This document shows positions 1 through 64,000 of a DNA stretch of 64,000 nt, one piece after another (the stretch's first letter is position 1; each line of letters begins with the position of its first letter). Source of the DNA: a bacterium (lineage in GTDB: Bacteria > UBA8248); the NCBI GenBank assembly GCA_965213625.1, contig CBDBZU010000004.1, forward strand, positions 544,001 through 608,000, in the 5' to 3' direction. The translations under genes and the position numbers were made by a program. A model generated the notes under the pieces. That model was given only the letters and a program-made list of their open reading frames with translations. It did no database searches and was not told where the DNA came from.

Positions 1-479
1 CCTCCACCCGCCTGGTACTGCTCGCGATTGAGAGCCAATGCGGCGGAAAACCTCCCGGGCGCATGGTGGACTTAGGCTGCGGCACCGGGATTCTGGGCGT
101 CGCAGCCTTACTCTATGGCGCAGAGCACGTCGTCGCGCTCGACCTGGACCCCAAGGCCGTAGAGGAGACCAAAACGCTTGCGGAGCGAAACGGGGTGGGT
201 GACCGCATGACGACGCGCAACACGACGCTTGCGGCTGGCGTGCTCAAAGACTGGTGGGGCCGGGTCGACTTCATCGCGGCGAACATTTTTCTGGACGCTC
301 TCAGGGAACTCACGCCGCTCATTCACGGGGCGCTCGCGCCGGGGGGCCGGGCCGTTCTCTCCGGCATCGGCTACGAGCAGGTTGAGACTCTCGCTCGTAT
401 CTATAAAGAGGCCGGTTTCACCCTCGAGAGAGCGAACCGAATCGAGGAATGGTCCAGCGTCGAGGTGGCGAAGCCATGA
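1..479 (+). CDS. prmA: Ribosomal protein L11 methyltransferase (5'-truncated by window edge)
   Basis: Frame open from position 3 (STRLVLLAIE...); VDLGCGTGIL SAM motif, ANI and LSGI motifs; ATGA overlap with rsmE. Confidence 0.9.
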   Translation, partial: STRLVLLAIESQCGGKPPGRMVDLGCGTGILGVAALLYGAEHVVALDLDPKAVEETKTLAERNGVGDRMTTRNTTLAAGVLKDWWGRVDFIAANIFLDALRELTPLIHGALAPGGRAVLSGIGYEQVETLARIYKEAGFTLERANRIEEWSSVEVAKP

Positions 480-1240
480 CGCGCGACGGACTGCGGCTTT
501 TCTACGTTCCGCCTGCGGCGGTTCAGGGCGAGCAGGTCGTCCTGGGGGCGGAGGAATCTGCGCACATCCGCCGCGTCTTGAAGATGCAGGCGGGCGCGAT
601 CTGCCGCGCCGCGACGGAGGATGGACGCGAATACAAGGTGGAGCTAACGGAAATAACCGCCGGTGAGAGCACCGCTCGAATCATCGAGCGCCTGCCGAAA
701 AGGCCGCCCTCTCCCACATCAATCGCCTTGGGCGTCCCCCTGCTCAAAGGGGAGCGTTTCGAGTGGGTCCTCCAGAAAGGCTGCGAACTGGGCGCCGATG
801 CGTTCCATCCACTTGCGCTCGAACGGTGCGAAGTGAGGATTCAGGAAAAAAGAAGCGCCGATCGTCACAACCGCTGGCGTCGCATCGTCCTGGAAGCCGC
901 CAAGCAGTGCGACCGCGTACCTCCTCCCGTGACGCATCCGCCCGGCGGGCTGGCGGAATATCTTGCAGAGACGGATAGTTTCGACCTCAAGTTGATGGGC
1001 TATCTGGGCGAAGACGCAATCCCCGCCAAAGAGGCGTTATCACGGGTGAGCAGTGCAGCTTCCCCGCTTCGCGTCGCCATCCTCACGGGACCCGAGGGCG
1101 ACCTCACGGAGGAAGAGGCGCAACGAGCGATGGACAGCGGCTTCCTGCCGGTGTCCCTGGGTCCCAGAATCCTGCGCGCAGGCACCGCGCCCGTCTCGCT
1201 CATCACCATCGTGCAGCACGCCCTCGGCGATATGGGCTGA
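476..1240 (+). CDS. rsmE: 16S rRNA m3U1498 methyltransferase
   Basis: HIRRVLK, QKGCELG, EAAKQC, GPEGD, SLGPRILRAGTA SPOUT motifs; start overlaps prmA stop. Confidence 0.95.
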   Translation: MTRDGLRLFYVPPAAVQGEQVVLGAEESAHIRRVLKMQAGAICRAATEDGREYKVELTEITAGESTARIIERLPKRPPSPTSIALGVPLLKGERFEWVLQKGCELGADAFHPLALERCEVRIQEKRSADRHNRWRRIVLEAAKQCDRVPPPVTHPPGGLAEYLAETDSFDLKLMGYLGEDAIPAKEALSRVSSAASPLRVAILTGPEGDLTEEEAQRAMDSGFLPVSLGPRILRAGTAPVSLITIVQHALGDMG

Positions 1241-1316
1241 TGCGCCCTGCTCGATTGACACCTTTTTCACACCGCCTTAGGTTGTGGGCATCACCACTCA
1301 CTAACGGGAACATCCG

Positions 1317-2597
1317 ATGAAGGTCATCATTGTCGGCGGGGGCGGGCGCGAGCATGCCCTCGCCTGGAAACTCAGCCAAAGCCCGGACGTGGAGGAAGTC
1401 GTCTGCGCGCCCGGTAACGCGGGCACGGCCCGTTTCGGGCGAAACGTCGCTGTCGGCGCCGAGGACATCGCGGGCCTCCTCTCGCTGGCGAATGAGGAAA
1501 AGCCGGGCCTGGTCGTCGTCGGTCCCGAAGCCCCCCTGGCCCTGGGGCTTGTGGATGAACTCGAAGCGCTCGGAATCCCGGCGTTCGGGCCATCCGCAGA
1601 GGCCGCCCGCATCGAGGCGAGCAAGGCGTTCTCAAAAGCCCTGATGGATGATGCGGGAATCCCGACCGCCGCCTACGGCGTTTTCGATGACGCCGGAGCG
1701 GCAAAGGATTTCGTGTCGCAGCGCGGCGGCGCATGGGCGGTGAAGGCCGACGGCTTGGCCGCGGGAAAGGGCGTGCTCCTGTGCCCCGATACGGCGAGCG
1801 CGCATGCGGCCATCTCCGAGATCATGGAACACAGAGCGTTCGGCGAGGCGGGCGCCACGTGCGTGGTGGAGGAGTTCCTGGAAGGTGAGGAGGCGAGCTT
1901 TCTCGCGTTTGCGGACGGGGAAACTGCGCTCCCTATGGCATCGGCGCAGGATCACAAGGCCATCGGCGAGGGCGATACCGGCCCCAACACGGGCGGCATG
2001 GGCGCGTATTCGCCTGCGCCCGTGCTCCCGGGCGATTTAGAGGAACACGCGCTCGAAACCGTCATCAAACCCGCCATCCGCGCCATGGCGAGGCGGGGAA
2101 CGCCCTATAAGGGGATTCTCTACGCCGGCCTGATGGTGCAGGGCGATGAGCTGAAAGTCCTGGAATTCAACTGCCGCTTCGGCGACCCCGAATGCCAGCC
2201 GCTGCTCACCCGCATGGAGGGGGATTTGCTGCCCGTCCTGATGGCGTGCATCGAGGGGCGGCTCCATGAGACGGCGATTCGCTATTCGCAAGACGCCGCG
2301 GTCTGCGTCGTCATGGCGGCGGGCGGCTACCCGGACGCCTACCGCAAGGGCGACGCTATCCAGGGAATCGAGGACGCCGACGCCATGCCCGGCGTTCACG
2401 TCTTTCACGCGGGAACAGCCCTGAACGACGAAGGAGAAGTCGTAACCGCCGGTGGCCGCGTGCTCGGCGTCACCGCGAGGGGTATGGACATCCGCACCGC
2501 CATCGCGCGCGCGTACGAGGCGAGCGACCTGATTTACTGGGAAGACGCGTATTTGAGAAAAGACATCGGCGCCAAGGCTTTAAGGCGTTTGGGCTGA
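1317..2597 (+). CDS. purD: Phosphoribosylamine-glycine ligase
   Basis: GGGGREHALA, KADGLAAGKGV, GPNTGGMGAY, EFNCRFGDPE, GGRVL motifs. Confidence 0.97.
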   Translation: MKVIIVGGGGREHALAWKLSQSPDVEEVVCAPGNAGTARFGRNVAVGAEDIAGLLSLANEEKPGLVVVGPEAPLALGLVDELEALGIPAFGPSAEAARIEASKAFSKALMDDAGIPTAAYGVFDDAGAAKDFVSQRGGAWAVKADGLAAGKGVLLCPDTASAHAAISEIMEHRAFGEAGATCVVEEFLEGEEASFLAFADGETALPMASAQDHKAIGEGDTGPNTGGMGAYSPAPVLPGDLEEHALETVIKPAIRAMARRGTPYKGILYAGLMVQGDELKVLEFNCRFGDPECQPLLTRMEGDLLPVLMACIEGRLHETAIRYSQDAAVCVVMAAGGYPDAYRKGDAIQGIEDADAMPGVHVFHAGTALNDEGEVVTAGGRVLGVTARGMDIRTAIARAYEASDLIYWEDAYLRKDIGAKALRRLG

Positions 2598-2618
2598 ATT
2601 CCCGGCTGCCAATCCAGA

Positions 2619-3740
2619 ATGCGCGCCCTCATCATCCTTATAGACGGCGGCGACCCCGCCTATTTCGAGGCCTCCCACACGCCGAACTTGGACAGCATCA
2701 CGAGTGAGGGCGCGCACTTCACCGTGTCGGGACAGATGCCCTCGGTCACCAACGTGAACAACGTCTCGATGATCTGCGGCGCGCCTCCCGCCGCGCACGG
2801 CATCACGGCCAACTATTTCCTGAACGCAGACACGGGCGAAGAAGTCTACATGGAATCGGGAGATTTCGTCCTCTCGCCCACCCTCATGGAAATGGGCCGT
2901 GGTGCGGGGCTTAAGACCGCCGTCCTGGCCTCCAAACAAAAACTCTGCGACATGATCGGCAAGGGGGCGGGCACGGTCGTCACCGCGGAAGACCCGCCCG
3001 GATGGCTCACCCGAAAGGCGGGCGCCAAAGAGGATATCTACAGCGGGGAGGTGAATCTCTGGCTCCTGCGGGCGGCGCGCGCGGTGCTGGAAGCGCAAAA
3101 GCCGGACCTCCTCTACGTCACCACCACGGACTACCTGCAGCACAAATACGGCCCCGGGCACGCGGAAGCGCAGGCACACCACGCCGCGCTCGATGCGGAA
3201 GTCGGACGCCTGGTCGATAGCTGGATACGCACACATGAAGACGGCGCGGTATTCGTGACCGCCGACCACGGTATGCTCGACAAGACGAAGGCACTCGACC
3301 CGGGCGTCATATTGAGAGCACAAGGCGTCGGCGCGGAAGCGGTGCCCATCATCAAAGACCGCTACGTCGTCCACCACGGGAACCAGGGCGGCGCCGCCTA
3401 CGTTCACCTGCAAAACGAGGATTCTCTCGCCGAGGCTGTCGATATCCTCAAAGCCCGCCCTGGCATCGAGGATGCGCTTACGCGGCAAGAGGCCGCCGTG
3501 CGCTTTCAGCTAATGGCCGAGCGGGTGGGCGACATCATGGTGCTGGCGGATTCCGAAACCGTTTTCGGCGTGATGGATGAGGCCGAGCGCGAGGTTCACT
3601 TGAGAAGCCACGGCTCGCTGCACGAGAGCGTCGTGCCGTTATGGGCCTTGAATGCGCCAGATTTCACACCAAGCGATGCGCCCCGCCATTTCGAGTGCGT
3701 TCGCTACGTGATGGGTTTGTTTAAAAAGCTCCGTATATGA
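2619..3740 (+). CDS. phnA: Phosphonoacetate hydrolase-like alkaline phosphatase superfamily protein
   Basis: IDGG, PSVTNVNN..GAPPAAHGITANY, TTDYLQHK, TADHGM, LRSHGSLHE motifs resemble PhnA. Confidence 0.75.
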   Translation: MRALIILIDGGDPAYFEASHTPNLDSITSEGAHFTVSGQMPSVTNVNNVSMICGAPPAAHGITANYFLNADTGEEVYMESGDFVLSPTLMEMGRGAGLKTAVLASKQKLCDMIGKGAGTVVTAEDPPGWLTRKAGAKEDIYSGEVNLWLLRAARAVLEAQKPDLLYVTTTDYLQHKYGPGHAEAQAHHAALDAEVGRLVDSWIRTHEDGAVFVTADHGMLDKTKALDPGVILRAQGVGAEAVPIIKDRYVVHHGNQGGAAYVHLQNEDSLAEAVDILKARPGIEDALTRQEAAVRFQLMAERVGDIMVLADSETVFGVMDEAEREVHLRSHGSLHESVVPLWALNAPDFTPSDAPRHFECVRYVMGLFKKLRI

Positions 3741-3806
3741 TCCCTATGGGTTGATTCCAAGCAATGCTGGAGCGATTGCCAACCGAAGAGGGAGGAATTG
3801 ACATCT

Positions 3807-3832
3807 GTAGGGACAGGCTTCCGTGCCTGTCC
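3807..3832. repeat. GTAG-type REP palindrome (GTAGGGACAGGC...GCCTGTCC)
   Basis: Near-identical to copies at 46828 and 48506; partner REP truncated after GGGCGGG at about 3846. Confidence 0.8.
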
Positions 3833-3876
3833 GACACCCGGGCGGGAATTTAGTCGTAGATTGAGAAATATCAGAA

Positions 3877-4965
3877 TCAAAATTCATTAAAAGCTTTTAG
3901 CAATTTCATCGTTGCGTCGTGATCCAAGGAATCTCCTACATACCGGCATTCGTATAAACCTTGTAAATTCGAAGGCAACTCTATGCCCTTTTCAACTAAT
4001 AAAATCAGATTGCGTCCATACAATGCCATGGCAGCGCCAATTTCAATCAAAACATTCCCATTAAGTCTTGGAACCAAATTTCCTTCCTTGTCATATAAGT
4101 TTTCTTCACGTGCCACATGGATTATCCCTGCTCCACATGTTCTCATATCTTCTAACACTTTTTCTGGTACAGGTATTGATGTTGTTTCATGCTCCTGAGC
4201 AACGATGGGTTCCCTTTGGCCATAGCTGACAATTTCTTTTATTTCCTCTAAGATTTTTGTGTTTGATCCGTGAGTAATGAAAACACGCTTGTTCTTTCCC
4301 TTTTCTTCAATTTCATTTTGTTTTTCTGATTCAGGCTCATTTTGGCTGTTCATAGTGCCTGAAACATCAAGAGTTTCATCATTTTCTTGATCTTCCATAA
4401 AATCAGCATTGTTTTCTGATTGAACTGAACCAAAATTTTCGTTAGAACCCATATTGTTGCCAACAAAATCCTTTATCGCCTCCTCATTGAATTCTATTCT
4501 TGTCTGCGTACCTTTTCGGCCAATTACCATTGAACCTAATTCAGCACCTTGAACAATATGGAAAAAGCAAACTACTTGATCTTTAAGTATCTTATCTTTA
4601 TCGGAAACCTGATCTTTGAAGTGTTCATGCCAATGAGCAGCAATATCCGTAGTATTCATTACATAATTTGCTCTATGGACGGCTCTTTCGATTGTTGAAT
4701 TATACGGTGTTATCCCTCTTATAACTTTTTTCAACACATTTGTAGGGTTGTTGATAAATTCACGCCCCTCTTCCATCAACTTCATTTTACCGTTTTCATC
4801 ATTTATCAAACCCCAAATCTTGTATGCGGAAATTTTGCGACCATCAAGTGTTTTAGAATCTATAACCGACTTAGCTTCTGATAAAGAAGCACCAGTAGGT
4901 TTGGTTGCCAAGTATTGTGTAATTCCATGAACATCCTCAATCGTAGTCCTAATCGGTAGTGCCAT
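3877..4965 (-). CDS. Low-GC protein with C-terminal TIR-like nucleotide-binding domain (PF10137/COG4271-like)
   Basis: RVFITHG...NVLIEIG...LLVEKGIELPSNLQG pattern; visibly AT-rich versus flanks; acidic linker joins an unrecognised N-terminal domain. Confidence 0.8.
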   Translation of the reverse strand: MALPIRTTIEDVHGITQYLATKPTGASLSEAKSVIDSKTLDGRKISAYKIWGLINDENGKMKLMEEGREFINNPTNVLKKVIRGITPYNSTIERAVHRANYVMNTTDIAAHWHEHFKDQVSDKDKILKDQVVCFFHIVQGAELGSMVIGRKGTQTRIEFNEEAIKDFVGNNMGSNENFGSVQSENNADFMEDQENDETLDVSGTMNSQNEPESEKQNEIEEKGKNKRVFITHGSNTKILEEIKEIVSYGQREPIVAQEHETTSIPVPEKVLEDMRTCGAGIIHVAREENLYDKEGNLVPRLNGNVLIEIGAAMALYGRNLILLVEKGIELPSNLQGLYECRYVGDSLDHDATMKLLKAFNEF

Positions 4966-5198
4966 TTCATTTTCTCCTAATCACTAAGAAAAATGCCTCG
5001 AAATATGAACCACCATCACGGCGGAAAAATACAATCCTTGAATTGATTTGTCAATACCTCTATATATATATGAGGGTATTTATAAATAATGAATCCATAA
5101 CTAACTATTATTCAATATGTTATATAGTATAAAATGGACATATAAATACTCTTTACAATATCAAGATGTCTGCATTGAGCGCACGGTCGGTATCATGC

Positions 5199-5381
5199 GC
5201 TGCCGATTCGAAAACCGTTTTCGGCGTGATGGACGAGGCCGAGCGCGAGGTTCACTTGAGAAGTCACGGCTCAGTCCACGAAAGCGTCGTGCCGTTATGG
5301 GCCTTGAATGCACCAGATTTCACACCAAGCAATGCGCCCCGCCATTTCGAGTGCGTTCGCTACGTGATGGACAGATTGTAA
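5199..5381 (+). pseudogene. Duplicated 3' fragment of phnA
   Basis: 5212-5370 aligns without gaps to 3556-3714 (8 mismatches in 159 bp, manual count); ends with a different tail (MDRL*). Confidence 0.92.
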
Positions 5382-5406
5382 TAGGGGATGGAATCGCGGT
5401 CGCTCT

Positions 5407-5790
5407 TCAGGGATTACGCTTCACCCACGGAAATTTCTCGTCGATTCCCGGCCAGATTTCCCGGATGGAGAAAAAACATATCGCTATCCAGATGGCGAGG
5501 CCCATGTCGAAACCCTCGAGCACCCGCACCATCCAGATAAAATCGAACACGCCCAGCACCAGGGCAGCGAGATAACAGCACCACGTAAGCCCCCGCAGAG
5601 TCGCCAGTCCGAAAAGACCCAGGGCCACCCCTCCGGCCAGCGTCGCCCAGCCGTAACCCACCCTGCCCGGCTGGTTCGTGTACATCGCCGACACGGTGAA
5701 GATGACGAGCAGCACGCCTACCAGCAGCGTGGTCTTCGCCGCGCGATTCGCGCTGAACGTTCTTTCCTCGGGAACGGGAGGTTCATTCAT
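5407..5790 (-). CDS. Small membrane protein of unknown function
   Basis: 127 aa with about four hydrophobic segments. Confidence 0.6.
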   Translation of the reverse strand: MNEPPVPEERTFSANRAAKTTLLVGVLLVIFTVSAMYTNQPGRVGYGWATLAGGVALGLFGLATLRGLTWCCYLAALVLGVFDFIWMVRVLEGFDMGLAIWIAICFFSIREIWPGIDEKFPWVKRNP

Positions 5791-5923
5791 CTTGCTTTCG
5801 CTTCCTGTTGTTTGATGCCGACCGACCGAGGGTACGTCATCCGCCCCTCGTTGCCTAGCCGCTCGCCTATGTGCTGTAATCGAGCCTTCGAAATTTCATT
5901 CTATATTACGAGGAGGACGCCCC

Positions 5924-6964
5924 TTGAAGGCGATGGTGCTGAGAGAACCGGGAAAACCCTTTGTCGAGGAAGAATACCCAGACCCCGTGCCGGGTCCGGG
6001 GGAAGCGGTCGCGAAGGTTCTGGCCTGCGGCGCCGGGCTGACTATCCACCACGCCCGCATGGGCCGGGTGCCCGGGGTGGATTATCCCCTCATCATCGGG
6101 CACGAGATTACCGCCGTCATCACCGCCTTAGGCGAAGGCGTGGAAGGCCTGCAGGAGGGTGACGCGGTGACCGCTCATTTCTACGTCACTTGCGGGAGGT
6201 GCAAGTGGTGCCTCATCAACCGCGAGACGCTGTGCGAGAATTTCACGGGCTACATCGGCCGCCAGGTGCAGGGCGCCTATGCCGAATACATCAAGCTGCC
6301 CGCAAGGAATTACATCAAAATCCCCGCCGGTCTCGATTATGAGAACACCGCGGCGGAAGTCTCCGTCATCTGCGACGCGATAGCTACCCCCTACAAAGTG
6401 ACGAAGCGCGCGCGCATCGCGCCGCTCGAGAACGTGGCCGTCATCGGCGCGGGCGGCGGCGTGGGCATCCACATGGTGATGATGGCGAAGTGGGCGCACG
6501 CCAGGGTCATCGCCGTGGACGTCGCGGCGAACAAGCTCGGCAAGTGCCGGGACGTGGGCGCGGACGAGGCCGTCGACGCATCCCAGGGAGACGTGGCGGG
6601 CGCGCTCATGGACTTGACGAACGGCAAGGGCGTGGACGTGGTGGTCGATTTCGTCTCCTCCGCCTCCACGATGGAAGCGGGTTTTCAGGCCTTAGGCATC
6701 GGCGGACGCCTCGTGACGCTGGGCGGCACGGGCCAGCCGTTTCAGGCCGCGTCGCGCAATATGGTGAACAAAGAACTCGAACTCATGGGCAGCCGCTACT
6801 GTTCGAAACAGGAACTCAAGGAATCGCTCGACCTGGTGGCGCGGGGCGACGTCTGGCCCGTGGTGACGGAAACCTACTCATTCAACGTCGATGAGGTGGA
6901 AAAAGTCCACGAGCGGCTGGAAGTGGCTGCCGTCACGGGCCGCGCGGTCATCATGATGGATTAG
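5924..6964 (+). CDS. Zinc-binding MDR alcohol dehydrogenase family protein
   Basis: GHE motif, CGRCKWC...C structural Zn site, GAGGGVG Rossmann motif; TTG start after GAGGAGG. Confidence 0.9.
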   Translation: MKAMVLREPGKPFVEEEYPDPVPGPGEAVAKVLACGAGLTIHHARMGRVPGVDYPLIIGHEITAVITALGEGVEGLQEGDAVTAHFYVTCGRCKWCLINRETLCENFTGYIGRQVQGAYAEYIKLPARNYIKIPAGLDYENTAAEVSVICDAIATPYKVTKRARIAPLENVAVIGAGGGVGIHMVMMAKWAHARVIAVDVAANKLGKCRDVGADEAVDASQGDVAGALMDLTNGKGVDVVVDFVSSASTMEAGFQALGIGGRLVTLGGTGQPFQAASRNMVNKELELMGSRYCSKQELKESLDLVARGDVWPVVTETYSFNVDEVEKVHERLEVAAVTGRAVIMMD

Positions 6965-6988
6965 GATTTGTAAAACGTCATCAGCGGG

Positions 6989-7741
6989 CTAGTTGGCGAT
7001 CTTCCACTGCCCGTCGGGCTGCCTGCAGGCGGTGCCGTAGGCGTTCTGCTCTTTGCCGTCGATGACAATCGTCTGCTGGAACTCCCGGCAATACTGGTTG
7101 AGTTCGTTCTTGAAGGCCGGTTTAGGAACCACGACGCCGCACACCCGCCTGTCGGGGTTGTCCCACACGGTGCGTGTGCCGGAGCGCTGGTTCTCGAGCG
7201 CGTATTGCGTGGCGCTCGCGAACCTGAGCCGCTCAGCATCGTCCAGGTCTCGTCCAATCTGCCCACCCACGACGCTGCCGAGAAGCACGCCTGCGAAAGT
7301 GGCGAGCGCCTGCCCGCTTCCCTTGCCGACCTGATGGCCGATGACGCCGCCTCCGATCGCGCCTATTACCGAGCCGAGAACCTCGTTGTCGTTACTCGAT
7401 TCATAAGCAGCGCAGCGATAATCCGGGGAGCGATAGACGTAACGCTCACGCGGGTATGGCCTATAGATGACGCGCGGGCCGGTCCAGACCGGATAGCCAT
7501 ACCAGACCGGAGAGACGTAGCTGGGGCCGATCCAGAAGTTATGACGAACGATAGTGCGGGGACGACGGTGATGACGACGCCATTTGCGGTGCTGGCGCAC
7601 CCTGTGGTGTCGATGTGATTTATATTTATGATGCCGCTGGATTCCGTGGCGCCTGCCTTGACGCTTATCCGCCGCCGCGTCGTTCACCAGAAAAACGACC
7701 GCCAGAGCACTCAACACGATGGAGAGTCCAATGCGCCTCAT
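6989..7741 (-). CDS. Glycine-zipper 17 kDa surface antigen-like (RT0821/Lpp0805-like) exported protein
   Basis: Signal peptide, His/Arg-rich N-region, glycine zipper, C-terminal YCREFQQT...AYGTACRQPDGQW. Confidence 0.85.
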   Translation of the reverse strand: MRRIGLSIVLSALAVVFLVNDAAADKRQGRRHGIQRHHKYKSHRHHRVRQHRKWRRHHRRPRTIVRHNFWIGPSYVSPVWYGYPVWTGPRVIYRPYPRERYVYRSPDYRCAAYESSNDNEVLGSVIGAIGGGVIGHQVGKGSGQALATFAGVLLGSVVGGQIGRDLDDAERLRFASATQYALENQRSGTRTVWDNPDRRVCGVVVPKPAFKNELNQYCREFQQTIVIDGKEQNAYGTACRQPDGQWKIAN

Positions 7742-8062
7742 CTGTCCATCCCCCCTGGAATCTTTCTCATCTTCCGAATAAAAGATGTAAAGCGACGACT
7801 TGCTTATTATACAGTCTGACGACGACGGGTTCCATGCCTATTTAAATTATTGATATTATATAACTTACTTGATTTGCCCTTAAAATAGACTCCACTTTAT
7901 CCGAAGTCCGTCCTCCACACACTTACATTCGACTATGCGCCTTGCGCCGTTTCTATTCCCGTCCCGACGGCAAAACCCCCGCGAACTTTGAAGATTCCCG
8001 CCCCCGCCTGTAGAATCGCTCACCTGCGCAATCACACTATCATTCAGGAGGTTTCAGGTTTC

Positions 8063-8518
8063 ATGAGCGAAGGCGTTGCGTTTGAAAAATGGGAAGTCGG
8101 GAACAAATTCACCACCCGGGGCAGGACCATCACAGAGACCGACGTGGTGAATTACGTCAACTTGGTGGGCTATACGGAAAGCCTGTTCCTCGACATGGAG
8201 TTTTTGCGGGAAAAAGGCCATGAAAGGCGCATGGCGCCCGCCCTTTTCACCTGCGGAATCGCGGATACCTTAATCGTCCAGACGGGCGTTCTGCACGATT
8301 ACGCCGTCGCGCTTCTGGGCGTGGACGGCCTCGTGGCGCGCGCGCCCGTGTACGTGGGCGATACGCTGACGGTCGAGGTCGAGACGACGGACGTCCGCCC
8401 CTCCAAAAGCAGACCCGACCGCGGCGTCGTCTCCACGCACCAGAGGGTGCTCAACCAAAAAGGCGAGGTGGTGCTCGAATACGACGTGAAGCGCATGCTG
8501 CTCAGAAGCGATTCGTGA
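8063..8518 (+). CDS. MaoC-like hotdog dehydratase
   Basis: GRTITETD, APVYVGDTL, SKSRPDRGVV, NQKGEVV motifs. Confidence 0.88.
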   Translation: MSEGVAFEKWEVGNKFTTRGRTITETDVVNYVNLVGYTESLFLDMEFLREKGHERRMAPALFTCGIADTLIVQTGVLHDYAVALLGVDGLVARAPVYVGDTLTVEVETTDVRPSKSRPDRGVVSTHQRVLNQKGEVVLEYDVKRMLLRSDS

Positions 8519-8528
8519 GGCGGACGCT

Positions 8529-9506
8529 CTACAGCCCGAAAAACACTCTCGCCGTGCCGCTCCATATTTTCTCCGCATCCTCCGGTGAAATATCCAGCGC
8601 GTTCATCATATCGGCGTGGCGCTTCACGGGCACCCAGGGGGCGTCGCTCGCGAACATCATGCGCGATGCGCCCATCTCCTGTAAGGAAAACTCGAGCGCC
8701 GTCTGCGAGTGAACCACCGAGTCCGTATAGAAGCGCTCGAAGTATTCGCTCGGGTCGCGCGTGATCAATTCTTGCTCGTCGCGGTAGCGCGAACTCAGGT
8801 TGTCCACCCGCCCGATGAACAGCGGAAGAGAGGCGCCCCCGTGAGGCAACAACACCTTGAGGTTCGGGTGACGCTCCAGCACGCCGCTCAAAATGAGCCT
8901 GAGCGCCGCCAGGCACTCATCGAACATGAAGCCTATCATCGGCCCCAGCCAGTGATCTTCATAATGCGGCCCCGAGGGAGAAGGCCCCGGATGCAGCACG
9001 AGCGGAATGCCGCGCTCGGCCAGAAGCCCCCACAAGGGCTCATGGGCAGCGTCGTCGATGTAGCGTTCGCCGCCGATGTAGGCGAAAACCTGAAGGCCCA
9101 CGAAACCGAGATCGTCCACGCAGCGCTCGAGTTCGCGGCAGGTCGCATTCATATCGCCGAAACCGAGCGAAGCCACCCCCCGGATGCGCCCCGGGTGGCG
9201 CGCCGCCGCCTCGGCCAGCCCGTCGTTCCCGATTCTCGCGAGTTCGTCCGCGTCTTCGGGGCTTTTGGCGAGGTCCGGGCCTGGAATGTTGATGCTGATT
9301 AGGGCAAGATCGATTTCCTGCTCATCCATTTCGGCGAGCTTGATGTCGATGTCCAGGGCGGGGTGCCGCATCGGAAGTTTTTGTTCCGGGCTCGCCCACG
9401 CCCACCAGAAATCCTCCGCCTTCTCGTAGCGCGGAAAATCGGAGCGGGCGGCGAGCGCCCGGACGTAGGCTTGTGGTACATGATGGGTCTGAACATCGAT
9501 GCGCAT
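8529..9506 (-). CDS. Amidohydrolase_2 family protein (ACMSD-like)
   Basis: IDVQTH, LHP, PHGG, MFASDAPW motifs. Confidence 0.88.
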   Translation of the reverse strand: MRIDVQTHHVPQAYVRALAARSDFPRYEKAEDFWWAWASPEQKLPMRHPALDIDIKLAEMDEQEIDLALISINIPGPDLAKSPEDADELARIGNDGLAEAAARHPGRIRGVASLGFGDMNATCRELERCVDDLGFVGLQVFAYIGGERYIDDAAHEPLWGLLAERGIPLVLHPGPSPSGPHYEDHWLGPMIGFMFDECLAALRLILSGVLERHPNLKVLLPHGGASLPLFIGRVDNLSSRYRDEQELITRDPSEYFERFYTDSVVHSQTALEFSLQEMGASRMMFASDAPWVPVKRHADMMNALDISPEDAEKIWSGTARVFFGL

Positions 9507-9601
9507 GGAATTCTCCAGACTATGATGGGAACCTTGATATTAGACAGAGGGGATTATTCCCCCAGAATGAACCGGATGCAAATTAAAGTGAGGAGATGAT
9601 T

Positions 9602-10660
9602 GTGAAAACGACAGGAGTAGCCGTCATCGGCGCAGGCGGCATCGGAACGCTCAGGGCGCATTCTTGCGCGCAGATCCCCCAGGTGGACTACCTCGCCGTG
9701 TGCGACATCGTGCCCGAGAAGCTCGACCGCCTCGCGGAGTCGGTGCGGGCCGACGTGGCGACGGAGAAATACGAGGTGGCGATACGGGACGAGCGCGTGG
9801 GCGCCGTCATCGTTTCCTCGGACGAGGAGTTTCATCACGGCCCGGCGGCCCTGGCGGCCGAACTCGGAAAGCCCGTGCTCATCGAAAAGCCCTTCGTCCT
9901 GGACCTGGACGAGGCGGACGACATCCTGAAGAAAGCCGATGCGTCGGGTGCGGAGATTTTCGTGGGCTACACCCAGCGCTACAGAAGGCGCTTTCTGCTC
10001 GCGAAACAGGCGGCATTCGCCGGACAGCTCGGCGACATCGTGATGGCGCTCGGCAAGATTTACGTGACGCGCGCCGTGGGCGAGGCGGTGGCGAAGCGCT
10101 CGCCCAACACCACGCCCTCCATCAACACCCTCACCTACATGGTCGACCTCATCCTCTGGTACATGGAGGGAAAAAAACCCGTCGAAGTCTACGCCCGCGC
10201 GGCGAGCTTCGTGTTCAAGAAATACAACCGCGACGATTTCCAGTGGATGATCGTCACCTTCGACGACGGGAGCGTGGCCACGCTCGGCACGAGTTGGCTC
10301 CCTCCCCACCACTGGCCTGCCTATACGGCGACGATGGAGATCGACTTACAAGGCACCAAAGGTTCGTTGAACGTGGACGACGCGCACCGCGACGTAATTC
10401 TCGCGCCCGAGGATCCGATTCCCTGCCCCTACACGCCGGAGCACCAGGTGAACGTCGCCTTCCTGGGCTCCGCCATGCCGGGAGATTTCGTGATGGGTGA
10501 GTTCTTCGGCCCCATGAAGGAAGAGACAGACGCCTTCGTGCGCCACATCCTGGGAATCGGCGGGGTGGGACTCGCCACGGGCGCACACGCGAGAGACGTA
10601 CTCGCCCTCACCATGGCGGCGGACCGCTCCTGCAAGGAGGGCCAACCCGTCTCGCTTTAG
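9602..10660 (+). CDS. Gfo/Idh/MocA family oxidoreductase
   Basis: VIGAGGIG, VLIEKP, VGYTQRY motifs; GTG start after GAGGAG. Confidence 0.9.
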   Translation: MKTTGVAVIGAGGIGTLRAHSCAQIPQVDYLAVCDIVPEKLDRLAESVRADVATEKYEVAIRDERVGAVIVSSDEEFHHGPAALAAELGKPVLIEKPFVLDLDEADDILKKADASGAEIFVGYTQRYRRRFLLAKQAAFAGQLGDIVMALGKIYVTRAVGEAVAKRSPNTTPSINTLTYMVDLILWYMEGKKPVEVYARAASFVFKKYNRDDFQWMIVTFDDGSVATLGTSWLPPHHWPAYTATMEIDLQGTKGSLNVDDAHRDVILAPEDPIPCPYTPEHQVNVAFLGSAMPGDFVMGEFFGPMKEETDAFVRHILGIGGVGLATGAHARDVLALTMAADRSCKEGQPVSL

Positions 10661-10693
10661 GGTCCGGGTGGATATGGCGCGATCGTTGCTTCA

Positions 10694-10939
10694 GGGGTTG
10701 TTGAAAAACTCCTCCTCGATCGGAATTGACAACTACCGTCTTTCCGGCGTCATTGCCGCTTCTGTTGTATGTCGGACATATATGTCCGACATACATGCGG
10801 CCCTGCCTCTTCGCCTTCACAATGCGGGTCGCATAATATGTGGCGCTCCCAAGTAGGGAGCGCCACCTACACGTGTATCTACATCTCGACCAAGGGGGTG
10901 TGGATCGGCCCGGTCCACTAGGGGTTTTTCAACAACCCC
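10694..10939. mobile_element. Non-autonomous IS-end-bounded element (MITE-like) filled with REP palindromes
   Basis: Terminal inverted repeats GGGGTTGTTGAAAAACTCC / GGGGTTTTTCAACAACCCC (18/19) resemble the IS ends at 45109/46628; perfect 30-bp palindrome at 10766-10795. Confidence 0.7.
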
Positions 10940-11040
10940 CTCATGGGTGGAGTGTTTCCTACATTTGCGTCAGTGGGGGGAAGAATTCCGACCGAGTATG
11001 ACTTTTTCAACAGCCCCTGCAGATGTAGCCCGCATTCCCG

Positions 11041-12534
11041 CTAGCGCGGCATGAGATTCCTGATCTGTGCCTCGAGCGGCTCCGTGGTGAGCCGCTGGAA
11101 ACCCAAGTGGCGGGAGAGGGAATCGCCGTCGTGGCGCTGGCCGTCGCGCCAGATTTCCATCAGGAATCCGCCGCTCTCGCGATTGGCCCACCACCTCTTA
11201 CCGAATTTCGTCTTCAACACTTCGGCCATCTGGGCCTGGAGCATCCACGCCCTCAGATAGTTCGCACAGTAAAAAAACGGGTCCACATCGTCGAGATAGG
11301 ATATTCGTGGGTATTCCACCCTCGTCGCCGAACTGAGTTTTTTCTGATAGGCAGTGTCCTTATCCTCTAGATCAGCACCCTGGTGAAGAGTGAGCTCATA
11401 ATCAATTTTCGCCGCATAGCGCCTCAGCATATAGAGTTCGAAAAGCGCATTGTGCGCCAGAAACGCCGCGTAGTCTGACGCCTCACCGCCCAGTGCGTCC
11501 ACGAGCCAGAGCGGCTCGAGCAGCAGGTGATCGAAGAGCATGGCGAACCCTTCCGTCACGGAGTTGTCCCCCAGGCGCTTCCACTCGAAAGGCGCATCCG
11601 CCGCCACGCCTGCGAAATGAAGCGCGTGACCGAGTTCGTGCCAGAATGCGCTGTAATCGTCATAGCCGCCCCGAGGCCTGATGACGAGATAGACCTCCTC
11701 CGGCACGCGAATCGAGGCGCAAAACGCGCGGGGGCTCTTGAGCGGGCGATCCTCGATGTCGAGGCGCACCCGGCCCTCCGCTGAGAGATCGAGGCCCATC
11801 GAGGAACAAACCTCTCGCGCCGAGGCTTCGATCTTCTCCGCCGGGAAAAGAGCGTCGTACGCCGTACCCCGGAAACAGTACTGCGCATCGTGGCGCTGCG
11901 CGGAAGAAGGCGGAACACCCATCCGGCTCAACGCCTCTTCCATCGCCTCGGCGTAAAGTGCGCCGGTGCATTCCAGAAAACGCTTCATCTCGTCCCTGAC
12001 CGGCTCAAGCTCATAGCGCTTCAGCGCCGCCATCATCCCCAGGTAGCCCTCGAACTCCAGGTCATCGGCCATCCCGTGGGTCGCGCGGTGAATCTGCTCC
12101 AGAAATACGTTCTTCTCCGCCAGGGCCTCACAGCGGGCGTTTTCCAGAAAAGTCCGCCTCCCGCGGTCCGACTCGTTCAGGAGCGCGACGGCGCTTTGCC
12201 GGTAGGGGATGGACTCACCCTCAGTCGTTTTCACCATGGTTCTGGTCTCGAACAAAAGCGCCTTCTCGCTCAAATCCCTGGTCTCGTTGCGTATATGGGC
12301 CAGAGTCAGGAAGCCGCGCAGTTCGGCCAATCTCAGGGACTCGGCTGCATCGTCCGCCGAGTCGGCGAGAGAAGTAAGTGTATCGATGTTTTCGCGGGTG
12401 AAGAGGTCGGCGTATTCGGAGAAAATCTCGCTCAGGCGCACATCTTCCTTGAGGCCTGCGCCGACCTCGTACCATTCCTTGCGTGATTCGCCGAGGAACG
12501 CTTCGGCGCGGGTGCGGAGGTCAGCCAGGCGCAT
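11041..12534 (-). CDS. M3-like zinc metallopeptidase (oligoendopeptidase-like)
   Basis: KSPRAFC, HELGHALH zincin motif, downstream TEGFA third-ligand Glu. Confidence 0.8.
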   Translation of the reverse strand: MRLADLRTRAEAFLGESRKEWYEVGAGLKEDVRLSEIFSEYADLFTRENIDTLTSLADSADDAAESLRLAELRGFLTLAHIRNETRDLSEKALLFETRTMVKTTEGESIPYRQSAVALLNESDRGRRTFLENARCEALAEKNVFLEQIHRATHGMADDLEFEGYLGMMAALKRYELEPVRDEMKRFLECTGALYAEAMEEALSRMGVPPSSAQRHDAQYCFRGTAYDALFPAEKIEASAREVCSSMGLDLSAEGRVRLDIEDRPLKSPRAFCASIRVPEEVYLVIRPRGGYDDYSAFWHELGHALHFAGVAADAPFEWKRLGDNSVTEGFAMLFDHLLLEPLWLVDALGGEASDYAAFLAHNALFELYMLRRYAAKIDYELTLHQGADLEDKDTAYQKKLSSATRVEYPRISYLDDVDPFFYCANYLRAWMLQAQMAEVLKTKFGKRWWANRESGGFLMEIWRDGQRHDGDSLSRHLGFQRLTTEPLEAQIRNLMPR

Positions 12535-12539
12535 GGGAA

Positions 12540-13769
12540 TTATATGACCGGCCGGGTGAATCCGCGCGGCAAGACGATGATGCCGGAAGTGTCGGAAACG
12601 GCGCCTGGGTAGGAATCGGCCTCTTCAATCACCACCGATGCGCCCGCTCCGATCTGGTTGAACCTGTCGACAATCGCTTTATCAAGCTTCGCCCCGGCTC
12701 CGATGCGAGTGTGATCCATGACGATGGAATCGACGACCTCCGCTCCCTTTTCTATGATCACGCCGCGGCCGATGACGGAGCGCTCGATGCGCGCGCCCGC
12801 AATCTGGCATCCTTCTCCGATCAAGGCGTTATCCACCCGGGTGGATACGATGCGGCTGCCCGGCCCCGGATAGGCGCTGGTGTGAATCGGCCAGTCGGGG
12901 TTGCTCAAATCGAGGCGCGGCGCTTCTCCCAGGAGATCCATCTGCGTCTCCCAGTAGCTCTTGATGGTCCCCACGTCGCGCCAGTAGCCCCTCTCCTCGG
13001 TGGACCTGACGCCCGGAATCTCGTTTTTCATGAAATCATAGGCAAAGAGTTTTTTGCGCTCGCCAAGCAATGCGGGGATGATGGTGCGTCCGAAGTCGTG
13101 TTCCCCTTCGCGAGCCGCGTCGCTGATGAGCGCATCCATCAGCACCTGGGAGGAAAACACATAGTTTCCCATGGAGCATAGCGCACGAGTGGGGTCGCCG
13201 GGCATGGGCCGGGGATGAGCGGGCTTTTCGTCGAAACTCTCCACCTGGCCCGTTTCGTTCACGGCCAGCACGCCGAATTCCCGGGCGTCTCCGATGGGCG
13301 CGGGCAGGGCCGAAATCGTCGCGTCCGCTCCGCTTTCGAGATGGAAGCGAACCATCTGGCTCACGTCCATGCGGTAGATGTGGTCCGCCCCGAACACCAG
13401 GACGATGTCGGGCGCATTGTCGGTCACCAGGTTCCTGTTCTGATGGATGGAATCGGCCGTTCCCTTGAACCAGAATTCGCCTGCGCGCTGCTGCGGCGGG
13501 ACGGCCGTTACGAAATTTTTCCCGAGCGTTCCGCTGATATTCCACGAGCGCCTCAAATGCTCGATCAGCGACTGCGCAAAGTACTGCACAAGTACATAGA
13601 TTGACTGATATCCCGAGTTCACCAGATTGCTCAGCACGAAGTCGATAATGCGGTATTTCGAGCCGAACGGCACGGCCGGCTTGCCGCGCGCGACCGTCAG
13701 GGGGCGAAGCCTGTTTCCGGCGCCGCCCGCCATGACGAAGGAGATGACTCTGGGATCACGCGAATCCAA
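12540..13769 (-). CDS. glgC: Glucose-1-phosphate adenylyltransferase
   Basis: AGGAGNRLRPLT, KPAVPFG, GTAD, ADHIY, HDFG, YWRDVGT; TTG start after AGGAG. Confidence 0.95.
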   Translation of the reverse strand: MDSRDPRVISFVMAGGAGNRLRPLTVARGKPAVPFGSKYRIIDFVLSNLVNSGYQSIYVLVQYFAQSLIEHLRRSWNISGTLGKNFVTAVPPQQRAGEFWFKGTADSIHQNRNLVTDNAPDIVLVFGADHIYRMDVSQMVRFHLESGADATISALPAPIGDAREFGVLAVNETGQVESFDEKPAHPRPMPGDPTRALCSMGNYVFSSQVLMDALISDAAREGEHDFGRTIIPALLGERKKLFAYDFMKNEIPGVRSTEERGYWRDVGTIKSYWETQMDLLGEAPRLDLSNPDWPIHTSAYPGPGSRIVSTRVDNALIGEGCQIAGARIERSVIGRGVIIEKGAEVVDSIVMDHTRIGAGAKLDKAIVDRFNQIGAGASVVIEEADSYPGAVSDTSGIIVLPRGFTRPVI

Positions 13770-13801
13770 CCTTTGGCTCCTTTTTTCGATTCGTCTCAAC
13801 G

Positions 13802-15277
13802 CTACTGCGGGCGCATCGCCTTTTCGTACAAATCGACATAGCGTGGCGCGACGCCGTTCCAACCGGAATCCTTCTCCATCGCGTTGCGCATCATCATACG
13901 CCAAAGCCCCTGATCCAAAAACACCCGGCATATTCCCTGAATCCCGGCGAGAAAATCGGCCGAATCGAACGCATCGAAGTGAAAGCCTGTATCCGCTTGC
14001 GGATCGGGTATCGCAGTTGAGGCAACGGAATCCGCGAGTCCGCCGACCCGACGCACGTAAGGCAGCGCGCCATAGCGCATGGCGTACAGCTGGTTCAGGC
14101 CCGAAGGCTCATAGCGCGAGGGCATGAGCAGGACGTCGCCGCCTGCGTACAAGCGGTGGGAGAGCGCCTCGTCGTAGGCGGGCGCGAACGCCATCCGGCC
14201 CCGGTGGGCTGCAGCGGCCATTGCCAGGGCTTCTTCCAACTCTTCCTCGCCGGTTCCGAGGATAGCCAGGCTGGCGCCTGAATCCATCAGCTCATCCATC
14301 GTTTCGAGAATCAGGTCGATTCCCTTCTGATGCGCCAGCCGCGAGACAACGACGCACAAAGGCCCCTCCGCGTCCGGGTCCAGTCCCAACTCCGCCTGAA
14401 GCGCGGCCTTGCACTTCGCCTTACCCTCCAGGTGCGCACTCGAAAACGGAGCCGGAATGTGGGGATCGCTTTCGGGGTTCCAGACCGCATCGTCGATGCC
14501 GTTCATGATGCCGAACAGAGAGTCTTTTCTGAGAACGACCGCTCCTTCGAGCCCCTCTCCCTGTTCTTCCGTCAGCATCTCCTGCGCGTACCGCTCGCTC
14601 ACGGTGGAGAAAACGTCGCTGAACAGGATGCCGCCCTTCATGAAGTTCACGTCGCCGTAAAACTCCAGTCCATCCAGACCCATCGCCTCATCGGGCAGGC
14701 AGGTGTGCGCGAAATCGTCCGAGTGGAAGCGGCCCTGATACGCCAGGTTATGGATGGTAAAAACGATGGAGACACCGCGCCATTTCTCATGGTCAGCCAG
14801 ACGGCATTTCAACAGGGGTGGTATCAAGGCGCTTTGCCAGTCATGGCAATGGATGACGGACGGATACGCTCTTTCGCACTCCATGTGGGAGAGCGCGCCC
14901 CTTACGAAACGGGCGAAACGCTCCGCGTTGTCGGGAAACACCCCGCGCGCGTCCCCGTAGAATCCGTCTCTATCGAACAAATCATCCGCTGCGATGAGTC
15001 GAACCGAAACGCCCTCGTGTTCGAGCGAGAACACATCGTAGTGAGCATCCGAGAAAACATCCGCGACTTTCGCGGGGGGGCCGGGCTCATATTCCCGGAG
15101 AATGGAGCGATACGCCGGCAGGTAGACGGAGACCTTGTGGCCCATTCGCCCCAGGGCCAAAGGCAGCGCGCCGATGACATCGCCCAGCCCGCCCGATTTG
15201 GCGAAGGGGAACATCTCGCTCGCCACCATGGTGATTTCGATTGGTTTGTCCGTCATTCCGCCTGCCCCTATGTTCAT
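13802..15277 (-). CDS. glgA: Glycogen synthase
   Basis: KSGGLGDV, HCHDWQ, TIHNLAYQG, PSRYEPSGLNQ, GGLADS. Confidence 0.95.
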   Translation of the reverse strand: MNIGAGGMTDKPIEITMVASEMFPFAKSGGLGDVIGALPLALGRMGHKVSVYLPAYRSILREYEPGPPAKVADVFSDAHYDVFSLEHEGVSVRLIAADDLFDRDGFYGDARGVFPDNAERFARFVRGALSHMECERAYPSVIHCHDWQSALIPPLLKCRLADHEKWRGVSIVFTIHNLAYQGRFHSDDFAHTCLPDEAMGLDGLEFYGDVNFMKGGILFSDVFSTVSERYAQEMLTEEQGEGLEGAVVLRKDSLFGIMNGIDDAVWNPESDPHIPAPFSSAHLEGKAKCKAALQAELGLDPDAEGPLCVVVSRLAHQKGIDLILETMDELMDSGASLAILGTGEEELEEALAMAAAAHRGRMAFAPAYDEALSHRLYAGGDVLLMPSRYEPSGLNQLYAMRYGALPYVRRVGGLADSVASTAIPDPQADTGFHFDAFDSADFLAGIQGICRVFLDQGLWRMMMRNAMEKDSGWNGVAPRYVDLYEKAMRPQ

Positions 15278-15397
15278 CCGTTCCTCGCTTTGGCGTTGTA
15301 CGCCGTCGATACTCGATGCCTTCGCCAATCTATACATGAATCATAACGCCTATGTTACAATCGAATGAATGGTTGATGAAAAAGGCGTGGAGGTTCC

Positions 15398-15805
15398 ATG
15401 CGATATCTGGTGCGCGGAAAAGTCATCAAGGGCAAAAGCGCCGCTCTTCTCGAAGCCATCGAATCGGGCGAACTCGGGCGCGGCTCCATCGCGCACAGAA
15501 CTTTCTTGAAATGCATGAAAGAGGCGCGGCTTACCGAGCGGGGCCAGGTTCGCTGGCTCGAGGTCTGCTACTGCCGCGAGGCGTTCGGGCCGGGCTATGA
15601 GCTGTGTGAGGAACTGCCTTACTGGGAGGCGTACTTCGAGGAAATCGACGTGCGCTTCGCCCGGAAACCGGAGGATTGCGAGGGCTATCCGGTCTGCGGC
15701 GATTGCGACTGCACGGATAAGCTCGAGGCGAAACTCGAAAAACTGGGCATCCCTTTTTTCAAGCACTTGAAAGAAACCGCTTCTCCCGCTCCATCCTCAA
15801 CTTGA
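15398..15805 (+). CDS. Cys-rich hypothetical protein
   Basis: 135 aa, GGAGG RBS; CYC and DCEGYPVCGDCDC clusters. Confidence 0.7.
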   Translation: MRYLVRGKVIKGKSAALLEAIESGELGRGSIAHRTFLKCMKEARLTERGQVRWLEVCYCREAFGPGYELCEELPYWEAYFEEIDVRFARKPEDCEGYPVCGDCDCTDKLEAKLEKLGIPFFKHLKETASPAPSST

Positions 15806-16783
15806 ATCGACCCACCGCGCGGGTCCCACTTTTTTCGTGAGTTTCCACCTGTCGTGAATCCATAGATATTGCTCCGGCCTCTTTCGAATGAAATTTTCCG
15901 TCTCCACATTCACAGTTTTCGTGAGCCTTTCGATTTCTTTCTTTGCGCTCCCGGCGTTCATGTCGGGCGTTATCGGCTCACTCAGCATTATTTCGTAACG
16001 TCGGTCATCGCCTTTTCTCAGGCAGGAGATCAGGACGAGGGGCCGGTTGTACAAAACTGCGAGCGCGGCGGGGGCGGGCGTCGTCCTGGCGGGCTTACCG
16101 AAGAACGGCGCGTCGATTCCATCGCCGCCCGCATTCTGATCCGCGAGAATCGCCACCGAGCGGCCCTTGCGTAGCGCCTCGCGCAGATGGAAGAAAGCAT
16201 TTTTCTTCGAGAGTATCTCCTGGCCAGAGGATGCGCGCATTTCATACAGCGAGGCTTCGAGCTTTCGGTTATCCAGGGGACGTACAGGGACGGTAAGCGG
16301 AATACCCGCCAGCGCGCCGGCGTGAGCGAGGAATTCCCAGTTCCCCAGATGCGGCACGACGAACACGCAGCCGCCCGCTTCCTCGTGAATCGCGCGAACC
16401 TTATCTATCGTCACCTCTGCACTTTCCACGATATCGCGCACCGTCTTCTCTGCGCGCCGCAAATCGAAGTGGGTGAGAAACTTCGCTCCCTCCAGACAGG
16501 TGAGTATGAACGAACGGCAACTGCGCCTCGCCAAAACCAGGCGCTGCGCCTCGTCGAGTTCGGGGAACGCGATGCGCAGGTTGGCGCGCGCGATGCGCCT
16601 TCTCCTCGGAGCAAACCTGAAAATCGCCTCCCCGACAATGATGGAGAACGCACGGCAAACCCCGTAGGGCAGCATGCGAATCAGCCTCAAAACCGAGGTG
16701 ATCAGGGCGTATTCCACCCATTGGTGAAACGCGCCCTTGTCTTTGCTGCGCTTTCTCCTGGTGGACCCTGCGGGTTTGCTCAC
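15797..16783 (-). CDS. LpxL/HtrB-family lipid acyltransferase
   Basis: HLGNWE, ADQ, FFGKPA, PEQYLWIHDRWK; GTG start overlaps stop of the upstream ketosynthase. Confidence 0.9.
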   Translation of the reverse strand: MSKPAGSTRRKRSKDKGAFHQWVEYALITSVLRLIRMLPYGVCRAFSIIVGEAIFRFAPRRRRIARANLRIAFPELDEAQRLVLARRSCRSFILTCLEGAKFLTHFDLRRAEKTVRDIVESAEVTIDKVRAIHEEAGGCVFVVPHLGNWEFLAHAGALAGIPLTVPVRPLDNRKLEASLYEMRASSGQEILSKKNAFFHLREALRKGRSVAILADQNAGGDGIDAPFFGKPARTTPAPAALAVLYNRPLVLISCLRKGDDRRYEIMLSEPITPDMNAGSAKKEIERLTKTVNVETENFIRKRPEQYLWIHDRWKLTKKVGPARWVDSS

Positions 16784-18078
16784 GGCGCGGCGACGATGGT
16801 CGCGGAGGATTGCCCGCCGATGCCGTGGCTCAGGGACAAGAACGCGGCCCCCGCGACGGCGCATTCTTCGGTAGGGATGTGGAGGGCCTCGAACACATCT
16901 TCTTTCATCGAGAATCCCGGCGTGGGCGGAAGACGGCCGTCTTTCAAGGCGCTAAGACCCAGCACGATCTCTACCAAATCGCTGGCCGAGCCCATGTGTC
17001 CCGTATAGGGTTTCCAGCCGGCAAGTGGAGCCAGTTCCTTCACCTGATCGCTGAATTCCTGCAAGGCGGACAGTTCGCCCGCGTCTCCCTGAGGCGTCGC
17101 GCTTCCGTGGGGAAGGATAAAGGCCAGATCATCAGGCGCTAATTCCGCCTCGGCCACCGCCGTTTCCACCGAATGGCGCACCGCTTCACCGGGAACGGGG
17201 ATATAGCGTTCGGAAGAAAATTCCTGGCAATTCGCCGTTCCCATCACACGGCCCAGTGGCTTGGCGCCCCGCGCACGGGCGGACCCGGCGCTTTCCAGCA
17301 CCAGGGCGGCGGCGCCTTCTCCGGGGAAGAATCCATCGCGCCTCCTGTCGAAGGGCCGGAACGAGGATGCGCCCTCTTTCGCCTGGGATAGAATGCCCAG
17401 GCCGTCTAGTTCCAGGAGCACCATGGGGTTCGCCCAGCTCCCGCAGCCCACGACCAGGCCGACGTCGGCTTCGCCGAAGCGAAGCACGCGATCGCAGTTC
17501 TCGAGCGCCTGCGCACCGCACGAAGAAAGGCTGGAAAAACTGCCGTTCGGCCCCATGAATTCGTACATGGCCGATAGATAGCTGAAGAGATTGTTGGGCA
17601 GGCCTTCGAGCAGAAAAAAAGGGCTCACCCTGTGGAGCGCCGCCTCGTTGAGGGAGGCGGGCTCGGGCGACTCCCACGCATCGCCTGCCGTCTGCTTGAG
17701 CGCCGCGTAGAAATCAACATAACCCACCCTCGTGAAATCGCCCGAACCCACATAGAGGGATTTTCTCTCAGGCGACACCTCGCCCATATCGAGGCCGGCG
17801 CAGGCCACCGCCTCGGCGGCGGCGTGAAGTCCCAGGATGGAACTTCTGTTCAGGAATTTTCGCTGGCTCGCGAGTTTGGGCGGCACCTCGGGCGGGTCTT
17901 CATAGCCGGGAACAACGCCGTGGTAGGCGAAATTATCCGGAAGAGACGCATTCTCCTCGCTCGGGTGGTGGTCGACCCCGCATTTTCCGGCGCGAAGCGA
18001 CTCCCAGTTCTCCCCGGCGCTCCCGCCTATGGAGGTCAGCAGTCCCACACCCGTTATCCATACATCCACGCCCCGCAT
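16780..18078 (-). CDS. Beta-ketoacyl-ACP synthase-like protein (atypical active site)
   Basis: ITGVG, RPFDRRRDGFFPGEGA, HGSAT, GHMGSA; Ser at the canonical Cys position (SLSSCG). Confidence 0.85.
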   Translation of the reverse strand: MRGVDVWITGVGLLTSIGGSAGENWESLRAGKCGVDHHPSEENASLPDNFAYHGVVPGYEDPPEVPPKLASQRKFLNRSSILGLHAAAEAVACAGLDMGEVSPERKSLYVGSGDFTRVGYVDFYAALKQTAGDAWESPEPASLNEAALHRVSPFFLLEGLPNNLFSYLSAMYEFMGPNGSFSSLSSCGAQALENCDRVLRFGEADVGLVVGCGSWANPMVLLELDGLGILSQAKEGASSFRPFDRRRDGFFPGEGAAALVLESAGSARARGAKPLGRVMGTANCQEFSSERYIPVPGEAVRHSVETAVAEAELAPDDLAFILPHGSATPQGDAGELSALQEFSDQVKELAPLAGWKPYTGHMGSASDLVEIVLGLSALKDGRLPPTPGFSMKEDVFEALHIPTEECAVAGAAFLSLSHGIGGQSSATIVAAP

Positions 18079-18090
18079 CGCTCATCCCGC

Positions 18091-18543
18091 CTAGCTCAAT
18101 CGAATCTCGCGTCTTAAAACGCGAAAATGATGACGCTGCTCCTCGGGATCCTCATAATCCGCGAGCGGCGCCACCTTCCCACCAAAATCGGCGACCACCC
18201 GTCGCTCCCCCTCCACGGTGGCCACTCCCCTGAAAATTCCAAGTCCTTCTTCCTCTCCGCGCGACTCCACGCTTAAGAGAACCTGATCCCCCGGAAAGGC
18301 GAAGCCATAGTACCTGACACTTCGAACCTTTTCCAAAAGAATCCACCGGTTGAAATCAGAACCCGCCGCTTCCAGCCAACCGGCGAGCTGCACCAGCGCC
18401 TCGAATATCAGCGCGCCCGGCATAACGGGGAACCGGGGGAAGTGATACTCCAGAAAATCCTCGCTCATCGTAATGTTCTTCACCCCCTGGATGGAGACCC
18501 CCGCCTCCCACGCCGTCACCCTGTCCACAAGCATGTATCTCAA
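18091..18543 (-). CDS. FabZ-like 3-hydroxyacyl-ACP dehydratase
   Basis: LVDRV, HFPRFPVMPGALIFEALVQ, PGDQ. Confidence 0.9.
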   Translation of the reverse strand: MRYMLVDRVTAWEAGVSIQGVKNITMSEDFLEYHFPRFPVMPGALIFEALVQLAGWLEAAGSDFNRWILLEKVRSVRYYGFAFPGDQVLLSVESRGEEEGLGIFRGVATVEGERRVVADFGGKVAPLADYEDPEEQRHHFRVLRREIRLS

Positions 18544-18554
18544 ATCACCACTCC

Positions 18555-18971
18555 CTAATTTGCCTCTTCCGGCGCGTCGTCTCCCAGGAGAATCACCTGG
18601 GCCACCGCCAACTCCAGCGTATGGCTCATCGAAATGGTGAACTGGGTGATCTTCTTTCGCACACTCATGCGCTCCATCGAACCGTTCAGTTTAAGCGTGG
18701 GCTTGCCCGAAGCCGCCGATTCCACCTCGATCTCGCGCAGACGGCGCCTGCCGCCCAACCCGCCTGGTTCGGAAATACCGAGGCCGAAGGCCTTGAGACA
18801 GGCTTCTTTCGCCGCGAAGCGGGCCGCGAAATGAGGATAGGGGTTGCGGCGCTTCAGGCAATACGCCCGCTCGGCATCGGTGAACACGTCCTCGCCGAAC
18901 GCCTCGTGGCGCTCGTAGACCTCCTTCAGGCGCGCCACCTCCACCAAATCCACCCCCTGGTACAACTGCAT
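18555..18971 (-). CDS. acpS: Holo-ACP synthase (4'-phosphopantetheinyl transferase)
   Basis: GVDLVE, FAARFAAKEACLKA, GKP, ISMSH. Confidence 0.92.
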   Translation of the reverse strand: MQLYQGVDLVEVARLKEVYERHEAFGEDVFTDAERAYCLKRRNPYPHFAARFAAKEACLKAFGLGISEPGGLGGRRRLREIEVESAASGKPTLKLNGSMERMSVRKKITQFTISMSHTLELAVAQVILLGDDAPEEAN

Positions 18972-18988
18972 CCCGAATATCCCCCGCT

Positions 18989-19741
18989 CTAGCCGGTGAG
19001 CAGGCCGCCGTCCACGGCTATCGCCTGTCCGTTGATGTAATCCGATTCCGCAGACGCCAGGAACACTACGAGCTTGGCCACGTCCTCGGGCTCGCCGAAG
19101 CGGCCCGCCGGTATGCGCCCCATAATCACGTCGCCGCCCTTCTCGCGCACGCGCTCGCTCATATCGGTAACGATCATGCCCGGCAAAATGGTGTTGAACT
19201 GGATGCCGCGTTTACCCATCTCGGCGGCGCAGGCGCGCATGAAGGCGATGATGCCCGCCTTGGCGGAGGCGTAGTTCGTCTGACCGGCCCCGCCAGAGAC
19301 CCCCATGACGGAGGAAATGCTGATCACCTTGCCGGAGCGCTTTCTGAGCATGATCTCGCCTGCCGCCTTCGTGCAGTGGTAGGCGCCGTCCAGGCTCACG
19401 CCGAGCACCTTGCGCCAGCCCGCGGGCTTCATCGTGAGCAGCAAGCCGTCCTGAATCACGCCCGCGTTGTTCACCAGGATGTCGAGCGTGCCGAAATCCT
19501 CCTTCACTTTCTCGAACATCGTCGTTACGTCCTCGAAAGAGGAAACGTCGGCCTGGTAGGTGCGCGCCTGGCCCCCAGCCACCTCGATTTCCTGCTTCAC
19601 TTCCTCGGCGGCCTCCGCCGAGCGGCTGAAGTTGATCGCCACCGAAGCGCCCGCCTCGGCCAGAGCCGTGCAGCAGGCGCGTCCGATGCCCCGACCGCCC
19701 CCGGTCACCAGCGCAATTTTTCCGCTCAAATCGATATTCAT
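18989..19741 (-). CDS. fabG: 3-oxoacyl-ACP reductase
   Basis: TGGGRGIG, NNAG, GQTNYASAKAG (YxxxK), PGMIVTDM. Confidence 0.9.
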   Translation of the reverse strand: MNIDLSGKIALVTGGGRGIGRACCTALAEAGASVAINFSRSAEAAEEVKQEIEVAGGQARTYQADVSSFEDVTTMFEKVKEDFGTLDILVNNAGVIQDGLLLTMKPAGWRKVLGVSLDGAYHCTKAAGEIMLRKRSGKVISISSVMGVSGGAGQTNYASAKAGIIAFMRACAAEMGKRGIQFNTILPGMIVTDMSERVREKGGDVIMGRIPAGRFGEPEDVAKLVVFLASAESDYINGQAIAVDGGLLTG

Positions 19742-19766
19742 TCTGAATCACCTTTCTTCTGGGTTG

Positions 19767-21032
19767 CTAAGCCGCCTTGCTCACGAGGAGTGTGGCGTTT
19801 TGTCCGCCGAAACCAAAGGAATTCGTGATGGCGGCGGGCACGGGCATCTTCCTCGCCCCCTCGGCCACGTAATCGAGATCGCACTTCGGGTCCGGGTTCT
19901 CCAGGTTCGCCGTAGGATGCACGATGTCGCGCGCCACGCTCAAGGCCGTGAAGATAAACTCGGGCGCGCCGCAGGCGGCGATAAGATGCCCGATCATGGA
20001 TTTGGACGAACTCACCGCCAGCGCATCCGCTTGCGAACCAAACACCTCGCGAATGGCCCTGGACTCGACCGGATCGTTAAGTTTTGTGCCCGTGCCGTGC
20101 GCATTGACGTAGGCGACGTCGCCGGGTGCGAGACCCGCATCCTCCAACGCCTCGCTCATCGAGCGAACGGCGCCCCGGCCCTCCGGGTGCGGGGCCGTCA
20201 CCTGGTGGGCGTCCATGCTCGTGCCATAGCCCGATAGCGCTGCGTAGGGCGCTGCGCCCCGCTCACGCGCGTGGGCTTCTGATTCGAGAACCACCACGCC
20301 CGCCCCTTCGCCCACGGCGAGGCCGGAGCGTTTTCTGTCGAACGGACGGCAGATGGGTGCTTTCGATTTGGACGCCGCGCCGAGTAAGAGGAATATGGCC
20401 ATCCCGACGGGGTGGATCATTGAATCGGCCCCGCCGCAAAGAACCACGTCCGCCTCGCCCCTGCGGATCATGCGCATTCCGAGGCCTATCGCCTGTCCTG
20501 CCGCCGCGCAGGCGGAGGTGATGGTGCCGGTGGGACCTGCGAGTTCGAACCACTCCGCCATCTTCGACGTCGCCCGCTCGGGCGGGTTGTTGAAGTAACC
20601 CGATTCTTGCGTCATCTCGAGTTCTCTGGCGAAACGCACGGCGTCGAAAACGTTTTCAGGGTCCGCCCAGGCCGCGAAATCCTCCAGCCGGTAGCTGCTC
20701 AGCCCGGTCCCCATCACCACGCCGGCGCGTTCGGGCGCATAATTTCCGAGGCGCATCCCGGCGTCCGTCATCGCGTTCTGCGCTGCGTCGAGTGCGAACA
20801 ACACCCGGCGCTCCCCTTCGCCCGCATATTCCTCGGGCAACCTCTCTCTGATGGCCGAGAGCGTCTCTTCTGAAACCTCTCCCGCTCCGGCGATGGGCAA
20901 CGCCTTCGCGTCGAAAGACGCAATCGGTGCGAGTCCCGATTCACCGGCAAGCGCACGTTGCCAGCATGTCTCCACGTCGGCGCCCAAGGAACTCACCATG
21001 CCGAGTCCGGTGATGAAAACCCGTGCGCTCAT
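19767..21032 (-). CDS. FabF-like beta-ketoacyl-ACP synthase
   Basis: SACAAAG, NAHGTGT, SKSMIGH, NSFGFGGQN; intact Cys-His-His triad. Confidence 0.92.
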   Translation of the reverse strand: MSARVFITGLGMVSSLGADVETCWQRALAGESGLAPIASFDAKALPIAGAGEVSEETLSAIRERLPEEYAGEGERRVLFALDAAQNAMTDAGMRLGNYAPERAGVVMGTGLSSYRLEDFAAWADPENVFDAVRFARELEMTQESGYFNNPPERATSKMAEWFELAGPTGTITSACAAAGQAIGLGMRMIRRGEADVVLCGGADSMIHPVGMAIFLLLGAASKSKAPICRPFDRKRSGLAVGEGAGVVVLESEAHARERGAAPYAALSGYGTSMDAHQVTAPHPEGRGAVRSMSEALEDAGLAPGDVAYVNAHGTGTKLNDPVESRAIREVFGSQADALAVSSSKSMIGHLIAACGAPEFIFTALSVARDIVHPTANLENPDPKCDLDYVAEGARKMPVPAAITNSFGFGGQNATLLVSKAA

Positions 21033-21499
21033 ACCGTCTCCTCGAACTCCAACCAGCCGTAGCTTCTGAAGCGCTCCTTCAAACCTTCAGGATTATCCAT
21101 ACCCTCAGAATCGTCGTTGGATAAATGGGGATAGATGAACCGCTCGGCCCTCGCCACGGAAACGCCGTCTTTTTCAATTCGCGCGCGGCACAGGCTCGCC
21201 CGCTCGTTCGTATCGATTATCTCGCCATGAATCTCCACGGATGCGCCCGGGCACAGGTCGCTCGCGACCTCCACGTCGTCGATGAGCGAGATGACGCACG
21301 GGATCTTGAATTCATGGGTATAGACCACGAGCCACCCCGTAATCTGCGCCATTGCCTCGATGAGTATCGAGCCGGGCACGCGGGGGGCGCGGCTGAAATG
21401 GCCGTTCAGGTAGGCTTCCGAGAGGGGAAACGTCTTGACGCCCACGATGCGCTTGCCTCGCACCACCTCCTTGATCCGATCGAAATAGAGAAACCGCAA
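21029..21499 (-). CDS. Second FabZ-like dehydratase
   Basis: YFDRI, GHFSRAPRVPGSILIEAMAQ. Confidence 0.85.
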   Translation of the reverse strand: MRFLYFDRIKEVVRGKRIVGVKTFPLSEAYLNGHFSRAPRVPGSILIEAMAQITGWLVVYTHEFKIPCVISLIDDVEVASDLCPGASVEIHGEIIDTNERASLCRARIEKDGVSVARAERFIYPHLSNDDSEGMDNPEGLKERFRSYGWLEFEETV

Positions 21500-21514
21500 T
21501 ATCCCGTTCTCCCG

Positions 21515-22705
21515 TCAAGCGTTCTTACCCACCAAGAAAGCCGCGCATACGCCGTCGAAGCCCTGCAGAAGCACGAGCGCGTTTTTGAGTTTATCCCGCC
21601 CGGGGCCACCTGCTGCATTCCGAAACAATCCGCCCTCCGCTACGGGAGGTGGGGGTGGCGCGCCTTCGGCCAACGCTTTTAACGCTATAATCAAGTCCAG
21701 CGCAGGGCTTCCTCCCCAAAGGTGGCCGAATACGCTCTTTGTCGCAAGCCCCCAAGGCTTGTGGTCACCCAAAAGAGCACGAATCGCTTCCGTCTCGGCA
21801 TCATCCGCCAGAGGCACCCCCTCCCCATGAATCACGATGATGTCCACTTCTTCAGGCTCGAGGCCAGCACATGCGAGCGCACCCTGGGCCGATTTTTGAA
21901 CCGCCCGGACGAGGCCGCCTTGTTTGTTGAGCGCGCGCGCAGAAGAATATCCCTTGAGCCAACCGAGTACATTGGACTGGTCGGCATCCCCAGATTGATT
22001 GAGGCGAATCACGCCCGCGCCCTCGCCCAGCCCTCCAGCTTGGGGCCAGACGCCGCGCCGCTGCGCGCGGGCCAACATGCGGGCGGAAATCACCCCACTC
22101 ACGCCGGCGCAAAGAGCGAGCTTCGCCTTGCCTGATCCGGCGGAATCCACCGCTTCGCAGACGGCGCGCGCCGTCGCCTCCGCCCCTGCGCTGAAAACGG
22201 CGTTCTCGCCCCGCCAACGATGCTGAATCGCCGTCTGGCTGAAGCCAATCGCGTTCAAAAGGGCTAATGGCCACAAGGGGGGGATGCTGTCCGTCCCCTC
22301 GCGGAAAAAATGCTCCAGATCCACGCGACCTTCCGATTCCTTCACCGCGCCGAGCAAATCATCCCTTCCCGGATCGACGGAGTCCATGCCTGCGAAAAAG
22401 GCGATTTCTTCCTCTTCCATATCCGAATCGGCATGGGTGTCGGCCAGCAAATCGTGTACCGCGGCCAGGAGCATATGGGTATGATGGCCCATGATTCTCG
22501 CCGCACGGCGATCCGCCCCGACCGATTCAGGGTCGATTCGCGCGCAGCGCGCTGTTTCTACAGGAGGAAAGCCCGCGAGTTCGGGATCAGCATCCGGAGC
22601 GAGAAGGGAGCGGCCCGCGCAAAGCGCCTCCCAGGCGGGTTCGACACCCCATCCCGCCGCCGTTACCAGGCCGACGCCGGTGATCGGAACGGGAGTGAAC
22701 TTCAC
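21515..22705 (-). CDS. Ketosynthase-like protein lacking catalytic Cys (chain-length-factor-like)
   Basis: ITGVG, GEGAG, HGEG, TKSVFGH retained; FSAGAEA instead of SACAAG; GTG start overlaps upstream stop. Confidence 0.8.
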   Translation of the reverse strand: MKFTPVPITGVGLVTAAGWGVEPAWEALCAGRSLLAPDADPELAGFPPVETARCARIDPESVGADRRAARIMGHHTHMLLAAVHDLLADTHADSDMEEEEIAFFAGMDSVDPGRDDLLGAVKESEGRVDLEHFFREGTDSIPPLWPLALLNAIGFSQTAIQHRWRGENAVFSAGAEATARAVCEAVDSAGSGKAKLALCAGVSGVISARMLARAQRRGVWPQAGGLGEGAGVIRLNQSGDADQSNVLGWLKGYSSARALNKQGGLVRAVQKSAQGALACAGLEPEEVDIIVIHGEGVPLADDAETEAIRALLGDHKPWGLATKSVFGHLWGGSPALDLIIALKALAEGAPPPPPVAEGGLFRNAAGGPGRDKLKNALVLLQGFDGVCAAFLVGKNA

Positions 22706-24012
22706 GCGATTTCGGGGCCGCCCAGACAGAGGCACGCATTCTGCCCTCCGAAACCGAAACTGTTGGAGAGAGCCACGCGGTGAGTCTGCACCCTCGTCTC
22801 GTTGGGCACGTAGTCGAGGTCGCACTTGGGGTCGCGATTCTGGTAGTTGATTGTCGGCAGTATTTCCGAGCGGCGCATTCCCTCCACGGCCAGAATCGCC
22901 TCGACGGCCCCGGCCGCGCCGATGGTGTGGCCGATCATGGATTTGTTGGAGCTGATCGGTATCTTCTCCGCGTGAGCGCCGAAGACTTCCTTAATGGCCC
23001 TGGTTTCGGTGGAATCGTTCTTGGGCGTCGATGTGCCGTGCGCGTTGATGTATTCGACCGCATCGGACGTGAGGCGTGCGTCCTCGATCGCCTTTTTCAT
23101 GGCGAACACCGCGCCCAGGCCCCTCGGGTGCATGTCGGTGATGCGAAACGCATCCGAGGAATCGCCGTAGCCGAGCACTTCGCCCAGAATTTCGGCGCCA
23201 CGGGCGCGCGCGTGCTCGTAGCTCTCGAGAATCATCGCGCCCGCGCCTTCGGACATCACGAAGCCGTTTCGCCTCCTGTCGAAGGGACGGGACGCGCTCT
23301 GCGGGGTATCGTATCTCTCCACCAGTGCGGTGAGCAGGACGAAGCCGAGAAACCCCACATACGTGATGGGCGCCTCGCAGCCTCCCGCCACCATGACGTC
23401 GGCCTTCGCGTCGCGGATGAGGCGCACAGACTCGCCGATCGCCTGCGCTCCCGCCGCGCAGGCCGAGCAGATGGAGACCATGGGACCCCGGCAGTCGAAA
23501 TCGAGAGCGACGACCGAGGTCGCCACGTCGGACTTTCTTCTGAAGAACGTCATCAGATCATAGGCGCCGCGGCTTTTGAGTCCCTCGATGTCCCACCCGC
23601 CCTGCAAGGGATCGCCGCTTTCGGGCTTCCAATAGGGAAAGATACGGAGCAATTCTTCGACTTGGGGGTGATCGCCGTGGGAGCCGAGCGCGACGCCGAT
23701 TCGCTTACGCTCTGAAACTTCACCCAAACGCGCCGTCTTCGCCGCCTGGGATACTGCGACGCGCATCATCCGCACGCCCCGGGTGGAGAATTTATCGAGT
23801 CTGCGGCCCGAGCCGTTCTCCTGCGAGGCAACCCATTCATCGTCCACCTCGCCGGCGATGCGGCAGGGCAGTTTTTCGGGGTCGAAGCGCCGTACCACGT
23901 CGATGCCCGAGCGCCCCTCGCGCATGGCGTCGAACGTGGAAGCGACGTCCCCGCCCAGAGGCGTCATCGCTCCGTATCCGGTGATTACGACCCGTCTGCC
24001 GCTACCGGCCAT
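22702..24012 (-). CDS. FabF-like beta-ketoacyl-ACP synthase
   Basis: SACAAGAQAIG, INAHGTST, NKSMIGH, SNSFGFGGQN; intact triad. Confidence 0.93.
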   Translation of the reverse strand: MAGSGRRVVITGYGAMTPLGGDVASTFDAMREGRSGIDVVRRFDPEKLPCRIAGEVDDEWVASQENGSGRRLDKFSTRGVRMMRVAVSQAAKTARLGEVSERKRIGVALGSHGDHPQVEELLRIFPYWKPESGDPLQGGWDIEGLKSRGAYDLMTFFRRKSDVATSVVALDFDCRGPMVSICSACAAGAQAIGESVRLIRDAKADVMVAGGCEAPITYVGFLGFVLLTALVERYDTPQSASRPFDRRRNGFVMSEGAGAMILESYEHARARGAEILGEVLGYGDSSDAFRITDMHPRGLGAVFAMKKAIEDARLTSDAVEYINAHGTSTPKNDSTETRAIKEVFGAHAEKIPISSNKSMIGHTIGAAGAVEAILAVEGMRRSEILPTINYQNRDPKCDLDYVPNETRVQTHRVALSNSFGFGGQNACLCLGGPEIA

Positions 24013-24056
24013 TCACATGTTCTCCCGCTAAAATGGCTTGGATGAGGCAGGCGGCC

Positions 24057-24620
24057 TCAGGAGGAGAAGAGGCCCCTTTCCTCTTGCACCCGGTTCAGCC
24101 AGTTCTGGACCACTTCATCACCGCTGGGCAAAGAGGCGGGCTCGTTCGACTGAGCGCATACGATGCGCGTTCCATCCTCGGCCTTCCAATCCGCCCCCGC
24201 CGGACTCTTCTCGGGCAGGCAGTTCAGCACGTCGCGCACCGCGCCCGCCAGCGTCTTCGGCGTAACGAGAGCCGGAAGCTCATCCACGGGGATGCCCGTC
24301 TCCAGGTCCGACGCCGCTTCGTTCAGGCGCAGCTTCAAGACTTCGACTCCTGTGTCCGTCACCTCGCTCTCCTCGTTGATGGCCACGCCCTCGCCGAACA
24401 TCTCCTCCACGTGCTCCAGGACGAAATTGCGCGCCATCTTGATGCCAAACACCTGCTCGAGGCGAAAGTTCACGTCCAGAAAATCGAGCGACAAAACGCC
24501 CAGGTCGTCCACGAGGGAACTGTCCGGCTCGATGGTCTCCTCGTCGATTCCCGTCGTGTGGGCAATCGCCTTTTTCACTTCCTCTAAAATCGTATCGTCT
24601 GATACCAGGTTTTGCGACAT
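24057..24620 (-). CDS. Extended acyl carrier protein
   Basis: DDLGVLSLDFLDVNFRLEQVFGIK phosphopantetheine-site motif; 187 aa with internal insertion and C-terminal extension. Confidence 0.85.
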   Translation of the reverse strand: MSQNLVSDDTILEEVKKAIAHTTGIDEETIEPDSSLVDDLGVLSLDFLDVNFRLEQVFGIKMARNFVLEHVEEMFGEGVAINEESEVTDTGVEVLKLRLNEAASDLETGIPVDELPALVTPKTLAGAVRDVLNCLPEKSPAGADWKAEDGTRIVCAQSNEPASLPSGDEVVQNWLNRVQEERGLFSS

Positions 24621-24757
24621 AGCAACCCTCTGTAACGAGCGAGCGCGCTACTCAACCTCGCGTGTGAGCGCGCACTGAAACTCCACAACCCATGCAAGCG
24701 TATACAACCAAGGAGGGAAGCGAAAATCAACCTTCCCCCGAGCAATCATACCTCAAA

Positions 24758-25543
24758 TCATCTTCCCGGCGGGCGGTTGATCTGGTTGCTGAGTCCCTTG
24801 TCTACCACCAGGGTCTGCCCCCGTATGGAAGCCGCGCCCGCACCGGCGAGAAAATAGACGGATTCGGCCACTTCATCCGGCGTCACGAAATAACGCTCCG
24901 GTAGTTCTACCAGTTCGGGTTGAATCATGCGCAGCGTCTTGAACGAATCTGTCTTCACCAGTCCCGCGCAGACCGCGTTGACCGACACGCCTCTCTCCTC
25001 GAAACTTTCCGCCCAATGCCTGACCGCCGCCTCCATCGCCGCCTTCATGGGCCCAAGCGGATATTCGGGATGATAGAAACGACTGCCCAGGCTCGAGATG
25101 AACACGACGGCTCCGCCACGGCGCGAGAGCATCGGAAGCGCCCCCTGCAGGCAGAAGACGTTGCCCAGAAAATTCGTCTCCACCAGGAGTTTGAGGTCGC
25201 GCTCCAATAGTTTATCCCACGGCTTGAAGGGCGCGCGCGCCGCGTTCAGGACAAGCACGTCCAGCCGGCCGAACTCCGCTTCCACCTGCGCGAACATTCC
25301 CTTGACGGCGTCTTTTTTCGAAATGTCCGCAGGGATGGCGACCGCCCGCCCCCCGGCGGCTTCTGCCTCGCGACAAAGCTCGTCCGCCATCCGGGCGGAG
25401 CGGCCTTTGCCGTCCCTGTGATTCAGGGCCAGATGCGCACCGGCGCTTGCGAAGCGCCTCGCAATGGCCGCGCCGATGCCGCGCGATCCGCCCGTCACCA
25501 GGACCACCTTATCCTTCATGCCCTTTGACTCGGGGGCGTTCAT
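24758..25543 (-). CDS. SDR oxidoreductase, FabL-like enoyl-ACP reductase
   Basis: TGGSRGIG, LNAA, ISSLGS, YPLGPMKAAMEA (Y-K spacing of the enoyl-reductase type); first gene of the cluster. Confidence 0.75.
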   Translation of the reverse strand: MNAPESKGMKDKVVLVTGGSRGIGAAIARRFASAGAHLALNHRDGKGRSARMADELCREAEAAGGRAVAIPADISKKDAVKGMFAQVEAEFGRLDVLVLNAARAPFKPWDKLLERDLKLLVETNFLGNVFCLQGALPMLSRRGGAVVFISSLGSRFYHPEYPLGPMKAAMEAAVRHWAESFEERGVSVNAVCAGLVKTDSFKTLRMIQPELVELPERYFVTPDEVAESVYFLAGAGAASIRGQTLVVDKGLSNQINRPPGR

Positions 25544-25819
25544 GGTTCATCCCTCACGTATAACCCGCCAACGGCCCGCCCTCTGCGCCTACACTCCGAA
25601 TATTTTGGAAATCGACTTCCCCTCCAGGAATGCGCCGCAGCCTCATGGGCTGAAAATTTATATCCCACGAAAGCCCCTCCATCAAACGCCGCAAGGGATT
25701 GCCCGAAATAAACGATTGAATCCCCACCCGAGACCTCATACAATGGTCATCTTTCTTTCAACTTGGATTCATACAGTCAACATACTTGGATTCATATGCG
25801 GCACAGGGGGGGCAAACAA

Positions 25820-26707
25820 ATGGAACACCTCGATATCAAGGAAACGCCGAAGCTAAGAGACCCCGCACTCCTCATGGCCTTCGCAGGCTGGAACGACGCC
25901 AGCAGCTCCGCCACGACCGCCGCGAGCTTCATTACCGAGAAGATGGGAGGTTCGGAATTCGCCCAAATCGATTCCGACCCCTTCTATAATTTTCAGGACA
26001 TGCGGCCCCACGTGAGCCTCGATGATGGCAGCCGCCGGAAAATCACATGGCCCTCGAACACGTTCTACGCATGTGAGACGCCGAACCTCGAACACGACGT
26101 GGTGGTGTTCCTGGGTGTGGAGCCTCATCTGCAATGGGGGCGCTTTTCAAAAATCATCCTGTCCATGGTGCGCGAATGCCGGGTGCGGATGGCCGTGACG
26201 GTGGGGGCCCTGCTCGCCGACGTCTATCACCGAAGCCGCGTCCGGATCACAGGCACTTCCACGAACCCGGAGCTGGCCTCGGAACTGGGCCTCAGACCCT
26301 CACGCTATGAGGGACCCACCGGTATCGTCGGCGTGCTGAACAATCTGTTCCGCGACGAAAATCTGCCCGCCGTCAGCGTCTGGGCGAATGTGCCCCACTA
26401 CGTGAACGTGACCCCCAACCCGAAAGCGGCGCTCGCCCTGGTTGAGCGGCTCAGCGAATTTCTCTCTTACCCGCTCAATCTCTCCGAACTCGAGGCGGGC
26501 GCGCATGAATTCGAGGAGAAAGTGGACGAGGCGCTCGAGAAAAACAAGTCGGTGAGAGACTACGTGGAACAACTCAAGCTCAGAGACGATGGATTCGATG
26601 AAGAACCCCAGCCGGGCGAACTTCCCTCAGGCGATGAACTAGCCAGGGAGTTGGAGCGTTTTCTGAGAAACCGGGGCGCCGATGAAGATGCGCCCGAGGA
26701 AAAATAG
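25820..26707 (+). CDS. PAC2 family protein
   Basis: AFAGWNDA, GVEPHLQW, GALLADVYH, YEGPTGIVG, WANVPHY, PNPKA. Confidence 0.9.
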   Translation: MEHLDIKETPKLRDPALLMAFAGWNDASSSATTAASFITEKMGGSEFAQIDSDPFYNFQDMRPHVSLDDGSRRKITWPSNTFYACETPNLEHDVVVFLGVEPHLQWGRFSKIILSMVRECRVRMAVTVGALLADVYHRSRVRITGTSTNPELASELGLRPSRYEGPTGIVGVLNNLFRDENLPAVSVWANVPHYVNVTPNPKAALALVERLSEFLSYPLNLSELEAGAHEFEEKVDEALEKNKSVRDYVEQLKLRDDGFDEEPQPGELPSGDELARELERFLRNRGADEDAPEEK

Positions 26708-26804
26708 GGAAATTTGTTTTGCCCTGCATGGGCGATTCCGCAAGCAACCCAGGTAAATTTTGGCGGCGCGCCGTTTCGCTTTCAGCCGGAGGCTCAGAGC
26801 GCGC

Positions 26805-27407
26805 CTAAGCGGACCTCCAGCTTTTGAGGACGGCCTCTTTCACCAGATTCCTCAGGCCCGCGGCATCCACCGGCTTGGGGAGGCAATACGCCGCGCCCAT
26901 GTCCAGGATACGCTTTCGTTCGTCCCCATCGACGCCGCCGAGCGCCACGACGCACGTATCGCCGCCGGTCTCGCCCTGTTTGATCTGGAGGCACACCTCG
27001 TAACCATTCACACTTGAATGATTCAGGTCGAGAATCACGATGTCCGGTTGTGAGGTTGAATAGAGCACGCCAGCCCGGAACCCGTCGTGAGCCACCTGAA
27101 TTTCATAGCCCGGCTCATCGAACGAGAGCGCTTCTTTGAGTGAATCGGCAAGGCCCTGGTCGCCGTTCACAATCAACACCCGGGGAATGCCTCCCTTCTC
27201 CCGGAAAGGATGGGGAATGTCGCGTGATTCCAGAAAGGCGAGAAGCGCCTCTTTTCTCACCCTCCGGTGCCCACCGGGCGTCCGGTGTGCTTGCAGCCAA
27301 CCCTTGTCTATCCAGTTTTGAATCGTGACCGGCGTGACGTCGCAAATTTCCGCGACCTCGAACGTGGTGAACACTTTTTTCCTGGACAACTTTTCCGCGC
27401 TGGACAA
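26805..27407 (-). CDS. Excisionase-like HTH plus receiver-domain regulator
   Basis: FTTFEVAEIC...RTPGGHRR HTH; PDIVILD and LPKP receiver motifs. Confidence 0.88.
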   Translation of the reverse strand: MSSAEKLSRKKVFTTFEVAEICDVTPVTIQNWIDKGWLQAHRTPGGHRRVRKEALLAFLESRDIPHPFREKGGIPRVLIVNGDQGLADSLKEALSFDEPGYEIQVAHDGFRAGVLYSTSQPDIVILDLNHSSVNGYEVCLQIKQGETGGDTCVVALGGVDGDERKRILDMGAAYCLPKPVDAAGLRNLVKEAVLKSWRSA

Positions 27408-27687
27408 TGGCCGCCCCCATTGTGGCTAATGAAATGATGCCGTATTCGCGTTGACTTGATTGCGTAACTCGAAAATTTTTGCAAGAGACTTCTCGCACAT
27501 TGCCACCCGCATTTCAACCGAGGCCAGCGAAACAAGGGGTTCAAAAACGCGGCTCCGGCAGGAGGGGGTGCGAGAGCGTTGTATTTCAAGAGACTCGCCG
27601 TATATTCTGGAGCCATCGAGGACATCGAGTGGATACGCGATAGTCGCGGCCCGGAGAAAATGAAATGACTCCACAGGACAAACGAAA

Positions 27688-28137
27688 ATGAGAGCCGTCG
27701 TTCAACGCGTGAGTGAGGCCAGCGTCCGGGTGGACTCCGTGGTGGTTGGAGAAATCCGGGGCGGACTTCTCGTCTTTGTGGGAGTAGGACGTGAGGATAC
27801 TGAAAAAGACGTCGATTTCCTCGCCGAAAAAATCGTGCATTTAAGGATATTCCCGGACGAGGCGCAGAAGATGAACCTCTCGCTTCTCGACGCAGGAGGC
27901 GCCATGCTCGTCGTCAGCCAGTTCACCCTGCACGGCGATTGCCGAAAGGGGAGGCGTCCCGCCTTCATCTCCGCGGCCCCGCCCGAGCAGGCGGAGCCTC
28001 TTTATGAGCGATTCATCGCGCAAGTCGAAAAACGAGGGGTTCGCGTCGCGGGGGGCCAATTCGGCGCGATGATGGATGTGGCGCTCGTAAACGACGGGCC
28101 CGTCACCTTGCTGCTGGATTCGAAGGGCGCGTTTTAA
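27688..28137 (+). CDS. dtd: D-aminoacyl-tRNA deacylase
   Basis: [25 protein letters not shown]. Confidence 0.97.
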
Positions 28138-29054
28138 TGGCTCTCAAGGCGGGAGACGTTCCGCTACTCAAGGAAAAGCTCGACGCGCTCGCCCGGACCT
28201 ATCACGACGAGTATCTCGCCACCGATCCACTCGGCCTTGCACACGCCTACCAGGGTGCGCGGGATCGCGAGGTCGCGGCGTTTCTAAGCGCATCGCTGGC
28301 CTTCGGCAACGCCTCCGCCATACGGATGAGCGTAAAGCGCGTCATGGAGCGTCTGGGTCCTCGGCCCGCCGCCGCGCTGCGCCGTCTCCGTCCAGAGGAA
28401 AGCACCCGCCTCTTCGAAGGCCTCTACCACCGGTGGGTGGGGCCCGAGGCCATCGGGGCTCTCGCCCAGGCGATCGGCTCCGCGCTCAGGAGCGAGGGCT
28501 CGCTCGAAGCCTTGTTTCTCAAAGGCTACCGCGCAGATGAGGAAACCCTCCAGGGGGCGCTCGTCAGTTTCAGGGAGCACCTGCTCCGCTCCCTCCCTTC
28601 CACTCGTTCAAACACGAGAATCGAGCGCGGGGTCCGCTATCTCCTGCCCGATCCCGAGAGTGGCAGCGCGTGCAAGCGGCTCCACCTGTATCTACGGTGG
28701 ATGGTGCGGCCCGATGACGGGCTGGACCTGGGTCTCTGGAAACGGCCCAAAACACACCAGCTCATCATCCCGCTCGACACCCACATCGCGCGCATCGGGC
28801 GCCTGCTGGGACTCACCGACAGGAAGACGCCCGACCTCAAGATGGCGCTCGAGATCACCAGAAACTTAAAGCGCATCGATCCGGACGATCCGGTACGCTA
28901 CGATTTCGCCATCTCGCGGATGGGAATCCTCAAACATTGCCCGAGCAAGCGAAACGTAACACTCTGCGCGGGCTGCCCTCTGCAGGATTCCTGCCGCTAC
29001 TGGCGCCGTCTGCCCCGGCGAAGAAAAGACGCCGCGCTGCAGGCGCGCGGGTGA
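28137..29054 (+). CDS. TIGR02757/DUF2400 family protein
   Basis: DP...DREVAAF..A.LAFG, SACKRLHLYLRWMVR, PLDTH, DPVRYDFA. Confidence 0.9.
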   Translation: MALKAGDVPLLKEKLDALARTYHDEYLATDPLGLAHAYQGARDREVAAFLSASLAFGNASAIRMSVKRVMERLGPRPAAALRRLRPEESTRLFEGLYHRWVGPEAIGALAQAIGSALRSEGSLEALFLKGYRADEETLQGALVSFREHLLRSLPSTRSNTRIERGVRYLLPDPESGSACKRLHLYLRWMVRPDDGLDLGLWKRPKTHQLIIPLDTHIARIGRLLGLTDRKTPDLKMALEITRNLKRIDPDDPVRYDFAISRMGILKHCPSKRNVTLCAGCPLQDSCRYWRRLPRRRKDAALQARG

Positions 29055-29127
29055 ACAACGGGGGCGGTTGCCGCCGTGCAGACCCTGGGATACCTTGCCA
29101 CCGACACTGATTCGGGAGATTCAACAC

Positions 29128-30033
29128 GTGGCGACGAACATAGAACGCATCGCATTGACGGCATGGGCGGAGGCGCAAAAAAGCCCGCTTGACTTCACCA
29201 GCCTCACCGCCTGGCTGAAAGAAAGGGGTTTCGAAGTCCACCTCGATCTGGATACGGCCCGGATGGCGGGAGAGGAAACGGGCGCTGCGCGCGAGGAAGT
29301 CGTCAAGCGCGCCGATCTGGTTATCGTCTTCGGCGGCGACGGCTCCATGCTGCGCACCGCGCACAACATCGGGGAGGAATCCCCCCTCCTTCTGGGCATC
29401 AACACCGGACATCTGGGCTTTCTGGCCGACATTCCCCAGGCCGAACTCTACCCGGCACTCGAGCGAATCCTGATCAAAAAGGAATTTTCCATCGAATCGC
29501 GCATGCGGCTCGGCGCCAAGGTGCTTAAGAATGGAGGCGCGCCTCCTTTGCTGGCCGATTCGCTGAACGACATCGTGCTCACCACCGGGCCACTGGCACG
29601 CATGGTCGAATATGAGATTCAGATGGAAGGAAGGCAGCTTGGCTATTTCCGCGCCGACGGCCTCATCGTCGCCACACCCACAGGCTCCACTGCCTATTCG
29701 CTCTCCGCGGGCGGGCCGCTCGTGCTGCCCGACCTGAACGTGATGCTCATCAACCCGATATGCCCGCACACGCTCAGCAACCGGCCCATCGTCGTCCCCG
29801 CCGAGACGGCACTGGAAATCACCATCTTCCCGGATACAGAAGCCGAGGGACGAGAGGTTTTACTCACGCTCGACGGCTTTCCCGGTTGCGAGCTCGAGGC
29901 CGGTGATTCAGTGAAAATTAGGAAAAGCCGCACCCCCGTGCGCATCATCAGGCCCAAGGGGGCGGATTTCTTTCAGACTCTCCGAGAAAAACTCTTGTGG
30001 GAGACCCACCCGCGCGGCGGGCGGAAAACGTAA
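29128..30033 (+). CDS. nadK: NAD kinase
   Basis: GGDGSML, GHLGFL, LND, DGLIVATPTGSTAYSLSAGGP; precedes recN. Confidence 0.95.
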   Translation: MATNIERIALTAWAEAQKSPLDFTSLTAWLKERGFEVHLDLDTARMAGEETGAAREEVVKRADLVIVFGGDGSMLRTAHNIGEESPLLLGINTGHLGFLADIPQAELYPALERILIKKEFSIESRMRLGAKVLKNGGAPPLLADSLNDIVLTTGPLARMVEYEIQMEGRQLGYFRADGLIVATPTGSTAYSLSAGGPLVLPDLNVMLINPICPHTLSNRPIVVPAETALEITIFPDTEAEGREVLLTLDGFPGCELEAGDSVKIRKSRTPVRIIRPKGADFFQTLREKLLWETHPRGGRKT

Positions 30034-30039
30034 TCCCCG

Positions 30040-31752
30040 ATGCTCCGCCTCCTCAAGATCACGAATTTCGCCATCATCGACGACCTGGAAATCGCCTTCG
30101 GTTCCGGCCTGAACGTCCTGACGGGCGAGACGGGTGCGGGGAAATCCATCATTTTTGGCGCCTTGAACCTCACGCTGGGCGCGCGCGCAGGAGGCGACCT
30201 CGTCCGCGGGGGTGCGAAAGAGGCCGTCGTCGAATCGCTCTTCGATATACCGGACACTGCGGGCGGCCTCGCGGCGCGTTCCCTGCTCGAAGATGCGGGC
30301 GTGGAAATCGAGGGCGGCGAACTCATCGTGCGGCGCCGTGTGGCGCAGGCGGGCAGAAGCCGCATCTATCTGAACGGCGTACTTGGCACCGCTTCGCTGC
30401 TCTCCCGGGTGGGCGAGCGCCTCGTGAACATCCACGGCCAACACGCGCACCAAAGCCTCCTGCGCCCCGCATCCCACCTGGGGCTTCTGGATGATTTCGC
30501 ACAAACGAGCAGAGAAAGAAACGCCTTAGGCGAGATGGTACGCGAACTCAATTCCGCCGAGGAAGAACTAGGCGCGCACCGCGAGGGTGTTCGCGAGCGC
30601 GCCCAGAGGGCGGACCTCCTGCGCTTCCAGGTGGAGGAACTCGAAAAAGCCGCGCTGCGCGCAGGTGAACTTGCTGAGATCGAAGCCGAACTGCCGAGAC
30701 TCAGAAACGCGGGCCGCCTGATAGAAGGCGCCGCCTCTGTCTATGAGCGGCTATACGAGGCGGAAGGGTCGATTGTCGAGAAAACGGGTGAAATCCAGCG
30801 CGAACTCGATGGCATGTGTGAGCTGGATGAATCGCTGGGTACTCTTTCCGGGGAAGCCGCATCCGCCCAGGCGCAACTGGAAAGCCTCGCCGATTCGCTC
30901 CGCGATTATGCGGAAGGAATCGAGCACGACCCCGAACGCCTGGAAGCCCTGGAAGCCAGGCGCGCGCTGGTACGCGAGATGATCAGGAAATACGGGAGCG
31001 ATGAGGCCGAATGCCTCGCGTATCTTGAGGAATGCAGGAACCAACTCGCCATCGTCTCGGATGAAGAAGGAACCGAGGCGCGCCTCGTGGATGCGCGTGA
31101 CGCACTAAAGAGTGACCTCACGAAAACCGCCCTCGCCCTGTCCGAGAAAAGGGCGCGCGCCGCGATAAGTCTGGATGCGCGCATGGAAGAGGCCCTGGCC
31201 GAACTGGGCCTTGCGGGCGCGAAGTTCCAGACGATCATCACGCACTCAGAAGACCCCGAGGGCTTCATCAAAATGGACGGACGCACTGTGGCCGTTCGCG
31301 CCGACGGCGTCGACCGCGCGCAATTTCATTTCTCGCCCAATCCCGGCGAGCCGCCGAGGTCTCTGAGCCGCGTCGCCTCGGGCGGTGAACTCTCGCGGTT
31401 GATGCTGGCCCTGGAATCCGTCCTGAGGCGCGCCGACCTGATACCCACCCTCATCTTCGATGAAGTGGATGCAGGCATCGGCGGAGCCGTGGCCGAGGTT
31501 GTGGGCAGAAAACTGAAAGGTGTATCGGCGAGCCATCAGGTGCTCGTCGTAACCCACCTGCCGCAGGTCGCGAGTCTGGGCAATCGGCACTTCCGGGTGG
31601 AAAAGCACGTAGCTGGAGAGCGCACGCAGACGCGCGTCGAAGTATTGGATGACGAAGAGCGCGTGGAGGAGATCGCCCGCATGGGAACGGGGCTGGAGAT
31701 CACCGACGCGGCACGAGAACACGCGAGAGAGATGCTGGGAAAGGCGGAATGA
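30040..31752 (+). CDS. recN: DNA repair protein RecN
   Basis: TGETGAGKS Walker A, IHGQH, ASGGELSR, IFDEVDAG, THLPQVA. Confidence 0.97.
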   Translation: MLRLLKITNFAIIDDLEIAFGSGLNVLTGETGAGKSIIFGALNLTLGARAGGDLVRGGAKEAVVESLFDIPDTAGGLAARSLLEDAGVEIEGGELIVRRRVAQAGRSRIYLNGVLGTASLLSRVGERLVNIHGQHAHQSLLRPASHLGLLDDFAQTSRERNALGEMVRELNSAEEELGAHREGVRERAQRADLLRFQVEELEKAALRAGELAEIEAELPRLRNAGRLIEGAASVYERLYEAEGSIVEKTGEIQRELDGMCELDESLGTLSGEAASAQAQLESLADSLRDYAEGIEHDPERLEALEARRALVREMIRKYGSDEAECLAYLEECRNQLAIVSDEEGTEARLVDARDALKSDLTKTALALSEKRARAAISLDARMEEALAELGLAGAKFQTIITHSEDPEGFIKMDGRTVAVRADGVDRAQFHFSPNPGEPPRSLSRVASGGELSRLMLALESVLRRADLIPTLIFDEVDAGIGGAVAEVVGRKLKGVSASHQVLVVTHLPQVASLGNRHFRVEKHVAGERTQTRVEVLDDEERVEEIARMGTGLEITDAAREHAREMLGKAE

Positions 31753-31864
31753 GGGAGAACGCCGAAGGCTGTGCGACCGCCACTGCGCCGGACATTCGCC
31801 TCTTAGGGCAGGTGTGCTAAAATGATAATCGCGACTCCTTGCAAACCAACAGGAGAACGCTGAA

Positions 31865-32233
31865 ATGAACGACATCCGGTTCGACACGCTGAAAGCCGCC
31901 CGCGATCTGAAAGCCGCCGGTATGGATGAAGCCCACGCCGAAGCCATCGTTGCGACGATGGGCCGCGCCATGGGCGAGAACCTGGCCACCAAGAACGACA
32001 TCGAAGCACTTGAACAGGCCATCAAAGCCCTCGAACAGGGTACAAAAGCCGACATCAAGGCTCTTGAGCAGGCCATCAAGGCCCTCGAACAGGCTACAAA
32101 AGCTGACATCAAAGCTCACGAGCAGACCACCAGAGCCGACCTCGCGGCCCTCGAGCACCGGGTCACGGTCCGGCTCGGCGGACTGACCGTGGCCGGCGTC
32201 GCATTCCTCGCCACACTCATCAAGTTGTTCTGA
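31865..32233 (+). CDS. DUF1640/CCDC90-like coiled-coil protein with C-terminal membrane anchor
   Basis: FDTLKAARDLKAAGM..AHAEAIV, LATK.DI, repeated DIKALEQ, hydrophobic C-terminus; AGGAG RBS. Confidence 0.88.
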   Translation: MNDIRFDTLKAARDLKAAGMDEAHAEAIVATMGRAMGENLATKNDIEALEQAIKALEQGTKADIKALEQAIKALEQATKADIKAHEQTTRADLAALEHRVTVRLGGLTVAGVAFLATLIKLF

Positions 32234-32256
32234 CCGCCGCGGGAAGAAGCGCAGCG

Positions 32257-32378
32257 CGCGCGTCGAATTTCTTAGCGATATTGAGCGCGTAGAGGAGTTC
32301 GTCCGTTTCGAAACGGGATTCGAAATCAACGACTCAACCAGGGAGCACGCAAGAGAGATGCTGGGAAAGGCGGAGTAG
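32257..32378 (+). pseudogene. Diverged duplicate of the recN 3' end
   Basis: Gap-free 122-bp alignment to 31631-31752 (about 72% identity, manual count); translates RVEFLSDIERVEEFVRFETGFEINDSTREHAREMLGKAE*. Confidence 0.88.
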
Positions 32379-32457
32379 CCTCTCCTCAAGTCAGCCCCCT
32401 CAAGGGGGGAGTGAATAATTTTCCAATTTGCGTCCAGCTCTTTTGTATTTCCGAACG

Positions 32458-33582
32458 TTAGCGTTCAATCAGTGTCAACTGGGTGCCGAATTTCACGCCC
32501 GCGAATTCGCAAGCGGTTTGGATCTGATCCAGCTTTTGCCCCGTGTTGCTGTTGGTTGCCAGCCACCATCCGTTCTCCAATTCCAGAGAGCTGTTAATCA
32601 AGTGAGGGCTATTGATATAGAGGTCATTTCGTTTTCGCGCCACCAACCGGCGTGTTTCACTGGCCGTCTGAGCTGCGAAGCGCTCCATAAATCCAGAGTC
32701 ACGCCTTGTAAATTCATTTAGCACTTCGGCCAAGGTTTGAGTAGCGTTACCTGGTGTTGCTTTCTTATCATCAAGGACAAAGCCTACTATTTGGGGTTGC
32801 CAATTGCGCGTTGGTTGCGACGAGGCGGGACCCGACTCCACCGGCGGACGACGCGGGGCCGTTGAGGCAGGGGTTGACCTCAATGATCGTGAACGAGGAG
32901 GTGGCTGGACAACTTCGGAAGAAAGCCTTTTCAAGAACGCTTCCACATCCTCCAGTCTCGGCCTTGTTCCGCAGGCTCTCGCGACCTCTTCCGCAAGCAG
33001 GTCACGAAGCATATCGTCGGGAGTTTCGAGCAGATTTCGCCAAACACCCGGAATGGCCTTGCGCGCTTCCCCTGACTCCCGGTTGGTCTTATGCCTTTGC
33101 TCTGCATCTCGCCGGGCATCCTCGGAAACGACTCGATTCTTCCGCAAATACATTTCCAGAGACTCCACGTATTCGGGAATTCTCTCCTCGTTCGTCAATT
33201 CCACACGATAGAATTGCCGATCGGGAGGATCACCCGCCGCCATGCTGAGGTAAAAATCCCAAAGGTTTCCGTCAGTCAGAATAAGGAACGGAACGCCCCG
33301 GTTGACGGCATATCGAAACACCTGTTCTTCGCCTTTGATGTCCACGCCGCCAAGTCCCTTGGCCTCGATAAAAACAAGCGGGCCGCCATTTCTCAATAGC
33401 GCGTAATCCACCCGCCCGCTCTCAACGGAAAATTCCGGCACGAACTCGGCGGGATCGCTATCGTCCCAATCCAAGGCACGCAGAATCGGCACGATGACTG
33501 ACTGTTTGACTTGCGCCTCATTGGTCAGTGAACCGGAATTTATGCGCTCGACCGCTATTTTTAGGACTTCCTCCAAGCTCAT
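32458..33582 (-). CDS. HsdR-N-like PD-(D/E)xK nuclease fused to a SeqA-like C-terminal domain
   Basis: NEAQVKQ..I.PILRALDW, PE, GRVDYAL, FIEAK, EQVFRYA, LTDG..W; C-terminal WWLATNSNTGQK. Confidence 0.75.
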   Translation of the reverse strand: MSLEEVLKIAVERINSGSLTNEAQVKQSVIVPILRALDWDDSDPAEFVPEFSVESGRVDYALLRNGGPLVFIEAKGLGGVDIKGEEQVFRYAVNRGVPFLILTDGNLWDFYLSMAAGDPPDRQFYRVELTNEERIPEYVESLEMYLRKNRVVSEDARRDAEQRHKTNRESGEARKAIPGVWRNLLETPDDMLRDLLAEEVARACGTRPRLEDVEAFLKRLSSEVVQPPPRSRSLRSTPASTAPRRPPVESGPASSQPTRNWQPQIVGFVLDDKKATPGNATQTLAEVLNEFTRRDSGFMERFAAQTASETRRLVARKRNDLYINSPHLINSSLELENGWWLATNSNTGQKLDQIQTACEFAGVKFGTQLTLIER

Positions 33583-33619
33583 TCGTCAGATAACCTCTTC
33601 TCTGTAAACTTCGATACAA

Positions 33620-33660
33620 GTAAGGGACGCATATATGTCGGACATATATGTCCGACCTAC
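33620..33660. repeat. Fused REP-like palindromes
   Basis: GTCGGACATATATGTCCGACCTAC shares its core with the 10766-10795 palindrome. Confidence 0.7.
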
Positions 33661-33693
33661 ACATGAATCCTCTGCCCTACTTGTCCGGCGCTT

Positions 33694-35649
33694 CTATTCG
33701 TCCTGGTACTGCTGGAGGCTCTGGAGGACGGAGATGTCCTCGAGCGTCGTGGTGTCGCCGATTGTATCCGCCCCCGAGGCGATGTCGCGCAGGAGGCGGC
33801 GCATGATTTTTCCGCTCCGCGTCTTGGGCAGCGCGTCGGTGAAGCGCATGTAGTCGGGCCGCGCGATGGCGCCGATCTCCTTGACCACCCACTCCTTGAG
33901 CCGCTTCTCCAGGGCGTCGTTCTTCCTGTTCGCGCCCTTCATGGTGACGAAGGCGGCGATGCACTCGCCCTTGATCTCGTGCGGGATGCCCACGCAGGCG
34001 GCCTCGGCCACGTCGGGGTTCGCCACGAGCGCGCTCTCGACCTCCATCGTGCCGAGGCGATGACCCGAGATGTTGATGACGTCGTCCACGCGGCCCATAA
34101 TCCACACGTAGCCATCCCTATCCCTCCGCGCGCCGTCGCCGGTGAAGTAGCAGCCCTTCACGTCGCTCCAGTATTGCTTCTTGTAGCGCGCGTCATCGCC
34201 CCAGATGGTGCGCAGCATGGAGGGCCAGGGTTTCCGGACGACCAGGAGCCCGCCGCCCTCGGGACCTACCGATACGCCGTCTTTCGTTACCACGTCGGGC
34301 ACGACCCCGAAGAAGGGCAGCGTGGCCGTGCCGGGCTTGGTCGGCGTGGCGCCGGGCAGCGGCGTGATCATGATGGCGCCCGTCTCGGTCTGCCACCAGG
34401 TGTCTACGATGGGGCAGCGCTCCCCTCCGATGACCTTGTGGTACCACATCCAGGCTTCGGGGTTGATGGGCTCGCCCACCGTGCCCAGGAGGCGCAGAGA
34501 GGACAAGTCCCTCCCGTTGGGGTGATCATCGCCCCACTTCATGAACGCGCGGATGGCGGTGGGCGCGGTGTAGAAGATGTTGACGCTGTATTTTTCCACG
34601 ATGTCCCAAAAACGCCCGGGATCGGGATGGTTGGGCGCGCCCTCGTAGATGACGGACGTAGCGCCATTGAGCAGCGGGCCGTAGATGATGTAGCTGTGGC
34701 CCGTCACCCAGCCGATGTCCGCCGTGCACCAGTAGGTGTCCTCGTCCTTCAAGTCGAACACGTATTTCGAGGTGAGATACGTGCCGCACATGTACCCGCC
34801 CGTGGTGTGCATGATGCCCTTGGGCTTGCCCGTCGTGCCGCTCGTGTAGAGGATGTAGAGGGGGTGTTCGGAATCGAGCTTCGCGGCGGGGCAATCGGTG
34901 GAGGCGTTTTCCATCAGGTCATGATACCAGTGGTCGCGCCCCCGCTTCATCGTCACCTTGTTGCCCGTGCGCTTTAGGACGATCATCGTCTTGATCGACT
35001 TGGCGCCCTTGCACGCCTCGTCCGCGTTTTTCTTGAGCGGCACGATGTTCCCGCGCCGGAAACCGCCGTCCGCCGTCAAGACGGCCTTGGCGCGGCAGTC
35101 GTCGATGCGGTCGCGCAGCGAGTTCGCGCTGAAGCCGGCGAAGACCACGCTGTGCGGCGCGCCGATGCGCGCGCAGGCGAGCATGGCGATGGCCGCCTCG
35201 GGCGTCTGCGGCATGTAGATGATGACGCGATCGCCCTTGCGGATGCCGACGCTCCGCATCGCGTTGGCGAACTTGCACACCTCGCGGTGGAGTTCCTGAT
35301 AGGTCAGGGTGCGCGAATCGCCCGGTTCGCCCTCCCAGATGAGGGCCGCCTTGTTCTTGCGCCAAGTGGTGAGGTGGCGATCCAGGCAGTTGTAGGAAAT
35401 GTTGGTCTCACCGCCCACGAACCACTTGGCGTGCGGCTCGGTCCATTCCATGACCTTCCCCCACTTCTTGAACCAGTGGAAGTTGTTCGCCACTTTCGTC
35501 CAGAACCGTGCGGGTCTCTTGACGGACTCCTCGTACATCTCCCGGTACTGGGCCATGGACTGGATGTGGGCCTGCTTTGAAAAATCGCGGCTGGGCTTGA
35601 ATACCCGTTTTTCCTGCAACAAGGTGTCGAACTGTTTGTCGTCGACCAT
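33694..35649 (-). CDS. acs: Acetyl-CoA synthetase
   Basis: [51 protein letters not shown]. Confidence 0.97.
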
Positions 35650-35762
35650 GAGAATACCTCCCGGCTCGGTCAGGTGAAATCATATCGATGGCGATTTTTC
35701 GCTATTGTTGGTTATTCGCGCGGATTTCTCAAGTAGCCGTGCGCGGATATAGACAAGACGAA

Positions 35763-36389
35763 TCAATTGCAGAGCGCCGCGCGCACCTCCCGCGCCGCCC
35801 GGGCGGGGTCGTCCGCCGCCAGGATCGCGCCGATGAGGGCGACGCCGTGCGCGCCTCTCTCGATACACGACGAAGCGTTCTCGGCCCCCACGCCGCCCAG
35901 GGCGTAGACTGTGCCGCCTGCGACAGCGAGTTCATGCTCGAACTTATCGAGGCCCAAAACGGGGCCGGATGAGAATTTGCTGTTGGTGGGGAATACCGGG
36001 CTCAGCGTGACGAAATCCGCGCCTTCCGAGAATGCGCGCGCCGCTTCTTCTCCCGAATGGGCGGAATAGCCGATGAGGCCCTTATAGCCTCCCGCGCGTA
36101 CCGCAGAGACGCTCACCGTGCCCTTGCCGAGGTGTACGCCGTCCGCGTCCAGGGCATTGGCCAGCTCCGCGCCGCCGTTCACGAGCAGGCATGCGTCATG
36201 TTCATTCGCGAGGGAGGTGACTTCCCGCCCCAGCTTCAGGCGCTCATCAACAGGCAGATCCTTTTCGCGGAACTGAACGAAGCGCACCCCGCCCGAGAGG
36301 GCGGCTTCCAGCGCGCTCAGGAAGTCGCCAGACGGGGGAGCGTTCCTGTCCGTAATGAGGTAGAGCGGATCGAGCACCGATGATTCCAA
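35763..36389 (-). CDS. thiE: Thiamine-phosphate synthase family protein (ThiE/TenI-like)
   Basis: LYLITD, QFREKD, GVHLG, GYSAH, SPVFPT.SK, YALGGV; follows thiG. Confidence 0.75.
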   Translation of the reverse strand: MESSVLDPLYLITDRNAPPSGDFLSALEAALSGGVRFVQFREKDLPVDERLKLGREVTSLANEHDACLLVNGGAELANALDADGVHLGKGTVSVSAVRAGGYKGLIGYSAHSGEEAARAFSEGADFVTLSPVFPTNSKFSSGPVLGLDKFEHELAVAGGTVYALGGVGAENASSCIERGAHGVALIGAILAADDPARAAREVRAALCN

Positions 36390-36407
36390 AATTTTCCCGG
36401 CAGCAGC

Positions 36408-37181
36408 TTAAGAGCCGATGACGCCGGCCAGCGGACTCGACGCCGTGGCGTAGAGCTTCATGGGGATACGTCCGGCCTCATACGCGAGCCTGCCCGACTC
36501 GACGGCGAGGTTCATGGCGCGCGCCATTTTCACCGGGTCGTCGGCGCCCGCGATGGCCGTCTGCATCAGGACGGCGGCCGCGCCGAGCTCCATGGCGACT
36601 GCGGCGTCCGAAGCCGTGCCCACACCCGCGTCCACGATGACTGGAACCGATACCTGCTCCAGGATTATCCTGAGGTTGTAGGGATTCCGTATGCCGAGGC
36701 CCGAGCCGATCGGTGCTGCCAGCGGCATGACGGCGTGGCAGCCCAACTGTTCGAGTTTCTTGCAGATCACGGGATCGTCGATGCAGTAGGGCAGGACGAT
36801 GAAGCCGTCATCCAGCAGGATCCGGCACGCCTCGAGCAGGCCCTCGTTGTCGGGGAAGAGCGTGTCCTCATCACCGATGACCTCGACCTTCACGAAGTCC
36901 GAACCCGTGACCTCGCGCGCGAGTCTCGCCGTCGTCACCGCGCTCTTCACGTCGTAGCAGCCCGCCGTGTTGGGCAGCATCGTATATTTTTCCTTATCGA
37001 AATGCGCCCAGAAACCCTCCGAGGAATCATCTTCCAGGTCCACGCGGCGCACGGCGACGGTGACGATCTCCGTCCCGCTCGCCTCGAGTGAATCGCGCAT
37101 CACGCCAAAACTCGGATATTTCCCCGAACCCACCAATAGGCGGGAAGTAAAAGTTCTGCCCCCAATCTCATACGTGCTCAT
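36408..37181 (-). CDS. thiG: Thiazole synthase
   Basis: [45 protein letters not shown]. Confidence 0.97.
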
Positions 37182-37233
37182 TACACCCCCTCCCGGCGCA
37201 GGCTCTCAAGGCCGCGCCCGTTATCATATACGA

Positions 37234-37434
37234 TCAGCCCCCGCCCACGGCGCGGACGATCTCGACCTCATCCCCATTGGATAAATGCGTATCCCCGTAT
37301 TCGCCCCGGCGGACAATTTCCATGTTGAGGGCCACGGCGATGCCGTTGACCTCGAGCTCCATGAACTCCAGAAGAGCGGCGACGCTCACGCCCTCCGCCA
37401 GTTCCTTGTCCTCTCCGTTCACCCGGACTTGCAA
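37234..37434 (-). CDS. thiS: Sulfur carrier protein ThiS
   Basis: VNGE, IAVALN, GDEVEIV..VGGG C-terminus. Confidence 0.95.
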   Translation of the reverse strand: MQVRVNGEDKELAEGVSVAALLEFMELEVNGIAVALNMEIVRRGEYGDTHLSNGDEVEIVRAVGGG

Positions 37435-37490
37435 GAACTCATCTCCTCAGGCGACACCCGGAAACTTCTCCATCAAGAAACGTCGCATCA

Positions 37491-37520
37491 AAAAAGCCGC
37501 CCCACGATACGGGAGCGGCC
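37491..37520 (-). terminator. Intrinsic terminator in the riboswitch expression platform
   Basis: Minus strand GGCCGCTCC-CGTATCGT-GGGGCGGC followed by TTTTTT, between the aptamer and thiS. Confidence 0.75.
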
Positions 37521-37544
37521 AAAAACACCCGGCTTCTTCGGCCC

Positions 37545-37624
37545 GCTTCCCTTCGCTGGAATTACCCAGTGCAGGTTCCAAGGGTTGCCCGCGACTCCAG
37601 GCTCTCAGCACATACACCCCTAGC
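37545..37624 (-). promoter_or_regulatory. TPP riboswitch
   Basis: Minus strand CTAGGGGTG...CTGAGAG...ACCCTTGGAACCTG..CTGGGTAATTCCAGCGAAGGGAAGC upstream of thiS-thiG-thiE. Confidence 0.93.
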
Positions 37625-37790
37625 AGGAACTATCTCCCAAGAGCATATACGGATGCGCCCCGACTTGCAACGCCCGAAGGGAACCGGCGTGTGCAATTCC
37701 CCCCGTTTTCGGGTATGAATACGAAAAATCACAAAATACGGCCGGGGTCCACCGAACCTCGTGCCTACCCATCGACCGAGGAGCGTGCCC

Positions 37791-38891
37791 ATGAAAGCAG
37801 CCATCTTCCACGAAGTCGGCAAACCGATGACCATCGAACCCATCGAGGTGGAACCGCCCAAGGAGGGAGAGGTGCTCGTGCACTACCGCGCGGGCGGCGT
37901 ATGCCACAGCGACCACCACGCCATCGCAGGACTTTTCCCGGTGCCCACACCCATCATCATGGGACACGAGGGCGCAGGCGTCGTGGAAGAGGTGGGACCC
38001 GGCGTGACCTCCGTGAAGCCCGGCGACCACGTGGTCACCGTCTGGCGCTACAGCTGCGGCGCGTGCGATCTCTGCCTCGCGGGCCGGCCCGCCATCTGCG
38101 GCGAAGGCATCCGCATGCGGGCCGACGGCACGCTCTCGGACGGCACGACGCGCTTCTCCGTCAACGGCGAACGGGTGCACCACTTCCTCGGCGTCTCCAC
38201 ATTCAGCTCCCACTCGGTGATGTCCGAGAAATCGGTCATGAAGATTCGCGAGGACATGTCGCTCGAAAAAGCGGCGGTGGTGAGCTGCGCCGTCATCACG
38301 GGCGTGGGCGCGGTGGTGAACGGCGCGCAGGTGCGTCCGGGCGAGAGCGTGGCGGTATTCGGCGCGGGCGGCGTGGGGCTGAACGCGGTGCAGGGGGCGG
38401 CCCTCATCGGGGCGGAGCCCATCATCGCGGTCGACCTGATGCAGAACAAACTCGAAATGGCGAAGAAATTCGGCGCGACGCACACGGTGAACTCCTCCGA
38501 TGAGGACGCGGTGGAGGCCATCCGCGCGCTCACCGACGGCAAGGGCGCGCACTACGCCTTTGAGCTCATCGGCGTGCCCGAGGTGATGTCCACCGCGTTT
38601 GAGAGCGTGCGCACGGGCGGCACGGCCGTCATCGTGGGCATCGCGGACGTGAAATCGAGGGTCTCGATACCCCCCGTCTCCCTGGTGACGGAGGAAAAGC
38701 GCCTCATCGGCTCCCTGTACGGCTCATCCAACCCGCGCATCTTCGTGCCCCGGCTCATCGATCTCTACATGGCCGGCAAGCTGAACCTAGACGACCTGCT
38801 CACCAAGGTGTGGCCCATCGAGCAGATCAACGAGGCGTACGATTCGCTCTTAAACGGCGAGGTGGCCCGCAGCGTCGTCGTGCACGAGTAG
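37791..38891 (+). CDS. Zinc-dependent alcohol dehydrogenase (class III-like)
   Basis: GVCHSD, GHEGAG, CGACDLC...C, GAGGVG, GSLYG. Confidence 0.93.
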   Translation: MKAAIFHEVGKPMTIEPIEVEPPKEGEVLVHYRAGGVCHSDHHAIAGLFPVPTPIIMGHEGAGVVEEVGPGVTSVKPGDHVVTVWRYSCGACDLCLAGRPAICGEGIRMRADGTLSDGTTRFSVNGERVHHFLGVSTFSSHSVMSEKSVMKIREDMSLEKAAVVSCAVITGVGAVVNGAQVRPGESVAVFGAGGVGLNAVQGAALIGAEPIIAVDLMQNKLEMAKKFGATHTVNSSDEDAVEAIRALTDGKGAHYAFELIGVPEVMSTAFESVRTGGTAVIVGIADVKSRVSIPPVSLVTEEKRLIGSLYGSSNPRIFVPRLIDLYMAGKLNLDDLLTKVWPIEQINEAYDSLLNGEVARSVVVHE

Positions 38892-38901
38892 GGGTAAGGG
38901 A

Positions 38902-39121
38902 CTGCCCCTCAAAGATGATGAACACCGCGGCTACCGGACATCTCGACAGGGAAGCCTTGATCGTCACCTGTTGCGACGGCATCGGCTGCAACGCCTCGAC
39001 CAAGGGCGCACTCAACATGACGCGTCTCGGCTTCCGTGTAAAGGAACTCATGGGCGGACTCGACTGGTGGAAGCGCGACGGCCATCTGACGGAAAGCGCC
39101 GTCCAATCGCTTAAATCATGA
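38902..39121 (+). pseudogene. 3' remnant of a rhodanese-like gene
   Basis: IVTCCDGIGCNASTKGALNMTRLGFRVKELMGGLDWWKRDG is the C-terminal half of a rhodanese domain; N-terminal half absent. Confidence 0.75.
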
Positions 39122-39222
39122 GGAGAAGGTTTCCCTGCCCCAAAACCCCCGTTTGGACACCCCCCGCCGTTTTTTGATAATCTGATTCTGCTTGTCCCAC
39201 ACCATCCCGCCGGAGGAGAGCC

Positions 39223-39852
39223 ATGGACATCATCGACATATCCGTTCCCGTAGTGGAAGGCGAAATGCCCATCTATCCCGGGAATCCGGGGCTTTCGATG
39301 CGCTTTCACAAATCCTTCGACGCAGGCGACGACGTCTGCCTCACCGAAGCAACCATCGGCGTGCACACGGGCACGCACCTGGACGCGCCCATGCACTATC
39401 TCCACGATGCGGGCGGGATCGAGACGCTGAACCTCGAAACCCTCATGGGTCCCGCCCGGGTGATTGCGGTGGAAAACCACGCGTGCATCACGGCGGAAGA
39501 ACTCGCCACCAAGAACCTCGAAGGCGCGACGCGCTTTCTGATCAAGACGCGAAACTCGGATGAGGGGTGGTGGCGGAAATCCTACAGCCCCGACTACTGC
39601 CACATGACGGCAGAAGCGGGACAGCTTCTCTATGACCACGGGATGGAGTTACTGGGCGTGGACTATCTCGGCGTGGATGCGCCCGATCCCAACGTGCCCG
39701 TCCACATGCTGCTGATGCCGCTGGGCGTCGTCCTGCTCGAAGGCCTGAACCTCGCCGATGCGCCCGAGGGCGATTATGAACTCATCGCCCTGCCCGCCCT
39801 TCTCCCAGGGCGAGACGGCGCGCCCGCGCGCGCGGTATTGAGGACCCTCTAG
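39223..39852 (+). CDS. Cyclase family (kynurenine formamidase-like) metal hydrolase, copy 1
   Basis: IDIS, HTGTHLDAPMH, GVDYLG, LLEGL, DGAPARAVL. Confidence 0.92.
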   Translation: MDIIDISVPVVEGEMPIYPGNPGLSMRFHKSFDAGDDVCLTEATIGVHTGTHLDAPMHYLHDAGGIETLNLETLMGPARVIAVENHACITAEELATKNLEGATRFLIKTRNSDEGWWRKSYSPDYCHMTAEAGQLLYDHGMELLGVDYLGVDAPDPNVPVHMLLMPLGVVLLEGLNLADAPEGDYELIALPALLPGRDGAPARAVLRTL

Positions 39853-39974
39853 CACTACCTGGAAAACCAATTTCTCAATCCTTACGAGAGCCACTCCTGC
39901 GCACGCAGCGGTTCGCCCACTCCCCCGGCGTCTGCAGCCCTTTTCTGCTATCTTGGCGAGCAGGAGGAAGCGGT

Positions 39975-40601
39975 ATGGCTATCATCGACATCACCGTTCC
40001 CGTTCGCGAGGGGATGCCTCTCTGGCCGGGAGACCCGGACCTCAAAATGCGCTTTCATGCTTCTTTTGACGCAGGCGATGCTGTCTGCCTGACGGAAGCG
40101 AGCCTGTGCCTGCACACGGGCACGCACTTGGACGCGCCGGTTCACTTCCTGCCCGGTGCGGGCGGCGTGGAGGCGCTCTCTCTCAATACACTCATAGGCC
40201 CCGCCCGGGTGATCGAAATTGAAAACCACCAATGCATCACGGCGGAAGAGCTAAAGACCAAGAACCTGGTGGGTGCTACGCGCTTTCTCATCAAGACGCG
40301 CAATTCAAGTGAGAGATGGTGGAAGAAGCCGTTCGACCCCGATTTCTGCCACATGACGCCCGAAGCCGCGCAGCTATTGCTCGAAAATAGAATGACGCTG
40401 CTGGGCGTGGATTATCTCTCCGTCGACTCGCCCGAGGGAGATGCGCCCGTGCACCGGCTGCTGATGCCCCGCGGCGTCGTTTTGCTCGAAGGACTGAATC
40501 TAGGCGATGCGCCCGAGGGCGATTATGAACTCATCGCCCTGCCCGTCCTGTACACGGGGCGAGACGGCGCGCCCGCCCGCGCGGTATTGAGGACCCTCTA
40601 A
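39975..40601 (+). CDS. Cyclase family (kynurenine formamidase-like) metal hydrolase, copy 2
   Basis: HTGTHLDAPVH; tandem paralog of 39223-39852 with near-identical 3' end. Confidence 0.92.
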   Translation: MAIIDITVPVREGMPLWPGDPDLKMRFHASFDAGDAVCLTEASLCLHTGTHLDAPVHFLPGAGGVEALSLNTLIGPARVIEIENHQCITAEELKTKNLVGATRFLIKTRNSSERWWKKPFDPDFCHMTPEAAQLLLENRMTLLGVDYLSVDSPEGDAPVHRLLMPRGVVLLEGLNLGDAPEGDYELIALPVLYTGRDGAPARAVLRTL

Positions 40602-40676
40602 GGCGCTTGCCCCAAAACCGACTTTTGGGAAATACTCCCCCGCAAACCGGTATTCCAGTTCTTGATGAGGAGCCGC

Positions 40677-41456
40677 ATGGACACGTCCAGGGAACAGCGA
40701 GAGGCCGTACAGAAGATATACAACCAGGATTCGGACTACTACGTCACCAGCGCGCCCCACGCGCGGAGCAGCTCGCTCGCGCGCGCAGCCGAGGTGCTGA
40801 ATCCGAGCGGCGGCGTCCACCTGGACATCGCCACGGGCGCGGGCCACACGGCCTACCAGATGGCGGAGGAGTGCCGCCACGTCATTGCGAGCGATTTGAC
40901 CGCCGGCATGCTCGACTCCGCGCGCAGACTCGGGACCGAGAGAGGCATCGGGAACGTCTCGTATCTCAGGACCGACGCCGAGAACATCGCCGTTCAGACG
41001 GGTGCGCTCGATTCGGTATCGGTGCGCATCGCGCCGCATCATTTCCCGGACGTTCCGGCCTCGATGCGCGAGATGTTCCGGGTGCTCAAGCCCGGCGGCA
41101 GGCTCGTCTACATCGACAACATCGCACCCGAAGAACCCAGGGAACTCGACAGTTACAACGATTTCGAGCGCCTGCGCGACCCGAGCCACAACCGCTGCGA
41201 CAGCCTGCCCGGCCTGGTGGAGATGCTGGAAGCCGCCGGTTTCCGCGTACTTTATTCCGAGACCCTGAGGAAGAAGATGGTGCTCTCCCATTGGGTGCAG
41301 CGCCCCCACCTCACGAATGAGGACAAGGCGTCGCTTCGCGAATATCTCGAAAACGCATCGCCCGCGATATCCTACTGGCTCGACCCGCGAGAGGAAGACG
41401 GCGAATACGTATTCGACGAGCAGGAAGCCGTCATCCTCGCCGAACGTCCTGCATGA
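40677..41456 (+). CDS. Class I SAM-dependent methyltransferase
   Basis: LDIATGAGHT, DAE, RIAPHHF, RVLKPGG, RDPSH. Confidence 0.9.
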   Translation: MDTSREQREAVQKIYNQDSDYYVTSAPHARSSSLARAAEVLNPSGGVHLDIATGAGHTAYQMAEECRHVIASDLTAGMLDSARRLGTERGIGNVSYLRTDAENIAVQTGALDSVSVRIAPHHFPDVPASMREMFRVLKPGGRLVYIDNIAPEEPRELDSYNDFERLRDPSHNRCDSLPGLVEMLEAAGFRVLYSETLRKKMVLSHWVQRPHLTNEDKASLREYLENASPAISYWLDPREEDGEYVFDEQEAVILAERPA

Positions 41457-42832
41457 GCACCGACGAAACAAAGCGCATCCGCCGCCTGACGGACGCGGAC
41501 AGAAAGCACCTCTGGCATCCCTTCACTCCCATGGACGAATGGGAGAGTGAGGACCCGCCGCTCATCGTCGAGCGCGGCGAGGGGGCGTACCTCATCGACG
41601 TGGAGGGCAACCGCTACCTAGACGGCGTATCTTCCTTGTGGGTGAACATCCACGGGCACCGGAAAAAAGAGATAGACGAGGCCGTTCGCGCACAGCTCGG
41701 GCGGATCGCCCACACCACCCAGCTGGGCATGGCGAACCCCCAGGCGGTCGAACTCGCGGAGAAACTCACGCAAATTGCACCGGCAGGCCTCACCAGAGTC
41801 TTTTATTCGGATTCAGGGGCCACGGCGGTGGAAATCGCGCTCAAGATGGCCTTTCAGTACCAAAAGCAAAGAAAAACGCCAAAACCTGAAAAAGACAGGT
41901 TCCTGACGTTAAACCTCGCATACCACGGTGATACGGTTGGCGCGGTGTCTCTGGGCGGCATCGACCTGTTCCACCACATCTTCGGGCCCTTGCTCTTCAA
42001 AACGATGCGGGCCGAGGCGCCCTATTGCTTCTGGTGCCCAAGAGGGGCCGAACGCCCGCCGTGCCCGGTCTGTTCGGGCGATGAAATCGTACAGCAAATC
42101 GAGGAAAACGCGCCCCACCTCGCCGCCGTGGCCGTGGAACCCATGGTGCAGGGAGCAGCGGGGATAATCACCCAGCCGCCCGGCTTTCTCCGGAAAGTGC
42201 GTGAGGCGTGCACGGCGCACGACGTGCTCCTCATCGCCGATGAGGTGGCCACCGGCTTCGGGCGCACCGGCCCCATGTTCGCCTGCGAGCACGAGGGCGT
42301 TGCGCCCGACATACTGTGCCTCGCCAAGGGAATTACGGGCGGCTATCTGCCGCTGGCAGCGACGCTCGCGACCGAGGAGATCTTTGGCGCCTTTCGCGGC
42401 CCGCCCGAGATGGGCCGCACGTTTTTTCACGGGCACTCCTACACGGGAAACCCCCTGGGCTGCGCCGCGGCACTGGCGAACCTCGAGATTTTCGAGCGGG
42501 AAAACACCATCGAAACAAACCGTGCGAAGATAGCGCATCTGTGGAGCGAACTCGAAAAACTGAAAAACAACCCCCACGCGGGCGAGGTGCGCGGCCTGGG
42601 CTGGATGGTGGGCGTGGAACTCCTGAAGGACAAGGCTACGAAGGAGCCCTACACGCCTGCCGAGCGCAAAGGGCGGGCGGTCATCCTGGCGGCGAGAAAG
42701 CGCGGCCTCGCCGTGCGGCCCCTGGGCGACGTTGTCGTCCTGATGCCGCCTTATTGCGTGACGAACGAAGAGATAAGCCGGATGGTGGGCGTTCTGGATG
42801 AATCCATACGCGAGACGTGCGCGGCGGACTAG
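41453..42832 (+). CDS. bioA: Adenosylmethionine-8-amino-7-oxononanoate aminotransferase
   Basis: HLWHPFT, DGVSSLWVNIHGH, YHGDT, ADEVATGFGRTG, AKGITGGYLP, HGHSYTGNP. Confidence 0.95.
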   Translation: MSTDETKRIRRLTDADRKHLWHPFTPMDEWESEDPPLIVERGEGAYLIDVEGNRYLDGVSSLWVNIHGHRKKEIDEAVRAQLGRIAHTTQLGMANPQAVELAEKLTQIAPAGLTRVFYSDSGATAVEIALKMAFQYQKQRKTPKPEKDRFLTLNLAYHGDTVGAVSLGGIDLFHHIFGPLLFKTMRAEAPYCFWCPRGAERPPCPVCSGDEIVQQIEENAPHLAAVAVEPMVQGAAGIITQPPGFLRKVREACTAHDVLLIADEVATGFGRTGPMFACEHEGVAPDILCLAKGITGGYLPLAATLATEEIFGAFRGPPEMGRTFFHGHSYTGNPLGCAAALANLEIFERENTIETNRAKIAHLWSELEKLKNNPHAGEVRGLGWMVGVELLKDKATKEPYTPAERKGRAVILAARKRGLAVRPLGDVVVLMPPYCVTNEEISRMVGVLDESIRETCAAD

Positions 42833-42859
42833 CGGACGAAACCATACGCTCGACTCGCC

Positions 42860-43025
42860 AACCCCCCCTACCCCCCCCCCCTTAACAGGGGGGTAAAGTC
42901 AAAACCCCTCGACAGGAATTCGCTTTCCATCATCTGGGCCATGACGCTAATCAGGGAAATAAAGGCGATGCGCCCCGGCGAGGGGGTGAAAGAAAAGCCC
43001 CCCTGTCAAGGGGGGTTGGGGGGTT
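42860..43025. repeat. C/G-run inverted-repeat element (MITE-like)
   Basis: CCCCTTAACAGGGGGG at left and CCCCCCTGTCAAGGGGGG at right form an imperfect terminal inverted repeat. Confidence 0.6.
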
Positions 43026-43117
43026 CGGGGGGAATCCATTCGCGAGGCGCGCGCCTAACGCAAATTACAGGAAGCTGTTGAAAAACCTAGCATGCGACCC
43101 CTATGAAGATCGCTCCC

Positions 43118-43891
43118 TTACCGGGAGTTTCCCGGTGCGCCCACCGCGTCCACGTCGGGTTTTTTCTGCGGCACGCCCACCGGATTGACAGGAGCGCTTC
43201 CCACCGGCGGGAGGGACTCCTTCGGCACACCTACGGCGCTCGCAGGAGGCTCCGGGGTGGCCGTGGCGGCTGCGCCGCTTTGCGCTTCCGCTCCCCCTGA
43301 GGCGGGCGCGACTACCCTGTCCGATATCAACTCCTCGCGCACCCGGAGCGGACCGGTGATGGCGAACGAACCGGCGATGCTCTGCGCCTCCTGCCCCCCG
43401 ATGAGCAGCACGACGCGGTCGAAGAGATCCGGGAAATTCTTGACCACGGCGCCGGTAACGGCGTTGGCGGTCATCAACTCCGCCCACACGCCGCCCGGGT
43501 GCGCGTCGCGCAAGGTCTCGTCGAAATCGACGTAGGCGATCCCGTCCGGCCCCGGGAACGTGGCGCGCAGCTTCGCGCCTTTCGGGATAACCGGCGCGTA
43601 CCCCTCCCCCTGGGGTCCGGCGATGAGGGCGGTCAGCAGGTTGCGCAGGGTATCGATGTTGTCTTTCCCTATCTCCACTTCCACAGGGTACGCGACCAGC
43701 AGGTCTTCCTCCGCATCCGCGAAATAAAGCGTCTTCTTTACGCTCGGCGCGCGCGATGCGCCTCGACGCGCGGGGTCGAGCGCGGCGTCGCGGCCCCGCT
43801 CCAGGAAGTCCAGAACGGCTTCCTGATAATTCCATACGAGCGCTCCGCTCACCACGATGATCAAAACGCCCAGCGCGAGTTTCCTGACCAC
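43118..43891 (-). CDS. GerMN domain membrane protein
   Basis: N-terminal TM, TLYFAD, LIAGP, AYVDF, Pro/Ala-rich tail; follows the amidase. Confidence 0.85.
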   Translation of the reverse strand: MVRKLALGVLIIVVSGALVWNYQEAVLDFLERGRDAALDPARRGASRAPSVKKTLYFADAEEDLLVAYPVEVEIGKDNIDTLRNLLTALIAGPQGEGYAPVIPKGAKLRATFPGPDGIAYVDFDETLRDAHPGGVWAELMTANAVTGAVVKNFPDLFDRVVLLIGGQEAQSIAGSFAITGPLRVREELISDRVVAPASGGAEAQSGAAATATPEPPASAVGVPKESLPPVGSAPVNPVGVPQKKPDVDAVGAPGNSR

Positions 43892-43892
43892 C

Positions 43893-44798
43893 CTATCGAC
43901 CCTCCCCCGCAGGCGGAGCGGCGTTTTGCTCCTCAGGCGCACTCTCACCGGGCTGCGGCGATTCAGACGGCGCGGCCCGGGATTCAGCAGTTTCAGGCTG
44001 CTGCGGCATCTCGGGCGCCTCCGATGATTCGCTCGGCACGGGCTCGGCAGGCGCAGGCGGTTTGGGCGGCAGGTCTTCGGTGAGGCCCGCGAACTTGAGC
44101 ACCGCTTTGGCGAGCGCCGTCAAGTAGGGGTCATCCTCCGCTATTTCGATCAAGCGCGCCTCGTCCTCGGGCGTGCTGATGACGCCCAGGCTCACGTAGG
44201 CCGCCGGCATGCGCGCGCCCTCGAGATCGCGCACAGCCAGAATGCGGAGCGGTGGTTTTTCGTCCGGACGAATGGCGGCGAAGCGCCTCTGCAGGCTCAG
44301 CGCGAAGCGGCGGTTCGAGGCCAGATGGATGTTCTGGCTCCGCTGCCAGCGAAACGCCACGGCCTGGGCCGCTTCTCCCGCCACGCGCGGCGGTCGCCTG
44401 GGCGCCGCCACCATGATGGCCGGCCCACGCGCGCCGGGCCGCCAGGAGGCGTCCGCATGAATGGTGAGGAACAAGGAGGCGGCGTTGTAGTTCGCCACCG
44501 AGGCGCGCTGCACGGCGGTCATTTCCGTATCGGCCTCGCGCGTCAGGATCGTCTTCACCTCGGGGCGTCTGGATAAGAGCGCGGCCAACAGGCCCGCCGC
44601 CCGCAGGGTGAAATCCTTCTCCTTTAGCAGCGCGCCGCGGCTGCCCGCGTCCCGCCCCCCGTGCGCGGGGTCGATCACCACGACGAAAGGCGCCGAAGTT
44701 GCAGGCGCGCCCGGCTTCGCAGTCGCGGCATAGGCGTCGCCGCAAGTGATGAGGCTCACGAACCATAGCGTAAGAATGATGAGGCTGAATCGTCTCAA
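43893..44798 (-). CDS. N-acetylmuramoyl-L-alanine amidase (Amidase_3)-like protein
   Basis: Signal peptide, IDPAHGG.D.G, EKD, LTR, TIHAD; TTG start after GGAGGAG. Confidence 0.85.
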   Translation of the reverse strand: MRRFSLIILTLWFVSLITCGDAYAATAKPGAPATSAPFVVVIDPAHGGRDAGSRGALLKEKDFTLRAAGLLAALLSRRPEVKTILTREADTEMTAVQRASVANYNAASLFLTIHADASWRPGARGPAIMVAAPRRPPRVAGEAAQAVAFRWQRSQNIHLASNRRFALSLQRRFAAIRPDEKPPLRILAVRDLEGARMPAAYVSLGVISTPEDEARLIEIAEDDPYLTALAKAVLKFAGLTEDLPPKPPAPAEPVPSESSEAPEMPQQPETAESRAAPSESPQPGESAPEEQNAAPPAGEGR

Positions 44799-44937
44799 GG
44801 GTCTCCTCCCGTAACGGCACCAAACTACCACTTCAGGGAATAGGAAACCAACCGGGAGGGGGGAGCGTTGCGATGGTATGCGAATGAGGCGTCGGTCAGT
44901 AGTTTTTTGTCCACACAAGAAACGCGAAGCCGGTTTT

Positions 44938-44965
44938 GTAGGGACAGGTCGCGACCTGTCCCTGC
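44938..44965. repeat. GTAG-type REP palindrome
   Basis: GTAGGGACAGGTCGCGACCTGTCCCTGC. Confidence 0.75.
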
Positions 44966-45108
44966 CGGATATTTAGACGACCGACAAGAGTGAGGACAAC
45001 ACTCCCCTTGAGGGGTCGGGCATACCGAGGGGAATGCCTGATGAAAAAGTCCGAGAAAACTGAACCACTCCTGCCTTGCAGAGCGCCAACCAATCACTCC
45101 CCCCTCAA

Positions 45109-46628
45109 GGGCCTGTTGAAAAACCCCCGGTATTATGATTGGGTGTAAGGACACTATCTCGCCCGAGATGGGAGTTCCCTCGATGATAGGCAGGAAGAGG
45201 CGCGAGCAGATGGATTTGTTCGTGGCCGGTTCGCTGGATCGGCTGATCCCCGAGGATCACGTTCTGTACCGCGTGCATGAGGTGCTGGATTTGAGTTGGC
45301 TTCGGGAGGAGGTGGCGGATTGCTATTGCGCGGACAACGGTCGTCCGGGTATCGACCCGGAGGTGGCGGTTCGCCTGATGCTGGCGGGTCTTCTGCTGGG
45401 CTACGTTCACGACCGTCGCCTGCTTCGTGAAGCGAAGGCGCATCTGGCGATCCGGTGGTTCATCGGATACGGGCTGCACGAGGAGTTGCCGGACCATTCG
45501 AGCCTGACGCGGATTCGTCAGCGTTGGGGGGAGGCTCGGTTCCGGGCGATATTCCGCCGGACGGTGCAGGCGTGCCTGGAGGCGAATGTGGCGAAGGGGG
45601 AGGTGGTTCACGTGGACGCCTCGTTGATACGCGCGGACGTGAGCTGGGATAGTCTGGCGGCGCATCATGCGGAGAAGGTGATTCGGGAGAACCCCGTGGA
45701 GGAGAAGAGCGGGAAGAAGGGCGGAGGCCGCGGCGGCGGGGGACCGGTGAGCCGGACAGACCCCGACGCGCGGCTCGCGCGCAAGAGCGCGCGGGCGAGG
45801 TTCGAGCCGAGCTACAAGCACCACGCGGCGGTGGACGATGAGCGGGGCGTGGTTCTCGACGTGACGGTGACGGAGGGGACGTTGAACGAGCGTGAGATGA
45901 TGGCGTCCCATATAGAGGCGGTAAGCGAGTTGTCGGGCCGCGCGCCCTCGGTGGTGACGGCGGATTCGGGGTATGCGTACTCGAAGGTCTACGCGGCGTT
46001 GGAGCCTCTGGGCGTGGCGGGGGTGATACCGGCGAAGAAAGAACCCACGCAGAGCCGTGTTCCGTTGCGGCTGTTCCGCTACGACGCGCGCCACGACTTG
46101 GTGAAGTGTCCGCGCGGCAAGAAGCTTCGCCCCCGGCGGAGCGAGGAGCGGGGGCGCTACTATGGTTCGAGGACGCGTGATTGCGCGGGCTGCGCGCTCC
46201 GGGCGGATTGTCTGCCGCAGGCGCGGTCGAGCAAGGAGGTTTTGATTCCCAACGCGTATCTGGCGCTGTTGCGCGCGCGCCGGCGGCATGCGCGTTGGGG
46301 GGAGGAGGAGCGCCGGCTGTGGCGCCGGCACATGGGGCGCTCGGAGGGTTATCACGGGGAAGCGAAGAGTTGGCACGGACTGGGGCGGGCGGTGCGTCGG
46401 GGCCTTGCGAACATGAAGATTCAGTCCTACCTGACGGCGACTGCGGTGAACCTCAAGCGGCTGGCCGCCGCTTTTGCGGCGCGTATATTCGCCCTCTGGA
46501 GGGCCTACGCCGCCCGGAGACGCCGTCTGCGCGTTCATCGCGCCCTCGCGCGCTGATTGGGATCCCTCCCCGCCGCCGCGTGAACCGCCAGAACACCCGC
46601 TTCAAAAAAGGGGTTTTTCAACAGACCC
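45109..46628 (+). mobile_element. IS1182-family insertion sequence
   Basis: TIRs GGGCCTGTTGAAAAACCCC / GGGGTTTTTCAACAGACCC flank one transposase; exact ends ambiguous because the flanks are also palindromic. Confidence 0.88.
45183..46556 (+). CDS. IS1182-family DDE transposase
   Basis: LIPEDH, GRPGIDP, PDHSSL, VDAS, TDPDA, ADSGY, Cys cluster, SEGYHGEAK..HGL. Confidence 0.92.
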   Translation: MIGRKRREQMDLFVAGSLDRLIPEDHVLYRVHEVLDLSWLREEVADCYCADNGRPGIDPEVAVRLMLAGLLLGYVHDRRLLREAKAHLAIRWFIGYGLHEELPDHSSLTRIRQRWGEARFRAIFRRTVQACLEANVAKGEVVHVDASLIRADVSWDSLAAHHAEKVIRENPVEEKSGKKGGGRGGGGPVSRTDPDARLARKSARARFEPSYKHHAAVDDERGVVLDVTVTEGTLNEREMMASHIEAVSELSGRAPSVVTADSGYAYSKVYAALEPLGVAGVIPAKKEPTQSRVPLRLFRYDARHDLVKCPRGKKLRPRRSEERGRYYGSRTRDCAGCALRADCLPQARSSKEVLIPNAYLALLRARRRHARWGEEERRLWRRHMGRSEGYHGEAKSWHGLGRAVRRGLANMKIQSYLTATAVNLKRLAAAFAARIFALWRAYAARRRRLRVHRALAR

Positions 46629-46804
46629 TTGAGGGTCGGTCTATCCTCCTCGGGTAGACCGACGACGAGGTAAGGGCGTAGCCCGCAAGCGAGTCGGTGG
46701 GGGGTATAACTCGGAATGTCGATAAATCGCATTTTACCCCCCACGCATCAGCCTTCGCACAAACCGCTCGGCTTCTGCTACTCCCCCTCAAGGGGGGAGT
46801 GATT
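46626..46804. repeat. CCCCCTCAAGGGGGGAGTGA-terminated MITE-like repeat interrupted by the IS
   Basis: Right end CTCCCCCTCAAGGGGGGAGTGATT is the inverse of AATCACTCCCCCC at 45092; related fragments at about 32395 and 45000. Confidence 0.65.
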
Positions 46805-46827
46805 CCCGACCCTCGAGAATGTTCATC

Positions 46828-47018
46828 GTAGGGACAGGCCTCCGTGCCTGTCCTGATGAAAGGGGCTGTCTGACGGGTTCCTAAAAACGGGCGGGCACAG
46901 GGGCCCGCCCCTACGGGTTTGTTTCGATACGCGAGAGGACCATAGGGACAGACCTGTGTGTCCACCCCATCGCCCGATTGCCAAGAAAAAACGGGAGAAC
47001 ACGCAGGTTCTCCCCTAC
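46828..47018. repeat. Two REP doublets (REPIN-like)
   Basis: GTAGGGACAGGCCTCCGTGCCTGTCC...GGGCGGGCACAGGGGCCCGCCCCTAC (46828-46914) and a second doublet ending CCCCTAC (46942-47018). Confidence 0.8.
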
Positions 47019-47159
47019 GAAGACACAATTATTGCGTAGCCATGACAACCCCCTGTGGTCGCCCTGCGCCACTCCCCTCGCTCGAAAAATCATCGTCGCT
47101 GTAATAGACTACGAGCATCGCCCGGAACCGCCCGCACCCAAAACCCGTGAGAGGAACCC

Positions 47160-48458
47160 ATGACAGCGACACTTGAACGCTTCTTCGGACTGGCGCAGCG
47201 CGGCACCACCGTGCGGACGGAAGTTATGGCAGGCGTGACGACGTTCCTGACGATGGCCTACATCGCCTTCGTGAACCCGCAGATCCTCTCCAGCGCGGGC
47301 ATGCCGTTCGACGCGGTGTTCGTCGCCACCTGCCTCTCGGCTGCGTTCGCCACGCTGATAATGGGTCTTTACGCCAACTACCCGATCGCCCTGGCGCCGG
47401 GCATGGGGCTCAACGCGTTCTTCGCCTTCAGCGTCGTGCTCGGTCTCGGCCACAAGTGGGAGGTCGCGCTTGGCGCGGTCTTCATTTCCGGCTTGTTGTT
47501 CCTGGCGATCAGCATACTGCCGGTGCGGCGCTGGATCGTCGAGGCGATACCGCAGGGACTGAAGCTCGCCATTGCGGCCGGGATCGGACTGTTCCTGGGC
47601 ATCATCGCGCTCAAGAACGCCGGCATCATCCAGGGCAGCAAGGCGACGCTTGTCACCGTAGGCCATCTGACGACGCCCGGGCCGCTGCTGTGCCTGCTCG
47701 GCTTCTGCCTCATCGTGGCGCTCGCCGCGCGCAAGGTGCCGGGCGCAGCACTCATCGGGATGCTGGCCGTCGCTGCCGCCGGCCTGATTTTCGGCGTTTC
47801 CGAATGGAAGGGCATCGCCTCGCTGCCACCCGACCCGACGCCGACGCTCCTCGCCCTGGACATCGCCGGCGCGCTTCAGGTGAGCATGCTCGCCGTGATT
47901 CTCACGTTCCTGCTCGTCGACCTGTTCGACACGACGGGCACGCTCATCGGCGTGGCGCACCAGGCGAACCTCCTCGATGAGGAAGGACGGCTCCCGCGCA
48001 TGCAGCGCGCACTGATCGCCGATTCGGCGGGAACGGTGGGAGGCGCCCTGCTCGGCACCTCGCCCGTCACGAGCTACATCGAGAGCGCCGCCGGGGCCGG
48101 CGCGGGCGGTCGCACGGGCCTGAGCGCAGTCGTCGTGGCCGTCCTGTTCCTCGCCTGCCTGTTCTTCGCTCCGCTCGCAGGCTCGATACCGCCCTACGCG
48201 ACGGCGGCGGCCATCCTATACGTGGCGTGCCTGATGGCGCGCCCGCTCATGGACCTGGACTGGGGCGACGTGACCGAATCGGCAGCCGCGATCATGACCG
48301 TCATCGCCATACCGCTGACGTTCTCCATCGCCGACGGCATCGGCCTGGGCGTCATCACCTACGTGCTGATCAAACTGATGGCGGGACGCGGAAGCGAATG
48401 CTCGCCGACGCTGTACGGGGTAGCGCTTCTGTTCGCCGTGAAGTTCGCGTGGCTGTGA
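47160..48458 (+). CDS. NCS2/AzgA-type purine permease
   Basis: AGVTTFLTMAYI..VNP, APGMGLNAFF, FDTTGT, SYIESAAG...GGRTG. Confidence 0.93.
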   Translation: MTATLERFFGLAQRGTTVRTEVMAGVTTFLTMAYIAFVNPQILSSAGMPFDAVFVATCLSAAFATLIMGLYANYPIALAPGMGLNAFFAFSVVLGLGHKWEVALGAVFISGLLFLAISILPVRRWIVEAIPQGLKLAIAAGIGLFLGIIALKNAGIIQGSKATLVTVGHLTTPGPLLCLLGFCLIVALAARKVPGAALIGMLAVAAAGLIFGVSEWKGIASLPPDPTPTLLALDIAGALQVSMLAVILTFLLVDLFDTTGTLIGVAHQANLLDEEGRLPRMQRALIADSAGTVGGALLGTSPVTSYIESAAGAGAGGRTGLSAVVVAVLFLACLFFAPLAGSIPPYATAAAILYVACLMARPLMDLDWGDVTESAAAIMTVIAIPLTFSIADGIGLGVITYVLIKLMAGRGSECSPTLYGVALLFAVKFAWL

Positions 48459-48505
48459 GGTAAGAGGACGCGCGAGATGGAATAACGGCAATAGCTACAT
48501 CTTCC

Positions 48506-48588
48506 GTAGGGACAGGCCCCCGTGCCTGTCCTGACAAAGGGTAAGGTAGTCTGCTCCAATACGGGCGGGCACAGGGGCCCTCCCCTAC
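48506..48588. repeat. REP doublet (REPIN-like)
   Basis: Same family as 46828-46914, GTAG...CTAC bounded. Confidence 0.8.
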
Positions 48589-48852
48589 GAATTCGGATCT
48601 AAACGCGAAATGCCCGGAGTCGATAAGGCGCAAAATCCTGTCCGGGGACCGGCGTGTCCGCCCTGTCCCAAAGTTGTCCGCATTTCGTCTACGTCGGCAT
48701 GAGGGCGGCGCAATAAAGTCCGATGGATTGTAGGGGTCGCATAAATGCGACCCGCAAGCCACGAACCGGTCGGGCCGATGGGGTGGACGCCCCCTTCCGG
48801 CAGTTTAGAATGTGGCGAGGCAACGTCACACACCGCCCGGAAGGAGGCATCC

Positions 48853-49533
48853 ATGGAAGGAGTCTACATCATCGGCATCGACTTGGCGAAAAACAGTTTT
48901 CAACTCCACGGGGCGCGCGCGGACGGTTCGGTAGCGTTCCGCAAGAAGCTCGGTCGGGCGGGTCTGCTGAACTTCCTGGCCAAACAGCCGCGCTGCGTGG
49001 TGGCGATGGAGGCGTGCGCGGGGGCGCACCGCTGGGGCCGTGAGATTGCGAAGCTCGGCCACGAGGTTCGGCTCGCGCCGCCGGCCTACGTGAAGCCGTA
49101 CGTGAAGCGCCACAAGAACGACGCGGCGGACGCGGAGGCGCGGCGTCTGATGCGTATCCCGGGGGTGGGTCCGGTTACGGCGTCTGCGATCCGTGCCTTC
49201 GCGCCGCCGATGGAGAACTTCCGGCGGGGCCGGGACTTCTCGGCCTGGCTGGGACTGGTGCCCCGGCAACACTCGACGGGGGGCAAGCCCCGCCTGGGCC
49301 GGGTATCGAAGATGGGCCAGCGCGACGTGAGGCGGCTGTTGGTCACGGGCGCGATGTCGGTGATTCGCCAGGCGCTCCGGCGCGGCGCGCCGCCGGGTTC
49401 GTGGCTGGCCCGGATGCTGGCGCGCAAGCCGAGGATGCTCGTCGCGGTGGCGCTGGCCAACAAAATGGCGCGCATCGCGTGGGCGCTGATGCGGAACAAG
49501 GACGACTACAGGGAACCGGCGCCCCTCGCCTGA
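48853..49533 (+). pseudogene. IS110 transposase with in-frame internal deletion (226 aa)
   Basis: GIDLAK, MEAC, KNDAADAEA joined directly to RRLMRIPGVG; HSTGG present; central coiled-coil region missing. Confidence 0.85.
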
Positions 49534-49539
49534 GCGGCG

Positions 49540-49785
49540 GGCGCGCGGATAGAGCCGGGAGGAATGTGGGCAGGCCACAGGAGGAGTAAGGGCAAACGGT
49601 CATCGAGACGGGGTCGGGGCAACCAGTTACATGCGACGAGCGAACCATCGAGCTCGCCGGGCCGATTCGGACCCGACCCGCGCATCTCCATACGGGCCCG
49701 CGGCCGTTACGAAGCGCCGCAACGAAGAGGCCGAATGTACGACTGAGTCGAACCGCTTTGCGCCGAACCCTCCCAAAAAACCGCT
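49540..49785 (+). ncRNA. Putative bridge/seekRNA of the IS110 element (ends approximate)
   Basis: Stem GGGTCGGG/CCCGACCC encloses TACATGCG and CGGGCCG matching the target; ATGTACG matches the donor junction. Confidence 0.75.
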
Positions 49786-49936
49786 TGCATTCCAGGGGGG
49801 CGTCCATGTACGCATGTATGCGGCCCCTACAACAGCGTATTCACTCCCATTCATCAATCGCGTTTGACCCTTGCGCCCCCGCCGATTTTCCCCGATCATG
49901 GGTGGTAGTTTGTGAATCCCGAGGAGGAGTGAGAGC

Positions 49937-50209
49937 GTGTGGGGCGACAAGACGCCTGAGGGCGTGAAGGGCTCATCCGATCTCAAGCGCATCGCCACGG
50001 TGGGCGGGCAGATGGAGGCCCTTATCCTCAAAAGCAGGCTCGAGGCCGAGCGAATTCCCGTGCACCTGAGCTACGACTCGACGAGTTCGGTATACGCCTT
50101 CAGCCGCACGAACCTGGGCGCGGTGCACCTGATGGTGCCGGAAGCCTTCGCGGAAGCGGCGCTCCTCATCTACCAAGAGATCAGAAACACCGGACAATCG
50201 CCCGAATAA
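49937..50209 (+). CDS. DUF2007-like small protein
   Basis: EALILKSRLEAERIP...V.LMVPE..AEAA pattern. Confidence 0.75.
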   Translation: MWGDKTPEGVKGSSDLKRIATVGGQMEALILKSRLEAERIPVHLSYDSTSSVYAFSRTNLGAVHLMVPEAFAEAALLIYQEIRNTGQSPE

Positions 50210-50235
50210 TCCAACCGATACACAGAGACGACGCC

Positions 50236-50790
50236 ATGACGAAAACACAAACGGACCTGGAAGCCCTGCGGGGACTTCTGCTGGAAAAATCGTATGAGAA
50301 AAAACAGGTTACGCTCGCCTCTGGCCGGGTGAGCGATTTCTACGTCGACTGCCGCCAGGTGACGCTGCACGGCGAAGGAGCGCGGCTCGTGGGCCGGGTG
50401 ATCTTCGAGCGCATTAATGGCGTCGACGCCGTGGGCGGTCCCACCCTGGGCGCGGACCCGATGGTGACGGCCGTCTCGTTGACGGCGGCGCTCGAAGGCC
50501 ACGACGTGCCCGCCTTCATCATCCGCAAGGCCGAGAAGGGCCACGGGATGCAGAACCGCATCGAGGGGTCGGGGAACCTGAAGCCCGGCATGAGGGTCGC
50601 CATCATCGAGGACGTGGTGACCACGGCGGCCTCCACCTTCACGGCCATCGACGCGGCTTTGGCCTTCGGCCTCGAGATCGCGCACGTCATCTGCCTCGTG
50701 GACAGGGAGGAAGGCGGACGCGAAAATCTGGCCAAGCGCGGCTACGAGCTCGACGCGGTGTTCACGAAGACGAGTCTGGTGGGAGAGTGA
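50236..50790 (+). CDS. pyrE: Orotate phosphoribosyltransferase
   Basis: LASGRVSDFYVD, GADP, IRK..KGHG, IIEDVVTT, VDREEG. Confidence 0.95.
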   Translation: MTKTQTDLEALRGLLLEKSYEKKQVTLASGRVSDFYVDCRQVTLHGEGARLVGRVIFERINGVDAVGGPTLGADPMVTAVSLTAALEGHDVPAFIIRKAEKGHGMQNRIEGSGNLKPGMRVAIIEDVVTTAASTFTAIDAALAFGLEIAHVICLVDREEGGRENLAKRGYELDAVFTKTSLVGE

Positions 50791-51084
50791 GGTACCCGAC
50801 ACGTCCTTGCGCTTCCTCACGCATCGCTCGGGCTGACCGCCGGATTCGAGCGGCTTCCGGGTGGCCCGGCCGCTTGGGGGCGAGGAGCTATCAGCCACTA
50901 CGGAATATAAGCGCTCCTACTGAGACGCGCGGGTTCTCACCAGTCTTTGAATTTAACCGCTTCCGATTTGATTACATGCTACAGAAGATGAAACCAGAAC
51001 GGAATTAGAAAAACGTAAACCAACTATACTTTCAATGACACATGAAGATTTCATCACCGCCGGAAATACCCTGGTGGTACTAAA

Positions 51085-51170
51085 TGGCGGAGGGAGAGGG
51101 ATTCGAACCCCCGGAGCTTTCGCTCAGTGGTTTTCAAGACCACCGCCTTCGGCCGCTCGGCCATCCCTCC
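51085..51170 (-). tRNA. tRNA-Ser (anticodon TGA)
   Basis: GGAGGGATGGCCGAGCGG...GTGGT-CTTGAAA-ACCAC, long variable arm, GGTTCGAATCC, encoded CCA. Confidence 0.95.
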
Positions 51171-51300
51171 GTGAAAACCGCGAGCCCTCGCACTGGGGTC
51201 GGGGCAAGCCCTTCCTCCCCGGTCGGGGTCGACCCGGCAAGCGGGCGAGATTCTACCTGAATTTTAGCATGGCTTGAAGCAGTTTTTAAGATATCAACCC

Positions 51301-51444
51301 CGACTGATGAAGGAGGGGTTGACGCGACTGATGAAGGAGGGGTTGACGCGACTGATGAAGGAGGGGTTGACGCGACTGATGAAGGAGGGGTTGACGCGAC
51401 TGATGAAGGAGGGGTTGACGCGACTGATGAGGAAGAGCTTGCGG
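51301..51444 (+). repeat. 24-bp tandem repeat CGACTGATGAAGGAGGGGTTGACG, 5 perfect copies plus 1 degenerate
   Basis: Read directly; units start at 51301, 51325, 51349, 51373, 51397 and 51421. Confidence 0.95.
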
Positions 51445-52203
51445 ACTGGAGAACGAGAATGGCCGCCCGCGTTCGAGAGCGTCAAGGGCCGCGCGGGGAC
51501 AAACCCTCCCTTCTCGGTCGGGTCTGTGCCCCGCTTCGGGTATTGCGTCCCAGGAGAACCCGGTCAAGACCGTCTGAGCCAAGAAGACGGTTGAATGGCC
51601 GGGTTTGGGATACGCACCCGCGCGACTGGGTGGCGCTTCCCTCTCCGGGACGGGTGTACCCGTATGCGGGGCCGCAATTCCTGGGTCCTCAATCGGAATT
51701 GACCCCCGCGCGGCGTTTCCGGCCCGCCGCCGCCCCTGCGCCCTGAGCGCGAAGCGGCCGGCGTCCCCCGCCGGATTCGCCCGTCGCCTCCACGAACACC
51801 CGCCGAGGCTACGCAAACGGGAGAAATGGTATCAGCGAAAGCGATGATTGGGGTTAAAGTTTGGGTAAAGTATCCGGAGAGGCTTCCGCTCCGCGGCGTG
51901 TTTCAGGGAGCAAACCCTCCCGCATTGTTCGGGGCCGCCCACATCGGGCGCAGGCGCATTTACGCGCATTTGCCGTAGCGGGAGAAGAAGCGGACGAGCG
52001 TATCCTGAAAGATTTGCGCGCGATGCGATTTCCTCATTCCGGCGAAGCGCACGCGCCGCATACGCGATAGAAGCCGGGTCGGCGGCGGAGGCGGGCGCGC
52101 ACATTTCCCCGCATCTGCGGTAGCGGGAGCGGGGGAGAGAGCGGGTATGATGGCGGAGCCGCGCGGTTCGTTCGGGAAAAAGCAAACTCTCCATCCCCGG
52201 TCG

Positions 52204-52275
52204 AGTCAAACGCTTGCTCATCGGTCGGGTCAAACCCTTCCTCATCGGTCGGGTCAAACCCTCGCTCATCGCTCG
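52204..52275 (-). repeat. Three diverged 24-bp repeats, inverted relative to the 51301 array
   Basis: Minus-strand units such as CGACCGATGAGGAAGGGTTTGACC share the CGAxxGATGA...GxTTGAC frame. Confidence 0.85.
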
Positions 52276-52479
52276 GGTTTTATATCTGAAAATATCGATA
52301 AATTCCGATAAATTCACGGGGTTTAGCGGTAAATTACCGAAAATTAAATCGCTGGAAAAACCGGTGAAAAAAGGTAGGCCGCCCGGGGGTTATTCCCTCG
52401 GCGCGATGATGTATATTAAGCGCATCGCCGCCCGCGTTCATAACAGGAAATGCGACATAACTACAGGAGATGTGAGGAA

Positions 52480-53199
52480 ATGCCTGAAATTATCGACCTT
52501 TCCATGCCCGTCCACATGTGGATGGAGCGCTACCCGGGCACGCCGCAGCCCGTCATCCAGATGATAGAGACGACGTTCGAGTCCGCGGCGCGCATCGGCA
52601 CCGACAAGATGGGCTTCCCCGAGCTGTTCGCCCACAGCGTGTGCATCTTCAGCGAGCATTGCGGCACCCACATCGACGCGCGAAGCCACGGCGGCATGAA
52701 CGATTCGTGGTCCGAGGACATCCCGCTGGACAAATGCTACGGGCCGGGTCTCCGGCTCGACATGCGGGGCAAGAAACCGGGCGAGGCCATTCAAATCAAT
52801 GACTTGAAAGAAGCGCTCGCGAAGGAGAAATACACGATTGAGGGCGGTGAGATCGTCTTCCTCTGGACGGGGGCGGCCGCCTACAACGAGGAGCCGCGCT
52901 ACCTGACGGACCATCCCGGCATGGTGGGGGAGAGCGCTGAGTGGCTCATCGACCAGGGCGTACAGGTGATGGGCATCGACGCGCCGGGGTTCGACTTGCC
53001 CATCAAGGAGATGCTCGAGCGCAAAGACCCCTGGCCGTGCCACCGCCTCTTCCAGACACGCGAATACTGGCACATCGAGAACCTCTGCAACCTGGACGCC
53101 ATTCCCGCTGCGCACGGGTTCACGGCGAGCGTGCTGCCGCTTCACTGGCAAGGCGCCACGGGGACGCACATCCGCGCCGTCGCCATCATGAACGAGTAG
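52480..53199 (+). CDS. Cyclase family metal hydrolase (third, divergent paralog)
   Basis: IIDLS, EHCGTHIDARSH, GIDAPGFD, HIENLCNL, IRAVA. Confidence 0.9.
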   Translation: MPEIIDLSMPVHMWMERYPGTPQPVIQMIETTFESAARIGTDKMGFPELFAHSVCIFSEHCGTHIDARSHGGMNDSWSEDIPLDKCYGPGLRLDMRGKKPGEAIQINDLKEALAKEKYTIEGGEIVFLWTGAAAYNEEPRYLTDHPGMVGESAEWLIDQGVQVMGIDAPGFDLPIKEMLERKDPWPCHRLFQTREYWHIENLCNLDAIPAAHGFTASVLPLHWQGATGTHIRAVAIMNE

Positions 53200-53205
53200 A
53201 CGAGC

Positions 53206-54246
53206 GTGTCCTCCACGGGCCGCAGAGGAGCTGGAAAACGGATGGCTCTCCTCGCCGTTTTCTCGCTCGCGCTGCTCATCGGGATGTTCTTCACCGTAGG
53301 GGTTGGGGACGCGGCGAATCCGAACAACTCACTGAAATCAAAAGCAAAACAAAACCGTGAGGCGCAGCTCAAGCTGTATGAGCGTACGCTGAAAAAGCAT
53401 CTTGCTGCCGACCCCTATCCCCTGATCGATCTGGAAGTCTCGCTTGAGAAGTGGAAGAGCGCAGCAGGGCTTATCGAGGGCATGGACCGGGCGGGCATCG
53501 CTCTGAGTGCGGTCACCGCGGCGAGTGAGGAGGCCATCCAAAAGGCGGTGGCGCAATATCCCGGACGGTTGGTTCCGCTCACTACCTCGGCGGCTCAAGA
53601 AGACTGGATGCAGACCGGGGGCGATTATCTTTCGGGCATCAAACGACAACTCAATGACGGCGCATTCGGGATAGGCAGGATCTCCTGGCGGCCTGAATCA
53701 ACCGGTAAAGAGCAAATGAGACAGGCCGGAGAGGCTTTAGGGGCGATCGTACGAATGGCAATCGAAAAACGAAGCTTCCTGATGCTCGACATGCCGCCCG
53801 ATGACGGCGGTCTGGAGCAACTCGAGCGGCTATTGAGAGCAATGCCCGAGGCGAGAGTCGTCTGGACGCAAGGGGGCAGAATATTGAATTTGGACCCTTT
53901 ACCCGGATACGGACACGGCCTCCTCAGGGCGTTGAGCCTGCGGCACCCAAACCTCCTCTTCACGCTTACCCAAGACCCGCCTACCCCTGATGTAACCATT
54001 CAGCGGAAGAATCACCTGTACGACCCGGGAGGAGCCTTCTCGCGCGAATGGCGGGCGTTGCTCGAAGCGCGCGTGGGGCATTTCACCGCCGGCAACGATT
54101 CCCCCAAGATAAGCCCGGCGATTTATGCGAGAAGGACACGCATTTTCCGTCAAAACATCCTCAGGAATATCAGCCCGCCCGCCAGAAAGCTCATCGCCTA
54201 CCGAAACGCATGGCATTTGCTGACAAACCGGCGCTGGAGGCCTTGA
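53206..54246 (+). CDS. Exported amidohydrolase-fold-like hypothetical protein
   Basis: N-terminal hydrophobic segment; GMDRAGI, YPGRLVP, RHPNL, KLIAYRNA resemble Amidohydro_2 but metal His residues are absent. Confidence 0.6.
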   Translation: MSSTGRRGAGKRMALLAVFSLALLIGMFFTVGVGDAANPNNSLKSKAKQNREAQLKLYERTLKKHLAADPYPLIDLEVSLEKWKSAAGLIEGMDRAGIALSAVTAASEEAIQKAVAQYPGRLVPLTTSAAQEDWMQTGGDYLSGIKRQLNDGAFGIGRISWRPESTGKEQMRQAGEALGAIVRMAIEKRSFLMLDMPPDDGGLEQLERLLRAMPEARVVWTQGGRILNLDPLPGYGHGLLRALSLRHPNLLFTLTQDPPTPDVTIQRKNHLYDPGGAFSREWRALLEARVGHFTAGNDSPKISPAIYARRTRIFRQNILRNISPPARKLIAYRNAWHLLTNRRWRP

Positions 54247-54375
54247 TTCACGAAATTCCCCCGTATCCGTTGCATCAGGCCCTGCGCATGGGGATAATGC
54301 CGACCCTCGGGATTGGTTAAATCCCTGAAACAATGATTTCCCGGCTATGAAACTTACGCGCAAGGAGTTCGCCTC

Positions 54376-55524
54376 ATGTACAGCATACGCCACCCGCAAC
54401 GTACTTGGTTCGGCCTCGGAACCATAGCGAAAATCAAGGACGAGGCGGAGTTCCTGGGTGCTCGCAAAGCGCTTTTCTTCACGGACAAGGGCGTAAGGGG
54501 TGCTGGCGTAGCGGATATGGCGCTGGCCCCTCTCAAGGAGTCCGGCGTCGAAGTTACGATATACGATGAGTGCCCGCCCGAGCCCGCCATCGCTGATCTC
54601 GAAAAAGCGTTTGATGAATTTAAAAACGGTTCTTTCGACCTCGTGGTCGGGGTCGGGGGCGGCAGTTCGATGGACATGGCGAAATCCATCGGCATATTGC
54701 TGGGGAATGACGGCGCACCCAGAGATTATCTGGGTATAGAACTCGTGCCGAAACCAGGCCTCTCCACGATATTGGCGCCCACCACGAGCGGAACCGGCGC
54801 AGAGGCCACGCCCAACGCTATATTCTCGGTACCGGAAGAGCAGGTGAAACTGGCTATCGTGAGCACGCATGTCATCCCTTTCGCCGCCATCGTCGACCCG
54901 GAACTCACGCTTTCCGCACCTCCGAAAGTCACTTCCGCCGCCGGTGTGGACGCCTTCACGCATTGCCTGGAAACCTACGTGGCCAGAAATGCCACCCCAC
55001 TGAGCGAGATGTACAGCCTGGAGGGCATGAAACTCATCGCCCGCTCCTTGAGGCGCGTTTGCGACGATGGAAGCGACATCGAAGCCAGAACCGACATGGC
55101 GCTGGGTTCATACTATGGCGGAGTTGCGCTCGCAGGGGCAGGAGCCGGCGCCATTCATGCCCTGGCGTATCCGCTCGGTTCGCGGTTCCACATTCCTCAC
55201 GGGGTAAGCAACTCACTGATGTTCTCCCACGTCATGAAGGAAAACTACGAAGCGGCCCCGGAGAAATTCGCCCGCATCGCCCGAATACTGGGCGAATCCA
55301 CCGATGACATAACCGAAGCCGAAGCGGCGGAGCTTTCCGTTGGCGCGGTCGAGAAACTTTGTCGTGACTGCGGGGTGCCAACCCGACTCGGCGAAGTGGA
55401 TGTCCCCGCACACGCCATCCCGGAGCTGGCCGAAGCCGCTTTCAAGCTCGAACGTCTGTTAAGTTGTAATCCCAAAGAACTTACGCTCGAGGACATCGAG
55501 AGAATCTATCGCGCAGCGGCTTGA
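54376..55524 (+). CDS. Iron-containing alcohol dehydrogenase
   Basis: GGGSSMDMAK, PTTSGTGAE, DAFTHCLE, HALAY, HG. Confidence 0.93.
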   Translation: MYSIRHPQRTWFGLGTIAKIKDEAEFLGARKALFFTDKGVRGAGVADMALAPLKESGVEVTIYDECPPEPAIADLEKAFDEFKNGSFDLVVGVGGGSSMDMAKSIGILLGNDGAPRDYLGIELVPKPGLSTILAPTTSGTGAEATPNAIFSVPEEQVKLAIVSTHVIPFAAIVDPELTLSAPPKVTSAAGVDAFTHCLETYVARNATPLSEMYSLEGMKLIARSLRRVCDDGSDIEARTDMALGSYYGGVALAGAGAGAIHALAYPLGSRFHIPHGVSNSLMFSHVMKENYEAAPEKFARIARILGESTDDITEAEAAELSVGAVEKLCRDCGVPTRLGEVDVPAHAIPELAEAAFKLERLLSCNPKELTLEDIERIYRAAA

Positions 55525-55527
55525 AAG

Positions 55528-56313
55528 ATGTCCATGGAATTATCTTCTTCGCGAAAATTGCGCTCCATGATGGACATCGCACCTGGCGATATGGTCTGCG
55601 TCATGGGCGCCGGCGGCAAGGCCACGCTAATGAAGCGGCTCGTCCAGGAGATGCTCGACGAGCCGTTTCCCGTCATCATCACCAGTACAACGAATCTTCA
55701 CGCCTTGGGTGGCGACGACGCACCACCCGTTTTATTGAGCGAGAAGGGTCGCACCGAGTTGCAATCCGCCGCTCAGGACTGGTCCAAGCGTGGCGCTGTT
55801 GTCTGGGTGGAGAAAAAACTACCGCAGAATATGTTTCGCGGCCTCGAGGCGAGTCAGGTAGAGGCGCTGTATGCTTCGGACTTTGACGGCGTAATGGTCG
55901 TAAAAACCGATGGCGCCAGAAAACGGCTCATCAAGGCTCCGGGACCAGCTGAGCCGGTCATTCCCGAAGGGGCAACGCATTGTGTACTCGTTCTGGGACT
56001 CGCCGCAATTGGACAAAAAGCTGATGAGAAAATCGTCCATCGCATGGAAAAAGTCTACAGCATCACGGGTCTCGAAGCCGGAGATACCATTGAAGCGCAT
56101 CATATGGCGAGATTGGCGAGTCAGCCGGAAAGTTACCCGAGTCGATTTCCTGAATGTGCAAAGCGGATACTCTACCTGAGCCATTGCAGTTCCCAAAAAG
56201 CCCTTCGGGAAGCTCAAACGATATTCGAGACCGTACCCGACGGCATTTACGATTGCCTGCTCACGGGAGATTCCATTGCAGGAAATTTTTTTCGCAAGGG
56301 AGTAAATCAATGA
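55528..56313 (+). CDS. yqeC: Selenium-cofactor accessory protein YqeC-like
   Basis: VMGAGGKATL, IITSTT, DGARKRLIKAPGPAEPVIP, VHR. Confidence 0.8.
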   Translation: MSMELSSSRKLRSMMDIAPGDMVCVMGAGGKATLMKRLVQEMLDEPFPVIITSTTNLHALGGDDAPPVLLSEKGRTELQSAAQDWSKRGAVVWVEKKLPQNMFRGLEASQVEALYASDFDGVMVVKTDGARKRLIKAPGPAEPVIPEGATHCVLVLGLAAIGQKADEKIVHRMEKVYSITGLEAGDTIEAHHMARLASQPESYPSRFPECAKRILYLSHCSSQKALREAQTIFETVPDGIYDCLLTGDSIAGNFFRKGVNQ

Positions 56314-57467
56314 TCGGTGCGGCCGCTATCAGAAAAGCTCTTGACGCCAGAAAAGATGAAATTATCGAGCAAATCGTCCATGTGGTGAGCATCGACTCCC
56401 CAACTTTTCCCAACACGGGAACGAACATAATTTCCTCCCACTTTGCGGAAAAATATCGCGACATGGGAGCCGAGGTGGAGATGATCCCCGGCACACATGA
56501 AACGGGAGATCATCTTCTGGCGACGTTTCATGGCGCAAGAAATGACGCCCCTCACATATTCCTGATCGGACATTGCGATACCGTTTTTCCCGAGGGAACC
56601 GCCGCGAAAAGACCATTCACCACAAAAGACGGGATCGCCTACGGCCCTGGAGTAGCCGACATGAAGGGATGTCTGGTGACATGCCAGTTCGTTATGGAAG
56701 CGCTGCTGGCCGAGGGATTCGAGAATTTCGGGAAAATCAGTATCTTATACGATACCGATGAAGAACGCGGGAATCCATCATCCAGGGAAGTCATAGAACG
56801 CATCGGGAAAGACGCCGCGGTCGCGTTGATCATCGAGTCCGGCCGCGCAAACGGCTCCATCGTCTCCTCACGGAAAGGTAGTTGTTTCGGAAAATTGCTA
56901 ATAAGCGGCGTCTCTGCCCACGCGGGCGTCGACCCTGAAAAAGGTAGAAGCGCAGTACACGAACTAGCCCATCAAATGATGGCCATTCAGAAACTCGAGC
57001 GCGAAGGAGGGACCGTCAACATCACGGGCCTTTCGGGCGGTCGAAGGCCACACATCGTGGCGGACGAGGCTTCCTGTCACGTCGAAGTGCGTGCGGAACG
57101 GCAAACGATTTTCGATTCCATGACGGATGAGTTGCTCCGCATTACCTCCATTCCCTACATCGAGGGGACACACTCAGAATTTCAGAAACTGGGCGGGAGG
57201 CCCGTCATGGAGTTTAACGCCGGAGCGAAAAGACTCGTCTCCATTGCGGCGGAAATCGCCACGGATGCGGGCGTTAAATTTCAGCACGCTCCCAGCGGTG
57301 GGGGATCTGACGGAAATTATCTCTCCCCGATCGGAGTCGCCGTTCTCGATGGACTGGGACCCGTAGGTGGGAATTTGCATACGGACGAGGAATACTTGGA
57401 ACTCGATTCGATCGCTCCAAGAGGCGCATTACTCGGGGGGTTGATAGAAAGGCTATCTGCAACATGA
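56310..57467 (+). CDS. M20 family metallopeptidase (glutamate carboxypeptidase-like)
   Basis: GHCDTV, GPGVADMKG, DEERG, SAHAG, GGSDGN, LDGLGP.GG..H..EE. Confidence 0.92.
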   Translation: MIGAAAIRKALDARKDEIIEQIVHVVSIDSPTFPNTGTNIISSHFAEKYRDMGAEVEMIPGTHETGDHLLATFHGARNDAPHIFLIGHCDTVFPEGTAAKRPFTTKDGIAYGPGVADMKGCLVTCQFVMEALLAEGFENFGKISILYDTDEERGNPSSREVIERIGKDAAVALIIESGRANGSIVSSRKGSCFGKLLISGVSAHAGVDPEKGRSAVHELAHQMMAIQKLEREGGTVNITGLSGGRRPHIVADEASCHVEVRAERQTIFDSMTDELLRITSIPYIEGTHSEFQKLGGRPVMEFNAGAKRLVSIAAEIATDAGVKFQHAPSGGGSDGNYLSPIGVAVLDGLGPVGGNLHTDEEYLELDSIAPRGALLGGLIERLSAT

Positions 57468-57485
57468 GGCGCTAACCAAGAGTCC

Positions 57486-58730
57486 TCAATCTTCCAAGGG
57501 AATTCCAATCTCCGATCTGGGTTTAGGATCTGCGACCACATTTTCTCGAACCAACTCTTCTATTCTTTCATCACTCCACCCTAGAATTTCGGACAACACT
57601 TCGCGTGTATGTTCCCCGTGCAAGGGGGCCGGCCCTTGCACCTTCCCCGGATGCTCGGAAAATTTGGGGGGAACACCGGTAGTGTTCATTTTACCCAGGA
57701 GCGAATGGTTCGTTTCCACCACCATCTCTCTGTGGCGAACCTGCTCATCCTCGAGCGCTTCGCCGACATTATAAACCGGGCCGCAGGGAATCCCTTTTTC
57801 CTCCAGTAATCTCAGCCATTCATTCCCGTTTCGTCTGCAGAGATACCGCTCCAATATGGGGATAAGCTGATCGCGATTTTTCGCGCGGCTCGGGATGTCG
57901 ACAAACCTCGGGTCATTCGCCAACTCGGGAGCCTCGACGATGTCGCAAAAATAACCCCAGAACCGATCGCTCGTCACACCGATGATGATTTCCTTATCCT
58001 TGGCCTTGAGCGCCTGATAGGGAACGATTTGAAAATGGGCCGAACCCCAGCGCTCGCTCATGCTGCCATCCATGAAATAGCAGCCGCTCAGGTTGGTGAG
58101 CAGCGACACGCTGCTGTCGAGAAGAGACAGATCGATGTATTGCCCCTTGCCCGTCTTTTCCCTGGCGAACAATGCGCTGCTTACGCTAAAAGCCGCCCAC
58201 ATGCCCGCCGTGAGATCACTGAGCGGAACCCCGGCCTTGCAAGGTCCGCCATCCGGTTCGCCCGTTGCACTCATGATGCCGCTCATCGCCTGGCCGACGA
58301 TGTCAAAACCCGAACGCTCACGATACGGGCCCGTCTGCCCGAAGCCGGAGACGGAAACGTATATCAGTCGAGGGTTCAAAGCGGATAGTGCCTCATAACC
58401 GACGCCCAGACGCTCCGTGACTCCGGGGCGAAAATTCTCGACAACCACGTCCACCTTTTTTGCAATGGAGCGAGCGATTTCGAGGCCTTCGCTTTTTTTG
58501 AGGTTGACCACGATACTCTTCTTGCCGTGGTTCACACCCAAAAAATAGGCGCTCTCTCCTTTCTTGAACGGAGGACCCCAGGTGCGGGTTTCATCGCCAT
58601 ATCCATGAGATTCGAGCTTGATGATTTCCGCTCCCAGATCCGAGAGCATCGTGGTGCAAAAAGGCCCGGCGAGAATTCGAGACAAGTCCAACACGCGAAT
58701 TCCCTTCAATGGTCCCTGTGCGTTCATCAT
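57486..58730 (-). CDS. CaiB/BaiF family III CoA-transferase
   Basis: LDLSRILAGP, GAEIIK, ENFRPG, GFGQTGP, GFD. Confidence 0.93.
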   Translation of the reverse strand: MMNAQGPLKGIRVLDLSRILAGPFCTTMLSDLGAEIIKLESHGYGDETRTWGPPFKKGESAYFLGVNHGKKSIVVNLKKSEGLEIARSIAKKVDVVVENFRPGVTERLGVGYEALSALNPRLIYVSVSGFGQTGPYRERSGFDIVGQAMSGIMSATGEPDGGPCKAGVPLSDLTAGMWAAFSVSSALFAREKTGKGQYIDLSLLDSSVSLLTNLSGCYFMDGSMSERWGSAHFQIVPYQALKAKDKEIIIGVTSDRFWGYFCDIVEAPELANDPRFVDIPSRAKNRDQLIPILERYLCRRNGNEWLRLLEEKGIPCGPVYNVGEALEDEQVRHREMVVETNHSLLGKMNTTGVPPKFSEHPGKVQGPAPLHGEHTREVLSEILGWSDERIEELVRENVVADPKPRSEIGIPLED

Positions 58731-58867
58731 CCCCATCCTGAGTAACAAGCAAGAAGATTATTGCGAATGTATAGAATGTGCAAAGGCGCAGGGCAGTCTG
58801 TCAAGGAATCTCCGTTAAATTCAAGGCGTTTCTCCCTACGTCGGGGGCAAGGGCAGGATGAACGCTT

Positions 58868-59896
58868 TCAAGCGGAAAAGTGCTCCCAAGCCAAGTTTTC
58901 CAGAATGAAAATCCCGTCTGCGCGCTTGAGAGAAATCCCCTCCGAGTCCGGAAGAATTTCCCCGATGGGGGTGAGTGGTCCCCCTCCAGAACTTCGAACG
59001 ACTTCTTGAAGAGCGCAAACGGATTTAGCGGGCGTTGTGACGAGAAGCTCGTAATCTTCACCGCCATGCAGCGCCCACTCGCTGGGCTTTTTCTCGGCGA
59101 CCGAGGCTACTTCGAGCAGGGCGCCGGAAACGGGTAGTTCGGATTCCCAAATAATAGCACCTACCCCGCTCGATTCACATAGGTGACGAATATCGCCCGC
59201 CAGACCATCGCTGATATCCATCATCGCGGTGGCAAGCCCCGATTCCGCGATGGCTGCCCCCTCCGCCACGCGAGGCTGCGGCTCGAATTGCGCGCGGGTG
59301 AGCGAGGGACGTACCCCTTCGGGTAGTTTTATGTGCTGCCTGGAAGACAAAAATAACCCCGCGGCGGCATCACCCAAACGCCCCGTCACCAGAATCCTAT
59401 CTCCCACGTGAGCACTGCTTCTACGGAGCACCTTCTCTTCCATAATCTCGCCGACGAGAAACACGTCGACGAACAATGGGCCACTTGTCCGGGTGACGTT
59501 TCCGCCCAGAATCAATATTTTGTATTGCTCCGAGAGAGCGCGAACCCCGCCATACACATCATCCAGAAAAGAAACCGCCGTCTCCTCGGGAATGCCCAAC
59601 GAGATGAGTGCAAAGCGTGGCTTTCCTCCCATGGCCGCCACATCGCTCACATTCACAGCCAGCGACTTGTAACCCACGGCGAATCCCGAAACATCCCCCG
59701 TGGACGGGAAATGCACGCCACCTACCTGCGCATCACACGTCACAACCCAACATTTTCCATCCGCCGCCTTGATGACGGCCGCATCATCTCCGTTGCCTAC
59801 GATGACGTCTGTATCGTTCCCCACCGATCCGAGTACGTCTCTTAGACGCTCTATCAGGGCGAATTCGCCGATCTCACCAGCCGACTTGCCACTCAT
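58868..59896 (-). CDS. thiL: Thiamine-monophosphate kinase
   Basis: GEFALI, GDDAA, NVSDVAAMGG, MDISDGL, GGEDYEL. Confidence 0.95.
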   Translation of the reverse strand: MSGKSAGEIGEFALIERLRDVLGSVGNDTDVIVGNGDDAAVIKAADGKCWVVTCDAQVGGVHFPSTGDVSGFAVGYKSLAVNVSDVAAMGGKPRFALISLGIPEETAVSFLDDVYGGVRALSEQYKILILGGNVTRTSGPLFVDVFLVGEIMEEKVLRRSSAHVGDRILVTGRLGDAAAGLFLSSRQHIKLPEGVRPSLTRAQFEPQPRVAEGAAIAESGLATAMMDISDGLAGDIRHLCESSGVGAIIWESELPVSGALLEVASVAEKKPSEWALHGGEDYELLVTTPAKSVCALQEVVRSSGGGPLTPIGEILPDSEGISLKRADGIFILENLAWEHFSA

Positions 59897-60537
59897 CCTT
59901 TCGCCCTCTCAATACGATTGCACAATTCCCTTGTCGCGGCTTCCGGGTTCGGTGCCCCCATAACCGCGCCGATTACAGCTACGCCGGTGGCGCCGGCTTC
60001 GATGACGGGCTCCACGTTCTCGATACCGATTCCTCCGATGGCGACGGCGGGCAAACCAGGGGCGTGTTCGATAATCCGCCGAAATCCTTCCGGCCCAATC
60101 GGCTCTCTCGCATCGGCCTTGTTGCCAGTCGCGTAGATGGGACCTACGCCGATATAATCTGCATCCTCAGCGGCGGCTCGCGACGCCCATTCGGATTTTC
60201 CGGCTGTTACGCCGTAAAACAACGTATCTCCGCCTATCGCCCTAGCCCTCGGGAGTGGGAAATCCTCCTGTCCCAGATGCACCCCCTCCGCGCCACACGC
60301 CATGGCGACGTCCAACCGATCATTCACCGTCAAAGCACAGCCGGTTCCCTCCAGAGCATCTCGCAATTCATCAGCCAAGCGAATCATCTCCACACCACTC
60401 ATATTTTTTTCGCGAAGCTGGACCATGCCGGCCCCACTCATCGCGGCTGCCCGAACCGCGTCCCTCAGCTTCCATCCGGAAGCCTTCGCCAGAACCTTGC
60501 GGTCGGTAATGACAACCAGCGATGGGTCGAATTTCAT
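59893..60537 (-). CDS. thiE: Thiamine-phosphate synthase
   Basis: VQLREK, VNDRLD, GVHLGQED, YIGVGPIY.T.NK, AIGGI; overlaps thiL start. Confidence 0.92.
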   Translation of the reverse strand: MKFDPSLVVITDRKVLAKASGWKLRDAVRAAAMSGAGMVQLREKNMSGVEMIRLADELRDALEGTGCALTVNDRLDVAMACGAEGVHLGQEDFPLPRARAIGGDTLFYGVTAGKSEWASRAAAEDADYIGVGPIYATGNKADAREPIGPEGFRRIIEHAPGLPAVAIGGIGIENVEPVIEAGATGVAVIGAVMGAPNPEAATRELCNRIERAKG

Positions 60538-60726
60538 GGCGTCCCTCAAACAGACAAGAGCAAAACTACCACGTTGATAATGAAACACGACTACCATGAT
60601 AAGCAAGACAAGCCATGTTGAAGAATACATTTATCAATGAGAGGAGAAAAAATAATGAGGGATGTATCTCTTGCGTATTTCTTTCATGCTTGAGAATCTC
60701 TTCTCCTATCTTAAAAGGAGAGCATC

Positions 60727-61326
60727 ATGAGTTGGATCCAACCCATTTCTCCGGATGCCGCGGAGGGAGAAACAAAAGAAATAATCGAAGGCCTGCGCAA
60801 AGCGAGAAAACCCATTCCCAAAATGTTTCTGGAGATGGGCAGAAGACCAGGCATTCTGGCCGGGCGTGAAATGCTCCGCAGTTCCGTTCATGGCGGCTCG
60901 AGCCTCGGAACGAGGCGGGCTGAGTTGCTTGCCTTCTACGTGGCAGCACATGGGGGGTGATACGGCTGAGCGATGAACCACGGGCAGTTGTTCCGTGACA
61001 AATGCGATGGCGCCACAACCGTTGAAGTAGCCGAGGTGCTGGACGACCCGAAGCGCGCAGGTATCCTCGACCCCGCGGACCGCGCCATGCTCGCCTATGC
61101 GGAGAAAATCACCCATACGCCCCACCAAATGGAAAAAACGGATATCGAGCATTTGAGGCGCGTCGGTTTCAGCGAGGAAAACATCGTTGACATCATATCG
61201 GCTGCGGCCTACAGAAACTTCGCCAACACAATCAACTACGCCTTCGGGCACGTGGAGCAAAATCCCGAAGGACCCGAGGAGTTGAATGCCGCCATCCAGA
61301 GGTTGAAAAAGAGAATTCGTGTCTAA
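60727..61326 (+). CDS. AhpD/CMD-like peroxidase-related protein, probable selenoprotein with UxxU motif (199 aa by readthrough)
   Basis: ORFs 60727-60960 and 60973-61326 are in one frame joined by TGA-TAC-GGC-TGA-GCG; the TGAs sit at the CxxC positions before the conserved His; AAGGAG RBS at the first start only. Confidence 0.85.
60979..60997 (+). promoter_or_regulatory. Candidate bacterial SECIS hairpin
   Basis: CACGG-GC-AGTT-GT-T-CCGTG; G-containing apical loop 16 nt after the second TGA and 25 nt after the first. Confidence 0.55.
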
Positions 61327-62062
61327 TAAATCACTAGCCTTGTCATCAATCTCGTATGTGGGCCTGTTCATATCGGGCGCTTGCGCGCTGGCCGCGGCGG
61401 CATCGGGACTGGGCTATCGCTGGGGATTTTGGCATTTCAGCGCCGGGTTTCAGATTTTCAAGTCCGCATCCGTTATCGCTCTGATCTCAGTCGCCGTATC
61501 CATGGCAGGTGGGCTATTTGCCCTGCGCGACGCCTCGAGATTGAGAACCGTCTGCGCCGCTCTCGGCATCGCGCTGGGTTTTACCGTAGCAGGATTTCTG
61601 TATTCGCACATGCAAATTGCGAGACGGGTGCCCAAGATTCACGACATCACCACGGACACCCGAAACCCTCCCGCTTTTCAAACCGTTCTTCCACTCAGAA
61701 AAGGAGCGAAAAACCCTCCTGGGTATGAGGGTGTGCGCATTGCGCGGCTCCAGATAAAAGCGTATCCAGACATCAAGCCAGTCATATTCCGGGATTCAAA
61801 AGAGGAAGTTTTCAAGCGCACCCTGGACGCCGCACGCGCTATGGATTGGCATGTGGTGTCATCAAAACCGACCGCAGGACGCATCGAGGCCTATGACTCG
61901 ACTTTCTGGTACGGCTTCATCGACGACATCGTTATACGGATCACGTCGAGTAACGGATCGACGCGCCTCGATATCCGCTCGAAATCCCGCGTCGGCGTCG
62001 GCGACATCGGTGCGAATGCCAGACGAATTCGCGGATTTTTCGAAAAGCTGAAAGTGAGATAG
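61319..62062 (+). CDS. DUF1499 domain membrane protein
   Basis: Three N-terminal TMs; PKIHDITTD..NPPAF, AYPDI, GFIDD, DIRSKSRVG..DIGANARRI. Confidence 0.9.
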   Translation: MSNKSLALSSISYVGLFISGACALAAAASGLGYRWGFWHFSAGFQIFKSASVIALISVAVSMAGGLFALRDASRLRTVCAALGIALGFTVAGFLYSHMQIARRVPKIHDITTDTRNPPAFQTVLPLRKGAKNPPGYEGVRIARLQIKAYPDIKPVIFRDSKEEVFKRTLDAARAMDWHVVSSKPTAGRIEAYDSTFWYGFIDDIVIRITSSNGSTRLDIRSKSRVGVGDIGANARRIRGFFEKLKVR

Positions 62063-62134
62063 ACTCAAACAACCTACTATAATCGGCGAGCTTCGTCGTG
62101 GATTAATTCCTTCCAATGCATGATGAGGGATCAC

Positions 62135-64000
62135 ATGCCCGACTATCAGGTTCTTGGCAAATCCATTCCGAGACTCGATTCCGTTGAAAAGGTTTCCGGA
62201 TTTGCAGATTTTGGCGATGATTTGAGGAGGCCCGGCTGCCTAACCGCAAAATTACTCCTGAGTCCACACCCCCATGCCGAGATCAAGAAAATCGATATTA
62301 CCGATGCCTTGAAAGTTCCCGGCGTGCACGCCGTTGTCACGGCGGGTGATTTCTCAGGCATTCGCCACGGCCGGCTCGTGCGCGATGAACCACTTCTGGC
62401 CATCGACAAAGTGCTTTACGTCGGCGAGCGCGTGGCCGCCGTAGCCGCCGAAACCCCCGAAGCCGCGCAAGCCGCGCTCGAGAAAATTCGTGTCGATTAC
62501 AAGGTGCTCCCCGCCGTGTTCACGACGGATGACGCCCTGAAAGACGACGCCTCGCTTCTGCACAACTCTCTGGATGATTACGCATCGTTTCCGGGTATCG
62601 TGCGCTATGGAAACGTGGCCGCCGATATTCTCATTCAATCCGGTGATCCCATAGAAAACGCGCTTGCTCGCGCCGACTTCGTTTTCGAGGACGAATACGA
62701 AACACCCCGCGTTCACCAGAACTATTTAGAGCCCCGCGCCATGCTTGCAGAACCCGGACCCGAGGACAGCACCATAGTCTATTCGCCCACCCAAGCGCCT
62801 TTCGTAGTGCGCGCCATCGCCTCGGAAATACTCGAACTTCCCATGAACAAACTACGCATCGTGAGCACCCATGTGGGAGGCGCTTTCGGCGGCAAATCCC
62901 AACATCTGATGGAAGCGCTGGCCGTTCTTTTGAGTAGAAAATCGAACCGTCCCGTACAGCTGACACTCAACCGCGAGGAGGAAACTATTACCGGAAATCC
63001 GAGGCACGCATATCGAATGCGATATCGCACAGGCGTTACGCGGGAAGGCAAAATCATCGCGCGCCATGTGCAAATCACGTCGAACAACGGCGCCTACTGC
63101 ATGACGGGGCCGATGGTGTTGGGAAAATCCTGCTACACCAGCGCAGGACCCTACAAAATCCCGAATGTCAGGGTCGATGGGCTACTCATATATACAAATC
63201 TTCCTCCCAGCGGTTCCTACCGGGGATTGGGCGTGGCGCAGGTCGCCTTCGCCTGCGAGCGTCATACCGATCGCATCTCTTCAGAACTGGGGATGGACCC
63301 GCTCACGTTTCGACTTCTCAATGGGATGGATGAAAACGATGAAGATCCCGCGGGCACAATTCTGCAGAGCGTCAGCATCAAGGAAACGCTGGAGCGCGCG
63401 GGCAAAAAAGCAGGCTGGGGAAAACAGAAAAAGAGTCATCGGGACGATAGAATCAGGCGCGGGATGGGCATCGGCTGCGCACGCTATCCCACGGGCGGGG
63501 GAGCGTCGGGCGCCGTGGTAAAGGTGAACGAAGATGGAGGCTTGGCAGTTCTGGCTGGATGCGCCGATCTTGGTACGGGCGCAGCTACGGTGATGGCTCA
63601 GGTGGCAGCGGAAGTTCTTGGGGCAGAGGTGCAAAAGGTGAGCGTCCGCATTGCCGACACCGAAACCACGCCCTTCGACGCCATCTCTGCGGGCAGTCGT
63701 ACTACGTTCAACATGGCGCACGCGGTGCGAATGGCGGCGGAAGACGCCCGTGAGCAAATGCTACGCCAAGCGGCGCGCATGCTCGAATCATCTCCTGAGG
63801 ACCTGGACATCGGCGAGGGAAACATATTCGTGCGCGCAGCACCCGCGCGTGCAATTCCGTTTGCCGAAGTTGCGTATTCCGCAGTCTGGAAAGGTGACGG
63901 TCCCGTGACAGGCCGCGGCGCCTACCGCGGGGAGAATCCTCCTCATCGGACGGACAACGTGCGTGGTCACCCGGAACCATCGAGGCCCGGGCCTGAATTC
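62135..64000 (+). CDS. Xanthine dehydrogenase family molybdopterin-binding subunit (3'-truncated by window edge)
   Basis: MPDYQVLGKSIPRLD..EKVSG, SPHPHA, YLEP, TQ, VGGAFGGK, YRGLG..Q..FA.E, GSR; frame appears open to the window end. Confidence 0.92.
   Translation, partial: MPDYQVLGKSIPRLDSVEKVSGFADFGDDLRRPGCLTAKLLLSPHPHAEIKKIDITDALKVPGVHAVVTAGDFSGIRHGRLVRDEPLLAIDKVLYVGERVAAVAAETPEAAQAALEKIRVDYKVLPAVFTTDDALKDDASLLHNSLDDYASFPGIVRYGNVAADILIQSGDPIENALARADFVFEDEYETPRVHQNYLEPRAMLAEPGPEDSTIVYSPTQAPFVVRAIASEILELPMNKLRIVSTHVGGAFGGKSQHLMEALAVLLSRKSNRPVQLTLNREEETITGNPRHAYRMRYRTGVTREGKIIARHVQITSNNGAYCMTGPMVLGKSCYTSAGPYKIPNVRVDGLLIYTNLPPSGSYRGLGVAQVAFACERHTDRISSELGMDPLTFRLLNGMDENDEDPAGTILQSVSIKETLERAGKKAGWGKQKKSHRDDRIRRGMGIGCARYPTGGGASGAVVKVNEDGGLAVLAGCADLGTGAATVMAQVAAEVLGAEVQKVSVRIADTETTPFDAISAGSRTTFNMAHAVRMAAEDAREQMLRQAARMLESSPEDLDIGEGNIFVRAAPARAIPFAEVAYSAVWKGDGPVTGRGAYRGENPPHRTDNVRGHPEPSRPGPEF

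Follow-up and report, generated by a model that had tools for sequence, protein, structure and literature searches.

The window, that is, the whole 64,000-nt stretch of DNA that was analyzed, carries an insertion sequence lodged in a REP, and the locus raises the question of whether the target, the ends and the core of such an element can be read from an RNA that it would itself encode. The initial annotation described an IS110/IS1111 element with a bridge RNA programmed against a REP palindrome, and all the sequences and coordinates that it named are present in the window. Positions 48776-49810 (+) form a 1035-bp element of the IS110 family, IS1111 group, a defective representative of the common RNA-guided IS of the IS1111 type, inserted in a REP. 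We observed directly the anatomy of the element, the sites of its copies and, across the family, guides that covary with flanks and ends as well as loops that covary with each other. In the reading that we hold to be highly probable, the copy is non-autonomous, its RNA reads both the target word and the abutted ends, recombination takes place at a CG core, the circle junction forms a promoter, and the copy can move in trans. The insertion site and the element comprise the following features.

48730-48753 (+), left REP of the doublet, GTAG plus the palindrome GGGTCGCAT-AA-ATGCGACCC (sequence GTAGGGGTCGCATAAATGCGACCC)
48754-48771 (+), spacer GCAAGCCACGAACCGGTC, with three occurrences in the genome, each beside an IS copy
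48772-48777 (+), left target arm GGGC and core CG (left core copy), common to all five copies, with a 7/7 match to the RNA segment CGGGCCG
48778-48794 (+), left end, with the terminal extension ATGGGG (48778-48783) and the subterminal inverted repeat TGGACGCCCCC (48784-48794), assigned from the sequence and the alignment of relatives
48853-49533 (+), truncated transposase gene, 226 aa, with an in-frame deletion of residues 97-211 (junction 49140/49141)
49796-49812 (+), right end, with the subterminal inverted repeat GGGGGCGTCCA (49796-49806), the extension TGTA (49807-49810) and the right core CG (49811-49812)
49813-49830 (+), right target arm CATGTATG, common to all five copies, and the rest of the right REP (CGGCCCCTAC)

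The element is inserted between GGGC-CG and CG-CATGTATG within a REP doublet. Its right end reads ...GTCCATGTA-CG followed by CATGTATGCGGCCCCTAC, and the left ends of relatives align as flank, YG/AG core and ATGGGGTGGACGCCCC. As had been proposed, deletion of 48776-49810 restores a REP doublet with a CG core: the product, GGGCCGCATGTATGCGGCCCCTAC, is a palindrome with 9-bp arms and is found uninterrupted in that exact form at six further places in the genome. The repeats have the hallmarks of REPs, being short palindromes headed by GTAG, repeated many times between genes and arranged as inverted doublets at empty sites; the pattern GTAGGGGNCGCAT-N2-4-ATGCGNCCC has 57 matches in the genome. The segment CGCATGTATG was ruled out as a part of the element; GGGCCGCATGTATG is present uninterrupted nine times, and close relatives have CATATATG at that position. 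At C4:1978614-1978778 there is a weak match to Y1_Tnp (RAYT-like), with a score of 22.3 bits alone and 27.5 bits with in-frame neighbouring matches (cut-off 23).

All five IS copies of this genome, which are near-identical, are located at GGGC-CG-CATGTATG, confirming the expectation that other copies would occupy this word. The same 14-nt word has nine empty copies, all in REP contexts. Across the whole genome its one-mismatch variants hold no IS copy; GGG[AGT]CGCATGTA is present uninterrupted eight times and GGGCCGCATATAT 21 times. The sequence following CATGTATG varies among the five copies, falling into three context types that are also present at empty sites. Four of the five occupied sites have no matching right REP arm, and therefore a REP hairpin is not required. 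The target is the 14-nt word and not the palindrome as such, a correction to the claim that the RNA is programmed against a REP palindrome. The missing right arms also count against targeting by the protein alone, in which the transposase would recognize the REP hairpin and the subterminal repeats, and the RNA/DNA matches would be chance or leftovers of earlier insertions; the REP context retained at four of the five occupied sites is in its favor. From their descriptions, ISPpu9 and ISPpu10 of Pseudomonas putida are IS110-family elements that likewise have several copies per genome lodged in REP sequences (PMC12288879; bioRxiv 10.64898/2026.03.19.712850). According to these descriptions ISPpu10 needs a target-encoded stem-loop 5' of its site, whereas a clear left REP hairpin is missing here from two of the five occupied sites, C4:2211884 and C4:521680, both of which hold full-length copies.

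The deletion in the transposase gene of the window copy spans 345 bp (115 residues), so that the part linking the DEDD domain to the C-terminal domain is gone, and is flanked by 7-nt direct repeats, GGAGGCG. The full-length protein of an intact copy, P0001 (341 aa), matches PF01548 (47.4 bits; cut-off 29), PF02371 (81.6 bits; cut-off 21.3) and NCBIfam NF033542, 'IS110 family RNA-guided transposase' (316.5 bits; cut-off 140). The transposase of the window copy scores 16.6 bits with PF01548, under the 29-bit cut-off because of the deletion. Both P0001 and the window ORF contain GLVPRQHSTG, which fits the motif GL-P----S(t)G quoted for IS1111 transposases (PMC11187229). Since 115 transposase residues are missing, the window copy is judged from its sequence to be without a working transposase and cannot be autonomous. 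Three intact copies are located elsewhere in the genome, the complete form being 1380 bp long, and the deleted copies are two, identical and at different sites.

Membership of the IS1111 group is indicated by subterminal inverted repeats of 11 bp (7-17 bp in the group), by the short asymmetric extensions ATGGGG and TGTA, and by a non-coding region of 277 nt 3' of the transposase gene (49534-49810) versus 77 nt on its 5' side (48776-48852). The seekRNA-carrying IS1111 elements ISEc11, ISPa11, ISKpn4 and ISPst6, as described by Siddiquee et al. (2024; PMC11187229), share with this element the DEDD transposase of about 340 aa with GL-P----S/TG, the 11-bp subterminal inverted repeats and the long non-coding region 3' of the gene. 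They differ from it in the target word, which here is a REP variant of the genus, and in its CG core. The extensions here are 6 nt on the left and 4 nt on the right plus the shared CG, whereas the same description gives 7 and 3 (or 6 and 3).

The non-coding region 3' of the gene contains a predicted guide RNA with two modules, the parts of which are listed below.

49586-49749 (+), conserved predicted seekRNA/bridge RNA scaffold, aligned extent (A1), from 72 distinct relatives
49611-49679 (+), target-binding module, with helix P1 (GGGTCGGG/CCCGACCC), helix P2 (CC 49623-49624 with GG 49669-49670) and the capping hairpin P3 (approximately 49638-49655)
49628-49635 (+), right-target guide TACATGCG, complementary to the top-strand CG-CATGTA, in a variable slot after AACCAG
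49658-49666 (+), left-target guide CGGGC-CG in top-strand sense, then AT (the first two left-end bases), in a variable slot after P3
49686-49691 (+), CUCCAU, candidate left-end guide, the complement of ATGGGG with one G-U
49695-49732 (+), helices P4 (GGCC 49695-49698 with 49729-49732) and P5 (GCGGC 49700-49704 with GCCGC 49716-49720), flanked by the two donor segments
49735-49741 (+), donor guide ATGTA-CG, the last five right-end bases plus the core

The P1 strands (49611-49618 and 49672-49679) enclose TACATGCG and CGGGCCG (49658-49664), the stem and guides thus lying where the initial annotation had placed them. Pairing extends to 95.2% of cells in the consensus structure of the 72 distinct relatives, compared with 28-41% when the partners are slid, and 15 pairs show compensatory (two-sided) change; none of 500 shuffles reached the observed values. 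Two-sided changes affect six of the eight P1 pairs and three pairs of P5, while P4 is nearly invariant; the P3 pair 58/74 is UA in 29, AU in 22, CG in 13 and GC in 3. In the lineage of the window, P2 has an A-C mismatch (CCAG with UCGG) at a position where most relatives are paired. The consensus leaves both target guides unpaired, between P2 and P3, and likewise ATGTACG, the donor guide, 3' of P4.

MFE folding of 49534-49812 and 49600-49700 was no better than that of shuffles (z of +0.8 and +0.3), and energy alone is therefore uninformative; the result is a point in favor of protein-only targeting. A scan of 48400-50200 against Rfam 15 with E up to 10 returned no bridge RNA family, and its five weak irrelevant matches (miRNA, snoRNA, CRISPR repeat) were all under gathering scores, so that no Rfam 15 model could lend the RNA call independent support. 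An nhmmer profile of A1 run against the whole genome found seven complete modules, all within elements, one partial remnant and no solo copy that would represent an orphan guide RNA gene.

Guides were compared with flanks in 80 related loci from other genomes together with three elements of this genome; the right end could be used in 66 of the 80 aligned rows, which represent 65 distinct cases. These loci are not phylogenetically independent, and with that proviso the right-target guide matches its own flank exactly over at least 6 nt in 38 of 65 cases, compared with 77 of 3912 cross pairs. An exact match of at least 8 nt, as in the window, is found in eight of the 3912 unrelated guide/flank pairs; a poor minority of 18 of the 65 cases match over 4 nt or less. 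The left-target guide has an identity of at least 6/7 to its own flank in 41 of 56 cases and in 4 of 2736 cross pairs, the 7/7 identity of the window is reached by none of the 2736 cross pairs, and here too there is a poor minority (15 of 56) with 5/7 or less. The guides that were compared include 50 distinct right-target and 43 distinct left-target sequences, among proteins that are 57-80% identical. The order of the two matches is that of a seekRNA, with the top-strand complement TACATGCG first, then CGGGCCG, and an overlap on CG. The IS1111 seekRNAs described in PMC11187229 have the same arrangement, in which the top-strand complement is 5' of the bottom-strand one and the two overlap in the target. 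The text of that paper on these elements concerns target matches, whereas the present element shows donor-end matches in its sequence too.

The donor guide equals the right end of its own element at 7/7 positions in 59 of 65 cases, which comprise 17 distinct guide sequences, and both loops carry the same core dinucleotide in 62 of 65 (TG 40, CG 20, AG 2). The core of IS621 is CT. The segments said to match the predicted circle junction fared differently: ATGTACG (49735-49741) stood, and CCAT (49688-49691) is ambiguous. Of 53 distinct cases, 44 have position 5 of CUCCAU paired with the left end and 45 have position 6 so paired. The same segment has an alternative partner, GUAAGG at 49586-49591, in a helix that is 85.9% paired with two-sided change in three sequences. 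The requirement that matching segments lie in loops is thus satisfied by both target guides and ATGTACG, but CCAT can pair with the upstream GUAAGG/GUAUGG, and this nearly invariant segment of 4-6 nt may belong to a helix of the RNA and not act as a guide.

The guide-RNA reading is supported because the guides sit in variable slots and track flanks and ends, the stems show compensatory change and the target guides are unpaired. The claim that guide, target and donor of a CG-core RNA-guided system can all be read from this locus is upheld by these family-wide tests. The A-C mismatch in P2, the ambiguity of CCAT and the minorities of relatives with poor flank matches count against it. Recognition by the protein alone gains something from the shortness of each match (7-8 nt) and from the description of ISPpu9, whose transposition did not need the downstream small RNA Ssr9. 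Protein-only recognition is opposed by the 50 right-target and 43 left-target guides, each following its own flank to a degree well beyond that of the cross-pair control, by the core that co-varies between the two loops and by the compensatory changes in the stems, and we regard it as barely credible.

In the RNA-guided reading, the element type would encode the 341-aa DEDD recombinase and, 3' of its gene, a structured two-module RNA (seekRNA/bridge RNA). In the target module, the unpaired UACAUGCG would pair with the top strand of CG-CATGTA and the unpaired CGGGCCG with the bottom strand of GGGC-CG, such that the RNA would read the 14-nt GGGC-CG-CATGTATG, a word that one REP variant of this genome has as its left arm plus loop. 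In the donor module, AUGUACG would match the right end and core and CUCCAU the start of the left end, the two jointly reading the abutted circle ends CCATGTA-CG-ATGGGG. The circle would enter the word by recombination at the shared CG core, and its junction would assemble TTGCAT-N18-TACGAT ahead of the recombinase gene. The window copy, having kept both ends and the RNA gene, would depend for movement on protein supplied by the three intact copies. We infer RNA production, RNA-protein binding and circle formation. Two promoter-like features bear on expression.

48784-48811 (+), TGGACG-N16-TAGAAT, candidate resident promoter 5' of the transposase start, with 9 of 12 consensus matches
49785-49790 (+), outward -35-like TTGCAT, which in a circle would face TACGAT (TA + core CG + AT) across 18 nt

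The first is a consensus match only, with one site compared with a mean of 0.2 in shuffles. For the second, TTGC[AG] is present at a fixed distance in the right ends of 62 of 67 distinct relatives; 17 nt separate it from the junction hexamer in 45 of the 67, and 18 nt, one more, in the window, the sequence of which would allow the predicted junction promoter TTGCAT-N18-TACGAT. A circle-junction promoter is a feature of the IS1111 elements of PMC11187229, and ISPpu10 circles are reported to create a strong hybrid promoter; for ISPpu9 the same descriptions report no hybrid promoter and a downstream small RNA that is unnecessary.

Among RNA libraries, we used Logan contigs of four runs, two of which (X18 and X19) have identical tables and are possibly one data set. 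Pieces 90-99% alike to the element include contigs over 49495-49688 (192 nt), 49551-49702 (152 nt) and 49542-49781 (240 nt), and all pieces that reach 49140 continue into sequence of the undeleted form. These contigs show the presence of relatives of the element and have no bearing on transcription, RNA ends or circles; no circle junction was found among them. Three 'skip' joints in X22 were rejected as excision products, the 23-28 other letters between their sides representing other REP doublets.

The design resembles the IS621 bridge RNA of the IS110 group (Durrant et al., 2024; PMC11208160), in which, as described, one RNA reads both strands of target and donor with a core dinucleotide in common; REP sequences are targets of IS621 as well (Choi et al., 2003, as cited in the reference list). 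In IS621 the RNA is in the left end, 5' of the gene, whereas here it is in the right end, 3' of the gene. The donor-binding bases are described as lying in a simple internal loop in IS621 and in a multiloop in many IS1111 orthologues (PMC11208160), and here they lie in a multiloop. The order of the strand matches is stated to be reversed between the IS621 (IS110) group and the IS1111 group (PMC11187229). Bridge RNAs or seekRNAs in IS1111 right ends, REP targeting and junction promoters have all been published already. No new principle emerges from the locus, a clear natural example whose target, donor, core and two RNA modules are directly readable.

The deleted copies and a shared left flank bear on element decay and boundary drift. 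A 45-nt flank consisting of the left REP, the spacer GCAAGCCACGAACCGGTC and GGGC is identical in three of the five copies, both deleted ones and one intact, and is found nowhere else in the genome; it is also absent from the relatives searched (21 genomes including G000). Over the sequence that they have in common, all copies show 100% identity, and the deleted copies differ in their right flanks and outer left flanks. Two identical deleted copies at different sites would fit mobilization in trans. Simple circle insertion does not account for a 45-nt flank shared by three of the five copies.

Gene conversion would offer an account of this flank. The window copy would then be an immobile fossil, the deletion (to a second copy) and the flank (to three copies) having spread by conversion, and the RNA gene would be a passenger able to supply RNA to intact copies. 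The complete identity over shared sequence is expected under ongoing conversion, but recent transposition predicts it equally. That the flank-sharing copies include both deleted ones and an intact one suits conversion, and the REP-left sequences at many sites are alike enough to end a conversion tract. The differing right and outer left flanks of the deleted copies are left unaccounted for, however, unless an insertion had occupied each site first, and ISEc11 mini-elements with intact ends are described as mobilized in trans (PMC11187229). We consider conversion unlikely as an explanation, and continue to favor a copy that can move in trans.

It is less likely still that the mobile unit of the three copies is larger, starting at the CG in the left REP (GGGGT-CG-CATAAATG) and carrying the remainder of the REP, the spacer and GGGC by way of a partly matching site. 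The spacer GCAAGCCACGAACCGGTC is present only beside these three copies, all three spacer sites are among the five occupied of 14 (P ~0.03 if sites are independent), and the left REP is similar to the target, agreeing with 5/7 of the left guide and with CGCAT of the right guide. Flexible 'half-match' boundaries and expanded IS110 loci are described in two preprints of 2026, and ISPpu9 is reported to make several kinds of circle, its modular circles being a precedent for units unlike the canonical IS. On the other hand, none of the relatives searched has the flank, excision relies on donor-arm recognition according to the IS621 preprint and the left REP has no donor arm, no empty GTAGGGGTCGCATGTATG site followed by a b- or c-type context was found, the three GGGTCGCATGTA sites seen are right-hand REPs of doublets, and gene conversion fits the data equally. 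A related and similarly improbable scenario is that a transposase-less satellite with a guide RNA gene arose, acquired the REP-left hairpin and spacer as a new left end, and copied half a REP doublet around the chromosome via a partly matching site. If so, an RNA-guided IS would seed new REP pairs.

Close relatives from congeneric genomes have guide bases that vary together with REP variants. Locus L122 combines the T guide UAUAUGCG with the flank CATATATG, and locus L119 the B guide CGGGACG with the flank GGGA-CG. The change 49630 C->T is a natural variant, present in L122 and in the RNA-library contigs, and a candidate preferred target for this guide may be GGGCCGCATATATG. Such single-base retargeting within a genus provides natural specificity data for the engineering of IS1111-type recombinases, which are less studied than IS621, and the series of CG, TG and AG cores on one scaffold may be likewise useful. 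The congener G011 has two guide variants beside two site types in one genome; two of its eight copies occupy the kind of site that belongs to the other guide variant, a point against the RNA-guided reading.

All sequences and coordinates listed in the initial annotation were present in the window as stated. The element, an insertion sequence of the IS110 family, and its insertion site were read from the window sequence as follows.

48730-48753: left REP (repetitive extragenic palindrome), GTAGGGGTCGCATAAATGCGACCC, followed by an 18-nt spacer
48772-48777: GGGC-CG, left target arm and core, 3' of the spacer
Directly after GGGC-CG: left end of the element, ATGGGG-TGGACGCCCCC
49796-49812: right end of the element, GGGGGCGTCCA-TGTA-CG, followed by CATGTATGCGGCCCCTAC

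Deletion of 48776-49810 in silico joined GGGC to CGCATGTATGCGGCCCCTAC and restored a REP with 9-bp arms, confirming the proposal that removal of the element regenerates a REP doublet with a CG core. Because CG is found on both sides, the boundary can be placed only to within two bases, as expected of a recombination core. By the definitions in PMC11187229 and PMC11208160, the element belongs to the IS1111 group on account of its 11-bp subterminal inverted repeats, together with the non-coding lengths of 77 nt upstream and 277 nt downstream of the gene.

A search of the 4.15-Mb genome (4 contigs) with the 1035-bp element identified five copies in two forms.

Short form, 1035 bp, two identical copies: the window copy and C4:2342102-2343136
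Long form, 1380 bp, three identical copies: C4:2211884-2213263, C4:1822312-1823691 and C4:521680-523059

The sole difference between the forms is the in-frame loss of 345 bp between direct repeats of 7 nt, GGAGGCG, which removes protein residues 97-211 (junction 49140|49141 in the window). The intact 341-aa transposase, P0001, matches PF01548 (DEDD_Tnp_IS110) and PF02371 (Transposase_20), and scores 316.5 bits against NCBIfam NF033542, "IS110 family RNA-guided transposase" (cut-off 140). It contains GLVPRQHSTG, in agreement with the motif GL-P----S(t)G described for IS1111 transposases by Siddiquee et al. (PMC11187229). The window copy retains both ends and the entire downstream region and cannot supply a complete recombinase, i.e., it is a non-autonomous deletion derivative. 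A second copy, at a different site, carries the same deletion; copying or conversion of the defective form has therefore taken place.

Each of the five copies lies between GGGC-CG (left) and CG-CATGTATG (right), that is, all occupy the same 14-nt word, as was anticipated from the guides (GGGC-CG-CATGTA-type sites). The 14-mer, GGGCCGCATGTATG, is uninterrupted at nine more genomic places, all in REP contexts, so that the element fills 5 of the 14 perfect sites; six of the nine continue with CGGCCCCTAC, forming the full palindrome, and three with a second palindrome, TCGGACA(T/A)ATATGTCCGAC. One-mismatch variants occur uninterrupted in this genome as GGG[AGT]CGCATGTA (eight times) and GGGCCGCATATAT (21 times), and none of the five copies is flanked by such a variant. 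Recognition of the hairpin itself was considered and rejected: only the window copy lies in a complete palindrome, and at the other four occupied sites CATGTATG is followed by different sequence, which argues that the 14-nt word is recognized. The GTAG-headed palindrome pattern has 57 genomic occurrences, and its assignment as a REP appears reasonable. A weak match to Y1 transposases (Y1_Tnp, RAYT-like) in a 178-aa open frame (C4:1978614-1978778), located ~0.5 kb from an empty target word at C4:1979333, is a candidate for the enzyme spreading these REPs.

The initial annotation had suggested folding of the region downstream of the transposase gene. The folding energy was no better than that of shuffled sequences, and no matching family for the RNA region was found in Rfam; a comparative approach was therefore chosen. 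Scanning a single genome from each species yielded 544 relatives, of which the best 80 loci (57-80% identity, mostly Alphaproteobacteria as recorded) were kept. Downstream regions of 77 loci, after exclusion of three with <280 nt downstream, were aligned with those of three elements of the window's genome, revealing a strongly conserved scaffold broken by a few variable slots. The consensus structure, predicted from 72 distinct sequences after removal of duplicates and of the misaligned L022, L050 and L079, contains the following helices.

P1: 8-bp helix, identical to the annotated stem GGGTCGGG/CCCGACCC
P2: 2-bp helix
P3: capping hairpin
P4 and P5: helices after P3

In this alignment 95.2% of cells are paired, and displacing the 3' partners by 1-3 columns lowers the figure to 28-41%. 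Two-sided changes occur in 15 pairs, including six of the eight in P1, and a single P3 pair is represented as UA 29, AU 22, CG 13 and GC 3 times. None of 500 shuffles equaled the observed value on any measure.

Four segments had been proposed as guides, and all lie in or beside the variable slots. For each aligned locus, the slots were compared with the flanks and ends, and mismatched locus pairs served as the control. An aligned right end with no less than 8 nt of flank was available in 66 of the 80 rows, corresponding to 65 distinct cases. The slot after P4 (here AUGUACG) is identical at 7/7 positions to the five terminal bases of its own element followed by the core in 59 of 65 cases, representing 17 distinct sequences. 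The slot after P3 (here CGGGCCG) agrees with the core and the 5 nt preceding the element at no fewer than 6/7 positions in 41 of 56 cases (7/7 in 27), versus 4 of 2736 pairs with unrelated guides. In 38 of 65 cases, compared with 77 of 3912 cross pairs, the slot after AACCAG (here UUACAUGCG) has a complementary exact run of at least 6 nt with the core and right flank; the run reaches 8 nt in 17 cases, 9 nt in 7, and 8 nt in the window element. The core dinucleotide is the same in the slots after P3 and P4 in 62 of 65 cases (TG 40, CG 20, AG 2), an agreement that the mechanism demands and that is not expected of chance matches.

The fourth segment precedes P4 (here CUCCAU) and complements the six outermost bases of the left end. 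CCAU versus ATGG is nearly invariant; at positions 5 and 6, pairing (G-U counted) occurs in 44 and 45 of 53 distinct cases, respectively, with some joint changes, e.g., CGCCAU with ATGGCG. Alternatively, CCAUAC can pair with a conserved GUAUGG at the scaffold start (85.9% paired, two-sided change in three sequences, an A-A mismatch in the window element), so that of the four guide roles that of CUCCAU is the least secure. The guide order and core overlap are those described by Siddiquee et al. (PMC11187229) for IS1111-family seekRNAs (guide RNAs), in which the complement of the top strand is located 5' of that of the bottom strand. The placement of donor-binding bases around a multiloop, described for many IS1111 orthologues by Durrant et al. 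(PMC11208160), likewise fits this element. Overall, the initial interpretation is supported by independent comparative evidence, and the system is an ordinary IS1111-group member; RNA guidance, REP targeting and junction promoters have already been published.

The dinucleotide AU, with which every left end begins, stands directly after the left-target guide in nearly all relatives (alignment columns 84-88 and 166-168), and the guide thus matches the post-insertion left junction two bases further. The base after the donor guide is usually A. These extensions may be the counterpart of strand-exchange pairing, reportedly termed "handshake" pairing in structural work on IS621.

REP or IS-end matches were found in 11 of 12 congeneric genomes searched, and the same element type in four, with 90-94% identity over the left end. 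In G008, the right guide UAUAUGCG matches the flank CG-CATATATG at 8/8 positions, and the left guide CGGGUCG accompanies GGGT-CG. In G002, the left guide CGGGACG matches GGGA-CG at 7/7 and 6/7 positions in two copies, and the right guide UACAUGCG has one mismatch to CATATATG. In G004, the right guide UACAUGCG matches CATGTATG at 8/8 positions, and the left guide CGGGUCG has one mismatch to GGGC-CG, adjoining the core. G011 contains eight copies of an 80%-identical element (including L113-L118, at several places on its contig C1), four with the right-target guide AUGCGUGUCC and four with AUAUAUGUCC. Five occupy the matching site type (GACACGCAGG and GACATATATG, respectively); two (L115 and L118) occupy that of the other variant with an irregular core lacking one base, suggesting exchange of flanks between copies; and L111 abuts IS sequence on its right. 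On sequence comparison, the guide-site code is followed, with exceptions. The value of the system lies in this clean natural retargeting series and in the covariation of CG, TG and AG cores on one scaffold.

The window's genome also harbors a second element type (~72% protein identity) with its own guides, represented by two related elements and a partial RNA-module remnant 5 kb from the split copy.

C4: about 927588-928965; C4:4129761-4132490; C4:4124880-4124989: loci of the second element type

The left guide of the intact copy matches its own flank at only 5/7 positions; the other copy is split by an insertion of ~1.3 kb, and its stop codon is followed by a poly-G run.

An identical 45-nt left flank, comprising the left REP, spacer and GGGC, is common to three of the five copies, both deleted ones and one intact.

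Shared left flank: window 48730-48775; C4:2343137-2343182; C4:1823692-1823737

The sequences of these three copies part immediately outside GTAG. The spacer is absent elsewhere in the genome and from 20 relatives searched, and other REP doublets have different spacers; chance, a further explanation, has an estimated probability of about 0.03. One possible route of spread is gene conversion among the IS copies, the tracts terminating within the left REP. It is also conceivable that the flank was co-mobilized by recombination at a CG within the left REP, a sequence with partial resemblance to the target; two 2026 preprints report "half-match" recombination and expanded IS110 loci, and modular circles are described for ISPpu9. 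However, the IS621 preprint stresses donor-arm recognition for excision, which the left REP lacks. The shared flank and the mobilized or converted deletion derivative add further value, modest overall.

Abutting the element ends yields TTGCAT-N18-TACGAT, exactly as annotated. TTGC[AG] is present in the right ends of 62 of 67 distinct relatives, and in 45 of the 67 it is separated by 17 nt from the junction hexamer (last two bases, core and AT). The spacer measures 14 nt in 17 others, and this element alone has 18 nt. The hexamer of relatives is mostly CATGAT or CACGAT; TACGAT is nearer the consensus. Junction promoters are documented for both the IS110 and IS1111 groups, with ISPpu9 as an exception. 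A predicted promoter-like site inside the left end, TGGACG-N16-TAGAAT (48784-48811), may serve resident copies.

Contigs from four public RNA-library runs contain pieces 90-99% alike over the recombinase 3' end and RNA scaffold, and all pieces reaching 49140 run into the undeleted form; at the sequence level, they show the presence of related elements in those samples. Contigs of runs X18 and X19, possibly one data set, carry C to U at 49630 in the right-target guide, a variant fixed in the G008 element (L122) that would retarget CATGTA to CATATA, the commoner REP loop.

Just downstream of a permease-like ORF (47160-48458), the window contains a long imperfect inverted repeat at 48505-48589 (CGTAGGGACAGGCCCCCGTGCCTGTCC ... 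GGGCGGGCACAGGGGCCCTCCCCTACG), the source of spurious weak miRNA matches in Rfam, which appears to represent a second type of repeat bounded by GTAG/CTAC.

Follow-up and report, generated by a model that had tools for sequence, protein, structure and literature searches.

A probable two-selenocysteine form of an AhpD-like protein, encoded by a gene with two in-frame UGA codons in Nitrospinota-labelled bacteria

Results

A single reading frame containing two in-frame TGA codons

The window analysed here is a 64,000-nucleotide stretch of bacterial DNA (GCA_965213625.1, CBDBZU010000004.1:544001-608000), and positions are counted from its first letter. Between 60727 and 61326 the + strand contains a single frame of 199 codons followed by a TAA stop codon (61324-61326), given readthrough of two TGA codons. 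The features of the locus are as follows.

60715..60720, + strand: Shine-Dalgarno-like AAGGAG, 6 nt 5′ of the ATG, read from the sequence
60727..61326, + strand: AhpD-like gene (TIGR01926, CMD superfamily) with two in-frame UGA codons, assigned from HMM matches, dN/dS and predicted fold
60958..60960, + strand: codon 78, the first UGA within the frame, aligned with the first Cys of CxxC
60967..60969, + strand: codon 81, the second UGA within the frame, aligned with the second Cys of CxxC
60979..60997, + strand: SECIS-like hairpin, stem CACGGGC/G(U)UCCGUG (7 pairs and a bulged U), loop AGUU at 60986-60989
61004..61024, + strand: possible second hairpin, in most UxxU orthologues 34 nt beyond the second UGA, its register shifted here
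61319..62062, + strand: gene for a DUF1499 membrane-anchored protein (PF07386, 84.7 bits), overlapping the AhpD-like stop by 8 nt

The local DNA reads ...ELLAFYVAAHGG-TGA-TAC-GGC-TGA-GCG-ATG-AAC-CAC-GGG..., and the peptide around the motif, with UGA written as U, is V-A-A-H-G-G-U-Y-G-U-A-M-N-H-G. Translation with table 11 splits the frame into an ORF at 60727-60960 (77 aa) and an ORF at 60973-61326 (117 aa), the second of which starts at an ATG one codon (GCG) beyond the second TGA. The original prediction that these two ORFs are one frame with two TGA codons was confirmed by reading of the sequence and by the conservation described below. It had also expected gene callers to split the gene, and this is what was found. 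When the readthrough protein was used as the query in a word search, all 25 database proteins were C-terminal fragments of 117-120 aa. Annotation pipelines thus split the gene everywhere, and with its database entries truncated in this way the active site is absent from public protein sets.

TGA is the stop codon of 38 of the 70 long open frames in the window, and several orthologues of the UxxU gene themselves end with TGA. Elsewhere, then, TGA acts as an ordinary stop, and a reassigned code in which TGA is a sense codon was rejected. Contigs from RNA libraries (four runs) cover 60600-60843 and 61423-61628 with 90-99% likeness; the UGA region lies outside this coverage.

The DUF1499 gene, whose product is hydrophobic in its N-terminal part, occupies this position in 20 of 24 UxxU loci; in the third genus carrying the UxxU gene, a search of the 1.5-kb flanks did not reveal it. 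No terminator-like site was seen on the + strand between the AhpD-like and DUF1499 genes, and the DUF1499 gene is likely to be an operon partner. Upstream and divergent, at 58868-60630 on the - strand, are a thiamine-phosphate synthase gene (PF02581) and an adjoining ORF with a weak match to the selD family (AIR-synthase-like; 72.6 bits, below the cut-off), which is probably a thiL-type kinase. These upstream genes look like ordinary housekeeping neighbours. Inspection of the neighbouring genes revealed no ahpC or reductase gene adjoining the UxxU gene.

Protein family, active site and predicted fold

The readthrough protein (P0001) was searched with C in place of U. It matched NCBIfam TIGR01926 ('peroxidase-related enzyme') with 92.2 bits (cut-off 81.8), residues 2-178 aligning with profile positions 1-176 of 178, and Pfam CMD with 24.6 bits (cut-off 23). 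A sequence search of the PDB gave seven distinct chains at E <= 0.01. Both TGA codons fell on Cys columns in the three best of these, 6k40, 3c1l and 2oyo, whose motifs are CVYC, CYYC and CLYC respectively, each followed by the conserved His-Gly. The same was true of full-length metagenomic homologues, in which both TGA positions likewise lay on the Cys columns of CxxC, so that the predicted alignment of the two TGA codons with Cys was upheld in both sets of homologues.

HMMER comparison with 1.84 billion cluster representatives yielded 1270 matches at E <= 0.001, two of them at E <= 1e-30. The best match was a C-terminal fragment of the UxxU gene itself, and the best full-length match, P0027, was 42% identical and carried the motif C-I-G-C. 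A further match of 82 aa, P0054, was 78% identical over the first 50 residues of the gene product and divergent beyond; its appearance is that of a metagenomic copy with a frameshift or an assembly error.

In an alignment of 18 sequences C78 and H85 were at least 90% conserved, and in an alignment of 84 sequences H85 was invariant and E66 at least 90% conserved. E66 and U78 are separated by 12 residues, and U81 and H85 by four. The proton relay is described as Glu36, Cys48, Cys51 and His55 in PA0269, and as Glu118, Cys130, Cys133 and His137 in Mycobacterium tuberculosis AhpD (PMC3141380); the Glu-12-Cys and Cys-4-His spacings of both proteins are those of the UxxU protein. As judged from the alignments, the predicted proton-relay residues Glu66 and His85 are kept.

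The AlphaFold2 model (pLDDT 96.0, pTM 0.90) is all-helical, with 10 helices, and the motif lies at the N-terminal end of helix 79-92. Foldseek comparison of the model with the PDB placed 6k40 first (E 2.3e-07, TM 0.75/0.80), followed by 2prr, 2oyo and 3c1l, and the debrominase Bmp8 and streptococcal AhpD appeared lower in the list. Structural alignment gave 21-26% identity to Cys-type AhpD-like proteins. The predicted model thus has the AhpD-like helical fold of TIGR01926/CMD, together with the arrangement of CxxC, His at +4 and Glu at -12, with U78 and U81 at the Cys columns. Neither HMM searches nor Foldseek produced an AhpC-TSA or thioredoxin family match that would indicate a thioredoxin-like or peroxiredoxin fold; the fold is CMD/AhpD helical instead. 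A peroxidase function is suggested by the family name only, and the same fold includes the debrominase Bmp8.

Conservation and selection

Of the 51 genomes of the phylum, 24 contained an orthologue with both TGA codons, with 52-99% identity to the window protein (stops read through). All 24 genomes belong to one bacterial family: 19 of 23 genomes of the window's genus (its own genome included), the single genome of a second genus, and four of five genomes of a third. All 24 contain the motif G-G-U-Y-G-U-A-[M/V/I]-N-H-G. Seven metagenome contigs likewise have TGA at both sites. A Cys codon at either UGA site was found in none of the 24 orthologues and in none of these contigs. The 9-nt spacing of the two TGA codons is conserved, and the two codons between them show synonymous changes only (TAC/TAT and GGC/GGT). 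No frameshifts or further stops were present in the orthologues.

Nei-Gojobori estimates were made for the 210 pairs of 21 orthologues, between which dS is about 0.7. The dN/dS ratio before the first TGA was 0.17 for all 21 sequences and 0.12 within the genus, and after the second TGA it was 0.23 and 0.15 respectively. These low ratios on either side of the TGA codons indicate that both halves are translated and constrained. Related genomes therefore conserve both TGA codons and, as shown below, the hairpin. The opposite pattern, in which close relatives have Cys and this copy is under relaxed selection, was not seen, since the nearest Cys/Cys homologue is 42% identical and selection is purifying.

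The gene is missing from three complete genomes of the window's genus, and can thus be lost. One further genome, G010, contains two identical remnants, L047 (G010:C4:125642-128890) and L048 (G010:C5:834462-837710). In both, an in-frame internal deletion joins the first 10 residues to approximately residue 115 onward, the UYGU motif is gone, and the thiE and DUF1499 neighbours are retained.

To survey a wider range of genomes we used the pattern G-U-Y-G-U-x-x-N-H-G, the general pattern U-x-x-U-x-x-x-H-G having too few fixed bases. With one genome per species (185,579 species), the scan gave 23 stretches. Nineteen of these were the UxxU gene, in MAGs labelled 'Nitrospinota bacterium', 'Nitrospinaceae bacterium' or 'bacterium', and the other four were rejected as chance matches with frames full of stops. 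A scan of metagenomes gave 88 stretches; of the 80 loci among these that were analysed, seven hold the UxxU gene and 73 are chance matches. As far as searched, the UxxU form is confined to one family of Nitrospinota-labelled bacteria.

A SECIS-like hairpin downstream of the two UGA codons

The hairpin at 60979-60997 begins 18 nt downstream of the first UGA and 9 nt downstream of the second; the corresponding distances to its loop are 25 nt and 16 nt, an exact match to the G-loop hairpin of the original prediction. Its calculated dG is -7.6 kcal/mol, and the range across UxxU sequences is -5.7 to -10.5 kcal/mol. The loop is AGUU in the window and GGUC in the other two genera.

Thirty sequences were aligned over this region, comprising 21 UxxU orthologues, four CxxU paralogues and five more distant CxxU relatives. 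RNAalifold predicted one helix, in the same place in all 30 sequences. Over eight pairs, 80.1% of cells were paired, as against 31-55% when the partners were slid, and the loop G (alignment column 36) was invariant in all 30 sequences. Compensatory changes affected two upper pairs, each in one sequence, and the five core pairs hardly vary, which leaves little covariation. Because conserved codons for His-Gly and Phe-Arg overlap the stem, the protein accounts for some of the conservation seen there, and conservation alone is no proof of the hairpin. The rate of synonymous change was also lower here. In the 15 codons past the second TGA dS was 0.29, compared with 0.77 in the remaining C-terminal part, and within the genus the values were 0.22 and 0.64 respectively. 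This 2.5-3-fold reduction over the hairpin region points to an RNA constraint laid over the coding constraint.

In the bSECIS model as published, the loop is 3-9 nt, the upper stem 4-16 bp and the spacing from the UGA 16-37 nt (PMC13188914, Fig. 2 legend), with a G as the first or second base of the loop and G or U after it, and an MFE of <= -7.5 kcal/mol (PMC13188914). The hairpin agrees with this description in its loop of 4 nt, its stem of seven pairs plus bulge, its G at the second loop position followed by U, and its spacings of 16 and 25 nt. The MFE of -7.6 kcal/mol is borderline with respect to the -7.5 threshold, and some orthologues have values of -5.7 to -6.8. When 60950-61030 was folded alone it was no more stable than shuffled sequences (z = +1.0). 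Support for the hairpin comes from its position, its conservation and the reduced dS, and not from its energy. The only Rfam matches were two to lncRNAs, at chance level (E 0.48 and 3.2), and no bacterial SECIS family was seen among them.

When a wider window was given to RNAalifold, another fold was preferred, in which upstream CAYGG and ACGGCUG are paired with the 3′ arm of the hairpin. The two helices proposed in this fold show no compensatory change, and with either UGA in the A site the upstream arm would lie inside the ribosome. The long-range fold was rejected as the acting element, although it may form in free mRNA.

Other SECIS-like hairpins in the genome, with folds read by eye, place the start of the loop roughly 16-21 nt downstream of the UGA. 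Those following the UGA codons of three AhpD-like paralogues and of selD have loops of GGUC, GUU or GGA, GGUC being the loop of two hairpins after the single TGA codons of AhpD-like CxxU genes/selD. The 25 nt from the first UGA of the UxxU gene to its loop is longer than the spacing in five other SECIS-like hairpins of the genome.

For the possible second hairpin at 61004-61024, 90.5% of cells were paired in the 21 orthologues, a value equalled by 93 of 500 shuffles. A double change in orthologue L028, from Asp/Ile to Glu/Phe, keeps the pairing and provides one compensatory pair.

Selenocysteine machinery

The genome, which is 96.6% complete, contains all four of the selA, selB, selC and selD genes whose presence the original prediction required. 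Profile scores were 564.4 bits for selA, 47.9 bits for selB (a frame of 652 aa) and 333.5 bits for selD (contig C4, 1518852-1519814), which is of the Sec type with an in-frame TGA of its own. There is one tRNA-Sec, with a UCA anticodon, an 8-bp acceptor stem, a 5-bp T stem and a G discriminator (RF01852, 75.9 bits).

ARAGORN reported 46 tRNAs, among which tRNA-SeC(tca) and tRNA-Cys(gca) occur once each, the latter being an ordinary tRNA of 75 nt. RF01852 gave one match over the cut-off. The weaker matches fall on ARAGORN tRNAs, mostly ordinary ones, with two exceptions, at C4:107280-107392 (113 nt), where ARAGORN finds nothing, and at C4:2289134-2289207. A second selC-like tRNA was thus not found by ARAGORN or RF01852, though at 96.6% completeness a missed tRNA is possible. 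In five other UxxU genomes the orthologous tRNA-Sec, again with G as discriminator, was the only one present; in G055 it occurs twice, in identical copies.

At least four further AhpD-like CxxU genes, with one in-frame TGA each, lie on contig C4 of the same genome, at 2409920-2410492, 2711600-2712112, 1594507-1595022 and 3156749-3157273. These paralogues and the Sec-type selD fit a very selenoprotein-rich organism, and Nitrospinota MAGs are reported to be among the richest bacterial selenoproteomes in BSepDB, with 48-54 genes (PMC13326102).

Relationship to CxxU paralogues

The gene at C4:2409920-2410492 is a CxxU sister paralogue, 47% identical to the UxxU protein, and a C-Y-G-U paralogue of this kind is found in most genomes of the family. 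All 30 aligned orthologues and paralogues have TGA at the site of the second UGA, and the site of the first UGA is TGC or TGT in the CxxU paralogue clade. In a quick tree the UxxU group and the C-Y-G-U paralogue group formed one clade with SH-aLRT support of 100%. The more distant relatives examined, five family f4 loci (L034-L038) and three distant paralogues from the same genome, are all CxxU. Within the joint clade, quick trees gave weakly supported (83-87) nesting of the CxxU paralogues among UxxU lineages, and a single UxxU clade was not rejected by the AU test (p 0.178), so that one origin of the UxxU form is possible. On the simplest reading, a CxxU gene was duplicated within one bacterial family, and a single TGY-to-TGA change then produced the UxxU form.

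All UxxU sequences have a His three residues before the first Sec position (His75, codon 75, 60949-60951), in the context A-A-H-G-G-U, whereas in the CxxU sister paralogue this residue is Ile or Leu (A-T-I/L-G-G-C). The region of codon 75, CAY-GG, is a third copy of the sequence of the 5′ arm of the hairpin.

Discussion

Selenocysteine is the most likely reading of UGA 78 and UGA 81, to judge from the sequence comparisons. The alignment of both codons with Cys, their conservation and the presence of the Sec machinery are all in favour of this interpretation, which was that of the original prediction. We consider it likely that the gene encodes a cytoplasmic AhpD-like (TIGR01926, CMD superfamily) oxidoreductase in which both residues of the CxxC motif are Sec (U78-Y-G-U81), inserted by way of a single hairpin. 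SelB and Sec-tRNA(Sec) would read both UGA codons, guided by the hairpin at 60979-60997. Sec81, the counterpart of the single Sec in the CxxU relatives, would take the place of the nucleophile. In M. tuberculosis AhpD the nucleophile is the second Cys, and Sec81 presumably corresponds to Cys133 of that protein. Sec81 may then attack a peroxide, a sulfenic acid or the disulfide of a partner, and Sec78 would resolve the intermediate to give an intramolecular diselenide instead of a selenenylsulfide, with some reductant regenerating the enzyme.

A more elaborate proposal, which we regard as tentative and on balance doubtful, is that one SECIS drives two SelB-dependent insertions three codons apart, that the change from CxxU to UxxU was accompanied by retuning of the hairpin and by the new His at -3, and that the product is a natural diselenide enzyme with a dedicated low-potential reductant. 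The retuned hairpin would be the form with a closed 4-nt GU loop and a bulged U, perhaps assisted by a downstream helper hairpin, and the reductant might be linked to the membrane protein DUF1499, whose gene is probably co-transcribed. The Prx-like protein SelL has been reported to contain a diselenide, and diselenides to have very low redox potentials (PMC2397514), which makes a dedicated reductant a fair expectation.

Among the alternatives to two selenocysteines, the one that survives best is that one or both UGA codons are read as Cys or another residue, either by near-cognate readthrough or by a SelB-dependent tRNA of the tRNA(ReC) type, so that the protein is in practice CxxU, UxxC or CxxC. 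We consider this improbable. Such a reading is suggested by the report that tRNA(ReC)-like genes are commoner in genomes with UXXU hydrogenases, in which either UGA might be read as Cys (PMC13582414), and by the first UGA being farther from the hairpin than the other UGA codons examined in the genome. Set against this are the single tRNA-SeC and single ordinary tRNA-Cys among the 46 tRNAs, the lack of anything else over the RF01852 cut-off, and the restriction of the five other UxxU genomes to the orthologous tRNA-Sec with its G discriminator; U73 is the mark of tRNA(ReC). In addition, a change from TGA to TGY requires one base, yet none of 31 sequences shows it. The tRNA survey weakens the Cys reading and does not remove it.

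Still less probable, and in our view very unlikely, is a split gene, in which translation would end at the first UGA, or at both, to give a 77-residue peptide and a separately initiated protein of 117 residues. The 25 database fragments of 117-120 aa would fit such an arrangement, as would the ATG one codon past the second TGA in the window's genus. In other genera, however, this ATG is replaced by GUC, AUU, GUA or AUA (L028, L044, L045 and L100), so there is no conserved start codon, and neither piece would contain the redox motif. The conserved 9-nt spacing with only synonymous changes in between also speaks against termination, as do the full-length homologues, which are single chains, and the prediction of the whole chain as one domain (pLDDT 96). 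A pseudogene, in which two nonsense mutations struck a decaying AhpD-like gene, might be suggested by the two deleted copies in G010 and the three genomes of the genus that lack the gene, but it is effectively refuted, as is a chance double nonsense mutation, which the original prediction had thought unlikely, by retention of both TGA codons in 24 genomes at 52-99% identity with dS of about 0.7, dN/dS of 0.12-0.23 on both sides and no frameshifts or other stops.

This is a real, conserved and mis-annotated gene, in which the resolving Cys appears to have followed the catalytic Cys into Sec, in a family given as single-Sec by the catalogues consulted, which date from 2005 on. The CxxU sister in the same genomes makes a natural matched pair with which to ask what the second selenium buys. 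With UGA codons 9 nt apart, and 16 and 25 nt from one hairpin, the gene is also a compact natural test of the spacing tolerance of SelB, and of whether one SECIS can serve twice in quick succession.

Comparison with known selenoproteins and AhpD proteins

Proteins of the Cys type, including DR1765 (6k40), 2oyo, 3c1l, 2prr, PA0269 and M. tuberculosis AhpD, share the predicted fold and the Glu...CxxC...His spacing of the UxxU protein, but have Cys at both positions and only 21-26% identity to it in the structural alignment. In Deinococcus radiodurans a DR1765 deletion mutant is described as sensitive to H2O2, and the CxxC cysteines as needed (PMC8945050). In contrast to Cys-type AhpD-like systems, there is no AhpC partner gene near the UxxU gene.

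Two UGA codons three codons apart, standing for a CxxC pair, are likewise found in SelL/Prx-like proteins, NF041115, FmdB and the UXXU group 4 [NiFeSe] hydrogenases. These have thioredoxin-like, HMA, zinc-ribbon and hydrogenase large subunit folds and a different chemistry, and none is of the CMD/AhpD type; SelL/Prx-like proteins resemble the UxxU AhpD-like protein in the motif only. For the UXXU hydrogenases one downstream SECIS has been proposed to serve both UGA codons (PMC13582414).

The closest known system is the CxxU AhpD-like family. AhpD-like selenoproteins were reported as CxxU from the Sargasso Sea in 2005 (PMC1088965) and, with 299 sequences, from the GOS data (PMC2398784, Table 2), and 'AhpD-like 1' (COG2128/YciW, TIGR01926) is catalogued as CxxU with one Sec (PMC13188914, PMC9312934, PMC2398784, PMC1088965). 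The existence of single-Sec AhpD variants, assumed in the original prediction, is thus well documented. Its view of UxxU motifs as rare needs tempering, since they are catalogued for several other bacterial families; in the tables of these catalogues the UxxU entries are only Prx-like oxidoreductases, the metal-binding protein NF041115 and an FmdB-family protein. Full-text literature searches returned no two-Sec AhpD-like protein, though supplements or BSepDB may list one.

The UxxU gene has the same HMM family, the same fold and the same Sec at the second motif position as the CxxU family, and the CxxU relatives likewise have a SECIS-like hairpin over the His-Gly codons. It differs in that the first motif residue is also encoded by UGA. 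Its hairpin is tighter, with a 4-nt [A/G]GU[U/C] loop and -5.7 to -10.5 kcal/mol, whereas that of the sister CxxU paralogue is weaker, with a loop of 7-9 nt and -3.0 to -6.4 kcal/mol. The UxxU AhpD-like gene is not a new kind of system; it is very probably the two-Sec form of a known one-Sec family.
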